The notes: generated from the sequence alone by a model not told the origin. DNA of 64,000 nt from Picochlorum sp. SENEW3 (GCA_034226945.1 CP120455.1:1116001-1180000), one strand, 5' to 3'. Shown: positions 1 to 64,000, numbered from the stretch's first letter. A program made the numbers and translations.

Positions 1-633
1 CATATTCCTTCCATTGCCGATGATGTACTTCATCTTGCCTGCTTTTGCTTTGGACACAATGGTGGGAACCGTCAACTGATCATACTCGCCAAAAATACCA
101 GATGGCCTCAACGCACACGTCAGTACACCACCCTTTCCATTCGCATCCAAGATGAGTTTCTCTCCTTCAATCTTGGTGATTGTGTAAAAATCAAGAGGCT
201 TGGCAGCGTATGGGATGTCCTCATCGACAAGGAAAAGATCCTTTCCATCAAACACTACTGATGCTGATGATGTATACACCAAAGCCTTTACCCCGTGCTT
301 GACGCACGCATCAATCACATGCCGCGTGCCATCTACATTCACGCTCTGCATCAACTGATGATTGTACGCATTTGATCCAGTTGGTGCTGCCGTTGCTGTG
401 TGCATCACCACACTGGCTCCTTCAATTCCCCCATCTACATCCTCTGGCTTTCTCAAATCGCATTCAATATATTTGACACCTGCAACACGATCTTTTGCAT
501 CTGGTATTCTAATATCCATGACCCGAACATCATAGGTTCCACTCCCTTGAAGCAACTCCACAATATGCCTCCCAAGGAACCCAGCACCGCCGGTCACAAC
601 AGCGCATTCCTTGGTAGTCCTCGTCTTCACCAT
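1..633 (-). CDS. 3-beta-hydroxysteroid dehydrogenase/C4-decarboxylase (NSDHL/ERG26-like), 3' end runs off window
   Basis: Manual translation from ATG 633: MVKTRTTKECAVVTGGAGFLGRHIV...NVDGTRHVIDAC..VKALVYTSSASVVFDG...YTITK..GEKLIL..CALRPSGIFG. Extended-SDR TGxxGxxG and YxxxK motifs. Confidence 0.9.
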   Translation of the reverse strand, partial: MVKTRTTKECAVVTGGAGFLGRHIVELLQGSGTYDVRVMDIRIPDAKDRVAGVKYIECDLRKPEDVDGGIEGASVVMHTATAAPTGSNAYNHQLMQSVNVDGTRHVIDACVKHGVKALVYTSSASVVFDGKDLFLVDEDIPYAAKPLDFYTITKIEGEKLILDANGKGGVLTCALRPSGIFGEYDQLTVPTIVSKAKAGKMKYIIGNGRNM

Positions 634-683
634 TGATTAAATATGTGTAATTTAAACTCAAAAATCAAGCACAGTGAATCGTC

Positions 684-905
684 TTAACGCTGCTTTCTAC
701 GCTCACTCAACTTTTGATCCACGTCTTCGAACGAATGCGATTCTTCCACTGGAGGATATTTAACGTATTGTTTCCTATCAATCACGTTTGTCTGAAATGT
801 ATCTTTTTTAAATATAACCCAGCCTGTCAAGGAAATTGGAATCGCCAGATACACTGCAAATTTAAACACCTCTAGTGGCCCCTTCTTTCGAACTATTCCA
901 TTCAT
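684..905 (-). CDS. PET100: PET100-like cytochrome c oxidase assembly factor (73 aa)
   Basis: KGPLEVFKFAVYLAIP...YVKYPP..E matches the plant/algal PET100 pattern (LEIxKFxxYVxVP...YVVYP). Single TM segment and basic tail. Confidence 0.7.
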   Translation of the reverse strand: MNGIVRKKGPLEVFKFAVYLAIPISLTGWVIFKKDTFQTNVIDRKQYVKYPPVEESHSFEDVDQKLSERRKQR

Positions 906-1375
906 TCGATTTCTCTGTCAAATCAATTTCTGATCTTATTATAATTATTTGTCTTTCTTTCAAATAGTCATGCTCACATTACATTGATGACCGAGTTTCC
1001 ACGAGCAGGATCCTGCCCAATCGGTTCTTACACAGTGCCTGTGACAGGCCCCATATAGGGTGGATCAATCTTCCAGGTCCTGAGCCTTCATCAATTAATG
1101 ACATGTTTAGAGTCACTTAAATTTATAAATCTAGATATATTGACATGAGAAAATGCTAGACTTGCAAAAATATATGCAGCACGGTAAAAGAAATATATCT
1201 GTTCAAGAATGCCTCTGTAGTTCTCAGATCTTCTTGTGCGGGGGCAATGCAGACAGTATTTAGCATCACTGCAAGTGATGCAACAGGCTGTTGAGATCTC
1301 TGTTGTCTTTAAGCATGGCGCTAAGAGGACATTGTTTGCTTTACTCAAGCACGACTTTAAAATTTTTCATTGCCT

Positions 1376-4300
1376 TTAAGCAACCTGGGTGGTACTGAGC
1401 GATACTGTGTCAAGCGTGCCAATCCATCCCTTCTGTCCAATACCAGGTGATGAATTATCGGCAGGTACTCCATTTCCAATATCTTTGCATGCCTGCATGG
1501 TGGCACGTCTGGTGACCACACCGAAATAATTTGCCTGGTACAAATCCTCCCATGGTTTGAAAACATTTGCATACATGTAATTCTCAGCATCTGTGAATGT
1601 TGGAGAGGTTGCCTCCGTCTTATCAAATGGCCAATTATTAGTGGCAAAATCACTGCAATCGCTTTTCTGGTTGGACTTAAAGTAAAGCCTCACGTGAATT
1701 CCTACACCAGCAGCTGAATTATCAATAGCTTTGACTTCCATCGTGATGTCTTTGGTTGTCAGAGATTCAGAGGTGGCCCAGTTCTTAAATGCCTTGACCA
1801 CATGAACACCTACATTGCTCATTGAATTTGAGGTGTCACCTGAATATGACGTTTTTGTGAATGCTGAGAGTGAAACAATCACTTGGATTCCAACATTGTT
1901 GTCTGGGCAATTGTTGCTCTGGCACAGAACTGGGTTATCATCTTCCTCGCACAGTGGGTTTGTACCCACACTAATACTATTTGGTGGCGAGACAGCGCCA
2001 GGATTATAATAAGCCAACTGATTTGTGCACACGGAAGATGTCGGAGGCTTCCACTTGTGACATTTAGATTTGTAGTTTGTCACCATTCGAATGGAGGTGT
2101 ATCCAAAAGTGTTTCGGTCAAACAGCGAGTCCATTGGACTGAAAGTTTTTCCTGAGGGCGGCTGGACAGCCATTAGAGTATCCCTGACGTACTTCGTGTA
2201 GTCAATGCAGTCCTGTTGACTGTTAAACCACACTCTGAATTTGGCGCCAGCCCCATGCTGAGAATTATCAACGTTGAAAATCCTCATGCACACAGGGCCC
2301 AGAGCTTTGGTTGACCCTCCGTATGACCTTGATGTTGTAATACTGTTGCTCAAACTTTGGAAAGCCTTTCCTTGGATGGCAAGGGTGCTGTCAAACTCGA
2401 ACTTATCCCATCCCTCAAAGTTTAAAATTATTTGAGCTGCTACCCTACCAGTATTTGCACCAATCTTGTCTGGGAACTCATTCACACTATCACATGATGA
2501 GTAGGGTGGCTCAGGAAGCTTTTCAGCAGCCAGCGCTGGCTCGTTTGGATCTTGACCGTCCACATATATGAATGTCTGAATTCCAGGCTCGAGGAGCATT
2601 GCTGATGTCCCAGAGGGAGAAGTTGTGTACGTCACTCCTGACGAGCAGAGAGAGGTGCAGGAATTAAGTGTGACTCGTACATAACATGTGTATGCATTGC
2701 CTGGGCTCAAGTCAGTCACAATCCCACTTGTCACTGACAAGCTATAGTTCCCGCTACCAATCTTCGCAGCACCACAGGAATCTCCAGCTGACACACAGAA
2801 GAGGTCGTATGTCGGACTGCTTCCAGACACCGCAGTCCATGACAATTCCAAGGTGGTATCTGTAGCGCCATTCACAGTGAGTCCGGTTGGACTGTCAGGC
2901 GGACTACATGGCACCTCAGTCAGCGATGGCGAGCAGGAGGAAGTGCCGCAGCTGTTCAGTGCCTGCACATAGCACGAGTACGAGGTCCCATCCGTCAGGC
3001 CTGTCACTGTTCCACTCGTTCCTACCACACCTGTGCCACCACTGCCTAGCTTGGAATCACTGCACGCTCCCCCAGAAGCCACGCAAAAGAAGTCGTACGA
3101 ATCTGCACCCCCAACAGATGACCACGCCAAGGTGAGGCTCGTTGCAGACGCCACCGTCAGGCTGCTCAACGTTGGTTGGGATGGCAGACTGCATGGTGGT
3201 GGTGGACTTGGTGGTGGTGGACTTGGTGGTGGTGGACTTGGTGGTGGTGGACTTGGTGGTGGCGGACTGGGTGGTGGTGGACTTGCTTCTGGAGGTGGCG
3301 GACTGGGTGGTGGTGGACTTGCTTGTGGAGGTGGTGGACTTGGTGGAGGCGGACTGGGTGGTGGTGGACTTGCTTCTGGAGGTGGTGGACTTGGTGGAGG
3401 TGGACTTGCTTCTGGTGGAGGGGGACTGGGTGGTGGTGGACTTGGTGGTGGCGGACTTGCTTCTGGAGGTGGTGGACTTGGTGGAGGCGGACTGGGTGGA
3501 GGTGGACTTGCTTCTGGTGGAGGGGGACTGGGTGGTGGTGGACTTGGTGGTGGCGGACTGGGTGGTGGTGGACTTGCTTCTGGAGGTGGCGGACTGGGTG
3601 GTGGTGGACTTGCTTGTGGAGGTGGTGGACTTGGTGGAGGGGGACTTGGTGGTGGCGGACTGGGTGGTGGTGGACTTGCTTCTGGTGGAGGGGGACTGGG
3701 TGGTGGTGGACTTGCTTCTGGAGGTGGTGGACTGGGTGGTGGTGGACTTGCTTCTGGAGGTGGTGGACTGGGTGGTGGTGGACTTGCTTCTGGTGGAGGG
3801 GGACTGGGTGGTGGTGGACTTGGTGGTGGCGGACTTGCTTCTGGAGGTGGTGGACTTGGTGGAGGCGGACTGGGTGGAGGTGGACTTGCTTCTGGTGGAG
3901 GGGGACTGGGTGGTGGTGGACTTGGTGGTGGCGGACTTGCTTCTGGAGGTGGTGGACTTGGTGGAGGCGGACTGGGTGGAGGTGGACTTGCTTCTGGTGG
4001 AGGGGGACTGGGTGGTGGTGGACTTGGTGGTGGCGGACTTGCTTCTGGAGGTGGTGGACTTGGTGGAGGCGGACTGGGTGGAGGTGGACTTGCTTCTGGT
4101 GGAGGGGGACTTGGTGGTGGCGGACTTGCTTCTGGAGGTGGTGGACTTGGTGGAGGTGGACTTGCTTCTGGTGGAGGTGGACTTGCTTCTGGTGGAGGGG
4201 GACTTGGTGGTGGCGGACTTGCTTCTGGAGGTGGTGGACTTGGTGGAGGTGGACTTGCTTCTGGTGGAGGGGGACTGGGTGGTGGTGGACTTGGTGGTGG

Positions 4301-6078
4301 CGGACTTGCTTCTGGAGGTGGTGGACTTGGTGGAGGCGGACTGGGTGGAGGTGGACTTGCTTCTGGTGGAGGGGGACTGGGTGGTGGTGGACTTGCTTCT
4401 GGTGGAGGGGGACTTGGTGGTGGTGGACTTGCTTGTGGAGGTGGTGGACTTGGTGGAGGCGGACTGGGTGGTGGTGGACTTGCTTCTGGAGGTGGTGGAC
4501 TGGGTGGTGGTGGACTTGCTTCTGGAGGTGGCGGTGGAACAGGTGATGGAACAGGTGAAGGTACGGGCAATGGAACAGGTGATGGAACAGGTGATGGAAC
4601 AGGTGATGGAACAGGTGATGGAACAGGTGATGGAACAGGTGAAGGATCAGGTGATGGAACAGGTGAAGCAATGGGAGCGTTCGCAGAGGTCTGCGATGCG
4701 CCGATAACCTCAAGATATTGCTCCACCGTCTCGGGAGTATCAGGTTCTTCAACAGACGTAGGAACAGGAAGAGGGTCTCCAGTTCCGTCGCTGCCCTGTA
4801 TCCCAAAAGTGTATACTTTGTCTTTTGGCAATATGTATGGTTCCTCTGTGAATGAACATGTTTGGAATGATTCTCCTTCAAGCTGTCGAAGGAGTCTCGA
4901 GAGCCTTCTGGAAGTATCCGTGGTATTCCTATTTACTGATTCGCATGGGCAGATAACATCTGGAGTTCCATTGTTGTCGTAAGCTATTGATGACAAATTG
5001 TAAGGGGGCTTTCCTGCAACAGGCTCTTGCACCACAACGACCGCTCTGTTGTTTTCTTTATCATAATCGATGGCCATAATTTTAGGTGCAGCTTTTTCTA
5101 GATCCTCTTTCGGCTTTTCCGCACAGATTCGTGGAATAAGGGTTCCTCCTTCAACATGAACATATCCTAGCCTCATTGACCGGGGAAAGAGCTCCCTCTG
5201 AGAAACTTTCCTGCGTCCAATTTTGTAAATCAACTCTTGGAGCTTCTTCAAAGAGGACTTTGAGGGGCCTTGTACGCTCAAGTTGATCACAGGTTTGCTC
5301 TTGTAATCTCCAACCCGTGCATCGTTGTCAACAAACCAATCAAAGTCTATCATAGCCTTTTGCCCTGCCTTTGTCAGGTGACTTTCCAAGCATTTCACCA
5401 ATTTCTTCCCATACCTGATTGCATTGTATTTCGTTGGCTTTCGATCTTGTAGAGCTAACGAAGCATGCAACGTGGGAATCAGTCCAGGAACAGAATCTGA
5501 AGGGTCAGTGCCATTGCGAAGTACAAGGCAGGACTTGGTGAACCCTTCGATATGCACAGCTCCGAAAAAGCGATCCTGGAAGACACGTCCGAGGTCATTC
5601 TTGAGATCCTCCTCAATAAAGTCCTGTATTACGGCATCAGTTGTGTTCCCAAGCCACGTGATACTAGTATGCACAGCAGTTCCTGTATCTTCCCCCTGGA
5701 GGCCTAGTATTCGGATGTCCACCTCGCCCGGAAGACCACGCCTCAGCAGCGCCATATATCCCTTCGACATTCGTTTAAATGCTTTAGGTTTATACTTTGG
5801 GATGGTAATGCTGGCAAATATGTTCCTGTAGAGACGGGCAGTTCCAATAGTGCTTGCAGCGCGTGATGACACGCCTCTCCGTGACAGAAACTCATCGTAG
5901 AAGTCCAGTTCAATATCATCTCTGTAAAAAGACAGACCTCATACGTCAAATGAATGAAATAGGGCAATTACGTGCATATATTATTAATTGCAGTAACGTA
6001 CTCATCGAGCTCCTCTGAGTTGGCGGGGCCCAGCCCGACGGCAGACAATAAAAGGATACAGATAACTGCTACCCGCAT
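1376..6078 (-). CDS. Secreted hydroxyproline-rich (extensin-like) cell-wall/surface protein with two fibronectin type III domains; 2 exons
   Basis: Exon 1 (6078-6002) encodes signal peptide MRVAVICILLLSAVGLGPANS. GT-AG intron 6001-5922 joins in frame to the 1498-aa ORF. About 450 aa of SPPPP/EASPPPP repeats. FN3 signatures (LxWxxV...Y...GLTDGTSYSCYVQA.N; LSPGNAYTCYV). Confidence 0.88.
3193..4665. repeat. Coding tandem repeat: 15/21-nt units for SPPPP and (E/Q)ASPPPP (3193-4533), then 12-nt units for SPVP (4534-4665)
   Basis: Visible ggtggtggactt / gcttctggaggt / ggaacaggtgat periodicity. Explains the long spurious ORFs in the other frames. Confidence 0.97.
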
Positions 6079-6196
6079 TGAAAAGAATTAAGAAATATCA
6101 TGTTTTTCAATATATATATTTTGATTACACGCGGTGTTCGCGAGATTGATATCAGGCAAGTCTCTCTCTCGCGTCGCAGGGATGACGATGTTAGCG

Positions 6197-6436
6197 TTAC
6201 CTCGAATCAAGTACTTGAACTAGTTCAAACGCTAACGCGCGGGCTGGGCGCCCATGGGACCTTGTTCCCAGAAGTCGAAACATCCAAGGTGTTTGCCGCT
6301 CTCTTGGGGCTTTTGGAGCTTTGGGACACGTCATGTCCTTATACTGACGATTGAAGCTTTTGGAATTGATTTGATAGCTCCACGTCGACGCTGGTTGATA
6401 GGATGTTATTTGATGGTTTTTAAAAGGTGCAATCAT
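6197..6436 (-). CDS. Small ORF with CPxAPxxPR and RxLxF motifs (possible SIAMESE-related/CDK-inhibitor-like peptide)
   Basis: ATG at 6436 with an in-frame stop upstream; TCPKAPKAPRER and RPARALAFE. Motif-level resemblance only. Confidence 0.25.
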   Translation of the reverse strand: MIAPFKNHQITSYQPASTWSYQINSKSFNRQYKDMTCPKAPKAPRERQTPWMFRLLGTRSHGRPARALAFELVQVLDSR

Positions 6437-7586
6437 TCTTTGGGCTTCTGACGAGCCTTCTCACGCGATTGAGATGGTTGAGGATGATATTGAGATATTG
6501 TTGCATGACTCAAATGAAGAAATGAGGGGAGACTGAGCCATCAGAAGGCGAACTGAGTACCACCCATCAAAGTACTCCAGTAGGACTAGGATGGACGGGA
6601 CCGAATCCTAGATTAAGCGATTGTGTGTTCCTTTTAAGGTCTCAAACGCTTTCCCTTAACATTGTACATCGTTTATATTCTCTTTGAAAGTGCATTGCTG
6701 CGTCTAATATGCCCAAAATCAAATTTTGGCACGCGCAAGCATTTGGATGTAATACATTTCTTAAAGGAAATTTACCCATAGACCCTTAAAGCATTCATTC
6801 AGAGTTAGTTAGCAGTACTAGCAGTACCGCCGCTGACATTTCGTAACTTTATGATTTTCCCTCCTTTTCTCATCCTGTAAATATGTATGAATCAGAAAAT
6901 TGGATTCCCGGCTGGGTCAAACACTTAGCTGGAAAGGCAAAAGCTCAACAACAGTCATGAATGCATTCTTCAAGTTTCCGGCCACAGACGTCATCAGCGG
7001 TTCATTGATACGAGTACAGATGAACGTGTATACCCCATCTATGATGAACACAGTGTGCAATTGATTACAATAAATGCAAATTGATACTAGAAGCGGCCGA
7101 GGTCCAAAGATAGACGTGGTTATAACAGGCCGGATGTCGTGACTGCCGGTTGCAGCGAGCCCTTTCCCGTTGTAAATCACCGAAATCCCTTCAACTTTGA
7201 TACTCTATACATTAAAAGCATCAATTTTGCGCGAATTGCACACAAAAGCGCAATATGCTTGACAAACAAGGACAATCGCACGTGCGTTTGAACACCATTC
7301 AAACTCTCCTGGCATTCAATGCACAATGATTGTCATTCAAACGATTTCAAGTGTATTCAAACATGTACTGTTGCAATATCATGTACATCAAGTATATACA
7401 CACTATACATACTATCACTCCCTTTGTTTTTCTTAGTAAAGCAGGGGGCTCGAATTCTCAGTCGTTCAAACGACCGGTACCGGTCCAAAGGCGCCCTTGA
7501 AAGACCTCTCGAATCCAGACATGTCGGAGCGCATTTGTATCGGCATATCGATCCATCAACATATGCACAGAGCAATTGCATTAATC

Positions 7587-8378
7587 ATGTCAGATACTGA
7601 AGAAGTCTTTAAACACGCTGATGTTCAACCCAAGCGGCCACTCGTACGTTGTGACAAAGACACTCCCTGCAGGAACGCACAAGCGCATTGACGAAACCCG
7701 TATCTGTTCACACAGGCATATGTACTAGCTGATGCTTTACGCAACCACACATGGGGATCTTTGAACATGGATGTGAAACGAGCTCATGTTCTGGAGGAAG
7801 CCTTTGACGATCAGGGCCCAGGAAACCCATGGGCTGACACCAGATTTTCAAACACTGGAATGAGATGTAAAGTGATGCGACACCTCAGTGTTGGCCCAGA
7901 GTTCAAGTATCAGAAATTCGGCAAGGAGTGCGTCTCGCAATTGTTTGATTTCGGAATTGGAGCATCGTTTGAAATAGATTCTGCTCGGCTGAGACCAAAA
8001 GCTCGTGTGAGAGTGAGAAACATGGTATCCCTAGGTCTATTTCCATGTCCGAGCATAAAAATACAGAAACGTCTACCCGTGGGAAAGACTGGGTGGTCTG
8101 TTCGGGCGAGTTACTTGTGCGCCTTGTCCGATATCAAGACATTTTACAAACCACCCGCTCGACTGATTGTCATGCTGGATGATGATCAGAATTACGGACT
8201 GCGTCTCAGCCATAGCGGCATCGAACTTGCAGGAAACACATGGCTGTGGGGAGATGACGCACATGTACAGGCATCAGCGCTTGTTCATCTTCCTAGAACG
8301 ATTCCATGGGATCCATCTGATAAGGAAGATAGGGTACGAGTGGAGCCTATGCGGTGTGGATTGAAAATGACATGGTAA
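7587..8378 (+). CDS. Hypothetical beta-strand-rich protein; 2 exons
   Basis: Exon 1 (7587-7643, MSDTEEVFKHADVQPKRPL) and intron 7644-7715 (GTACGT...CACAG) join in frame with the 7761-8378 ORF. Confidence 0.65.
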
Positions 8379-8429
8379 TAGCATGGTCACAAAAAGTATA
8401 CAAAATTGGATGGACATACAAAATTCCAC

Positions 8430-9683
8430 TTATACCCCATACATACATGGGAATAACAAGCCCACAGTGAGCCCTAAAATAGCACCACACATGACCTGAC
8501 GAGGTGTGTGTCCCAAAACTTCCTTGAGCTTTCTCTCACTCACAGGATGTCCTTCTAATAAATCATTCACAACAGCATTCAAAACTTGAGCCTGGAGACC
8601 CGCATGGCGTCGAACACCCATAGCATCATACATGACAATCACACTGAAGCATGTACAGACGGCAAAAAGGGAAGACCCGAGTCCATGATGGATGCCAACA
8701 GCGGTTGTGACCGCAGCGCAGAGCGATGAGTGGGAGGATGGCATTCCTCCAGAGTCAAAAAACGCCCCGACCGAAAAGATTCCAGTCTTGTACCATTTCG
8801 TGAATATTTTGAAAAATTGTGCAAGGAACCATCCCCAAAATCCAACAACAAACACGTAATTGCTGGTAATCTGGTTCCATGCACCTACCACAGCAGGAGG
8901 AAGAGGCAAAAATGGAATTGCACACAGAGCTGTATACATGAGGGGTGTCTTGTTCTTCTTCGCCACCAGCCAAGACAAAACCTTGGTGTTCATCACCCGT
9001 GACATCAACGCCATGAGTTTATCATGTGGGGTTGACATGCCAGCCCCAACAACAGACACGTGGTCTGTTGCCGAGTGCTGCTGCATGGACAAAAGATTCC
9101 TCAACCCCTGCTCATCCGATGCTTTCCTTCTCCTAGCCCTGCTACTTCTATTCTCTGGTAAACCTTCTAACACGCCAACAGTCGACTTTAATATGACTGA
9201 CGCGTCCAACTGCTGCACGTTCCCAGAAGTCTCACTGGGAACAGAGACACAACCGTCAGCACCCACTGCCCACTCTCCATCGGATCGAATAACACCGCAT
9301 CTACGCCTTCTCTGTGTAGTTATGGTATATAATCTCCCTATCAGACTCGTCCCGAGGGCAGGTGTCCCAGATACGGTCGCCTCCGAACAACACCTGGAAC
9401 TACGCCCACTGGACATGGCAGAAGAGACAATCGCCATGGTAAAGATGACAAATAGTACCTTCAAAATACTATAATGACATTTGTCTCCATTCTGATACAG
9501 CCTCTGCTGACTCATGACATGCTTCCCTTGTTGGATGCCTCCTCCCCGAATCCGGATATTCCTGAATGAAGTATCCCCATCACGCCTACCCTTTGACCGA
9601 ATACGATGTTCACAACCAGATTCTCCCCACGGACAGAATGTTTCATGACTGTGTTGGCTGATCCATCCAACCACAGATTCCAT
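8430..9683 (-). CDS. DUF212 / divergent PAP2 (acid phosphatase-vanadium haloperoxidase related) membrane protein with long N-terminal extension
   Basis: GGMPSSHSS, VMYDAMGVRRHAGLQAQVLN and LKEVLGHTPRQV are DUF212 signatures. Start codon uncertain. Confidence 0.85.
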   Translation of the reverse strand: MESVVGWISQHSHETFCPWGESGCEHRIRSKGRRDGDTSFRNIRIRGGGIQQGKHVMSQQRLYQNGDKCHYSILKVLFVIFTMAIVSSAMSSGRSSRCCSEATVSGTPALGTSLIGRLYTITTQRRRRCGVIRSDGEWAVGADGCVSVPSETSGNVQQLDASVILKSTVGVLEGLPENRSSRARRRKASDEQGLRNLLSMQQHSATDHVSVVGAGMSTPHDKLMALMSRVMNTKVLSWLVAKKNKTPLMYTALCAIPFLPLPPAVVGAWNQITSNYVFVVGFWGWFLAQFFKIFTKWYKTGIFSVGAFFDSGGMPSSHSSLCAAVTTAVGIHHGLGSSLFAVCTCFSVIVMYDAMGVRRHAGLQAQVLNAVVNDLLEGHPVSERKLKEVLGHTPRQVMCGAILGLTVGLLFPCMYGV

Positions 9684-9822
9684 ATCAATGTCACTCACCA
9701 CTTGCTAGTACAAATATTGTACAAGATTGGTTTCATCGATCGGCACATTGTATCAGAGAACTTTGAATTAGAACAAACCAGTTTAGTAGCTTTGCTGTAG
9801 CATACGTTTCCATTGTTTCAAG

Positions 9823-10311
9823 ATGAATGCCATAATTGGAGGTAGAAATAACTTCTTAATGAGGTCTACCTTGCATTCGACCACCAAGACACGTGTGGTG
9901 GTACCATTGGTCTGGAGGAGTTCTTCTTCCACTCTGCTGACCAGGGTGAGAGCTGCCCCAGATGAGGAGGATACTCGACAAGAACAAAAAGTACAGCAGG
10001 ATGATGAGCCGGTGTGGGTAAGGCGTGAAAGGGAGAGAGAGCTCATGGCCAAGGAAGGCTCAAAGGATCTCCCATTTGGAGTCTATTTATTATTCTCTGC
10101 CATGGTCGCAATTGCTGCGATCGGATCTATTTTCGAGTATGCGAATAAGAACCCAATTTTTGATGTCATCTATCCGGATTCACCATTCTATGCCCCCATT
10201 CTGGGCGTCTTTGCCATCACTGGGGTGCCCACAGCTGGGTATTTGTTCTACAAGGCCGTGTCTTCAGCAAATGCCGAGGCAGAAAGAATGGATAAGTTAG
10301 ATGGCTACTGA
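9823..10311 (+). CDS. Conserved green-lineage plastid membrane protein of unknown function
   Basis: S/T/R-rich transit-like N-terminus; PFGVYLL.SA..AIAAIGSIFEYANKNP.F...DS..YAP.LG.F..TG.PT...AN.EAE..D..DGY resembles a plant thylakoid protein family. Confidence 0.75.
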   Translation: MNAIIGGRNNFLMRSTLHSTTKTRVVVPLVWRSSSSTLLTRVRAAPDEEDTRQEQKVQQDDEPVWVRRERERELMAKEGSKDLPFGVYLLFSAMVAIAAIGSIFEYANKNPIFDVIYPDSPFYAPILGVFAITGVPTAGYLFYKAVSSANAEAERMDKLDGY

Positions 10312-10365
10312 ATGAAAATTTCATAAATAAATAATAATGTAATTGTATATCGACAAGAAGAAAGA

Positions 10366-12378
10366 ATGAGCGCGTGTGACGTTGGCGATGTGAATGCTAA
10401 TTCGGTCTTGGACCCACAGGCGAGCGAGCAACTCGGCCAAGTTGACGTACGGGCGGTGTTTGATATTGATAAAGGATTTCCAACAACAAGTTGGTTAAAT
10501 GAGGTCAAAATCAAGTATGAAAGAGCTGTGTGTACAGCCATGTCGCCTGAGACGCGCTCTGATGCTCATTCTCTTTGGACATGCCACTACATTCACCATG
10601 CGCAAAATGGGAAACGAGTCCTTCTCGTGCTGGTATGTTCTGTTGTGGCTGGTTCTGGTTTGCTGGATGAGATAAAAGAGGCTGGTGGTATGGAGATATC
10701 GTGGCATCCTACGACAGTCTACGATGATTTTGTGACACAGTCCCTTGCGTTTTTGTGGGATGGTCTTTTGCTGGGTGTCCATGATGATGCAAGGGCCACG
10801 CCACACAGTCACAGTGCGGGTTGGTGGACACGTGCGAAAGCTGCGTATCACTGTGATTCTATTCGAGACGATTGTATTTGTACGTTACAGCAGTATCCAA
10901 TGGAGGCTAAAGATGAGATGAAAGGGGAAGACAACGATGCGCAATATGAGAGTGTCGTGTCAATGTTGGAAAAGCTTGAGCCATGCGCGGATGATACACA
11001 TAGTACCCCATCGTCTGTTGAGCGTGTGTTTGAATGTCAGGATGTTGCAAACCTTGTGCTTCGTGGTCTGTGTCACAATAAGAACACGCTGAGGAATATA
11101 CGACTTTCATGCAAGTTGCTGTGCCATGCTATAGATTCGTGGACAGTGTCTACTTTGGTGCTTGATTATAGGGTACTGTATGCAGTTCGTGATACCTTGG
11201 AAGACGAGATAAGACGAAGAAGAGGAAAATGGGAGATGGTGAGACACATTATCTTTCGCGCCTTTTCTGAAGACATGTTCAAAGAGACAGTCTCCTTGGC
11301 TCTGGAGGCTTGGCCACGCCTGACATGGATTGAGTTTGATGGGTGCGATTTCTCCAGAGATTATCTCGACTGCACCAAAGATGGTTTACAACACTGTCGT
11401 AAGATAATTATGAACAATTGCCTTGTTCGTGGCGAGCGTCTGGTAGACATTGTGAAACTTGGACACCCTGTACTTGCCATTCAGCTATGCACCTGGATGG
11501 GCGAACAAAAGCCTCACTTTCCAGACGTACGAGGCTGTAGTGATAACAGTACGAATGGGTTGCATACGCTCGCATTTACTCACAACATTGTACGGCCAGT
11601 GGATCAGGAAATTCAACGACCCTTGTTTGAGTACTTTAGCCTACCATTCTACCAAGAGAGGCTTGAGCGACTCGATTTATCAGGAAATAAGATTTGCCCT
11701 GACAATTTGAGGATATTGTTGCACCTAGGAGAGTTCCATAAGCTGAAGAAACTCAGGCTGCAAGATTGTGGGTTGCATGAAGCCCATGCACAAATGTTTC
11801 TGGATTGCTGCGCAATGCCACAGCTCAAACACCTCGACCTTTCTTTGAACAAACTCGGCACCCAAGTATCCCTGTATTATCTATCTTGTTCGCATCAACT
11901 AACAAGTCAGTTAGAGCTTCTGGACATCTCAGCACAATGGTACTTTCATGATGACGCATTGGCAGGATTTTCCTTTGCTGCAGATCCATGGACCTCATTG
12001 AAAAAGTTGAATCTAGAGGAAATACAGGTGAATGCCATAGGTATGCGTGGCCTCCTCCAAGCATCTATGCCATCTTTAGAGTGTCTTTCCCTCTACGACT
12101 CCATCATATCTGCCGATGCTTTGACAGTCTTGGCTGGATCCAGGCTCCTCAGAAATCAACTCAGGATTTTGGATTTGTCAGGGACCAATGATGGGGTGGA
12201 AGTGAGACGATTGGCCCCGTGCTTTCTCGCAGAGAATCTTGAAGAATGTAGATTAGAAACACTATTGCTACGGCATTCTGGATTGACCTCTGCCCGAAGT
12301 AAGAGCTTTGACAGAAAGGCCTTCAGACAATTGCAACGGTGCCTACCCAAAACGGATATTCAGATTCTTCCTGTCTAG
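10366..12378 (+). CDS. RNI-like leucine-rich repeat protein (possible degenerate F-box)
   Basis: Repeated LxxLDLSxN motifs (LERLDLSGN, LKHLDLSLN, LRILDLSGT); LRNIRLSCKLL is an F-box-like segment. Confidence 0.75.
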   Translation: MSACDVGDVNANSVLDPQASEQLGQVDVRAVFDIDKGFPTTSWLNEVKIKYERAVCTAMSPETRSDAHSLWTCHYIHHAQNGKRVLLVLVCSVVAGSGLLDEIKEAGGMEISWHPTTVYDDFVTQSLAFLWDGLLLGVHDDARATPHSHSAGWWTRAKAAYHCDSIRDDCICTLQQYPMEAKDEMKGEDNDAQYESVVSMLEKLEPCADDTHSTPSSVERVFECQDVANLVLRGLCHNKNTLRNIRLSCKLLCHAIDSWTVSTLVLDYRVLYAVRDTLEDEIRRRRGKWEMVRHIIFRAFSEDMFKETVSLALEAWPRLTWIEFDGCDFSRDYLDCTKDGLQHCRKIIMNNCLVRGERLVDIVKLGHPVLAIQLCTWMGEQKPHFPDVRGCSDNSTNGLHTLAFTHNIVRPVDQEIQRPLFEYFSLPFYQERLERLDLSGNKICPDNLRILLHLGEFHKLKKLRLQDCGLHEAHAQMFLDCCAMPQLKHLDLSLNKLGTQVSLYYLSCSHQLTSQLELLDISAQWYFHDDALAGFSFAADPWTSLKKLNLEEIQVNAIGMRGLLQASMPSLECLSLYDSIISADALTVLAGSRLLRNQLRILDLSGTNDGVEVRRLAPCFLAENLEECRLETLLLRHSGLTSARSKSFDRKAFRQLQRCLPKTDIQILPV

Positions 12379-12400
12379 ACTCGTATATATTTATTGTACA

Positions 12401-12405
12401 TGTAA
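12401..12405 (+). promoter_or_regulatory. TGTAA chlorophyte poly(A) signal (also at 10338, 23525, 25148, 25161, 32909, 41521, 52426)
   Basis: TGTAA recurs shortly downstream of plus-strand stop codons; UGUAA is the established green-algal near-upstream element. Confidence 0.7.
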
Positions 12406-12421
12406 AATACTGTATCTGTGA

Positions 12422-13435
12422 ATGAATTGGGCTCAAGTCCTCCTTCGTGGGGCTGTTGCGGTACGATTAATATCAATGTTCGCAAACTCAACACTGTATC
12501 TCTTTCGATACAATGGCAATTTAGGCATGGTTGGTAATCTAATACTATATTGTATGTATTGAGTGTAGATTGGAGGGTTGGCAACGTTTACGGTAGGGTT
12601 GCTATATGCTCTTCAGGAAAAGATCATTTATGTGCCAGTCATTCCTGGTGTCCCTAGAGGATACATCGCTCTCCCTGAAGAGTACGGATTAGACTATGAA
12701 GACATTTGGATTAGATCTAAAGATGGAATCAAGCTCCATGCGTGGCTCATGTGGCGAAAGGGTTTGGACTCTGAGCAGGTGAAGGCATTGCCATTGGTGG
12801 TTTTTTTCCAGGAAAATGCAGGTAATATGAGCATGCGTTTGCATTTCCTGAGGGCTCTTGTTGCAGTCTTGAATTGCAAAGTATTTATTTTGAGTTATCG
12901 AGGGTATGGAGAGAGTGAAGGGTCTCCTTCGGAGGGTGGGTTGCAGATGGATGCGAGTGCAGCCATGTCATACCTTGCGTCCCGTGATGACCATCTCCCA
13001 GACAAGACGGTCATTATGGGGAGATCTTTGGGTGGTGCTGTAGCAATTTATACAGCTGTGCAGCATAAAAAGGATATTGCGGGGGTTATCGTGGAGAATA
13101 CGTTTACGAGCATCATGGACATGGCGCCACAGGCGTTGCCACCTCTGCGGCCTTTTGTTGGGGAGGGCAAACCATGTAACTGGCTGATACGGAACAAATG
13201 GGAGAGTATTCGCAGTATTTCATCTTTGAAAGATACTCCCATGTTATTCTTAGTATCATTGGCGGATGAGATTGTGCATCCCGGACAAATGACGAGGTTA
13301 TTTGGTGTTCATGGCACAGAGCCCTGGTCTCTGTGTGAGTTTGAAGATGCTGCTCATATGGATTGCTATCATACCCATGGGCCTTTATATTGGCCACGGG
13401 TGAAGACATTTTTCGATGAGCTTGTCATGTCATGA
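12422..13435 (+). CDS. Alpha/beta hydrolase, ABHD13/WAV2/Bem46 family; 2 exons
   Basis: Exon 1 (12422-12460, MNWAQVLLRGAVA), intron 12461-12568. Motifs FFQENAGN, SYRGYGESEGSPSE, GRSLGG nucleophile, DEIV and H. Confidence 0.9.
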
Positions 13436-14121
13436 TCTTTCCAAGGAGTGATATCATATAAATACAAGGGTTCCAACATCCCATTGAAACCAATCTCTTG
13501 ACCTCTCTCTTCAGTGCAGATTAAACTGTTGAAAATGTCTGAATAGAAAGGATGCGGTCAGCGTTGCCTTTCAAGAGTACATATGCGGGGCAAATATTGT
13601 ACCAATGGAAGCACGTGAAGATGCACCTGCATGTATCAAGAATGGGTCCTGCATTGCTTGGGCTGGGGACTCGATATTTTCCTTTGCAGATGAGAGTGGC
13701 CTCGAGAGAGTGAACCTGCTAGCATTTTTTGAAACGCCGATGGGAGCCATGGTTGCTCTAGATGCGCCTGTGAATTTGATATCAAACCTTCATAACCTCT
13801 CTCTTTAATGATGGAGCAGACAGTCTGCTATCCTATCTATCCAACCCATTTCATCTGAACCTCGGATTTTGAGATGTTACATGGTCAATGTCCATGCAAG
13901 CATCTCTGAAAGTGAACCCTTCCCAAACAGCCTCCCAACATGTCGGGTTCTTGTACAAGATCTTGTACCTCTGTAGAGGTGCCTGCATGATGCTCTCCTT
14001 CCGATCAACATGTGTACTGTTACCCACACGAATTAATTGTGCTATGAGCACGTCGTACTCACACGCATCATTTATATCAGATTTCAAGTTTCTTTCGATA
14101 TCATCGTACCGGTAGAAGAAG

Positions 14122-15004
14122 ATGGAACTTGGATTGAAACAGACGACTGAGGAATGTGAGGGAAAAGAGATACAGCTATTCTTATTCGGTTCGTCGATCG
14201 AGGTGCACTCCATATGTGTGGACATACAGTAAACTGAGTTTTCTGTATTTGTGTTGTAGATCTAGATGACACGTTGATCGATACAAAATCTGCAATGCAC
14301 GAAGCAAAACAACGCTTCCAAACTCTAAATGGCTTCTCTGCTGAGGACATGGATCAGTTTGATAGTATATTCCACCCATTCAGTTCTAAAGAAGAGGTAC
14401 GAGTGCTTGATGAGGGAGTTCTCGAATTAAAAGAGCATGACATTGTTTGTCGTACCCAACGCAGAGGATTCGAGCATGGAATGAGTATCTTCAGACGCAT
14501 ACCGAACACCCGATAACCTCACAAAATTGCTATGATGCGTTTGAGACTTTACGGTTGGATGCATTGAGGGTTTGGCCAGAGTCAAAACCTGTGCTTGAGA
14601 TGCTTCACAACAGTGGTCTACCGTATGCAATCCTAACAAACGGACATCCATCAATACAGGAACCAAAGATACGGTTTTCTGGAATTCTTGATTGGGACTG
14701 TTGTAAGAATATTCCCGTGTTCTACGGATATGAGGGTGAGGCAACAGTTCCCAAACCAAACCCAAGAATTTTCCACATGGCTTGTGCGCATTTCAATGCA
14801 GCACACGAGGCAACGGTGATGGTTGGAGACACATTCGACACGGATATAGTAGGAGCGCGAAACGCTAATCTCGGTTTTGCAATCTATTTGCAGCGCAGTG
14901 AAGGAGCAAGGAATTGCGCTGGAGCTGATAGCCCGTCAACGAGGGTTCTCCGGGCAAGCTCTCATGCAAAAATGCTGGAGGTCGTCCATAGTCTTCTGCG
15001 GTGA
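14122..15004 (+). CDS. HAD-superfamily hydrolase (NANP/HDHD4-like); 3 exons
   Basis: Introns 14189-14259 and 14397-14464 (both GT-AG) restore FDLDDTLID motif I and join to ILTNG, KPNPRIF and MVGDTFDTDIVGA. Confidence 0.85.
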
Positions 15005-15697
15005 GCATGAGGACAGAATTTCTTTTATTTAATTCGCTGTAACGTTTACTTTCACCCACGATCTCGTCTAGTATACAAATATATATCACGTGGTCGAAGA
15101 TGGAGCATCATGCAGTGATAGTTTGACACACGGTTCAAACACTCCTTCCAAAGATGGAGAACGTGTGAACGACGTGGCCACCATGCATGGTTGAAGGAGA
15201 CACAGTGTCTCTTGTTGATGGTTCTGGCCGACAGGTGGGCATCATTGACAGAATTCCTGCCTCTAGCGCAGGTCACGTGCGCATTTTGTTGCCCCGAAAC
15301 ACATCAGTTGACATTGTCAATGGCTTTCTATCAGCATCCAATACTGTGTGATGTGTGTGCAACAGATACATCAATGCCATGTGAAGATGCATCATCATCC
15401 TCTAGCAATGCCTTTTTGGTGGGTGGCATGCAGTGAGTGTGCATTGCATCAGGGCACCTCGAGTCCAGAGGCTTGAGCTGCATCAAATACACATCACGTC
15501 ATGCTCTCGGAAGAAAAAAGAACCTTCCAGAGAAGATCTCCATCCAATGTTGGATGCTTATTCTCATGCACAGCATCTGATCCATATCATATCAAAACAG
15601 TAAAAATTTAATAGAAAGTTGATTGCATTGTATTCGGTACAATCCAACGTATATCTTTGATCCCTGTGTATATCTCTACCTGTTGTACACCGTTGCG

Positions 15698-16745
15698 ATG
15701 AACGCGATCAAGAAGATCTGTACGTGTTTCTGTATAATCTCCTGGAATATCGTAGCACATTGTGCTTTATATCAATTTTGATGCAGTTAAAAAGAGTGAG
15801 GATGACAGGTTGTACGTGGTTTTCGGAGTAACGGGTGCCCAAGGTGGGGCAGTGGCTGCAAGCTTGCTTGCCAAGGGCGCCAAACGTGTCCGAGGGCTGA
15901 CGCGCAACCCAACCAGTGACAAGGCCAAAGCCCTTGACAAGAGGATTGAGGTTGTCAAATGCGATATGGACAATGAAGAGGAGATTAAGCAGGCTCTCGA
16001 CGGTGCTTATGGGGTGTTTTTGGTGACAAACTTTTGGGAGCACTTTGATGCCAACAAGGAGGTTGAGCAGGTGAAGAGGGTGGCCAAGATTGCCGAGGAA
16101 CGTGGTGTGAAGCATTTGGTGTTTTCTACATTGGAAGATACATCTGCTATTGATGCTCCAGTCGTCAAGGATGGATTCAAGACGCCACATTTTGATGGAA
16201 AGGCATTGGCAACAAAATACTTGCAGGAGAATGTCAAGGGTCTTGGAGTGACCCAGTTCTACACCAGTTTCTACTACGAGAACTTCATCTACTTTGGTAT
16301 GGCTCCAAAGTTGAATGGTGCAGAAGATGGAGTGTACAGGTTTGGTATGCCAATTGGAAGCAAGCCATTGCCAATGATGGCAATTGAGGATTGCGGCAAG
16401 GCAGGTGCTGCTGCATTGATGGATGACTCAACCATTGGCAAGTCTGTCGGAATTGCATCCTGCCATATGACTGGAGAGGAAATGGCAAAGGCTTTTGCCG
16501 AGGTTACCGACAAGAAGGTTGAATTCCTCCCCATGACACGGGATCAGTATGCCGGCCTCGGATTTCCAGGATGTGAAGACTTGGCCAACATGTTCAAATT
16601 CAAGCATGATTACAATGAGACATTCTGCGCTCTCAGAGATCTCAAGAAGAGCAAGAAGCTTACTGGAAGTGAGTTGAAGAGCTTCAAGAGTTGGTTGCAG
16701 GACAACTTGGATGCGCTTCAAAAGGCCATGCAGGATGCAGAGTAG
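15698..16745 (+). CDS. NmrA-like NAD(P)-binding protein; 2 exons
   Basis: Exon 1 (15698-15719), intron 15720-15786. VFGVTGAQGGAV, GAYGVFLVTNFWEH, PHFDGK, FYYENF and GFPGCEDLANMF match NMRAL1-type proteins. Confidence 0.92.
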
Positions 16746-16818
16746 ATGATCCTTTACAATGTACATCTTTCTTTTTTTGAGTGATTACATGTTGTTACTG
16801 TTTAAAAGTACTCATTAT

Positions 16819-18056
16819 CTACATGACAAACTCTAAAACATCATCTCCAGTATATTCCGGTTGTAGATGTAATTCTTCTAAATACTGGTGGCTGTGAAAT
16901 TTACTCAAATGGCGCTGACCGCCGTCGCACAGCATGGTGACAATTGTGTGGCCTGGGCCAAGAATGCGTGCAGCCTTGACAGCGCCGACGCAGTTCACTG
17001 CGGCTGAAGAACCCACAAAGAGTCCTTCCTGACGAAGTAAGAATGCAGCCATTTCAACGCTTTCTCTATCGGATACTTTGAATGCATCGTCAACAATGGC
17101 CTGTTCAAAGTTTTTGGTCACCCTGTTGATCCCCACACCCTCTGTGATGGTATCAAACGGATTACGCAGTCGTTTCCCCTCTGCCTCTTCTTTAGTATAC
17201 ATGACACCTCGCTTCACTTTATTGTACAACCCGCTCCCAGGAGGGTCGGCGAGGAAGACGCGGACAGAAGGCTTGTGCTGTTTCAAAACCCGAGACACCC
17301 CTGCAATGGTCCCACCAGTCCCTGCACCAGATACAAACGCGTCTACAGATCCCCCAGTTTGATCCCAAATTTCTTCACCTGTTTTTAAATGAGCCTGAAA
17401 ATTCGCCAAATTCTCAAACTGATCCGCGAATATAGCGTTCTGCTCCTTCTCTGCCCTCTTCCTCGCCACATTCACAAAGTGTTCTGGGTGAGCAATGCTC
17501 ACAGGCCTCACCCGGCATACTTCTGCACCTAAAGCTTTCAGCATTGTTACTTTTTCCTCTGCAGCATCATCTGGCATGGCTATAAAACATCGACACCCAA
17601 AGCTCGGTGCCAGCATGGCAAGGCTGACTCCAGTAGAGCCAACCGTTCCTTCACAGACAAGCCCTCCAGTCCTCAAACGCCCCTCCTCAAGAGCACGGCG
17701 AAATATCTCTAATGCCACTCGATCCTTCACACTCCCGCCTGGATTCATAAACTCTGCTTTACCTAGAATCCGACACCCAGTACAGGCACTCAAGCTCTTC
17801 ATTTCAATCAGTCTTGTCTGGCCTATAAGGTCCTGAATCCCATGATCAATTCTGGGACCTGATCGCTTCTTCCGTACCATCTGCATGAAATGTATTTATA
17901 TTTGACGTATGGAGATGATTCCTGAGGGCTACCAATTATGAAAAATTGCCGCACCTTTAAGACAACACATGTGGCACATGCAGCAACTGCTCCACAGACG
18001 AAGACAGTCGCAGTCTGGGTCATCGATACGCTAGATATACCACCATGATCTACCAT
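16819..18056 (-). CDS. PLP-dependent cysteine synthase-like protein with N-terminal membrane anchor (fungal MCY1/cys12-like clade); 2 exons
   Basis: Intron 17954-17881. KAEFMNPGGSVKDRVA, EGTVGSTG, GAGTGGT, DTITEGVG, LCDGGQRH. Confidence 0.9.
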
Positions 18057-18365
18057 GATATATCTGTTACTAAATATACAATGCAGTCTCTGTGGCTGTC
18101 AGATGGAGATGTAGTGCTGTCTTTTTTTCCGGTTTGGGGCGCCCAAATGAAGACCACGCGCGTGGTGCTCATGTACAATGTACATTACATTCAATGCAGA
18201 TGCCAGATTTTGTTACTATGAGAGTGTTACAGTCCGAAAATCTGACGAATATACTCCAAGATTTGGATAGACGAGCATACACAGAACAACAGGCATTGCC
18301 TGAGACTGAACTGCCTTGTTTGCATCACATCACGAGAGTATAATACTCTACCCGATCTCATACGC

Positions 18366-19284
18366 TCACTTTCCGTACTCCTTCAACATTCTCTTGATGA
18401 AATACGATACATGAGCAGATGTTTTTGTGTGCAACGTGTATGGAGATCGGAAAGTGTATCGGCAGAGGCCCTCGCCCCCTCTAGACACAAGCCCAACCTG
18501 GACACCCTTGTAAAATGATGGGCCCCCACTGTCACCATTGCAGTCATTCTTGATTCCCACTCCTCCATTCGAGTCGTAATTTTCTTCTGCTGTAGTATAA
18601 AAGTCGTCCCCGTAGTAGCACAACTCCTTACGTGGCGTGAAACGTTCTGCAAGAGGTCCATATCCTGCTTTTGGACACGGCATCTTGTTTGCTTCTCCAA
18701 CAGTCAGTCTTACTTGGTACAGTTTGTTTGGTGTGCCACCAGCCTCGCTTACAATGTCGTCATCACTTGGCTCCATGAAGTCATTGTTTGCACCGAATCC
18801 AACGACAGTTACTTTAGATCCTGTTGGAGGATCCTGACCTGGTTTTGCCAGGGTAGCAAATGGTTTTGGCAGAGACTTCTTCAGTACAACAATCGCAATA
18901 TCATATCCATCGTCTTTTCCGTACTTTGGATGCTGAACCCACGTCTTGAACTCGCTCTCATTGTCTGCAGAGTAACCGGTTCTCTTTGAGTGCCTGATAT
19001 TTCCCTTGTACGCAGTTCCGCCGGTGATCTTTTCATCTGGTTCCTCCTCGAAGCAGTGAGCGGCAGTTAAAATTATCTTTTTTCGCAATCAACGTCCCGC
19101 CACAAAGACCGACATATTCTCCATCCGGTTCTGTAGAGTAAATTTGTAAAACAACAAATTCCTGATAATCACCCTTTTTGATCGGCTCTCCTCCAATAAT
19201 GCGGCTGCCATTGTTAACAGCGTGGCCGGCACGGACGACCGCCCCTAAGCAGCATATCAGTGCAACGAGTGTAAACAATTTCAT
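18366..19284 (-). pseudogene. Secreted trypsin-like (S1A) serine protease, frameshifted as assembled (pseudogene or sequencing indel)
   Basis: Signal peptide, R|IIGG activation site and CGGTLI are in one frame; LTAAHC, DIAIV and GDSGGP are in another. The junction is an A6 run (19078-19083) with no room for an intron. Confidence 0.8.
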
Positions 19285-20292
19285 CTTTATCTATCTTCCT
19301 AATGAAAGAAGAACTTTGAGAAGAAAGTTCAATAATTTGTACATGGATGATGAGCAGGTTATGTAATCAATACGTTTCATATACATGTATGCATGCGTCC
19401 CTATATACATATATCTCTATGGATCCATTCTCCGGAGAAGGTTGACTTTTTCACGAACGAAACAGGTGTTCCCATTGATGACCGATCTTGGCCAACTCCT
19501 TGCGCCCACCTATGCATCGGCAAACTGTGTAGCCCTGACATTCCCTCTGGCTGTAACCACGCAACTTTCCAAACTCAACTAGATTCAGTCTACAGTTGCA
19601 ACTATAGTTGTAATCAATTGATTGTCTCACCTTGTCCGCAATGTATACATCACCACTGAACCGGTGAAGGGCTCCAGAAATTCCAACTTGCACACTATTG
19701 GAGAACGGTGTGCAACAGAAGTGATCAATGAGCTCGCAGCTTCTCTCCGTGATCTATTGATGACTTGATCATTAGTATTGACATCAGTTGTATCGGCTTG
19801 TTGTTTCTTAGTATCCGTCATCATAATGAAATTTGTGTAGGTCGTTGTTACCCAACTGGAATTTGAATACTTTTCACAGACACACGTTGGATTTTCCTGT
19901 TTATTAAACAGATACTATTGCCTCAACCAGGTACCAGATATATATATATGTATGTCTTTACTAGATGTGCATGAATATAATTGTCTACGACATTGTCCTA
20001 TCGTCCACCTGATGACCCAGCACCACGCATCCATTTGAATTCCCATACTCTCATGTCGACATGCAGAGATATTGTATCCATGTAGAGATGTTTCCACCCC
20101 GGGATAGCTGAGTTATACGGTATAACTGTGTGAATCTTGGTTGAATACGTCGTATATATTTGTCTAAAAATTCACATTTCTAGGATGTACCGTGGAATCA
20201 AGTAATGCAGATCCCTGTTCTAGGCCTCACGTTATTATCAAAAAGAAGCATCCATGGAGCCATCCTTTTTGGCAATTATAACGCTATTGTGA

Positions 20293-21798
20293 ATGATGAG
20301 GAGGAGATTGGTGCGACTCTTAGCCAACAAGAGTCTCCGTCAAGAGTCTCTTGTGTCTCTTCCACAGGCGCTGTGGGATCCCACAACACACTGCAGAGTG
20401 CTGCGATGTATCGCCAAACACCCTAGATGGATTGATTTCAGCAGTAATAACACATACACTAGATACGGGGAGCATGGATACTGCACGAGTGGTGCCTTTC
20501 TGGCAGTCATCATCAGTTCACAGGCCTCCCAGTGCCAGGAGGAGGAGCAGCAACAGGAAAAGAAAGACTCTACCAAGGAATACCACACGGCGCAATGGAG
20601 AGTCTATACGGATCAAGCGAGAGATCTAGTTCGACAGAAAGAGTATGACCAGGCTCGCGCATACTTGGAAAAAGCGGTTGAAAAGGCAGTGAAAGGATTT
20701 GGAGCTGATGATCCTCACGTGGCTTCAGCCAAACAAAACTTGGCGGAATTGTACAGGTTGACCAAGCAGTACGACAAGGCTGCTCCCTTGTACGATGATG
20801 CGATTCAAATATTGATGCAGCATTATGGGATGAGTGATATTCGCGTGGCGTTTGCGCTGCACAACATTGCTGGGTTTTATCTTGCGCAGCAGGCTTTGGA
20901 CAAGGCTGAGGAGTACTATCAACGGTCGCTGCAAGTGAAACTGGCGGCAGTCGGGCCTGGTCACACAGAAACAAGTAGCACTCTTTTTCATCTTTCAGAG
21001 GTCTATTGGATGCAAGGTGATCAGGACAAGGCAATAGAGTATGGCAGCAAGGCAGTGGATGCATTGAAGACTATTGGAAGCAACATGATGGCATACTCGC
21101 GGAGGCAAGCACGGCTCGCAGATATGCTATTGGATTCTGGGCATCCCGACAAGGCAGAAAAGCAGTTGTTAGAAGTACAAGAGGTGACTCCGGAGGAGGA
21201 CTTTCAGACTCATGCGCGGGTGTGGGAATCACTGAGCAAGGTGTACAGAGCCATGGAGGGACGCACACAGGATGCAGAGGCATGCATGGATAAGGCACTC
21301 AGTATTCGGGAATGTCACAAGGATGAATATCCTTTATCGTATTCAGCATGCCTCCGACGAGTTGCAGAGATTGACCTCAAAGCACTACAAGAAACCCCAT
21401 CCCTTGGTCACACAGAGGCAATGGCCCTCAAGAGACACGCATGCAAAGCAGCACAGCAAGCGACGGCATGGTCGAAAAAGACTCTTCAGTCAATGATGAC
21501 CCAGAAGAAGAAAGATACGAGAATAAGAGTCCAACATGCTGCACTCGAGGTTGCCCAGAATCTACTTGTCAGCATACAATTAGACTGCACAGGCCAGGAA
21601 AGCCCAGCAGTCCTGATCCAAAGTATGCTCGATGTGTTAGAAAACCCTGACATATGGCCTTTGAATGATTCATCATCGCGAGAATCGATGACCAGAACAG
21701 AGAAACTGCGATCACATACATGTCAGGACATTTTACAGCATGTACCAAAAGAGAACATGCCCACACACATTGTATCCAAATTACAGGGCTATATATAG
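20293..21798 (+). CDS. TPR protein (kinesin-light-chain/nephrocystin-3-like repeats), possibly organelle-targeted
   Basis: Repeats of about 42 aa: FGADDPHVASAKQNLAELY, YGMSDIRVAFALHNIAGFY, VGPGHTETSSTLFHLSEVY. Arg-rich N-terminus. Confidence 0.8.
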   Translation: MMRRRLVRLLANKSLRQESLVSLPQALWDPTTHCRVLRCIAKHPRWIDFSSNNTYTRYGEHGYCTSGAFLAVIISSQASQCQEEEQQQEKKDSTKEYHTAQWRVYTDQARDLVRQKEYDQARAYLEKAVEKAVKGFGADDPHVASAKQNLAELYRLTKQYDKAAPLYDDAIQILMQHYGMSDIRVAFALHNIAGFYLAQQALDKAEEYYQRSLQVKLAAVGPGHTETSSTLFHLSEVYWMQGDQDKAIEYGSKAVDALKTIGSNMMAYSRRQARLADMLLDSGHPDKAEKQLLEVQEVTPEEDFQTHARVWESLSKVYRAMEGRTQDAEACMDKALSIRECHKDEYPLSYSACLRRVAEIDLKALQETPSLGHTEAMALKRHACKAAQQATAWSKKTLQSMMTQKKKDTRIRVQHAALEVAQNLLVSIQLDCTGQESPAVLIQSMLDVLENPDIWPLNDSSSRESMTRTEKLRSHTCQDILQHVPKENMPTHIVSKLQGYI

Positions 21799-21812
21799 AA
21801 CAATAGTAATGA

Positions 21813-22127
21813 TCAGCTCCAAAACGCGGTAGCTTTGCCAGTCTTTGCCACAATATCTTTCACAGCCTCCGCACTCAGACCATCATCAGTCTCAACAGTC
21901 ACCTTTTGGCTCTCCAAATCAGTCTTCACACTCTTCACCCCTGCAGTGTTGTTCAACACGCGCTCCACTGCACCAGAGCAACCCTACACAAGCATATATA
22001 CGGAATTCATGGCTGAAACATCAACTCTATGCAACGCGTTTTGTCATCCGTTCCAATTCAATAAAATCCACCTAGATGGCTGACGTACCCCACAGGCCAT
22101 GGCAACCTTTAATTCAACGACCGGCAT
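21813..22127 (-). CDS. ATX1: Copper chaperone ATX1 (69 aa); 2 exons, absent from ORF track
   Basis: Exons 22127-22089 and 21983-21813 with GT-AG intron 22088-21984 give MPVVELKVAMACGGCSGAVERVL...DLESQKVTV...VAKTGKATAFWS (MxCxxC, KTGK). Confidence 0.93.
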
Positions 22128-22313
22128 ACTGATATAGCAATCGAAATGTGTGTAAGAAAGAAAAAAAGTGAATATCCGTCGGATCACGAAGCGCATCTAC
22201 AGGTACACGTAAAACTTCCGTATTAAAAAAACCGAGCGACCGATGATGATCCCATCCTCGCCCAGAGTGGCTTGGTCACCAATCAATAGAACTCAATGTA
22301 AATTTAAATCACT

Positions 22314-23489
22314 ATGAGTCATAAAACAGCGGTGTCGACATGTTCTACGGCATGTCTGAGGCCTCCACGAGGCCATTCAGCAATTTTGAATTCGAAGAGT
22401 AGGTTTCTTTCTCCAAGCACAAACCCACCCTTGCGAGATGCAGTTGTTTTCAGAAATAAGGATAATTTAAATACTAATACAAGGCGTCTAAGGCGCGGTA
22501 TTGTCGGTCCTGCTCGAATTGGGAATGATTCCCAAGCAGCAGACCTCCAACCAAGTGGTGGGTCTAGGGTCATAATCCTCGAATGTGACAGTATCTTGGT
22601 CGATATTCACAACAGTGGACATCGTAGAGCTTTCAATATGGCATTTGAGGAGATGGGATATAGTTGTAGCCAATGGTCAGCGCCCATTTATTATGATTTG
22701 TTGAGGTTTGGTGATTCTAGCGGTCCAGGGCTGGTGAAGACGTATTACGAAATGGTTGGGTGGCCAATCATGTTGAGTTCCGCAGATAGAAATGATTTTG
22801 TCGATAAAATATATGCCACCAAGGAGCGTATATTTCATGAAGCTGTTCGGGATCGGGATATTCCTCTACGTGAGGGAGTCCAGGAGTTTCTCGATGATGC
22901 CATCAAGGATGGCGTCCATATTGTTCTTCTCACTGCAACAGCGTCGGCACCTGGAGAAGGTGTGGCAGAGGCAGTCTTGGATATATTAGGGCCTGATCGG
23001 GCGAGTAAGATTGAGTGCCTATCGGCAGTCAAGGGAGATGTGGGACAGGAAGAAGACGCTGGAGAAGAAGAGGCCTTGGACAAGGATGACCCCATGCCAT
23101 TCGATCAATTGTTAAAGGAAGCCACGGGGAAAGGAAAGGTTCAATCTGCGAGCTCTTTTGTAAGGGCGATTAATTTGCAGAGTCGAGGCGTTGGCATGAG
23201 AGTCGATTCAACCCTATTTGCGACTGCTGGCGCTCCAGTCTCGCCATCATACTTTGCAGCTATTATTGCTGCACACGGAGCAAGTTCGGCGTCGAGTGCC
23301 TTGGTTGGGGCGAACAATGCGCTCATGGAATCTGCGAAAGGTGCTGGCTTGTACACCGCAGGCGTGCCGCCGTCCCTTGCAGCTCGAGGAGGGTATACAG
23401 CCATGGATTCAAGCTATGACGGGTTCGGTGCTGGATCTGGACTCACCTGGAGGCGATTGAAAAGTATTCTGGATTCCCGAATGAATTGA
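22314..23489 (+). CDS. Plastid-targeted CbbY-like HAD protein with degenerate catalytic motifs
   Basis: Transit peptide; ILECDSILVD..NSGHRRAFN.AF and PLREGV..F.D.A match the CbbY fold. Confidence 0.8.
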   Translation: MSHKTAVSTCSTACLRPPRGHSAILNSKSRFLSPSTNPPLRDAVVFRNKDNLNTNTRRLRRGIVGPARIGNDSQAADLQPSGGSRVIILECDSILVDIHNSGHRRAFNMAFEEMGYSCSQWSAPIYYDLLRFGDSSGPGLVKTYYEMVGWPIMLSSADRNDFVDKIYATKERIFHEAVRDRDIPLREGVQEFLDDAIKDGVHIVLLTATASAPGEGVAEAVLDILGPDRASKIECLSAVKGDVGQEEDAGEEEALDKDDPMPFDQLLKEATGKGKVQSASSFVRAINLQSRGVGMRVDSTLFATAGAPVSPSYFAAIIAAHGASSASSALVGANNALMESAKGAGLYTAGVPPSLAARGGYTAMDSSYDGFGAGSGLTWRRLKSILDSRMN

Positions 23490-23542
23490 AAAAATTTGAA
23501 ATAAATATCTAAAAATAGCATTGGTGTAAGACGAACGAATAC

Positions 23543-25074
23543 ATGGCATCGGCAGGTGCAACTGGGCATGGACATGCAGGGATGCAGGGCCACCCACTTG
23601 GCGTTCAGCCGGAGCATTTCCGTTCTTTACTGGGAGATGAGAACTCGACGAGAACAAAAGGTTTAGGATCATTGCATGTCCTGGGGGATGAGGTATTGCT
23701 GCAAATTCTTGATGTATTGAGTCCTGAAGAACTAGGACAGCTTGCCTGCGTCTCCAAAGCATTCTATTGTTTTGCGAATCATGAGGATGTGTGGAAGGGG
23801 ATCGTTCTTCAATGCGATGATGAAACGCAATGGGTGTACCATGAGATGGGATGGAAGGCAACGTATGTCAAGTCTATATTGGGGAAGAAGGAGTATTCCC
23901 AACATGGAGTTCGAGTCAAGCACATGTATTCTGATGTGCTCTACCAACCCTGGATGTGCGCGCGATTGGATATAGACGAGGCATGGCTAGAGACTGAAAA
24001 TATTGATAGGAGGTCTGGCTTATCTATGGAGGAGTTTATAGCAGAATATGAATCACGTAATAAGCCTGTGATTTTGACTGATGTTGCAAGTGCCTGGCCA
24101 GCATGTAGGACATGGGACAGAGAGTACTTGGAACAGGTTTTCGGGGACAAACATGTTATTGTTGGTGATAGGCCGATGAAGTTTTCATCGTATGTACAGT
24201 ATTGTGATCGGCAAAGGGACGAGTATCCATTGTATCTGTTTGATAAGACATTTTGTGACACTGTCAACGAGTTGAAGTCTGCGTATTCTGTCCCAGAGTA
24301 CTTTGAAGACGATTTGTTTTCTGTTCTCGGCGAAGATGCTCGACCTGATTATAGATGGTTAATTTATGGGCCGTATAAGAGCGGCAGTACATTTCATAAA
24401 GATCCAAATGCCACGAGTGCTTGGAATGCAGTCATCTTTGGAAAAAAGAAATGGATCATGTATCCTCCTGATGTTCTACCACCTGGTGTTCGACAGAGCG
24501 AAGACGGAGCAGATGTCTCAAGCCCTGTATCGCTGATGGAATGGATGCTTTCCTTTTATGATTTGAGGGACTGCGAAGGATTCAAGCCATTGGAATGTGT
24601 GCTCCAAAAAGGTGAAGTTCTTTTCGTTCCCCGTGGATGGTGGCATATGGCTTTGAATGTGGAGGAGACGTGTGCGATCACGCAGAACTACGTCAGTGTC
24701 AGAAATTTGAAGCATGTGTTGGACTTTTTACAGTCTCCACATGCCAGTGTTCTTGTTTCTGGTGTGGCAACTGAGGAGGAGAAGATTTCTCTGCACACAC
24801 GATTTTTAAATGCTCTAGAAGAAAAGCACCCATCTGTGCTAGAAGTTCTCCGCGAAGAGTCCCGTAAAAAGCGTCACAAAAGTGAAACACAGGTACGAAT
24901 ACATGTTTGCGTGGATAGCATGTTTGATTGAAACAAGCATAGATATTGTTCTCTCTACTCTACTATGTATGACATTCTTGTAAGTTCTTGCAGGACAAAT
25001 TAGTAAAATGTTTTCATTCGACAAAAGAATCACAGTCACAGCAGCAGACGTCCTTCTCCTTCTCATTCTTGTGA
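23543..25074 (+). CDS. F-box plus JmjC domain protein (JMJD6/JMJ22-like); 2 exons
   Basis: F-box (LGDEVLLQIL...LACVSKAFY); JmjC RPDYRWLI.GP..SGSTFHKDPN.TSAWN and FVPRGWWH. Intron 24893-24993 gives a C-terminal SFSFSFL. Confidence 0.9.
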
Positions 25075-25184
25075 CATGTCCATCCACAAGGTGGATACCG
25101 GACGTTGCCTGCTCTTCCATTTATGAACACTCCAAGTGGGTATATACTGTAAAACAACATTGTAACATATTCTTCATCTTGTGA

Positions 25185-26249
25185 TCACCTTGTCTTAATC
25201 TTTGGTAGCTTGGCACTGCATTCACTCAAATCATGGCTGTTTGACGTCGCAACTGAATCTTCAATCTCCACGGCAGATTCCTCCACGTCAACAAGCGACG
25301 CATGGGATGTAAACACCTTTCGAGCCATCAGCTCTAGCAAATCCTCTGGCGGCTTGCTCGAATCCCCCATTTGCTCCTGAAGTTTACTGAGGTGGACATG
25401 ATGGTGGTCATAAATATTTGATAGCTTTCTGTGCACCGAACCACCGTTTGATTCGCCTGCCACGCTTGCCTCTGTGGTTTCATTGATATCATCTTCCAAA
25501 TCGTCCTCATTTGTGAGGACCAGAACGGTGTGCCTTCTATTGACAAATGCATTCTCGCTCTGCGTTGAAGGCATTCTCAGACTAATCTCAGAGAAATGAC
25601 TCCATGACATATTCCTACGAATACTTCCAACCTCTTTGACCAAGGTTCTCCCAACAACATCACCGTCATAATTTTCTGCGAGCTCCTTGAAACAAGATTC
25701 TGTGATTGGCTCCTCCACTCTGTGATTGTACACTCTGTGTAGAATCTGCTCACCATCCACCCATGACACGTCATCCCCCGACTCGCTCGTCTCCTGCCGT
25801 TGACCATAATCCGATCTCTCTGGGGTTGACAACATTCGATACACCTGAGCACTCGCATCAGACTTTGGTACCGATTCAGCATCAGACCCCTTCACACTCC
25901 TGCCCTTCATCACCACATTCCCATCATCATCAAACATCATCACCACGTCCTTTGTCTTTCTCTCTGGAGTTTGGCTACGATACATGGATGTGTTCGACTC
26001 GACTCGTTTCATGCCTGTCCCTGACCCCAGATACTTTGCCATGGCTTCCTCATCCAGTTTCGCCTGCCGTGCCTTCTCCTCCTCCGCTTCTATGATCTGA
26101 CGCCGCGAGCCCTTCCTCGATAGACGAATCCTCTGGAATGATCGAGATTTGGAATGCACCTCGACATCGTCATGGGACACGTCACATCGTCCATCGCCAG
26201 AGACAGAAACTCCCCCAAAGCAACCTTTCATCAACGACGGCAAACGCAT
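25185..26249 (-). CDS. Hypothetical low-complexity protein
   Basis: 354-aa ORF with ATG start and S/E/D/R-rich, disorder-like composition; no family recognised. Confidence 0.6.
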   Translation of the reverse strand: MRLPSLMKGCFGGVSVSGDGRCDVSHDDVEVHSKSRSFQRIRLSRKGSRRQIIEAEEEKARQAKLDEEAMAKYLGSGTGMKRVESNTSMYRSQTPERKTKDVVMMFDDDGNVVMKGRSVKGSDAESVPKSDASAQVYRMLSTPERSDYGQRQETSESGDDVSWVDGEQILHRVYNHRVEEPITESCFKELAENYDGDVVGRTLVKEVGSIRRNMSWSHFSEISLRMPSTQSENAFVNRRHTVLVLTNEDDLEDDINETTEASVAGESNGGSVHRKLSNIYDHHHVHLSKLQEQMGDSSKPPEDLLELMARKVFTSHASLVDVEESAVEIEDSVATSNSHDLSECSAKLPKIKTR

Positions 26250-26826
26250 TCTCCACCCTCGCGCTTGAATCTGTAACTATTATACGTGTTGTTCGAAAAA
26301 TTTGAATGCCTTTGGCGCTGTAAATACGATCCTGGCACTACTTGGAAGCAACCCTGGTATCGCGCCGTCCAAGAGTTCACCTCAGATTTTCTTCACAATG
26401 TGAACAAATCCTTGCAATTTGGATACAAATCGCTGAAGAATCTGATAGATTTAGAAGTCGCCACTCAACAATGCTGCGCTGGCTTCAAATGAGTGTTGAT
26501 TTCTGGATGCTTCTGACGTCAGCGCAAGTACCTACGGTTGGGTCTGACAGCAGTACACGTCAGGATTTGACAATAGATTGTAGCTAGACGAATGAAAAAT
26601 TGGTACACGTGATCTATTCTTTCAATATGACATGCTCATTGGCAGGGACTGGTGTATGCAAATCTCTGCAATCGTCATCTTCATCACAGAGTACTTTTCC
26701 ACCTGTTCGAGTCTTCCAAGAAAACCATGGATTATTGAACACGTGGCAAAATCATGAATTGCATGCTGGTGCATGGGTGCACGCATGACAACTACATGGG
26801 CGATACGCCATTTTGATAGTACAGTA

Positions 26827-29800
26827 TTACATTTCCAACGCTTTCAACATTTTCTTGGATAACATTGCCTCTTTGTCTTCGAGAGCTTTCCGCAGTTCTC
26901 TGCCCAAGGCAGCAGCCAGTGGTGGTGGGACTGCATTTCCGACCTGCCTGTGCTTGTTTTGAACGTTTCCTACAAAGCGATGCCGATCAGGGAAGCCTTG
27001 AGCACGGGCACATTCTCTGACTGATACGATTCTGTCTTGCTCTGGGTGGAAGACTTGTCCTACTTTTCCCATGGGCTGGGGATCTGTGGTTGATGTTGGG
27101 AAGTGTCCTGACCAATCCAGTCGGCCAAAGAGTCCTCTCCATCCATTGTGGCGATCGGCTGTGTTTGGAAGACACCATGGAACGAGGGGCTGCCCTTTGA
27201 ATACTTTTCTGCTTGGGTCCTTGGCGACAATTTCTTCGAGCACCCTCCAATCAGCTCCAGGACAATTCTTGGGAATGCATCGGCATCTTTCCATGTTCAG
27301 TTCATTCATGTACTTGCACACGTGATCATATAGGACGTCACAGTTTCCTCTCACAGCTATTTGGAAGGCAGATGATGGAGGTGTGGAGTAGGAAGACACT
27401 TCAGAGTCATGGCCATTTGTGATGGGTGGGAGGTCACTAATGGCATCATGCACAGTCACAGGTCTCAAGGGAGCCCCATCGGTCTGTGGCACTGCTGTGT
27501 ACTGAACATCTCCAGGTAGTTTTATTGTTAGCTGGGGTGTTCGGAAGCAGTGCATCAGCCGTGGCCATGCTGGCAAGTTTTCTTGGGGTGCAGCAGCCCA
27601 AATAAAGGTTCTCTTCCTCGACTGTGACACACCAAAGTTACCTGCGTTCAGGACTCCAAATCGTACTTGGTATCCCATATCCAACAAGGAGCGCAATGTC
27701 AGCCTAAAGGTGAACGACTTGTTATGAGATACAAAGTTCCTGACATTCTCCAGCAAAAAGTACCTTGGCCTGTAGAAATCTGCATACGATAAAAATGCCA
27801 TGACCATGGAGTTCTGCACCATGGACCAGTTGCCTTTGTTGAATCTATTCATTCCAGAATACCCTTGGCAAGGCGGACCACCGCATATGAAATCGACTTC
27901 GCCAGGACGAGGCAAGTTTTCCTTCTCTTCAGATGTCAATTTGTTTGATCCCTGCACAGCCTCTTCAGACGCCATGCAGTCTGCCTCTTGCCCTGCTTTT
28001 ACCATTGCAGCGTGGAGTAGTACATTGCAATTGTTGCAAAATACGGCAGCCTCTGGATTATTCAACTTGAAGGATTCTGCTGCTGGTTCCTCATACTCAA
28101 TGGCCCACTTGGTTACAGCAGCCTTGGCCTGATGCATACCTTCAGAAAGCCCCCCACAACCTGCGAATATATCCATTGTTGAGAGGGAGATTGGGTCTGC
28201 CTCCGAACTGCGGGTAAGTCCGGTGCTTTTTCCTTTCTCTTCAGCATCTTTCCCTTTCCCATCACTTGTAGACTTTACAGCATGTGCCGAAGCAGCAAAC
28301 TCCTTCGGAGCCGCTTTGATCGCCTTTTTCTTTCTGTCAAAAGATCCGACGCAGATGAAAGTATCTTTACTCTCTGGGTGACAAGCACTTCCAACGTTAA
28401 CAGGGCCAACAATATCCTCTGTGTCAACTTCAATTTCTTCATTGCCTGCGTAAATGTCATAATACGATGTTGCTTTGTTTGCAAGATCGATAGAAATATC
28501 CTCTGGTCTCCAAAATCGCTGCAAGACAACTGCATCCACCTCACTTCCAGGCTTCGGTGACTGTTTGGAAGCCTGCTTCCCCACCTTGACAAGACGGCCA
28601 ATACCCCATGCTCGCAGTCCATCATACGAGCCTTTGTGATATCTCGCATTTGACAAATATTTCGGAACTTCATACTCTTTATTGGCTTCGGGCATTTGAT
28701 CAAACACGTCTGGATACACATACACGAATTGTCCTTTTGAATATTCAACCTCGTCAATCATTACCCCACTGTCAGTAGCTATAGCAGAAATCTCATCCTC
28801 CTCGTCCTCACTCTCCCTCAATATCTTACCAAAATCTAGCTTTGACGCATCCTTAAACATTCCTTCCTCGGGAACATACTCTTTTGACCAAAAGAATTCA
28901 AGCGAGCCCTTCTTTGCATGTTTCACTTCTTCGTTCCTTTTCCTCAGAGCAGTGTCCTCGTGAAACTGTTTGATTCTATGCACTACATCCCACACTCTAT
29001 CGCGTCTTTTGGCGTTGACTTTACCAAGAATCTGACGTAATTCTACAGACATCACTTCCTGAGTCAAAAAGAGTTCTTCCTCAGATGCTGCATCTCCAAG
29101 CACGGTATCACACCCTTGTTTCAGAATTCTAATCTGAATCATCTTTGTATTCTTCTTCTCAAACAGAGCTTGGACAAGCCCAATAGTGGGTCCATTATCT
29201 GTTGAGCTCACATACACGCAGTCTCCCAAGGATATCACCATCTTTCCAATTTTGGCAGATGAGAAGGTGTTGGAATTTTTCATCGGATTGCACAAAATCC
29301 ACGCGGTCGACTTTTGGGGGACGGCAACATCAATCATCAAATCATCCGGCAAGGTTTGCTGCACTCTGACTCCGGACACTTTTTGCTTTCCAGCCTGCTG
29401 GTTTGCTAATGCCGTCTCGGTAGACTCATCTTCAATGTCCTCGTTCTCATCTTCTTCAACTTCGTGTGCCACTTCCTCAGAACCATCTGCAGATGAAGAT
29501 TCTGATGCAAAGTAAGACTGCCACACTGACTTCACCATGGCCGTCGCTGTTGCCGTCATTGGTTTTGCCCTCGTGCCAGCAGCTCTGTCCTTCATGGGAT
29601 TCCTATTTGTTCCCCTTCCTCTGCCTCTAGACGACGATACATACAGTTTCGAATGCTTAACGGAATTGAGCTTTTCTTTTAGTGTCATAACAAAAGCGCA
29701 TTTTCGAACAGACTCACTTGGAAAGTGCTCGAAACAGCTCAGGAAAATTTGTGCATGCACAGACAAGAAGCGATCCACAGACGCATGTTTGTTTGATACA

Positions 29801-31443
29801 AACGCCTTTGACTCCTCTTGAACCGCACACAGCCTTTTCACAATATCATTGTATGACAATCGAGACGCCCTTGATTCCTCGGTCACCATCTGAAGCGTGG
29901 ATGCAGCCATATGGGCGCACTTCATCACCACATCTGCCCAAGGCTTGTACTTTGCTGCTGGTTCCAACAAACTATACCACCCAATATCAGTTCGAATCGA
30001 TATAAACACCATGTCTGGTCCAAGTTCAACCACCCATTCACGAATCTGACTGAGTGACATTCTCATGCCGCGCTGCTTGTCGCCACCTGCACCACTGGAA
30101 CCTCCACCTTCCATGGCTGCAACCTGACAGTCTCCTGAGGAATCCTCAACAACAATCCCAGACGCATACAGGGCAACATCAGGATCCACCCCACTCCACA
30201 TTGGCAGTAACTCGAGCGACGTTAAAAACCCATCAGCATTATAAATCGAGTATTGGGTCAATACTCTCTTTGGATACTCCTCAGGACTGAGCATTTCCAA
30301 TTCTTCATCATACAAGATGAATTCATCCAGTTCCTCCTCCTCCTTTACATATTGCATCGGAAGAGGATAATCCCCTGCTATTTCTTCTTCATTCACCTTG
30401 ATATACTCCTGGCATTCTCGCGACGCATTCCTGCCAGCCGTAACCTCCCGATCCATCTTGGCTTGTAATTGCATTGCATACTGCTGATCCGCAATCTCTT
30501 GCGCATCCACAGCCGAATCACTTCCCTCTCTCTGAATAACAATACCAGTAGAGTCTTCGCTCGCAAACCGCCCCTTGTACATGTACCTCGACACCTCTTC
30601 CTTCAACTCGGTATAAAACCCACATGAGGATATCCTCTCATCCACCATCTTCAACTGCTCCAATACAAACGATCCGTTTATAAGCAATCCTTCCCTGGGG
30701 GATGAAAAATCCTTCGTCACCTTGCATCGAGCGAGATGAGCAATCACATGGTCCAGTCGGACAGTCTCCATCCCGATATTCTTAATAGCATGATACACCT
30801 GATGCGCAATAGCTGCCTGTCCATCAAGATTTTCAAACGATTTCTTATACACTGCCGCCGGCTTCACCACTCGATACTCTGCCCGACTCGTACAAACCAC
30901 AATAGCCCTCTCAGCCTCCGACAGCACCACACTATATCCAGTCACTGGCCCAAATGGCTTTGCCACACGCCGGCCAACAGCCTTCTCCATGGCACCATGC
31001 TCTGGGTACACAATCCCACTCAGCATCATCTTCTTCTTTCGTTTCTGCATGAATTCCAACGACTCCAATGGCTCCGCGTGACCCTTTGCATCCGCGATGC
31101 AAAAATCGTGAATCCGACGAACCTCCTTCTTCTTCCCTTGCACTGCCACCACACCCCCAGTCTCTTCCAACACCTCCACCTCATCTTTACACTCCTTCTC
31201 CAAAACAATCTTCATCTTCTCCCCAAAACCATCACATGAATGCATTTTAGACTCATCAAAATCATGGTTCTGAGCAGCACGCCGACCAGACCCCGTCATT
31301 GACTTTGCCCCCCGCTGCTTCTTTGCCACCTTGACACCATCCCCATCACCACTCGACAGGGTATTCCTATCCTGAGACCCCTCCAGTCCAACAGAATTCA
31401 CACTCTTGAGTGCCTTGCGCTTCGAGTCATGTCGACCCCCCAT
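26827..31443 (-). CDS. MET1: DNA (cytosine-5)-methyltransferase 1, plant MET1/DNMT1 type (2 RFTS, 2 BAH, C5-MTase), intronless
   Basis: MDIFAGCGGLSEG (I), GGPPCQG (IV), LLENVRNF (VI), QSRKR (VIII), RECARAQGFPD (IX), QVGNAVPPPLA (X); BAH segment RFWRPEDI. Confidence 0.96.
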   Translation of the reverse strand: MGGRHDSKRKALKSVNSVGLEGSQDRNTLSSGDGDGVKVAKKQRGAKSMTGSGRRAAQNHDFDESKMHSCDGFGEKMKIVLEKECKDEVEVLEETGGVVAVQGKKKEVRRIHDFCIADAKGHAEPLESLEFMQKRKKKMMLSGIVYPEHGAMEKAVGRRVAKPFGPVTGYSVVLSEAERAIVVCTSRAEYRVVKPAAVYKKSFENLDGQAAIAHQVYHAIKNIGMETVRLDHVIAHLARCKVTKDFSSPREGLLINGSFVLEQLKMVDERISSCGFYTELKEEVSRYMYKGRFASEDSTGIVIQREGSDSAVDAQEIADQQYAMQLQAKMDREVTAGRNASRECQEYIKVNEEEIAGDYPLPMQYVKEEEELDEFILYDEELEMLSPEEYPKRVLTQYSIYNADGFLTSLELLPMWSGVDPDVALYASGIVVEDSSGDCQVAAMEGGGSSGAGGDKQRGMRMSLSQIREWVVELGPDMVFISIRTDIGWYSLLEPAAKYKPWADVVMKCAHMAASTLQMVTEESRASRLSYNDIVKRLCAVQEESKAFVSNKHASVDRFLSVHAQIFLSCFEHFPSESVRKCAFVMTLKEKLNSVKHSKLYVSSSRGRGRGTNRNPMKDRAAGTRAKPMTATATAMVKSVWQSYFASESSSADGSEEVAHEVEEDENEDIEDESTETALANQQAGKQKVSGVRVQQTLPDDLMIDVAVPQKSTAWILCNPMKNSNTFSSAKIGKMVISLGDCVYVSSTDNGPTIGLVQALFEKKNTKMIQIRILKQGCDTVLGDAASEEELFLTQEVMSVELRQILGKVNAKRRDRVWDVVHRIKQFHEDTALRKRNEEVKHAKKGSLEFFWSKEYVPEEGMFKDASKLDFGKILRESEDEEDEISAIATDSGVMIDEVEYSKGQFVYVYPDVFDQMPEANKEYEVPKYLSNARYHKGSYDGLRAWGIGRLVKVGKQASKQSPKPGSEVDAVVLQRFWRPEDISIDLANKATSYYDIYAGNEEIEVDTEDIVGPVNVGSACHPESKDTFICVGSFDRKKKAIKAAPKEFAASAHAVKSTSDGKGKDAEEKGKSTGLTRSSEADPISLSTMDIFAGCGGLSEGMHQAKAAVTKWAIEYEEPAAESFKLNNPEAAVFCNNCNVLLHAAMVKAGQEADCMASEEAVQGSNKLTSEEKENLPRPGEVDFICGGPPCQGYSGMNRFNKGNWSMVQNSMVMAFLSYADFYRPRYFLLENVRNFVSHNKSFTFRLTLRSLLDMGYQVRFGVLNAGNFGVSQSRKRTFIWAAAPQENLPAWPRLMHCFRTPQLTIKLPGDVQYTAVPQTDGAPLRPVTVHDAISDLPPITNGHDSEVSSYSTPPSSAFQIAVRGNCDVLYDHVCKYMNELNMERCRCIPKNCPGADWRVLEEIVAKDPSRKVFKGQPLVPWCLPNTADRHNGWRGLFGRLDWSGHFPTSTTDPQPMGKVGQVFHPEQDRIVSVRECARAQGFPDRHRFVGNVQNKHRQVGNAVPPPLAAALGRELRKALEDKEAMLSKKMLKALEM

Positions 31444-32456
31444 TTCTCTCTCACGCAGTCTTGGAGAGAACCCTCGGGCTTTTTTATTGTATACGAGCGA
31501 CGAGAAACAAATACAAGAACTCGATTATTCCCAAGGATACCTAAATCCAACCCCTACATACACAATAATAGTAAATGAACTATAGAATCGATGGAGATCT
31601 CATCCAAAGATGAAGAAAAATGTAGGACACGCTGACCAACAACCAACAAAGTAACGACTGCCTCGACAAGGTCGCCACATACCTGATACTCCTATAATAC
31701 CTACTATATCTATCATGTAAATTGAATTGATTGAAAACTATTGATTCTACGAGTGTAGCCGCGATGATTCGTTGATCATCATGGAACGGATATATGTATC
31801 CCCACGCATGGGATTTTGAAAATGTTTCTATTCTATCCTATTACGGAACTCCGTAATATATACCATTTGGTATCACCCGAACATCTGCAATGCCCCAATG
31901 TTCAACCCATACATCTTTTGACTGAGGCACCCATTCGTCCTCGTAGAATACTCGACTTTATTCATCTGTGTCTTTCAGGGATAAAGGAAACCGAATAGAT
32001 ACCTGACGACGGTACTGCCATGGGAATAGTTTCAGTGGCTCGCGTGTCAGAGTAGTATGTCAGCTTTATTTGATTTCCGATCGTTTGTATGCGTTTTGCT
32101 GCTGACGATTTGTACGTGCACGTATATTAAACTGAAAGGTGAGCAGAGATGTGCGAATCGCTTGACAGTTGATTGATTTGTTGACACAAAAACTCATTCC
32201 TCTTGTTTCATTATTGACGGAGATTGCCTGCGACCCTAACTGAATTATTTGTGAATATAGCGCCGAGTTTATTCTCTCAGAGGACGGGATTCCGTGGAGT
32301 GTTTTGGAAGTTTGCACGGGTGGGAGAGCGGCTGTCGTTGTGGGTGTCTCTGGCGTTGATTGGCATGGCCGTGTCCATTGTATTCTTCTGAGAGGGTTGA
32401 TTGCATTCTTTTCTGAGAGGCTTTCACTACTAGTAGTAGTGCATGTGTATAGAGTG

Positions 32457-32897
32457 ATGGAAGACGAGGCTATGGCTCTTCGAGATGTAGGTGACGACAA
32501 GAGCCCTGCTCCCACAGGAGAGGGTCAAGGCGATAGTAATTTTAATGTTGATGAGGATGGTCGAGTGGTGTTTGTGATGGAGGATGAATTTATGGATTCT
32601 CCTGTAGGCGGATTAGTGTCACCTTTTTCAAAGGAAGGAGAGGGTGTGTCACCAATGTCGACGGGTGCGAGCAGTAGACCACCGCTGAAATCTGCACTGT
32701 CAACGTCAGCGGCGATGGATGTACCGAAAGATGATTCGTGTTTAAAGCGTAATGTGTCATGGGCGGATTTTTCTGATGGTGTTGCCTTGACGACGGTAGT
32801 TGAGTTTGAGAGGGATCCTCATCCATCATCGCCCACAAGCATTGATAGTTGGGAGGATGGGCATGAGAGTGGCTGCGCATGCTGCACCGTGATGTAA
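32457..32897 (+). CDS. Small disordered protein with PP1-docking-like motifs and C-terminal CaaX box
   Basis: PLKSALS, KRNVSWAD...VVEFE and terminal GCACCTVM*; TGTAA overlaps and follows the stop. Confidence 0.7.
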   Translation: MEDEAMALRDVGDDKSPAPTGEGQGDSNFNVDEDGRVVFVMEDEFMDSPVGGLVSPFSKEGEGVSPMSTGASSRPPLKSALSTSAAMDVPKDDSCLKRNVSWADFSDGVALTTVVEFERDPHPSSPTSIDSWEDGHESGCACCTVM

Positions 32898-32968
32898 TGA
32901 TGAAGTATTGTAAACGCAATAGTATTACATGAAGACATGTAACAAATAGATACTGACACTGGTGAATA

Positions 32969-35900
32969 TTAAATATGTGTCTGTTCAAGCTCTTGGCTGA
33001 TGCTGGCTGTTCGGACAATGGTGACTGTGATGTCCAATGATTCCTCACCGCTCTGTATGGTGTGTTCCTGCTTGAACACTTCTTCCTCTGGTGCATTCTT
33101 GATGGATGCGTGACTGCCCTCATTCCACAGATGGATCGGAACGCCAACAGCTTCTGTGATGTATGCCTCTTGTGAAGACAAGATGTTGGTCAATGTGTCT
33201 TCAGGAATGTTGTCAGCTTGAAGGAACACTTCAATGGTGTCTTGGAGATTGATACCACATGATTTGCGTTGCTTCTGAATTCTATTCACAATTTCTCTGG
33301 CCATCTTGGATGTAAGCATATCAGTGTCGATGTGAAGGTCCACGAGAACGAGGACTTCACCATCTCCTGCTGCATCCAATTCCTCGGGGTTGGGATACCC
33401 TTCAGGCATCTTGAATTCGTTCAGAATCTTCACATCGTATGGAGTAATTGTTTCTCCTTCAACCTCTATTGATTTTCCATCTTTCAAGCTGATGAGTTCA
33501 TCTTGAGGGAGGTTCTTGATGGCTTTAGCAACCTGTCCCATTTTTTTACCGAGCTTCTTTCCAAGGACTCTAAAGTCTGGATCAGCCTTCAGTATTGAGT
33601 ATTTCATGGGGTCATTGCAGACTTGAATGTTCAGAGTATTGCACTCCTCTGCGACAAACTCCTGCAACTCTCCTGCAATGTCTGCCAAGAAAGAGTCATC
33701 AACATGTGCGATAATCACTTCTTTGATAGGAGTCTTTACGGAACGGTTATGCTTTGTGCGGATTTGACGGACAAGGTCGATGACAGATTGCATCCTTGTC
33801 ACACTAGCTTGCAGGTGCTCGTCTCCAGACATTTCCTCCTCAGCAGCAGGGAAGTCGCACCAATGTAATGATGCAGGCTGTTCATCTTGCATTGCACGCT
33901 TCAAGTTCTGATACATGTTCTCGGTAAAGAACGGAGTAAATGGAGCCATGGCTTTGCACAGCATCACTAATACATGATGCAGAGTGGCCAATGCCATTGC
34001 TGTATCCTCTGGGCCGTTGCGCCCTTTGAGACGCTTCCTGTTGTATCTGACATAAATATTTGTCAGGTTGTCGATGAACTTGACCAAGAAGGGTACAACT
34101 GTGTATAATCTATATGCCTGCATTTCTTTGCTCATAACTCGAGTGAGACTACGCACAGCCGCTGAAATCCATTTATCCAGGATATTAGTTTGTGGCTGTT
34201 CTAAAACTTTGTCAGGGTTGAGTTGCTTTCCTGTTTCTGCCTCCCACCTCAAAATGTTCTGAGCTGCAAATCTGTATGCATTATACCATGGCAAGAATAC
34301 TTCTCTAATGACACCTGATACCCCTTCTTCCTGAAATTTGAGGGTCTCTGCCCTCACGACAGGGGAGTTGATGAGATACAATCTCAAGGCATCTGCACCG
34401 TACTTGTGTACAACCTCCAACGGATCTGGATAGTTCTTCAGCCTTTTACTCATCTTTTTACCATCTGATGCCAGCACGAGACCATTGCATACCAGGTTTT
34501 TGAATGCAGGTTTATCGAACAATGCAGTCGATAAAACCATCATGGTGTAGAACCAGCCACGTGTTTGATCGAGGCCCTCTGCAACAAAGTCACCTGGAAA
34601 GTTGTTTTCGAATTTATCCTGATTCTCAAAAGGATAATGTGCCTGTGCATACGGCATTGATCCTGATTCAAACCAGCAATCAAAGACATCTTCAACCCTT
34701 TTCAGTTCGCCCTTGCCTTGCTTTGATGGAATTGTCAATGTGTCAATGAAATGTCTATGCAAATCATCAACCTTTGTACCCGTGAGTTCTTCGAGCTCTT
34801 GTTTGGATCCGATAACAACAATTTCTTCGCCATCATCACTCATCCAGATTGGAATTGGCGTGCCCCAGAATCTTGTTCTAGAAATCGCCCAATCTCGAGC
34901 ACCCTCCAGCCAATTATGGAATCGCTTCTCCTTCACATAAGATGGCACCCAATTTGTCTGAGCATTATTTTTGAGTAATTGAGGTTTGATCTCTTCAACC
35001 TTGACGAACCATGATGGAACAGTTTTATATATCAGAGGTGTATCAGACCTCCAGCAAAATGGATAGGAATGGACAATGGATCCGGAACTAATCAACCTGC
35101 CAAGGCCTTTAACGGCGGCAATGATCTCCTTGTCCGCTTCCTTCACGTGATGACCCTCAAAATCAGGAACATGGGACGTGAAGCAGCCATCGTCGTCAAC
35201 AGGACACGGGACAACACCGCCCTTCTTGATTACCCCATGTGCCAAACAAACACGGTAATCATCCTCACCAAAAGCAGGGGCCTGGTGGACAATTCCAGTA
35301 CCAGAGTCTGACGTCACATACGAATCTCCGCACACCTGGAAAGCTCCCTCTGCCTTCATATCAGCGAAAAATGGAAACAACGGTGTGTACCTCTTTCCAA
35401 CAAGATCAGAGCCTGGGATTTCTTGCATAATTTCAAAACCGTGAGCTGCTGCCCCATCATCTCCTTTCTTCGACTTTTTCTTTTTAGGAACAGCTCCAGG
35501 TATCTCTCCAAGACGCTCTTTCCCGATAATGAATACATTTCCAGTCGCAGGGTCCTTCACTTTAAGATAGGTGAATTCTGGGTTCACACAGAGTGCCAAA
35601 TTCGATGGCAATGTCCACGGAGTGGTTGTCCACGCCACCAGAGATGCACCATCTGGATCATCATCCATCGGAAAGGACACGATTACTGCAGGATCAGACA
35701 CATCCTTGTAGTTCTGTCCAGCTTCAAAATTTGACAGGGCAGTTGTACATCCAGTAGAATACGGCATGACCTGCAACATAGATCACCAATACGACAACCA
35801 TGAGCACGCACACATCATCATTTATTGATGTAAATTATATCATGATAGAGCTCAGGATATGAAGCAACATTCCGTTCAACGGGCCCAGAGGCCCTCGCAC

Positions 35901-36709
35901 AAGAGGTGTCAGAAATTATGTTTGCTAATTCATCATTGCTCGATATCAATTCAAAAGGTAATAACAACTCACCTTGAATCCTTTGTACACAAGCCCTTTC
36001 TCGTACAATTGCTTGAAAACCCACCACACACTCTCCATGAATGTTGGATCCAGCGTCTTGTAATCATTCTCGAAATCAATCCAGCGCCCCATTCTGGTCA
36101 CAATACTCTCCCATTCCTTTGAATATCTCATCACAATACTGCGGCATTCCTCATTGTAATTTGCAATACCAAGATCGAGAACATCCTGACGAGTCTTTAT
36201 ATCTACACAGAAGAGGACACCCCAGTCAATCGCAACCGGCCATGAACACCCTCCCAACTGACACCAATTCACATACCAAGCTTCTTGTCAATCTCATACT
36301 CCACTGGCAGCCCATGGCAATCCCATCCAAAACGTCGTGATACATGATGCCCAGTCGCACTAGCATATCGAGTCACAATATCCTGCAATCACACAAGGCC
36401 AGTAACATCATCAGCCTCTTCACACAAAGCAACCCTGTCCTCGGCCATGCCGCCACCCCAAAACCCACCACCCACCCTCAAACGCCCTACATATTCAATG
36501 CATACACATACTTTGATCGTTCCAGCGAGCAAATGACCATAATGAGGCATGCCAGTTGCAAAAGGAGGGCCGTCAAAAAAGACATATTCTGGCTTCCCCT
36601 CAGTTCGCCGCAATTGCTCATGAAATGCATCGATGGAATTCCAATACTTTAAAATCTTCTCTTCCTCGTCTGGAAAGCTGAAAAAGCGGCTCTCTCGCAC
36701 ATCCTCCAT
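32969..36709 (-). CDS. IARS1: Cytosolic isoleucyl-tRNA synthetase; 4 exons
   Basis: Introns 36511-36383, 36276-36203 and 35972-35771. [14 protein letters not shown] (HIGH), [32 protein letters not shown]. Confidence 0.97.
35848..35941 (-). ncRNA. Candidate intronic box C/D snoRNA in IleRS intron 3
   Basis: Box C ATGATGA (35936-35930), D' CTGA (35912-35909), D CTGA (35855-35852), terminal stem GAGC/GCTC. D box about 80 nt from the 3' splice site; the 202-nt intron is much longer than its neighbours. Confidence 0.7.
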
Positions 36710-36994
36710 TGCTGCTGGTCGCCGGATGCAGAGAACTCACAGTTGCTGGGTGATTGCAATCTGTTCGGATTCTATCACACTCTATGAAATAATTTGTTTT
36801 GAATACCACAAACTGTGGTTACTGAATCGACACATCAGCGCAATGCACTGAGCATGCAAACTCTCCTTATATAAGATTTTAAGTATAGTTTTTAAATGCA
36901 TACGAAATGCTGTATTCGCTCCGTTATCGACCCATTGGAAATTCTTTCTTTATTTAGTAGCTCACGTGTCTTTCTCATTGATGATATATCGTCA

Positions 36995-37400
36995 ATGGGC
37001 GAGTTGGGTGGCAAAAAAGACGACTTGACAGACGATACAGTGCTCAAATCTGCTCGAACGCGTTGTTACAAGGTACATATACGGTATATTTGATCCATTT
37101 TTGAATTTAAAAGGCATGATGTAGTGATTGATTGCTTTTCTTGTGCATATGCAGGCTAGGGACGACTATTACCAGTGCCTTGATAGCAGAGGAATAGAGC
37201 TATCTGCCAGCGATCCTGTGCCCGAGGTCTGTGCGAAGCAACGGAAGGATTTTGAGGCTTCTTGCAAGGCATCTTGGGTCAAACACTTTGACGCGACACG
37301 AGACAGGGAAGCTGGGGTGTTGAGAACCTTGAAGTCCAATATCAACGCGAGCGAGAAAAGTTCAGTAGGGACTCTTGCAGGGAAAGACCAGAGGGATTGA
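36995..37400 (+). CDS. COA6: Cytochrome c oxidase assembly factor COA6-like (107 aa); 2 exons
   Basis: Intron 37073-37154. RTRCYKARDDYYQCLD...CAKQRKDFEASCKASWVKHF gives the Cx9C-xn-Cx10C COX6B/COA6 motif. Confidence 0.85.
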
Positions 37401-37428
37401 ACGGCACCTGGAGGGGCTCAAAGTCGGG

Positions 37429-37788
37429 ATGGCAAAGGATGATGAACTGAAGAAAAAGAGGAAGAGGGGGTCGGAGAGCCCGAGCCGAGGCCAGCAAGAC
37501 GATAAGAAGAAGAAGGGCTCAAAAGCTCCAGTGACACAGCAAGTCCAGAAAAAAGAGGTGCAGCTGGATGCAGAACTGACTGCAGAGGAGATTCAAATGA
37601 TGGTTGCCATGGGTATACCTTTTGGATTTGAAAGTACTCAGGGAAAGCACGTGGAGGATGAAGCTGCGAATCAGGGAGCTGTCAAGACTGCGACAAAGCG
37701 CACTGCTCGGCAGTACATGAATCGCAAGGGTGGTTTCAACAAAGCCTTGCCAGCGGAGAAGACGGGAGAAAAGATACGAGGTGACTAA
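37429..37788 (+). CDS. SNRNP27: U4/U6.U5 tri-snRNP 27 kDa protein
   Basis: EEIQMMVAMGIPFGFESTQGKHV...KRTARQYMNRKGGFNKAL is the SNRNP27 C-terminal signature. Confidence 0.92.
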   Translation: MAKDDELKKKRKRGSESPSRGQQDDKKKKGSKAPVTQQVQKKEVQLDAELTAEEIQMMVAMGIPFGFESTQGKHVEDEAANQGAVKTATKRTARQYMNRKGGFNKALPAEKTGEKIRGD

Positions 37789-37803
37789 AACGGGTTGAAT
37801 AAA

Positions 37804-39751
37804 TTAAATATATTTCATCAGACTCTCATTCTCAGCCAAAGCGTTTGAAGGTTTTTTCGCCCTGGAATCTAGAGTGTAGAACTTTGGCGCCCTGTCTGGG
37901 TAGCAGACTTCACTACAGTTCGATCTGCAGCCCTGATCGAATGGATTCGTGAAATCTCCATCATCTGCATGTAAATATGTATACCGATGCCAGTTTGATA
38001 GCTCATTTGTAGTCACATTTCTGGACACTTGTGAGGCCTGAGCTATTGCCAATGCTGCAACAGATATTAGCAGAACCATATCAAAGACCACAAAGATGAT
38101 TGGCAGAATGATGGAGGGACTCGTAGAATCATTCGATATCTTAATAGCTGCAATATAAAATGAATAAAAGAGTTTGAGGTGGCTCGCATGATCAGACACA
38201 CATACATGAAAACAGGACACACATACCTCTCTGCAGGCACGACACCACTGTGATCCCACTAGCCAGTATGGCAGCTAATTCGAGCCACAAGAACACTAAA
38301 AAGTAGTGTCGATTCCCTTTCCCAATCGCATTACCTACCCATGGGCAAAAATGATCGAAACATTGCACGCAACGATCTGTTGTCGCACAATGCTTTGCCC
38401 GGAGTGGTCTCACAATGCGGCATGTGACACACAACTGACTCCATTGCCCTGCCCATAATGCTGGTGAATTCATCGAGGATTCATCTGATTTCCCCCCCTC
38501 TTCCATTCTTCTATTATTTGCTTTACTTCCAGACAGCGTTCCTCGAATCTCATGCTTTGATCCGACGGTGTTCCTGGGCAAAAATCCAGGGTCGGCAACA
38601 GTGGTCTTGTACAAGAAGATCAGGCCCACAAATGCCAACGAATACGTGATCCATGCACCAATTGTAATCAGAGTTGCAGATGCGGGGAAAATATCACTAT
38701 TCCAGACGATAGAGACGGACAGCAATCCCAACATACTCAGTATGATTCCCCAAATGACTGGTGCCAGATGCAGTCGAGACAGAGTTGCACACAACCCTCG
38801 ACTGCTGCCCCTCCTTGACTCTTTATGATACCGATACTCGGCGAGATTTAAACCGAGACCTCGGTGCCCCTTATCTATTGCCAACTGTGACGGAGTACAA
38901 CCAGATGCATCCGTGGTCTCCAGGGCATCTTCAGCCCCGCCCTGGAGCAACACCATACATGCATCCAAATGACCCTTCATTGCCGCCCAATGCAATGGGG
39001 TGCACTCTTCAATATCCATTTTCATAACATCCGCATCCATCACGATCAATAGCTTGCATGTATCACGAAACCCTTTATACGCCGCCCAATGAAGCGGTGT
39101 CCTACCATCTGCATCTGGCGAGTCTATATCAATGCCCCATTTCATGTACAAGTAGTACAAGATTGAGGTCTGCCCGTACTGAGCAGCTACATGACACAAC
39201 GAGTATCCTTTCGAATCTACAATCTTCGCATCACTTCCAGCTCGCAATAACGTATCCAGTGCACCCAAAGAACCCCGGACCACTGACCAATGCAGAGCAG
39301 TCTGTTTCGTCCTGTCCTGGGCATTGATATTCACCCCCTGATCTATGAGATATGCCACAATACTCACCCTATTATTCAGGGCTGCCCATTGCAGACAGTA
39401 ATATCCTTGATCATCTGGTCTATCCAGAATTTCCTTGACAGCATCCACCTTCTTTACTGCATTCGCAACAGGCGCTTGCTTCCCAGACCGCAAACCCGCC
39501 TGCTCCTCAACCAACTGTTTCAGTTTATCAAAGTCCCCGTACGCACAGGCCTTCCACACTGCATACAAAATATTTAAAATATTACTAAAAATACATTTTA
39601 TGCCTATATTCAATGCAAAATCACCAATCGACCCACCAGTGTCAATCTCTTCAACATCCCCTTGAGAGGACCCTTTGCGAGACTGAGGCTTCTTCTCCTC
39701 TAGGGTGGTTATTTCAACCACCTTTGATGAGTCATTTGCTGTATCCCCCAT
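37804..39751 (-). CDS. Ankyrin-repeat DHHC protein S-acyltransferase (TIP1/PAT24/AKR1-like); 3 exons
   Basis: Ankyrin repeats (TALHW, TPLHWAA); CVTCRIVRPLRAKHC...DHFCPWVGNAIG; NVTTNE and NPFDQG. Introns 39636-39559 and 38226-38148. Confidence 0.92.
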
Positions 39752-40029
39752 TATTGGGACAATATATGCAGTTTATTGTGTGAGACAACGAAGATTTGGA
39801 GGGCACATGTCTGGGTCGAATTGTATTTAATGTACTGATTAAGGAATTGTCTCGGCATTCATGAAAGCTTCTTTCCTGACAGTATAGTTCATAATTTCAT
39901 GCAAACCCTTGTTATTTATTCAATTTTCATATATGTCTCTATGTTTATGAGGCCATGAGTGGAAGATATCGGCACTGTACCATTTGAACGTAGCTCTCCG
40001 TCTGATTTTACAGGAATACGCGCTGTACA

Positions 40030-40941
40030 ATGGAGTCTGGAGAGATTGCAGACCTTGTCGTCTTCATAGTCTGCGTTTCTGCGTTCCTCTTGTATCATTG
40101 GTGGTGAGTAGAGCATCCAATTTGACTGCATGCATGTACTGAATCACTTTGTGTATTCCACCACCCCCTGTTTAGGTATTTCTGTTTGAGAGGGACGAGA
40201 TGGCTTCCTCATGAAAATCTCAATCTATGGTCTACAAATCTGAAGGCTCGCTCTCTGTGGGCGCATGTCATGATGAATGACAAAAGGGAAGCATTGGCTG
40301 CTGTCCATACAGTTCGAAATTTAATCATTAGTGTTTCTCTCTTGGCAGCGGCAGAAGCCTCGCTTATTGCACAGCTTCTCAACATTTTGACAGATCCCAC
40401 AAAGTTGGAACAGATGGACAAGTATGCGGCTAGCGACCCAATCACGAAAGGGGACTCATTCTTGTCTCCAGAAGTCAAGGTGGCATTGGCTCTCGGAGAC
40501 ATGTTTCTGTCTCTGCTTCTGTTTGCTCAGTGTGTGCGGATATCCGTGCATCTAGGGTTTTTGATCCGGATTGTTCCTGAAAATATGAATGCATGTCTCC
40601 CATTCAGGGAGACGACGTTTGTACTGATGCAGCGTGCAAGTCTCTTTTTTGCCTTGGGCATCCGGTGTTTATTTGGATTTGTTCCACTGGCATTCTACAT
40701 GACATTGGGTTGTTTGGCGCTGCTAGTCTCCACAGTGATATTAATCATTGTGATGTTATTCCTGGATGTTATTCCAACCACATATCACACGCAAACCCTG
40801 CTAAGATCGTCTGCAGATGCTGTTGTGGAGGCAAGCTCGTATGAAAGCCCACGATTGTCTGGTCATTGTGACGGAGCAGGAGTGTCTGGGCACCGGGTCG
40901 CGGCGGATACTTCTCGCCCAGATATTTCAAAGAGTTGCTAG
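40030..40941 (+). CDS. DUF599 family membrane protein; 2 exons
   Basis: Exon 1 (40030-40103, ...FLLYHW), intron 40104-40175. R..W...MM....LAAVHTVRN.I...SLLA and F.LGIR. Confidence 0.8.
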
Positions 40942-41180
40942 TGCAGGTCATGGTCAGACTATGTTGATGTCAAAGACATCTAGAAGAATCCACAGAGATT
41001 CACACTGTGTTGGTCAACAAGAGGCACACAGCATTTAACGTGTCGATGATGCGGATTCAATCATATATTATATGATAGTCTATAGGTCACTCGAATAATA
41101 ATACAATAAATGGTCAGTCCTAATATAGGTACAATAATAATATCTGTGTGCTCACACAACAAGGAAACAAGCGGCACATC

Positions 41181-41507
41181 ATGTCACAAGAGGTTGTTGA
41201 CATAGCGGATGTTGAAGCAGCTATACAGAGGCTATCGTCATACAATGGTGTGAAGGGAGTTATTGTATCGAATAGCGAAGGGGTTCCAATTCGTAGCACA
41301 CTATCAGAGCCAGAAGAGACTAGCAAGTTTTCAAATCTCAGTGCACGCATCCTACATCAAGGCGAGACGCATTTGAAGCATGCCAATGAGCATGATTCAA
41401 TAGGATCCATCCGAATCAGGGGAAAAAGAACGGAGGTTGTCATTACGTCGTCCATGCAAGGAGAATATCCTCTCATCCTGAGTGTTATTCAATCGCTAGG
41501 AGAATAG
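41181..41507 (+). CDS. Roadblock/LC7 dynein light chain-like protein
   Basis: VEAAIQRLSSYNGVKGVIVSNSEGVPIRST...IRIRGKRTEVVI....LSVIQ matches DYNLRB. Confidence 0.85.
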   Translation: MSQEVVDIADVEAAIQRLSSYNGVKGVIVSNSEGVPIRSTLSEPEETSKFSNLSARILHQGETHLKHANEHDSIGSIRIRGKRTEVVITSSMQGEYPLILSVIQSLGE

Positions 41508-41540
41508 ATTACTACTACTTTGTAACATGCAAAGTCTCCT

Positions 41541-42522
41541 TTATTGCAATACATGTGGATACTTTTTCCAGAAAGTATCTCCGATTATATCTTCATGGAA
41601 CACCTGTGGCTTTTTTACTGATTTTTGAACAACCTTGCCACTCTCTCGATGCTGCTCAACAACCATCTCAGCCCACACCACCACACTCCCCTGCATACAC
41701 ACAGATCATTTTGTGGCATAATGATTGTCACATCTATAGAACACCTTCAATAACGCACCTTTCTAAACATGGCCGGCAACGTATTGTAATTGACACCTCG
41801 TTGGAACATGATTTCATTCTTGTCAGCAGTCAATGTCCCTCGTAGCATTTTCTGCACCTCCTCCCTACTCTTCCCTTCTTTGATCAACATCCAATAACAT
41901 GTATTATACTGACAATTAATATGGGTATCGGCTTGCCTCCATGACAGATAATCCCTCAGACTCTCCAAATTTGGATACAACACAACTCTTCCATCAAACA
42001 ATGGGTTCTTCTCTAGGGGAGTATCAGGAAAGAAGGACGACCACATCCTCACATAGCTCACACTAAAGCATGACGTAATCAACGAGATGATCTTTGAAGC
42101 TCGCCTCCCATACAGCACCGCATCTTTATGAAAAACAAAGCTATACTCATCACTCTCCCCAAAAGCCACCCGAATATCAGGAAACTCCTTCATCACAGCC
42201 TGCGGACACGTGTTTCGATATATTTATATTCAGTACATTCATATACTGAATCCCCAAATGGCACACTGTGTACATTCCACGCACCACCGCAGCTGCATTC
42301 ATAAGGCCCAAACCCCTCTCATCATGGGGCTTTTCAAACCCATGCACTTCTGTAAACCTACCAAAACAACCACAACCGGTCAGCCAGAACACAGCAATCC
42401 CTCATATAGCAAGCGTACTTTGTAAACCCTTTCCCATCCAATCGAACGACTATCCAGCACTGCTGCAGCAGGGCATCATCTTGCTCAAACAACTTTACAT
42501 ATTCAAACTTGGTATTCGCCAT
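41541..42522 (-). CDS. THG1: tRNA(His) guanylyltransferase; 4 exons
   Basis: MANTKFEYVK.FE, WIVVRLDGKGF, FEKPHD, FGESDEYSF, FDGRVVLYP, DYLSWRQADTHIN, HEDIIGDTFW. Confidence 0.95.
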
Positions 42523-42926
42523 CCTTGTCTCTTGTAAGTCGATATGCAATCATTCATAGCCCATTGTATTTTTACCACATAATAGGATCCTAAAATCGTA
42601 GTATTATTCTGTATTCGTTGTCTGTTGGCAAGTCTCAATGCCGGGAACATGCATCGTCGCCCACAGCTCTAATTCTTTCGAATATACTTCCGTTGCGCAT
42701 TTTCATACACCAATCTACTATACTATGAATATGTGCGTAGTCTTACACAGTATCATGCAGAATTGTACCACAGATGTAGACAGTTTTTTTTATTCCGAAT
42801 CCCACCCCAAAAAAAATCACACAAATGCATGCATGATTCTGGGTGTGGGATACCTAGGTCGACTCGACCAACTGAATTTATTATGACATTGTAGTCTCAT
42901 GGGCTGTGATGTACTGGTCATCCTGG

Positions 42927-45424
42927 CTAGATGGCCAAAAGGGTGGCCAGGACACCTGCAAGAGAGGTGGAAAATTTAAGCCATGTCATACCTGCTGATG
43001 ATGTACTCCTCGGATTCTTTTGCGCATCTTGATACTTTTTCGCACATTCGACAAATGGTCCAAAGTTGATACTTCCAAGTCCAGTAACAGGGTCCCAGCC
43101 AACAGAAGCTGGGAACCCAAATAGACACAAATCTCCATTCTCGTCAGCTTGATTATCGCCCAATGTAATGTCAGTGAATGCATCAGGGCAGTTGTCTGCC
43201 ATCCAGTAGAGCATTGGATTTGCATATCCGATCAGACTGTATCCTTCATCCAACAGTTTCTGATTCGCCATGGTGAACAAGGAGGCTGCCAAAGGCGTGG
43301 AAAGCGAGGTTCCACTGACTGAAGTGAGTCTTCCTGTTGGATCCAGTATGGGAAACATGGAGGCATACGCCGAAATATCCGGATACCCGCGGCCTGTTGG
43401 ATTGTAACCAGGAGTATCAGCGGTGGGGAATCCCGAAAAGGTGGTGGCATTATTCTCCTGCAAATACTTTTTGACAAATGCCTCTTGCCATGCTGGCGTG
43501 GTGACATTTAGCCAAGGCCCAGAGAATCCGCCTCCGGACGTGACTCCTCCGTTGGTTGATCCAGAGCAAACAACTTCTTGTGTTTCCAAATTCTCGCCTA
43601 AAGCCAACAACTGTGTCCCTCCCACTGAAACCACCCAAGGGCTTACTGTTGGCCAGGCCTGTGAAAGGATGTTACTTGCCAAAGGACCACCATCAGAAGG
43701 TGAATAGCAAGATCCTTCTCCTGCACTAGCTCCGTCATCTCCTGAAGATACCAGGATTGTCATACCCACCGCAGCAAGTTTCTTTAGATAGCCTTCCAAT
43801 GCATCTACTGGAAGAGATGCTGTGTTGACGTAATTCCAAGTCCAGCTGAGAGATGCAACCTGAGTTTGTGGTTCCGCATTCAACGCATCATCAAGGAAGT
43901 CCATCAACAACTGGGCAACTTCCTCTGCGGTTTCACCCTTGCTGGATGGCGCAAAGTATGTGGTGGCATTTGGTGCAAAGCTCTGTAATGTCTGAGTATC
44001 CAACATGCTCTCGAGGCAATTATCTGTGCCTTCACACACAGAAACGTTATTTGGTACACCAAAATCACGGATGCGTAACTCACTGTGAGGCTCTAGGCCC
44101 AAAAGGCCGAGATATTCATTCACAGCAGTCACATTGACTGCAGAATCTTCATTGCCTATAGACAGGAGAGAAGCCTGCACAGTCTCTGAAGACCCTTGCA
44201 GCGAAGGATCCACCCCGTACAACTCTCGGATTGTCAATGCAGATGCATTGTAGTAGTTGAACATTGATATAGGAAGGCTGTCGCGGATCAACCCAATACC
44301 TTGAGTTGTATTGACTGTAAAAATTGCAGAACCACTGTACAAGGCATTTGGCACCGTATACTTGTACAGTGGGATCCCCAACACATATGTGTCTTCTGTC
44401 AATGGTACAGGGCCCTTCAATTTCTCACAAACCTCTGGAATTTGCGCACACGTCTTGGCAATCTCGGCAAGATTGTCAAATCGAATGGTGATTGGATCTG
44501 CACTGGGGGTTCCAGGGATACCAGTCATTGGCTGAAGAGCCACATCGAGCCCCAAAAAGCAGTTGTCGTTATTGGCACCGACCAAATACGGAGCATCTGC
44601 TCCTGCACATTGCAGCAGCATCACTGGACTGTTGCACCACGCACCCAAGTTCTTCACGGCATCACTCTTACTCTCAGTGAACAATTGATAGAAAATACCT
44701 GTGCCCAACACATATGTATTTGCCTCGTTCTTTGGAGGACTATCTTCTGTCGATTGAGAATCATCTTGCTGCAACGTGCGACCAACCACATGTCTATATG
44801 ATGGCTTCCTGTCTGTCTCCCTCAAAGCAGCTCCTCCCTCTTGTTGATTCCTCCGGGAAGTATCCGATACTATCATCATACGAGACACCAAATGCTCCAG
44901 GCCAGCATCCTGTAGCGCCGATGCCACCCCATGCACAACCCTTTCAAGCTGCCTGTTGTTCACAACAGCACCAGATAAGGATTGTTGCACAAATGCGCTC
45001 GGTCTTGCACGGCGCATTGCTCTCTCCTCCATACCATCGAAAGATGGTATGCGAATATGCATCCAGTCTCGAAGCGCAGAAACACGCCGAGCATGGCCCC
45101 CAATCTGCTTCTCCACCACCTGAACCAAGTGCTCCACCTCGTCTTCGGTGAGTCCCAGGACGTCCCGCACGTGATTACGATCCAAAGCGATCCCATGCCC
45201 TAACGCTTCATCCAAGATTCCATCACGACCCTTGCTATTGAAAAACAGAGATGCTTCCAACCAGGCAGATTGACCAATTGTCGGAACCCGCGTGCCGGCG
45301 CACAACGAAGACCCTGCACGAATCCCAGACTGTGAGCCAGATATACAAAACAAAACATATGTATTAATATCCACGTACAAATCCATAGGGTGGAAGCCAC
45401 CAAGAGCCAAAACGTACTTCCCAT
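42927..45424 (-). CDS. Sedolisin (peptidase S53, tripeptidyl-peptidase I-like), secreted, with GPI/TM-like tail; 2 exons
   Basis: Exon 1 (45424-45379) is a signal peptide, intron 45378-45314. ESMLD (ExxLD), SSGDDG, GRGYPDISA, SGTSLSTP, GWDPVTGLG; hydrophobic C-terminus after SSAG. Confidence 0.9.
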
Positions 45425-46312
45425 GGCGCAAGTTGAATGTCAATCAGAACGATTACAGTGTGCTGACAAATACGAAACCTGCCCCACAATCACATATGCA
45501 TACAAAAAAAACCTAATCACAGGCGTATTTAATGACAAACCCGGGGCTACGGAGCATGCGATTGAGTAAAGTTTGTCACGTGGATCTGGGATTTCGTCAT
45601 GAAGATGACAAGATCTGGTCCTTACATGGTCATGACCCACATTATGGGTTAACCGACTTTAAAGTCCTAATGAATGTGGCATGGATTTAAAATTCTTCGT
45701 ATTCTTTCCACGATCATGGTCAGGAACCTCCAAAGAGTGGCGCAGATGGTCAGACCCGTGCAATTTCTTCTTCTTTGTTCTGTTCATCCGGGTCCAGACA
45801 AGGCATGCCCACCCATGCAACTGAATTCAGTTCAGCCATGTGGATGGTTTGGACATACTAATTCGACAGAATTCGAACGCATCAAGATTCGATGCGATTC
45901 CATGTGTGAGGGCTTTCCCCATCATCCTGGCATAGTTTATTGTATTTATTAGAGTAATAATTCATCTATAGAAAAGAAGAGGAGCGGCAGTATCGCTTCA
46001 CGAATCCAAAACCCACAGAGCAACGAGCACCGTTTCGCTGGACGCACAGCATAGAGCGCCGGCAAGGTTTTCCTCTTTTTCCCGGCTCATAGGCATATAT
46101 ATAGTGTTTAAATCTCCATACTAGGTCGCACGAGTATTGATTGCTCGCGAATCGGTGGTTTTGGAGTTGGCGGGTGTTTGGGCACCAGGGTCAAGTGGCT
46201 ACGTTTTTGAATCGAAGGGCAAGCTTCAATTTGGCTTCCGCTGCTGACGAATATACCATTCTCTCGTTTAGATAGTATCAATTAGTAATCATTTCAGAGA
46301 GATTTTAGAATC

Positions 46313-47898
46313 ATGGCGCTGTCTTGGAATGGAGACGAACGCCGTGGCGGGCGTCGTGACCCCTTGTTTGTTGGCAACAAGATGGGACTTGATGGGGATG
46401 GGCTGAGTGATACAGCGTCGTCAATGACAGTGCAGGAGCCTTCGTATGTGAGCGAGGATGATGCATACTCACTGATGGGACTGTGTAAAGAGATTAATAG
46501 GAATGCAGAGTGGAGTAGATTGAATGCAGAAAAGAGAGCATATCTGAAACAGATGGCGCAGGCAAAGGCAGCGCAGTTCTCTGGTATGGATATGGTGCCT
46601 TCTGGCAAGAGGCAACAAGGTGAAGGATGCGAAGATGATGATCAGAATATCATACAGGCGAGTGAAACCAGTGATGGTTGTGTGGTGTTGCGCATCACCT
46701 TGCTTGCAGCTGGCTTTGTCATAGGTGAGTTTTTTTCATGTTGTTACTGGATTCCACACTAACCGCAAGGGTGATGCTTCACATGGATACATACTTGTGA
46801 TAATATGTAGGTCCTGGTGGTCAGTCTGTCAGGGATATCTCAGAGGTGTCTGTGTGCAAAATTCAGAGCTGGACGGAAACGGTGACTCACTATGGGAGCA
46901 CAAGACGGGTGAGGAAGCTTGTCCTGGATGGCAAGCCGAGGAACGTGGCGCATGCTGTATACATCATCAAAGCTGCAGTAGCGAGATACAAGGACCTTTG
47001 TGAGGGGAATTACTGCAATCAGCTGGTGGATCCTGTACAGCATATTATGGGTGTAGAGTTCATCTACCAGCCACCACCTCGCAAGGCTGTCCCACATGCA
47101 GCTGGCATAACAACGAAGCCACCGAAACAACGGTCATCGAGACGTGGTAAGGAGAATACATGTGAAAACTCCTCAGTAGATCTGCTCAAGTGCTTGTTGG
47201 ATGACACGCCTTTGAATGTGTCCTCCCAACCAAAACAATCTGACTTTTGCAGCTGGTCGAGTACCATCTTGGGTGATGAGAGACAGCGCCACGTGTCTCA
47301 ACATGACACATGGAAAGAGTATCAAAGTTCTGATGATATCATAGAATCTTCTGGCATCTTTTCGAACGATTCGCTTGGCATGAGTGAAGTTCCCTGTGAC
47401 CAAGCAGAGCCAGCACTTTATAGTGAACAGAAAAGGCCATACTCTGCATCACAGGTATCTGCGCAGGCTGGATATCATCTGTTTGCCGACAATGCAGGGC
47501 ATCACCATCACCTCAAAAGTTATCCCTGGGCACATGTGGACATGTTGAGCGACACAAGTGTGGAATCTTTGTTGCATCCAAGGAATGCAAGTTACTATCA
47601 GGGCCCACTCTCTGTACACATGCCTACGTACAGGGATCGGGTTGTGTCCTCACCACAACCGCCACCTGTCTTTGAACGTACATTAAGAAGAAAGAAGGCA
47701 ACTCCAGAGCCGGCGCTCCCTGAGAATTACTTGGAACATATGTTTGCTCTCTTTGATGAAAAGTGTCAACTGGCAGACGATGATGGACCTCAATGTAGTC
47801 TTCTAGGAAAGGTGACGCCTCCAAAGATTCCTCCAAGAACAAGTAGGGTCAAACATGAGGTGACTCCAGGCACGGTAAAGAGGAGAATCCCCTTCTGA
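46313..47898 (+). CDS. KH-domain RNA-binding protein with disordered C-terminus; 2 exons
   Basis: Intron 46725-46810 restores AGFVIGPGGQSVRDISEVSVCKI (KH GxxG loop). Confidence 0.8.
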
Positions 47899-48705
47899 GG
47901 TGCCTGATTTCCTACCATCTTGACACATGCAAAAGAGCCCATTTATTCCAATTCCAATACCCATGCCCAGGTTCGGTGCAGGTTTAGATTTCGCTTCACG
48001 TTTTTATCCAGAATAAATTTCAAAGAGCCACGTCATCATCCTAGAAAGAGAATAGACTGGCCAACAGATATGCAAAAAGAGTAGAATAGATGCTTGAGTA
48101 GTGAGAGAACGCAGCGTGTGCTTCTATTTTTTCATACAAGTTCAATTCATAAATGCAGCTGAAATTTCATGAAAGTAATACTTGGTGTAGGTACACTCCA
48201 ATCAAATAAAAAGAGGAAAAGTTAAATCAGATGCACAATGTTTTATTCCTTATTTCTTCAGAATTCTACAGCAGTAATGCTGAATATTCAGAACAAATGC
48301 ACTGTCAATTTGGTAATTATTTTGTAATACTAGGGCTCATTCTCTTTGTCGAATGCGAGACTGTATATCCTTGTATAGATTGGGTGCTTGTGTCCTTGCT
48401 GGCGTGTACCCTATGCCCATACCTGTTCCGAGGATTGTATACAACCCTCACATTATGAGTTCCAGACTGCTTGGCCAAGCATCCATGGGTGCCTGTGCCA
48501 GACCCATCCCCAATTACACATTCTGCATCTTTCAAAGTATCAAACCGATAAAATTCGTGATTAATTTTAATCTTCGCAGTATACTATTGCATCCTGATAC
48601 AGAACTATGGCAAGCTGACGAAACCGTACGGGTTTCGAAATTCAAAGCACCGGGCTGTTTCTCCAAACGACGGCTGTCGAGGACTCGCCTGTGTGAATTT
48701 TCCTA

Positions 48706-51231
48706 ATGTCTGAAAATGTCACAGTAGGAACGGATGGAGCGTCCATGTATGAAGGGAGCAGTGGGGCAGAAATCGTCCTTGCCGTCGTGGCTGCATTCCT
48801 CTTTGGCTTGTTGATCAGGACCGTCTCCAATCTGATGCCATTCAAGTGGAGAGGATACACCCCGTTGCCATTTACAGCTTCCATGTTGATATGTGGAGCA
48901 CTTTGTGGCTTTATAATCAGTAATACGACAGCAGATGATTACATGAGCGAGGGGTTGAAGATGTTTGAGAGCATCAACCCGAGTGTGTTGTTTGCCGTAT
49001 TCTTGCCGGCTCTGATCACACCATCCGGCATAGGGCTACACCTTCACACTGTGAGTAGAGTATGGATGAAGGCATTTGCTCTGGCAATACCGGGGACCAT
49101 GATTAACGGCATTCTTGTTTGCTTGGTTGCGAAATATGTGTTTCCTTACAGCTGGTCTTGGTCTCAATCATTTCTTCTCGGCTCCATACTTTCAGCTACG
49201 GACCCTGTCAGTGTTGTGAGCATCATGCGAAGTTCTGGAAGCAATCCAGAACTTACGACAGTGATTGAGGGTGAATCATTGCTCAATGATGGTGTAGCAT
49301 ACGTAATGTTTCAAATCTTTTTAGGCTGGGCACTTGGGCAGGACGTCAAGGTTGGATCCACCATTGGCTTTGTATTCAAAGCCAGTTTGGGGGGACCTGC
49401 TCTTGGTATTGCCTTTGCTTTGGCTGTCATGGTTTGGCTTCAGATTTTATTCAATGATACCATCTCTGAGATTACTGTGACTCTGACTGCTGCATATTCC
49501 TTGTGGATATTGAGCGACGAGGTTTTATCTCTTTCTGCAGTTTTAGCGGTACTCTTTTATGCTGTTTTCTTAGGAGCTTTTGGTAAGAATCACGTTAGTG
49601 CTCGTTCAATCAAAGCGTTCAACTTTTTCTGGGATTTTGTCGATTGGGTGGCCAATACTCTTATATTTTTCCTGTCTGGTCTCATAATAGCAGCTGAGAT
49701 CTCTCGAAAAAGTGACAGCATTGGTGGAAAGGATTGGGGGATGGCCTTTGCACTGTATTTCCTGCTTTTACCAATTCGAGTCGTTGGTATTTTGTTGCTG
49801 TATCCGATTTTGAGATTTGGTCAATATGCGTTGACCCTGAAAGATATGGTAATCCTTTCCTGGGCAGGGCTCCGTGGTGCTGTGGGATTGACATTAGCAT
49901 TGATAGTATACAACTCGGCAGATTTGCTTGATGAGCAATTCAAAATACTATGCTTCTTTTTCGTCGCCATGATAGCTGTGCTGACACTATTGATTCAAGG
50001 AACATCCACCAGTATGCTGCTGAAATTGCTGGGGTACACCAAATTGACTCCAACAGAGAAGCATATTTTGTATCGTTCTGCAGAGATGATTGATCAGATT
50101 GCACATCAGACTGTTGAGGAGGAGAAGGGAGCAAAGAGTCTCTTGGGACCTGCAGATTGGGATCTTGTGAATCGCCTGACATCGTTGGATGTGAAGGGAC
50201 AGTTGGAATCTCGTGGAACAAAGAGCAAGGGTGGCGCTCTTGGTACAGATACAGAATATCAGACCATTCACGAGCGAGACTTGATGCAAGACTTACGAGA
50301 GAGATTGCTGCGAGTGGTATATTCAAACTACAAAGTGGCATTCTCGCAAGAGTACTTGACTCCTTCAGAAATAATGGCACTCTCAAACTCGGTTGAAAAG
50401 TCTGAAGACTCGTTGAAAAGCCCCTTGTCAGATTGGTCAGCATTGCGCAAAACATTCAACATAGGCATTGCCTTGGATTCGCCACCAAAGGCGACGAGCA
50501 GCTTTCTGAGCCGATGGCACAAGTTCAAGCTACTTTCAAAAAAGACGGCTGCATTCCTAGCTCGAAGGGAAGGACCTCTACAGAGTCTTGCCAAGAGAAG
50601 TTCTGTCATGGCTGTGACCTTTATTTGTGCTCATGCTGCAGCTCGAAGGCATCTTAAAGTTTTTGTCGAAGTAGAGCTGAGCGATTTGGAGCAATCGGGG
50701 TTGATTAGAGATTCGTCTACATTGAACACCACAAGTTCCATGCCAAGTGTTATGCATTATGTTGACGAGGATGAGATAGAGCCATACTGGGATGCCACGC
50801 GACAAGAGGAGTATTTTGAACTAAATAAAACCTTGGCAGAGGAGATGCCTCGCCATGAGAGCTCCTCAGGTGATTTGACGCGTGAGCGCTCAATGTCTTT
50901 TCACAGGACAGGCAGTGTTTTGAGCCACATGGCAACCAACAGCCTCATCCTTGTGGATGACATCAGAAAGCTTTTGCATCGAGTGCTGCAAGAAAGCAGG
51001 GCTGAGCAACATGAAGCGGAAATGTTTCTGAAGCAACTACGGGAAGTAGATCCCCTTGAATTATTGGAAGCCAGATCTGAAATTGTCTCCGTTTCAGTGC
51101 TGTCCAAAGAGTCACACATGCTTGACTACCTGTACAAGTTGGGTCTACTGGATGACAAGGAGGTTCAATACGCTCAAACGATAGTAAATTCAAGGATGAA
51201 AAAGCTCCATGGACAGTATCATGCTGACTGA
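48706..51231 (+). CDS. Na+/H+ antiporter, SOS1/NHX7-NHX8-like (CPA1)
   Basis: GSILSATDPVSVV, IEGESLLNDG, ANTLIFFLSG, WAGLRGAVGL, TLLIQGT, LLGPADW; about 12 TM segments. Confidence 0.92.
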   Translation: MSENVTVGTDGASMYEGSSGAEIVLAVVAAFLFGLLIRTVSNLMPFKWRGYTPLPFTASMLICGALCGFIISNTTADDYMSEGLKMFESINPSVLFAVFLPALITPSGIGLHLHTVSRVWMKAFALAIPGTMINGILVCLVAKYVFPYSWSWSQSFLLGSILSATDPVSVVSIMRSSGSNPELTTVIEGESLLNDGVAYVMFQIFLGWALGQDVKVGSTIGFVFKASLGGPALGIAFALAVMVWLQILFNDTISEITVTLTAAYSLWILSDEVLSLSAVLAVLFYAVFLGAFGKNHVSARSIKAFNFFWDFVDWVANTLIFFLSGLIIAAEISRKSDSIGGKDWGMAFALYFLLLPIRVVGILLLYPILRFGQYALTLKDMVILSWAGLRGAVGLTLALIVYNSADLLDEQFKILCFFFVAMIAVLTLLIQGTSTSMLLKLLGYTKLTPTEKHILYRSAEMIDQIAHQTVEEEKGAKSLLGPADWDLVNRLTSLDVKGQLESRGTKSKGGALGTDTEYQTIHERDLMQDLRERLLRVVYSNYKVAFSQEYLTPSEIMALSNSVEKSEDSLKSPLSDWSALRKTFNIGIALDSPPKATSSFLSRWHKFKLLSKKTAAFLARREGPLQSLAKRSSVMAVTFICAHAAARRHLKVFVEVELSDLEQSGLIRDSSTLNTTSSMPSVMHYVDEDEIEPYWDATRQEEYFELNKTLAEEMPRHESSSGDLTRERSMSFHRTGSVLSHMATNSLILVDDIRKLLHRVLQESRAEQHEAEMFLKQLREVDPLELLEARSEIVSVSVLSKESHMLDYLYKLGLLDDKEVQYAQTIVNSRMKKLHGQYHAD

Positions 51232-51444
51232 TGATCGCCACGGCGAGATGACCTTGCAGATCTGCATCTATAGATGCACAAGGTGACGTGATTGGCCAGC
51301 GCCCATGGGCGCTCCAGTTGACACGCGCCTGTCGAGCGCGTTGCACGTGCAGTTCGCAGGCACCTTCTGAGGACAATAATAGCGTGAATTGTATGTCTGG
51401 TGATTCATATTATTATTTATATTGTGACAGAATTTGATACCCAA

Positions 51445-52086
51445 ATGAAATTGGCGAGCGCACCTCATAGAATTCAAAGTGGTTCGTTGAGACCAAGACC
51501 TTCCAGACCAGGGTTTGGTGGTTTGATTTCATGCTCCAGTGCCTCTCAAATACAGCACGGACGTGGACGTGGACATGGACACAAAGTATCTCAACAAGCT
51601 AGATCTAGGCGCTTCTCTTCAGTCCAACCCTCAACCTCTGAGGCCGTATGTGGCGTGACCCCGTCTGTTGAATCCTTGTACAGCAGAGCACTCATGTTGG
51701 CAAGGTCTGAGAACTTTGAACAGGCTCGAGAATTGTTTCAAACCGTTGCTGAAAGATTTCCATACTATGAGAAGAATTGGATTTCATGGGCTCAGATGGA
51801 AAAGAGAGCTCACGCCATGAATAGCGAGGTGAAGTGGAACACATGCCGCCAGGTTCTGCAGCAGGCTCTGTCTGTAAATCCTACAGGCGCAAGGCTTATA
51901 CAGGCATGGGGACTTATGGAACTCCAGAAGCGAAATTTTTGGGCTGCTGTCACGATGCTTGACCGCAGTGTATTGTATGATCCATTTCTGAAACCCGTCC
52001 TGCTCTGGAAACCAGTGTTGGAGGCCAGACGACAGAGGGCTATGGAGAGGAAGCACAGGGTACCTTTTCATAGCGGCCACCAGTGA
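51445..52086 (+). CDS. Plastid-targeted short HAT/TPR protein (Mbb1/HCF107-like repeats)
   Basis: Transit peptide-like N-terminus; WISWAQMEK and LIQAWGLMEL HAT repeats. Confidence 0.7.
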   Translation: MKLASAPHRIQSGSLRPRPSRPGFGGLISCSSASQIQHGRGRGHGHKVSQQARSRRFSSVQPSTSEAVCGVTPSVESLYSRALMLARSENFEQARELFQTVAERFPYYEKNWISWAQMEKRAHAMNSEVKWNTCRQVLQQALSVNPTGARLIQAWGLMELQKRNFWAAVTMLDRSVLYDPFLKPVLLWKPVLEARRQRAMERKHRVPFHSGHQ

Positions 52087-52180
52087 TGTCACAATACGGT
52101 TGACGACCTCCCTCAACAACCCATTAAATATACCTACTATTTGTTACATATATACTTTGAATCGATAGTTAAACAAAAAC

Positions 52181-52419
52181 ATGGCTGGTGTTGTCGAAAA
52201 GGTGAAGAACTTTTGCGCTCGTGAGTGGCAAAATGAAAGGGCTCGCGAGGCCAATAAGGTGCGTCATCATGATGGATTTCGCTGACAACTGGTATCAAGG
52301 TTTCATCCATGCAATGGTATTGATGCGAATGTTTCCTGCAGAATTTGCTCAAGGCAGTAGCATTCTTTGCTGGAGCAGTTTTAGTTTCACGCAACTTTGG
52401 CGATGCTTTTGCGATTTAA
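52181..52419 (+). CDS. TOM5: Mitochondrial import receptor subunit TOM5 (51 aa); 2 exons, absent from ORF track
   Basis: Exons 52181-52258 and 52342-52419 give MAGVVEKVKNFCAREWQNERAREANKNLLKAVAFFAGAVLVSRNFGDAFAI, matching the plant TOM5 pattern LLRAxxxFAGxxxxxRxxGD. Confidence 0.85.
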
Positions 52420-52480
52420 TGCAAGTGTAACAATGTGTTGAATTAATAGACATTAACATATGAACATGTAACCGTGTATA

Positions 52481-54310
52481 TCAGCAGATTGGACTCTTCT
52501 CGCAGGTGCACTCGCTCTTCAAAAAGCCTTCTGGAGAGCAGCAGGAGGAGAAGGTCACGACGTCGCCCCCTCGGGTGGCATTCCAGCGCCATACATCACT
52601 CTCGCTGCGGAACTTGCCGGTGGGGTCCAGCTCTTGCACGGCGCACCCGAAATCGCACCAAGACTCTGGATAGTCTTCTGCGCCATCAAAGCATGGCTGG
52701 TGTGTAGGCCAACCAGCCTTGCCCCAATGGAGGCGGGTTGAGTTGCATTCCTCCAGCATAAAGTCAAGCACGGTGTCAAATCCCTCATTTTCTTCTCCTA
52801 AAGAGCGAGACAAGTGATCTTCCAGATTGATGTACATGACTGGATGGCCATATGATGGGCTCAAATAAAAGGGCTCCTCAGATACAAATCTGATCAGCGC
52901 TGGGGGTCTGAATCCATCGCGGATCGATTCGCTATCATCTGATTCATAGATGAGTTGGTTTAGACCTTGCAGACAGTCACCAGCATACTCCAGGGGAATC
53001 GCGACTTCGTACTGATCATATGGCTGAGAGGTTGCTTGAGTCTCGCTACTTCTTTCATTCATAGTCAGGTATGCCTTACTCGCGTCAATTGTTGCTGGAG
53101 TCACGTACGCCCTAAGGGTTCTGAGATATAGTGACCCCCACGTAGATGGGTTCCGTGTAATAGGAATGAATGGTTCAATTTTGTTCGGGTTCTCTGTCTG
53201 ATTGAAGACATTGCCTGCCACTGCTAGAGAACTGGTGATATTTCCTTCTGCTGCAAAGTCGACGACAGGTGAAACGGGAAGCGATTCTTCCTTTTCACTG
53301 ACAATAGATATCGTGTCAAGGGGGATATCAGCTGCAGACTTATTGGCGTACTCGAAATCCACCTTCCAGACCACCCCTGGTTGCACATGCCAGAATGCTT
53401 GTGTCTCATCCACCTTGAAAAGCGCTTCTCTGATTGCTTGGTCATCTCCTGCTTCGATGGCATCGTTATAATCATTTTGAATCGATTGTATCACTGTAGC
53501 AAATTCAGAGAACGTCAGATCTTCAGAGGTTCTCTGGACTTGTTCCTGAGGCTTGATTTTGAGTGTGATATCTGTGATCACTCCCAAACGCCCAATGGAA
53601 ACTCCAGCAGCCTTGAACAAGTGAGGGTTGTCTTCGGGAGAGATGTCGATGATGGTGCCGTTCGCAAGCATCAGCCGCAGGCTCGTCAACTGAGAAGAAA
53701 GACTCCCGTGCTGAAGGGAAGACCCGTGCGTCCCTGTGGCAACAGCACCCCCAATGGTTTGGTCGATGAACCAACTGAAAGCTGGAAGAGTCCACCCGTT
53801 GGGCTCCTTGCCGTACGTGTATTCCGACAGGTACTCCAGCAGGGCACGCTGAGGAATACCGGCGGCCACCGTCACCTCCTGCTTGTCCTCGTCCACCTTG
53901 ATGGGGAAATCCTCTGGGGGCTCCTGTCCATTGAATGTGCTGGGGTTGACTGGATTTTCGATAAAGTCCAGGGTACTTTTGAGCTCGGTCATGACGAGGT
54001 TGACTGCGTTCTCATCATCTCCTGAGCAGAACTGCTCCTGCCACCAACTGTGACCAACACCCACAGCCTGAACAAACTCAAATGAAGTAACGATATCTCT
54101 CATATCACGTATCGTCTCTGGTCTTCCGACAAGAACAGTGGGGTCACACAAATAGTAGCCCTGAAAATTGCCAAGCTGGTAGGGCAGTGAACATTGATCC
54201 TGCTCGACATCAGGGTCCATACGGCAGACCCTTTGAGCTTGCACCACAACGGCCACACAGAGCAGCAGCACAGCAAGCAGCGTGCTCTTCCCTGGCGCAC
54301 ATATTTTCAT
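52481..54310 (-). CDS. Secreted FAD-linked lactone oxidase (L-gulonolactone/arabinonolactone oxidase-like), copy 1
   Basis: Signal peptide; GVGHSW covalent-FAD His; QTIGGAVATGTHGSS; GRLGVI; RLHWGK. Confidence 0.85.
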   Translation of the reverse strand: MKICAPGKSTLLAVLLLCVAVVVQAQRVCRMDPDVEQDQCSLPYQLGNFQGYYLCDPTVLVGRPETIRDMRDIVTSFEFVQAVGVGHSWWQEQFCSGDDENAVNLVMTELKSTLDFIENPVNPSTFNGQEPPEDFPIKVDEDKQEVTVAAGIPQRALLEYLSEYTYGKEPNGWTLPAFSWFIDQTIGGAVATGTHGSSLQHGSLSSQLTSLRLMLANGTIIDISPEDNPHLFKAAGVSIGRLGVITDITLKIKPQEQVQRTSEDLTFSEFATVIQSIQNDYNDAIEAGDDQAIREALFKVDETQAFWHVQPGVVWKVDFEYANKSAADIPLDTISIVSEKEESLPVSPVVDFAAEGNITSSLAVAGNVFNQTENPNKIEPFIPITRNPSTWGSLYLRTLRAYVTPATIDASKAYLTMNERSSETQATSQPYDQYEVAIPLEYAGDCLQGLNQLIYESDDSESIRDGFRPPALIRFVSEEPFYLSPSYGHPVMYINLEDHLSRSLGEENEGFDTVLDFMLEECNSTRLHWGKAGWPTHQPCFDGAEDYPESWCDFGCAVQELDPTGKFRSESDVWRWNATRGGDVVTFSSCCSPEGFLKSECTCEKSPIC

Positions 54311-54759
54311 CTCAAAAGAACTATATCGCATGATAACGAGCACCAACGCCGGGAACGCCCAATGCCGTCTAGATAGAGGCAGACAAGTGGTACCTTTGAA
54401 CAGGTCGTCCCTCAGGACAGTCAACAAATAAACACAATGCAGACGATTAAACAATGAAATGTCATTTGAGCATCGCACCCTTGCAAGGCTTAATGGCACA
54501 CTATGCTTCTTCCAAGCACGATCGAGATTGGCAGCGGGGGAGAATATCGACGTGTCATTTCAATGCTGTTGGACCATCCAAGAGGAAATGTGGGGCTCAG
54601 TTTTGGGCGCCAACTAGAGAGATGCTAGTACTAGTGTCAAAACGATACCTGAGACGCTCTGGGAGCATATTCTTACACTAAATATTTCATCACAAAAAAT
54701 TGATAACATTAGCATCCATCACTGCTGTGAGGATCATCGTTGTCGCGCATGGCAGTACA

Positions 54760-56505
54760 TTAACAGATTGGACTCTTCTCGCAGGTACACTCGCTCTTCA
54801 AAAAGCCTTCTGGAGAGCAGCAGGAGGAGAAGGTCACGACGTCGCCCCCTCGGGTGGCATTCCAGCGCCATACATCACTCTCGCTGCGGAACTTGCCGGT
54901 GGGGTCCAGCTCTTGCACGGCGCACCCGAAATCGCACCAAGACTCTGGATAGTCTTCTGCGCCATCAAAGCATGGCTGGTGTGTAGGCCAACCAGCCTTG
55001 CCCCAGTGAAGCCTGGCTCCGCATTCATTCAGGAAATAATCCATTACCTCATCAAATTCTCGGTTTTGCTGACCACTAGAAATAGACAGATGATCCTCAA
55101 TATTGATGTACATTACTGGGTGACCGTTGCTTGGACTGAGATAGAAGTCTTCACCTGGAATGAAACGAATCAATGCTGGTGTTCTGAATCCAGCGAACAA
55201 ATTTTTTGGCCCATATATTTCATCAATGGCTCCTTTGAGACAGTCTCCTGCTCTATCAATTGGAATGGCCACCTCATATTGATCATATGGTTGCATTGTA
55301 GATGATCGTTTGTTGCCTCCTTCACTCATCGAAATGAACGATTTCGAGGCAGCATACGTGCCAGGGTTGACAAATCCTCTCATTGTGGTGGCATAGATTC
55401 TCGCCCATGTTCGTGCATTGTTGAGAATGGCATTGCTTGTACCGATATCTGCTGTGTCAGATGGAGCGTAGACTTGCAAGGCTCCATCGAATGCCGACAC
55501 ATCTGAGCTCACTTCAATGTTCAAAAGCACATTCTCTGGCTCTTTGTCCAGGTAAGTGTAATCTGTTCTCCACACAGCCTTGCTGGCAACGTGCCACAAA
55601 GCCTGTGTTTCATCCAACTTGGCCAGGGCCAATTTTGCTGCCTCATCATCTCCAGCAGCAATAGCGGCATTATACTGATCTTGAACTTTCTTGACTTCAT
55701 TCGCTAATTCTTCAATTTCGATATCACGGAGATTTCTGGTAACTGCCTGCTGAGGCTTGATTTTGAGTGTGATATCTGTGATCACTCCCAAACGCCCAAT
55801 GGAAACTCCAGCAGCCTTGAACAAGTGAGGGTTGTCTTCGGGAGAGATGTCGATGATGGTGCCGTTCGCAAGCATCAGCCGCAGGCTCGTCAACTGAGAA
55901 GAAAGACTCCCGTGCTGAAGGGAAGACCCGTGGGTCCCTGTGGCTACAGCACCCCCAATGGTTTGGTCGATGAACCAACTGAAAGCTGGAAGAGTCCACC
56001 CGTTGGGCTCCTTGCCGTACGTGTATTCCGACAGGTACTCCAGCAAGGCACGCTGAGGAATACCGGCGGCCACCGTCACCTCCTGCTTGTCCTCGTCCAC
56101 CTTGATGGGGAAATCCTCTGGGGGCTCCTGTCCATTGAATGTGCTGGGGTTGACTGGATTTTCGATAAAGTCCAGGGTACTTTTGAGCTCGGTCATGACG
56201 AGGTTGACTGCGTTCTCGTCATCTCCTGAGCAGAACTGCTCCTGCCACCAACTGTGACCAACACCCACAGCCTTCACTCTGTCATAGGCTTCTACAATCT
56301 TGGAGGCCTCTTCCAGATTCTCTGGACGCCCCACCCCGACTGCTGGATTACATTCGTAGAAGCCCTGGAAATTTCCAAGCTCGAGAGGCAGCGCACACCC
56401 ATCGTGTGCTGCACTACCAACCATCCTGCACTTTCCAGCAAAAGCTGTTCCAAACAGCCCAAGCATGGCAAAAAATGCAAGAGATGTGATCTTTCTCTGA
56501 TTCAT
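54760..56505 (-). CDS. Secreted FAD-linked lactone oxidase (L-gulonolactone oxidase-like), copy 2
   Basis: Same motifs as copy 1; tandem paralog. Confidence 0.88.
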   Translation of the reverse strand: MNQRKITSLAFFAMLGLFGTAFAGKCRMVGSAAHDGCALPLELGNFQGFYECNPAVGVGRPENLEEASKIVEAYDRVKAVGVGHSWWQEQFCSGDDENAVNLVMTELKSTLDFIENPVNPSTFNGQEPPEDFPIKVDEDKQEVTVAAGIPQRALLEYLSEYTYGKEPNGWTLPAFSWFIDQTIGGAVATGTHGSSLQHGSLSSQLTSLRLMLANGTIIDISPEDNPHLFKAAGVSIGRLGVITDITLKIKPQQAVTRNLRDIEIEELANEVKKVQDQYNAAIAAGDDEAAKLALAKLDETQALWHVASKAVWRTDYTYLDKEPENVLLNIEVSSDVSAFDGALQVYAPSDTADIGTSNAILNNARTWARIYATTMRGFVNPGTYAASKSFISMSEGGNKRSSTMQPYDQYEVAIPIDRAGDCLKGAIDEIYGPKNLFAGFRTPALIRFIPGEDFYLSPSNGHPVMYINIEDHLSISSGQQNREFDEVMDYFLNECGARLHWGKAGWPTHQPCFDGAEDYPESWCDFGCAVQELDPTGKFRSESDVWRWNATRGGDVVTFSSCCSPEGFLKSECTCEKSPIC

Positions 56506-57072
56506 GATGCAACCTATATTGCCTTCTTCCTAGCAAGCACAAAGATGAATTTTCGCAGCGGTGCAGAGTGGAGCTTGTTGCGGAATGCAAGGTCACCCCT
56601 GTGTGTACCTGCACTAGATCCTTTTGTCTTTTGGCTGACTGTCAACTACATACACCAAAGAAAAACTTTGGATGCTTATGAACACGCGACACCGATGCAT
56701 GGGATTGTATACCGAGTGATGCAGTTTTGCCACGTGTTGGACCAACAAACATGTCTTGGACTGTTCCCAAGTGCCAGATGTGATCCCGTCGGGTCGGTGC
56801 CTCCCATCAACCGCGCCACCGATGGGCAACAGAGACCCATGGGAAAACGTTCGGTGCTCCAGATTTTCCGTGTCCGCGGCGACATACTACTCGCCTCCAT
56901 TCTCTTCATTCATGAACTGCATGCCTTCCATCATTGACCTTCATGGTCGATCCTGAGAGTCCTCATGGGCTGCATGCCTCTCAGACTGGCTCAGTGAGTC
57001 GACAGCTGCTGGTGCGGCAGACTTTTCAGAGTCATCAGTTACACCCAAGAAATAATGTTGATCTGATACAAC

Positions 57073-60000
57073 TTACAACACCCGTTGAATAAAATCTTTG
57101 CTGTGCTGTGCTGAGGCACTCATGAGGATTGCACTAATCCCACTCAAACCACACAAGACCTTCACGGCATCAATCTCAGAAATAAATACACCAGATGTTG
57201 CCAATATGCCCGTAAGGATTGGTGTCCAGAACTTCTGCTGCCTTTGTGTCCATAAATAATCTAGTGTCTCCAGTAAGGAAGGAAGGCATAGCAAAATTGC
57301 ACCCACATTGAAGACAAGGGTTGCCACATCTATATCGAGAGAAATGCCCTCATCGATTGAGAAGGCTTCACGAATGACTGCACCGATAGCAGTTATGGTC
57401 AAAATCCCACAAGCTGCTGCATATGGAGGGAAATACCTCCGTTTGTCCGCCAATCCACGCAACAGGAAGGAATCTTGGCTCAACAAGAGCAAGATAGAAC
57501 ATAGAATCGGCACCATCAGTGATGCATGCTCTCCTCCCAAGGCATTGCTCACCCACAAGCATGCTGAAAAGCAAAACACTGTCAAAATATTGCAAGCCTC
57601 TGGAAGATAGGACATGCCAATATTTGTAAGCTTTTGATGATGCTTTCCTGCAAGACTCCCAACTGTGGCCTCGTTGACAGCCGAGGGAACATACCCTCCT
57701 AAGAATTCCGCAGCTTTGTCGATATACATGGCGTCTGAAGCCATTCCAAGCATACTACTGGATGCAGCTGCTGCTCTCCCTTTGGAAACACCGAGACGCA
57801 ATTTTGCTGCAAAACTCAGAATCAGCGCTTCGGCTGCAAAACAAGCAATCAAATATGTGCGAATAGTTTGCCACCTTAGACTATCTAATGCGATGCCCTC
57901 TGCAATATCAGGATGTAATCGGACCATGTCCTGAGGTAAAGGAGGCAGCCTTGACACGGAGAGTACAAAAAGCGATCCAGGGAAAGATCCAAACCAGCAA
58001 ATGCAGAGTAGAGGCAACAAAATTGCAGAGCCTCTGCTTGGAACAGACAGCAGGACGATCATGAATGCTACCAGTAAAGAGGAGGCGACGATTGTTGCTT
58101 GCAGAACTTGCATGCCTGGGAAGAATTCAAGAGCCATATAGCCTCCGATCAACAGTCCAGAGAGCCCAGCTTGGATCAATCTGAAGGGAGCAAACGAAAC
58201 ACTCTTCGATATTTTTGACGTCGCTGCTAATACTCCAAAGAATGATGCCACTACGACGAGCCACAGTGGCCAATGCTCTCTCCTTCTGAGCCCGTCACCA
58301 TACACAGCAACATCATCCTGCTCACGCCGTGGGGTGTGAGAAGCATCCCATAACCTGGGACACAAAGCCAGCGGCAGCTTAGGACATTCAGCTCCCCCCT
58401 TGATAGGAAGAGGTGGTCTGAGCAAAATTAACAAGAGCCCAAAAGACCCAATCAGTACGGCTGCTCTCCTGGGGCCCTCGTATTGCGCGTAGTATGCATT
58501 GATCATTGGCAAAAGACCCACTGCAATGGCAAGTAATAGAGACCCGGCAGCAAGAGCTTCCGAAGGTTTGCGGTCCAACACGATGTGGAGAGCATCAAAG
58601 ATAGCAAATCGAGCTGCTGCTACGGCAAGAATCACACAGAATGCCATACCAAGGCCTTTCCAGGGCTCCAGTGTTGTAGCAGCCCTGGCATCTCCTTTCT
58701 TAGGACCCAAGAACAATGGATGTAGACATGCTAGAGCATATCCAACCACTGGAATTGCCATTCGACTTTCTGGTACAAACAGCATTGAAATTTTGGCACC
58801 ATATATGCACTCAAGTACGAAAGCAGTTGCATTGCTGATCCGATTTGCTTCGCCCATTTTCCTGGCAAGAATAATACCAATGACTGTGGTTGCAATCACT
58901 AACGATGCTGGAAACATTGGATGCACATTATATGTCAACTCCTCGTAATCTCCTGCGGACAAATGCTCCTCTAGAATAGCCAAGATGACCGCTTGCATAA
59001 CAAGAAGAGGCCCAGAGCCTGGTAATTTGGCCATCAGCAGACCTGGCACAACTACAGCAGGAATCATTGCCGCAAATATCAAAGAGCATATAACTTTAAG
59101 GCTCATTCCGTCTAATTTGATGTCTAAAAACCAGAAATGCTGCCAAAGAAACCAAGCACAAGTGCATAGACCCCCAATCACCACAAGGCCATAATCCCTC
59201 AGAGCTCTGCTTTCAAAATACAAGGCAACACCAGCAGCTCCAATCAAAGGAGCTGGCAATGCCCAAATCGGCAAACCCAAGACAAGGCTACCAATGGCGG
59301 TACTAATCATCACCACGGGGCCAAGGATGACAGCTGCAGTCTCCTCCCCCATCATCCCTGACAAGAGCAGCAGGACAACCGCCCCAAATCCATACGTCGC
59401 TACAGTGATGGCAATATAACTCCACGGAGGTGCAAGTTTTAAATACTGGCCAAAGGAGTGGAAAACTATCCTCCCCTCAACGCCAGATAAAGCACCAGCA
59501 AGGGAGACGAGCACAAGGATTCTTCTCATAGCATTTGCAACGGGACCATCCCCCATCCACCAAAGACCTTGAGGAATAGATGACATGAATAGTATGGGCC
59601 CAAAAACTAACAATAGAACTGCCCACAAGTGCGTCCAAGACATGATGACAGCATTATGTGCTGCAACATATACAAACGCTGGCATGCTGAGAGCAAAAAA
59701 GAAGGACAATAATCCATCCAATGGTTTCTGCACGCTTCCCAAATGTGCTGGTGCCCCTCCTGTGGACACACTATGCGGCGATATGTAAAATGACGACGAT
59801 AATGGTCTCGCAAAAAGAGCATACATGCCACACAAGATCAATGCTGTAATGTATGGAGCTGTCGCAATGCCATTGTGAACAATGAGACCTAGATACATCA
59901 CCGCGCCCGCGGTAGGGAGACAGCTGGTAAGCAACATTTTCTCAAAGGCCACAACAACTGCTGGATACTGTAGCTGTATCCACTTAAATTGCAGTGTTGC

Positions 60001-60236
60001 CCAACACCCAGTGAGAAACAACACCCCTGAACTAATCAGGAGACCCAACACCGCCACCATAATGCTGTACTCGTTATCCAAAAATAACGTGCTGTATCCC
60101 ATGGCCAAATTTGACAGCGCCAGTGACATCCATACAGCCAAAAAGGACCCCTCTTTGTATCGCATAGCATCCATGACGTACGCAAGCATTGAACCCGTCT
60201 GCAAACAAGCATCCCCAGTTATCGCAACCCCCGACC

Positions 60237-60268
<32 letters not shown>

Positions 60269-60490
60269 ATAATACAAGCGTACAATTAAAACTCCAGCCA
60301 CAGCAGGGCCACCATACCCAACCAAAACTAGCAAACTTGTCAGCAACACTGCTGCCACCCGCCCATTGTATTTGAACGATTTTGGAGTGAACTTTCCTCG
60401 CAACGCAGGCTCTCGGGACCCCCTCTGAAGGCTAGACTGAGATTGTCCAGATACAGAGGGAGGTCGCAAATATGCTGCACTGCCGTACAT
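57073..60490 (-). CDS. NEF1: NO EXINE FORMATION 1 (NEF1)-like polytopic membrane protein; 2 exons
   Basis: FTPKSFKYNGRVA...GGPAVAG + intron 60283-60199 + LAYVMDA...F.AVW.SL; WATLQFKWIQ..YP.VV.A.E; CPKLP..LCPRLWD. All resemble Arabidopsis NEF1. Confidence 0.85.
60237..60268. repeat. (GAT)10 microsatellite within the NEF1 intron
   Basis: Directly visible perfect trinucleotide run. Confidence 0.95.
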
Positions 60491-60925
60491 GGCTGGTTCA
60501 CAATATGCTATCACGTCCTTTTCTTCAGGAGAAGAGAAATACTGCCACCTTCTCTGCCAATCCTCTCGCTGAGCCAATCACCCAGTCCTATCAAAATTCC
60601 AACTTGTAAATGAATATTCTTGATACAGTCAGCAGGGCAAACAAAGGACAATTGAACTTGTGATCCGCTACCCGACAACACTCGTCAGACACCCACGGCG
60701 CCGATGTGCATTATCACCTGATGCAGATTAGATGATTATTTTTACAGTATAGTTTACTCCTTTTCTGAAGACACATGAGGTTTCAGATGCATGGAGAACT
60801 CAAAGTTCTCAATTTAAATAGATTTAGTACAATTGCCTCATCGTACATGTACCAAGGCAACTTCTGTGCTTCCTGGCACAAGTATTGTATGTTCAGTATG
60901 TACCATAGGCATTGAAGACATAGTC

Positions 60926-62558
60926 ATGCGTTTCTTCGCCGTGGTGCTTCCTTGTGCCTTGCTGGTGGCACTTGGAGGTTTCTTGGAGGTTTCTCGGAGA
61001 GTTTATGTGCCTCAAATATGGAATGGGATGTATGAAAAAGTATATGATAGTGTAGTGTGGCTTCCAGAGTCTGACGAAAGTGTTGCGGAAAGGTTTGATG
61101 GAACTCTGGGTCGGGTGGGTGTCCAAGTCTACATGTTGAATTTGACCAATGTTGATGCTGTGAGGCATGGCAGCAGGGCACGGGTGGAGAGGATAGGGCC
61201 ATATGTGTTCCGAAAGAGTAAGAAGAGGGCTCGTGTGTCGTGGTTGGAAGGCGATGAGATGGTTGAGTTTACAGAGGGTATAGGGTATGAGTTTGTGGGT
61301 GAGGAGTCGGTGGGCAACTTGACAGATGTGGTTCATACCCTGAACATTCCCCTGGTTGGTGCGATAGAGCTGGTTATGGCTCGATCTCCTTCTCGAATGT
61401 CGCGTTTGTTTCAACTGGTGATTCAGCTGATTGAACGGTGGAGTGATCCTAGGGTTAAAGGGATCTTCATGTGCCGGACAGTGGAGGAGTTGCTCTTTGG
61501 GTATGATGACCCGCTGCTTTCGAAACTATCCCATTTTGTCCCTGGAATCAATTCTCACTTCTCTCTTTTACACAACATGACTGCCGAGGAAGGATATTTG
61601 ATGAAGATGAAGACGGGAAAAGGTGATATAGATGCTGCGACGGAACTCACCGTGTGGAATGGTGTATCCGAGATTTCCGCATGGGAATCTGCTGAGATAG
61701 TCCGAGGAACTGATGGGAGACAGTTTCCTCCTGCAATGAGTAAAGCCCTCGGCGAGGTGGACAATGTCACACACAATAGAGTATGGGTTGCTGAGGCATA
61801 CCGCTCAGTGAAGATCTTCTCAGATGGAACTCCTGGAGACAGTGGGCGCCTCAAATCTCTTCGGTATTTGCCTGACGATGCCGTATTTTCCACTAGTACC
61901 AAGTATCATCAGAATATCAGGGGGCTTTTTAATATATCCAGTCCTATTAACGCAGGAATACGAGGAAGGAAAATGGATGTGGGACCAAAACTATTCTTGT
62001 CCCTCCCGGGTTTCTGCAACGTCGATGCTCTAGCATCCACATCTGTAGATGGAATTCAGTGTGACGCTGATCCAAAAGATCAAATATATTTGGATGTTGG
62101 TACGTTGTATCTTGAGAATGAAGTGACATTGCATCAGAAGGTTTCTCATCATCATGCTGTGTTTGTTTGCTTTTTTTGCAGAGCCAATGTCGGGCATTAC
62201 CGTAAATGCAAAGAAGTCTTTAATGTTGAGTGTATGGTTTGGGGACTCGTATAATGCTGTGGAGCCAAAGATTGTCAATGATACCTTCCTCCCTGTCTTG
62301 GAAGTGACTGAGCACTCCCAGGCATCAGATACAGATTTAAAGAGGCTCTCATCGTTGCAAACTGGAATAGCATTGTGCATCACAATGATTCGATACTCGC
62401 AGATGTGGAGTGTTGTCTGTGTCTTGCTGGGAGTAAGCATGATGATTGCTGCCATGATGTACCCAAAGGCCAAGGATAACCAAAGATCGTGGCAGGAAGA
62501 GGATGCGATCGAACAAGGTGATACAGATGCACTCCTCGCCGACGATAATGATACCTAG
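60926..62558 (+). CDS. CD36/scavenger receptor class B-like membrane glycoprotein; at least 2 exons
   Basis: N- and C-terminal TM segments; YMLNLTN, IGPYVF, TVEELLFGYDDPLL, VRGTDGRQFPP, FLSLPGF. Intron 62100-62181 restores LDVEPMSG. Confidence 0.88.
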
Positions 62559-62791
62559 AGTACTTTTGGTTTGGTATACACATTTTTTTGTTGACTCTTT
62601 AATATGACAATTTTTGAACAATGTAGCACTGCATGCCAAATCCCCTTCTCCAAGGATCTCCGATGCACTACCCCAGGGCAGCATTAATAATTAGCATATT
62701 TACCTCTCAGTGACTTTGGTAGCATTGTGCGCGGGGCGGAATAGGGGGAGAGGTGAACACTGTGTTGATTTCCCACATTTCTCTCGCTGCG

Positions 62792-64000
62792 ATGAGTACT
62801 CTTATCGATCAACTGCGCCAGCAGGTTGCTGAAAACCCATATGAGTATCAAAATTGGGAGAACTTGTTAAGAGAGGTCGGCAAAGGGCCAAGGAGCGAAG
62901 AGCAGATTGTGGCCCTCCGAGAGGTCTATGAAAATATTGTGGCCATTTTCCCAACAACGGTGCGTCGCCTATTAGCAATAATATACACATGTCCCATCTC
63001 TTTGAGCCATATACCATGCCTGATCGCCCATGCAGTGTGCATATTGGAAGGATTACTGTGAGTTTGAGATTGAAAACGGAGACGAGGCAATTGTGAAGAG
63101 TCTCTTTGGCAAATGCCTTTTGCTATGCTTGGATATAGACTTGTGGAAGATGTATGTGGGTTACATTCGGTCATTGAATGCCGATCGAGAGGATAGTCCT
63201 GAAGGAATCATGGAGGTGAAGACGTGTCTTGAATTTGCTCTTGAGCAAGTAGGACAGGATGTGAGGGCAGGAGAGCTGTGGCAAGAATATTTTGACCTCC
63301 TACAATCTGTTCAAGAAGATTCTCCTGCCTATGAAAAGGTCTTTGGCGAGGCTGTAGAGGGTCAGGCCGATGCAGCAAAGACAGCAGCTCTGCGAAGAGG
63401 AATGCACAAAGCATTGAACATCCCGACCACCTCCCTTGACGCGATATGGAGCATGTATGAACAGTTTGAGAATAGCTTAGGTAATAAAACTCTATCAAAG
63501 AGATCTTTAGATGAATGGAGGCCGAAGTATCACGCTTCCAAAGCCGTGAGCAATGAAAGATGGTCCCTAGTGGAAAGCTTGGACACCAAAATGTTGCCAT
63601 TACCTCCTGGAAAGGGCGGCCACCATCAGCTGGAAGAAGCCCAGAAGTGGAGAAAATACTGCCATTGGGAATTCGATAATCCAGGAGAAGCAGATAGACC
63701 AACGCATCAAGCTCGTATCGTTTTGGCGTATGAACAGAGCCTCAGTTATCTCATACAATTCCCTGATGTGTGGCTAGACTATGCCTCGTGGCACATGAGT
63801 GAGACTGGAATGGGTGCAGAATCTGCGATAGCAGTATTAAATAGAGGGCGTGAAGCACTGCCCGCAGCCTTGGTATTGCACTTCGAGGTTGCAGACTTGC
63901 ACGAACAAATGGGAAACATTGACAAGGCTCGTTCCATATATGAAGAGGTTGTGGCCGAAGACTCTGAAGAAGAGGCCGAGGAGAAGGCGCGAACTAACGA
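62792..64000 (+). CDS. CSTF77: Cleavage stimulation factor 77 kDa subunit (CstF77/RNA14), partial
   Basis: REVYE.IV..FPT + intron 62960-63035 + YWKDYCEFE; LFGKCL, LWKMYVGYI, FALEQVGQD, W.KY..WE.DNP, AYEQSL, PDVWLDYA.W. Confidence 0.9.

Follow-up and report, generated by a model that had tools for sequence, protein, structure and literature searches.

COA6 and SNRNP27 genes

Two ORFs lie next to each other on the plus strand of the window (the whole stretch of DNA analysed, 64 kb in length): COA6 (ORF1) and SNRNP27 (ORF2). The 64-kb window contains no second copy of either gene. The host is a compact marine or brackish green alga. COA6 is split into two exons. Exon 1 (36995..37072; 78 nt, phase 0) opens with the start codon at 36995-36997 and carries the first Cys of a CX9C motif, and exon 2 (37155..37400) closes with a TGA stop codon at 37398-37400, giving an ORF of 107 codons (324 nt). 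The intron between them (37073..37154) is 82 nt in length, has GT..AG ends and is missing from the X1, X5 and X7 contigs, which come from three studies. SNRNP27 is a single exon (37429..37788; 360 nt, stop codon at 37786-37788) that encodes a protein of 119 aa. The ORFs are separated by a spacer of 28 nt (37401..37428) that contains neither ATG nor TGTAA and is crossed by RNA-type contigs. The coordinates stated in an earlier note on this DNA, those of the 28-nt spacer among them, all proved exact when checked by reading of the sequence and by script.

The translation of ORF1 shows a twin-Cys pattern, in which the CX9C motif straddles the junction of the exons and the CX10C motif lies in exon 2. 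Exon 2 has the conserved domain PF02297 (COX6B; 5.1e-12, above the Pfam gathering score). Compared with PDB sequences at E<=1, ORF1 matches three distinct COA6 sequences only, and no COX6B subunit chain is among these matches. ORF2 has the conserved domain PF08648 (SNRNP27; 8.3e-22, above the Pfam gathering score), matched over profile positions 2-55 of 56, and among PDB sequences is similar only to human SNRNP27 (chain 6qw6_X, 2.6e-13). Because of these Pfam and PDB sequence matches, the names COA6 and SNRNP27, which had been assigned from the sequence alone, are justified. The N-terminus of the ORF2 protein is short and Lys-rich. Four longer SNRNP27 proteins (P0001-P0004), which are the matches found among 884 candidates, instead have a long Arg/Ser/Asp-rich region.

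The probable 5' UTR (36932..36994, plus strand) is delimited by RNA-type contig starts at 36932 (X7) and at 36969 (X1, right after adapter letters). The probable 3' UTR (37789..38023, plus strand) includes a TGTAA at 37970-37974, and X1 contigs end at 38012 and 38023, where adapter letters follow; because the strand of these X1 ends is unknown, they support the end of the 3' UTR weakly. The probable 3' UTR overlaps the 3' end of a convergent minus-strand gene. Upstream lies a divergent minus-strand gene, the contig of which ends at 36767. An out-of-frame ATG at 36981 opens a uORF of 15 codons (36981..37028, plus strand) that overlaps the COA6 start codon and lies inside X1 and X7 contigs. This uORF was not mentioned in the earlier note.

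ATG depletion and start codon contexts

The spliced stretch from ATG to ATG measures 352 nt, and a script search of the 349 nt between the start codons finds no ATG in any frame, as had been claimed. The genomic ATGs between the two starts (37116, 37119 and 37149) are all intronic, and ORF1 has no internal Met codons. An ATG-free outcome is obtained in 0.975% of 20,000 shuffles of the ORF1 codons and in 0.14% of mononucleotide shuffles; the absence of ATG between the two start codons exceeds chance expectation. When the strain differences seen in X1, X5 and X7 are applied to the sequence, ORF1 stays open and no new ATG appears before ORF2.

At the COA6 ATG, position -3 is T and position +4 is G, which makes -3 the only weak position of its context. 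The SNRNP27 ATG has G at both -3 and +4. These are the contexts that had been described for the two starts. The only plus-strand TGTAA within 36900-38300 is that at 37970, about 180 nt past the ORF2 stop codon, in line with the earlier observation that the spacer is devoid of this motif. As TGTAA is absent before 37970, any COA6 mRNA must continue through ORF2.

The upstream ATG (uATG) at 36981 is 14 nt upstream of the COA6 ATG and has a weak context, with T at -3 and A at +4. The next AUG beyond the stop of its uORF (37028) is the SNRNP27 start. In L001, the closest relative among the metagenome loci discussed below, the uATG is missing at the homologous place. By this sequence comparison the uATG at 36981 appears to be lineage-specific. 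Its place in the probable 5' UTR is a complication for a model with only two starts.

RNA evidence at the locus

Although 22 public runs cover part of the stretch, the RNA comparison uses four runs, from four studies, over the region 36300-38600. All four consist of assembled contigs, not raw reads. X14, an oligo-dT metatranscriptome, is the sole run recorded as RNA, and X1, X5 and X7 are RNA by guess. In the X1, X5 and X7 contigs (three studies), the 82-nt intron is spliced out at a 37072^37155 joint; because the intron is skipped, these runs hold spliced cDNA.

One contig, X7 record 16, is a single sequence of 1153 nt that covers 36932-38128, has the intron removed and spans both ORFs. Its strain of origin differs slightly (23 letters changed and 9 gaps). 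The spacer is also crossed by X5 record 12 (37043-37605, spliced) and by X1 record 3 (37366-37526). The X14 contigs cover 37501-38086 only, which corresponds to ORF2 and the 3' UTR, and are uninformative on ORF1 and the spacer. The X7 contig extends into the convergent minus-strand gene at its 3' end, and this run-on indicates that the assembler fuses overlapping transcripts. Both ORFs are very probably carried on one mRNA; contigs of this kind cannot show single molecules or exclusivity. In X1, depth differs between the ORF1 and ORF2 contigs, and contig depth cannot rank gene parts.

Conservation in metagenome relatives

When metagenome contigs were scanned with the ORF2 protein, 80 loci with a SNRNP27 relative were obtained. 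By tblastn, 45 of these 80 loci carry a same-strand COA6-like ORF directly upstream. Measured between the stop codon of ORF1 and the first ATG in frame for ORF2, the spacer ranges from -4 to 112 nt in 44 of the 45 and is mostly 11-23 nt; L049 falls outside this range, with an ORF2 start that was mis-called by the first in-frame ATG rule. TGA is the ORF1 stop codon in 42 of the 45, but these represent only about 11 independent groups. Among the remaining loci, the SNRNP27 exon of L014 is preceded, at a distance of 2.4 kb, by a Pfam COX6B ORF, and L053 has a weak two-piece COA6 match.

The length of the ATG-free run was tested in 21 of the 45 loci, which were hand-picked as non-duplicates with an upstream ATG. 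The run before the ORF2 ATG is 263-669 nt (as compared with median ATG-to-ATG gaps of 20-71 nt in the same 21 loci) and ranks between first and sixth of all gaps on both strands at every locus tested. The -3 position of ORF1 is a pyrimidine in most of the 23 loci with an assignable open in-frame start; the exceptions have G (L048, L051 and L052) or A (L036 and L049). The -3 position of ORF2 is a purine at the start of every relative except the mis-called L049. L001, with 88% aa identity, shares the 78-nt exon 1 and the intron position with the window, has a spacer of 15 nt and lacks ATG in 339 spliced nt. Both the gene arrangement (45 of 80 loci) and the ATG depletion (21 of 21 loci tested) are conserved in these relatives.

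COA6 was not found in 33 of the 80 SNRNP27 loci by tblastn with seven diverse COA6 queries, so the arrangement is not universal; some of the 33 hold little upstream sequence. The most distant of them are probably not green algae. The COA6-less loci include L003-L012, in which SNRNP27 is 66-72% identical. Searches of the whole of these ten loci on both strands with the seven queries gave no COA6 matches at E<=1 (tblastn). For three of the ten (L004, L007 and L008), a set of 56 plus-strand upstream stop-to-stop ORFs (at most 3 kb upstream, at least 25 aa and at least two Cys) was also searched with Pfam, and none matched COA6; small exons split by introns may have escaped these searches.

Comparison with published green algal bicistrons

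The curated bicistronic loci of high confidence in Duenas 2025 (PMC11892635) number 36 for C. reinhardtii and 43 for A. protothecoides. Published work on such loci (Gallaher 2021; Duenas 2025) describes three sequence signatures, all of which the window shows: the inter-ORF is short, the ORF1 start is weak at -3, and AUGs are depleted upstream of ORF2. Dataset S1A of Duenas 2025 includes the C. reinhardtii pair Cre10.g466000 (ORF1) and Cre10.g465950 (ORF2, CGL148), which is rated high confidence and labelled an 'obligatory polycistronic transcript', with 114 and 99 Ribo-seq reads on the two ORFs. The listed sizes are 109 nt for the 5' UTR, 315 nt for ORF1, 181 nt for the inter-ORF and 690 nt for ORF2, with 0 ATG in ORF1 and 0 in the inter-ORF. 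In Dataset S5, Cre10.g466000 is assigned to COA6 InterPro families and Cre10.g465950 to IPR013957 (SNRNP27). According to Gallaher 2021 (PMC7896298), the inter-ORF of this pair was used for co-expression of mVenus and RPS14-EmR from one transcript in vitro.

The pair is recorded in eleven further chlorophyte species, six of them by colinearity alone, with a range that takes in other Chlorophyceae, Trebouxiophyceae and Mamiellophyceae (PMC11892635). Dataset S2 of that work lists Volvox (EST), Dunaliella and Chromochloris (Iso-Seq), Ostreococcus and Micromonas (colinear), A. protothecoides (A12.36760/36755), C. sorokiniana (PacBio), and Prototheca, C. vulgaris and Nannochloris (colinear); the Coccomyxa cells for this pair are empty in the dataset. 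A full-text literature search found no paper naming both COA6 and SNRNP27, and in print the pair appears only in supplementary tables, as gene IDs and InterPro names (PMC11892635).

The window locus resembles Cre10.g466000/Cre10.g465950 in both protein families, in gene order and strand, in an ORF1 of about 100 codons (315 nt in C. reinhardtii and 324 nt in the window) and in the lack of ATG from ORF1 and the inter-ORF. The inter-ORF is 181 nt in C. reinhardtii but 28 nt in the window, and ORF2 is 690 nt as compared with 360 nt, the window protein being without the long N-terminal region. The comparison covers protein families, gene order and ORF layout. Iso-Seq, Ribo-seq and in vitro translation pertain to the C. 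reinhardtii locus, whereas the window locus is known from its sequence and from RNA contigs.

In A. protothecoides, the pair UTEX250_A12.36760.1/A12.36755.1 (labelled CGL148) likewise has a COA6-family ORF1 (300 nt) and no ATG in ORF1 or the inter-ORF, and it has colinear copies in Prototheca, Chlorella and Nannochloris (Duenas 2025, Datasets S1B and S2B). This locus differs in that the authors flag the orthology of its ORF2 to Chlamydomonas as uncertain and in that, in the InterPro sheet, the SNRNP27 label is on the neighbouring ID A12.36775.1 (PMC11892635). Out-of-frame 5'-UTR ATGs number one in the window, one in the Chlamydomonas ortholog and two in the Auxenochlorella ortholog (PMC11892635). 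A further likeness is to P0004 (Chromochloris Cz08g20060.t1, 409 aa), which is 68% identical to ORF2 over 61% of ORF2 and has a COX6B domain (residues 12-70) and a SNRNP27 domain (residues 343-399) in the same order as the window. On these grounds of family, order and sequence features, the window locus can be classified as an ortholog of the published chlorophyte COA6/SNRNP27 (CGL148) bicistron.

Two other A. protothecoides bicistrons, TOM22_SDHAF3 and OST4_FAM32A, share their architecture with the window: a small ORF1 with a start context that is weak (in the window at -3 only), AUG depletion and a consensus-like ORF2 start. These are different genes, and the leaky-scanning mechanism is carried from them to the window by analogy. 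In vivo, deletion of the ORF1 AUG or weakening of its context in these two Auxenochlorella bicistrons raised ORF2 output, and strengthening of the ORF1 context or addition of a spacer AUG lowered it; the authors of Duenas 2025 (PMC11892635) take these mutants to favour leaky scanning over reinitiation and an IRES. CDC26-TTM3 (land plants and algae; Duenas 2025) is likewise a nuclear bicistron that is deeply conserved and opens with a small ORF; its genes differ.

Proposed model for COA6 and SNRNP27 expression

It is highly likely that one spliced mRNA makes both COA6 and SNRNP27 by leaky scanning. The claim of one mRNA for both proteins, made in the earlier note, is in keeping with the published C. 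reinhardtii locus, with the three sequence signatures and with the spacer-crossing contigs. For the window, the continuity of single RNA molecules, the translation of the two ORFs and leaky scanning as the route are proposed from orthologous and analogous loci.

The proposed model is as follows. A single capped RNA polymerase II transcript would start near 36932-36969 and would probably be polyadenylated after the TGTAA at 37970. Removal of the 82-nt intron would yield a mature mRNA with both ORFs. Scanning 43S complexes would arrive at the COA6 AUG, with its pyrimidine at -3, and part of them would initiate there, producing a 107-aa twin-Cys protein predicted to go to the mitochondrial intermembrane space. 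The remaining 43S complexes would pass through 349 nt without an AUG in any frame and would initiate at the SNRNP27 AUG (G at -3 and +4), producing a 119-aa protein of the tri-snRNP. The ratio of COA6 to SNRNP27 product would be set by the strength of the ORF1 start context.

The uORF allows for an elaboration of this model. Ribosomes that reinitiate after the uORF could skip COA6, because the AUG they meet next is that of SNRNP27. A three-start switch could in this way route ribosomes past COA6 to SNRNP27, with the product ratio tied to the availability of ternary complex (stress); such a switch is unlikely.

Alternative explanations

The two proteins could be made from two overlapping monocistronic mRNAs, with the SNRNP27 transcription start site inside COA6 and SNRNP27 carried by the long COA6 mRNA as an untranslated 3' UTR. 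Contigs cannot separate such an overlap from one molecule, as the merging of X7 with the convergent gene illustrates, and many algal loci are only partly polycistronic (Gallaher 2021, PMC7896298). An internal promoter needs no ATG-free ORF1, yet out-of-frame ATGs are depleted both here and in the 21 of 21 relatives tested; the 28-nt spacer is too small for a separate promoter outside coding sequence; and the Chlamydomonas ortholog is listed as obligatory polycistronic, with Ribo-seq reads on both ORFs (PMC11892635). Overlapping mRNAs are therefore considered quite unlikely. A single locus could also yield two mRNAs that share a first exon, with COA6 exon 1 joined to an acceptor-like TCTTGCAG within exon 2 (37373..37380, plus strand; splice point 37380/37381). 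The predicted 37072^37381 isoform of SNRNP27 would gain an N-terminal extension of 42 residues, of which exon 1 would supply 26 and the stretch before the SNRNP27 ATG 16. The earlier note had raised this alternative, and two parts of it stand: the acceptor-like sequence is present, and the join is in frame and open. Its use in splicing is not supported. An open in-frame join is a cheap property, because 4 of the 29 AG sites in exon 2 and the spacer yield one. The homologous join in L001 is out of frame with ORF2 and runs into a stop soon after, and the AG is not kept in L002; the site lies within COA6 coding sequence, which accounts for its partial conservation, and it is judged to be a chance feature of that sequence. 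The 37072^37381 joint is absent from the contigs of all four runs, while 37072^37155 is present in three, although contigs drop rare forms. The rejection of a shared exon is mainly due to the lack of frame conservation in L001, the absence from contigs being weak evidence. The fusion of COX6B and SNRNP27 domains in gene model P0004 would agree with a shared exon, but the Chromochloris locus is listed as two ORFs with Iso-Seq-supported bicistronic transcripts (PMC11892635). Because the curated table gives two such ORFs, P0004 is most simply read as a legacy fused prediction. A shared first exon is extremely unlikely.

With one mRNA carrying both ORFs, ORF2 could be reached by termination and reinitiation, after either ORF1 or the uORF, instead of or besides leaky scanning. 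Short spacers (28 nt here, and -4 to 112 nt but mostly 11-23 nt in 44 relatives) would suit this route, and the uORF both overlaps and bypasses the COA6 AUG, with the SNRNP27 start as the next AUG; this uATG is, however, missing in L001. ORF1, at 107 codons, is long, and eukaryotic reinitiation is inefficient after long ORFs such as this. Reinitiation after ORF1 also needs no AUG depletion inside ORF1, whereas leaky scanning does. The effect of inserting a spacer AUG is compatible with both models, but the rise in ORF2 output when the ORF1 start was lost or weakened in two other algal bicistrons is opposite to what reinitiation predicts (PMC11892635). Together these points make reinitiation very unlikely. 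Two further routes were considered and rejected. Stop-codon readthrough is at odds with the spacers, as that of the window (28 nt) is out of frame and those of relatives (11, 15, 18, 20, 21 and 23 nt) keep no consistent frame. A spacer of 28 nt is too short to make a case for an IRES, and published tests oppose an IRES at other loci (PMC7896298, PMC11892635).

Annotation and significance

The locus is best annotated as a single transcript with two ORFs, and neither as a fusion nor as one gene with a long 3' UTR. For the Chromochloris ortholog, a fused model of 409 aa continues to circulate. The COA6-SNRNP27 bicistron is already known and is conserved in green algae, and the window copy is one further instance of it. 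As green algae are already known to have nuclear bicistronic mRNAs that are translated by leaky scanning, the locus adds little for general biology. COA6 is a mitochondrial complex IV assembly factor and SNRNP27 a spliceosome protein; the two proteins are unrelated.

To the published record of the pair, the present analysis adds uncultured relatives of marine and estuarine origin in which spacers are very short and ATG-free runs extreme, the lineage-specific uATG suggested by the comparison with L001, and a group of SNRNP27 loci without an upstream COA6. The short spacers (mostly 11-28 nt), retained in different lineages, and the prevalence of TGA as the ORF1 stop might reflect a coupling between ORF1 termination and ORF2 initiation.

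Genes flanking COA6 and SNRNP27

COA6 (+ strand, ATG at 36995) forms a divergent pair with an aminoacyl-tRNA synthetase gene on the - strand, and the two start codons lie approximately 283 nt apart. The synthetase belongs to class I, and its N-terminal exon lies at 36389-36736 (PF00133, E-value: 4.4e-14). Ends of the RNA contigs (assembled from public runs) at positions 36767 and 36932 flank a gap between the two genes, so that roughly 165 nt are left for a bidirectional promoter.

Downstream, SNRNP27 (+ strand) is convergent with a gene encoding an ankyrin-repeat DHHC palmitoyltransferase (- strand; 38192-39772, with further exons to about 37804). This gene has a minus-strand intron, seen as a skip at 38147^38227 with CT..AC on the + strand. 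The SNRNP27 3' UTR overlaps the 3' end of the palmitoyltransferase gene, and the two genes are joined within RNA contigs.

SNRNP27 and COA6 in related loci

The SNRNP27 protein of the window (37429-37788) is short, at 119 aa compared to 155 aa for the human SNRNP27 chain. Its N-terminus is Lys-rich, whereas longer relatives from algae (P0001-P0004; 214-409 aa) have long N-terminal regions rich in Arg, Asp and Ser. The longest of these, P0004, is Chromochloris zofingiensis model Cz08g20060.t1 (409 aa) of a public protein set; this model has the COA6 and SNRNP27 domains in a single polypeptide. A curated table lists the Chromochloris locus as two ORFs on one transcript (PMC11892635). The fusion probably arose through misannotation of a bicistronic locus.

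Among the metagenome loci, L003-L012 encode SNRNP27 relatives with 66-72% identity to the window protein, and searches across the whole of these loci yielded no COA6-like ORF. The bicistron may be disrupted in this lineage, or its coding sequence may be heavily interrupted by introns. Coccomyxa cells are likewise blank in the published conservation tables of the bicistron (PMC11892635).

Of the 45 loci with COA6 upstream (within L001-L061), 42 end the COA6 ORF with TGA and three with TAG (L058, L059 and L061). These loci represent only about 11 independent groups, so the predominance of TGA, set against background stop usage, may have no meaning.

G-rich tandem repeat

A long G-rich tandem repeat (3193-4859; unit approximately GGTGGTGGTGGACTT) accounts for the longest ATG-free stretches of the window (1353 and 1665 nt, both strands). 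Translation of this unit would give a Gly-rich repeat of the GGGGL type.
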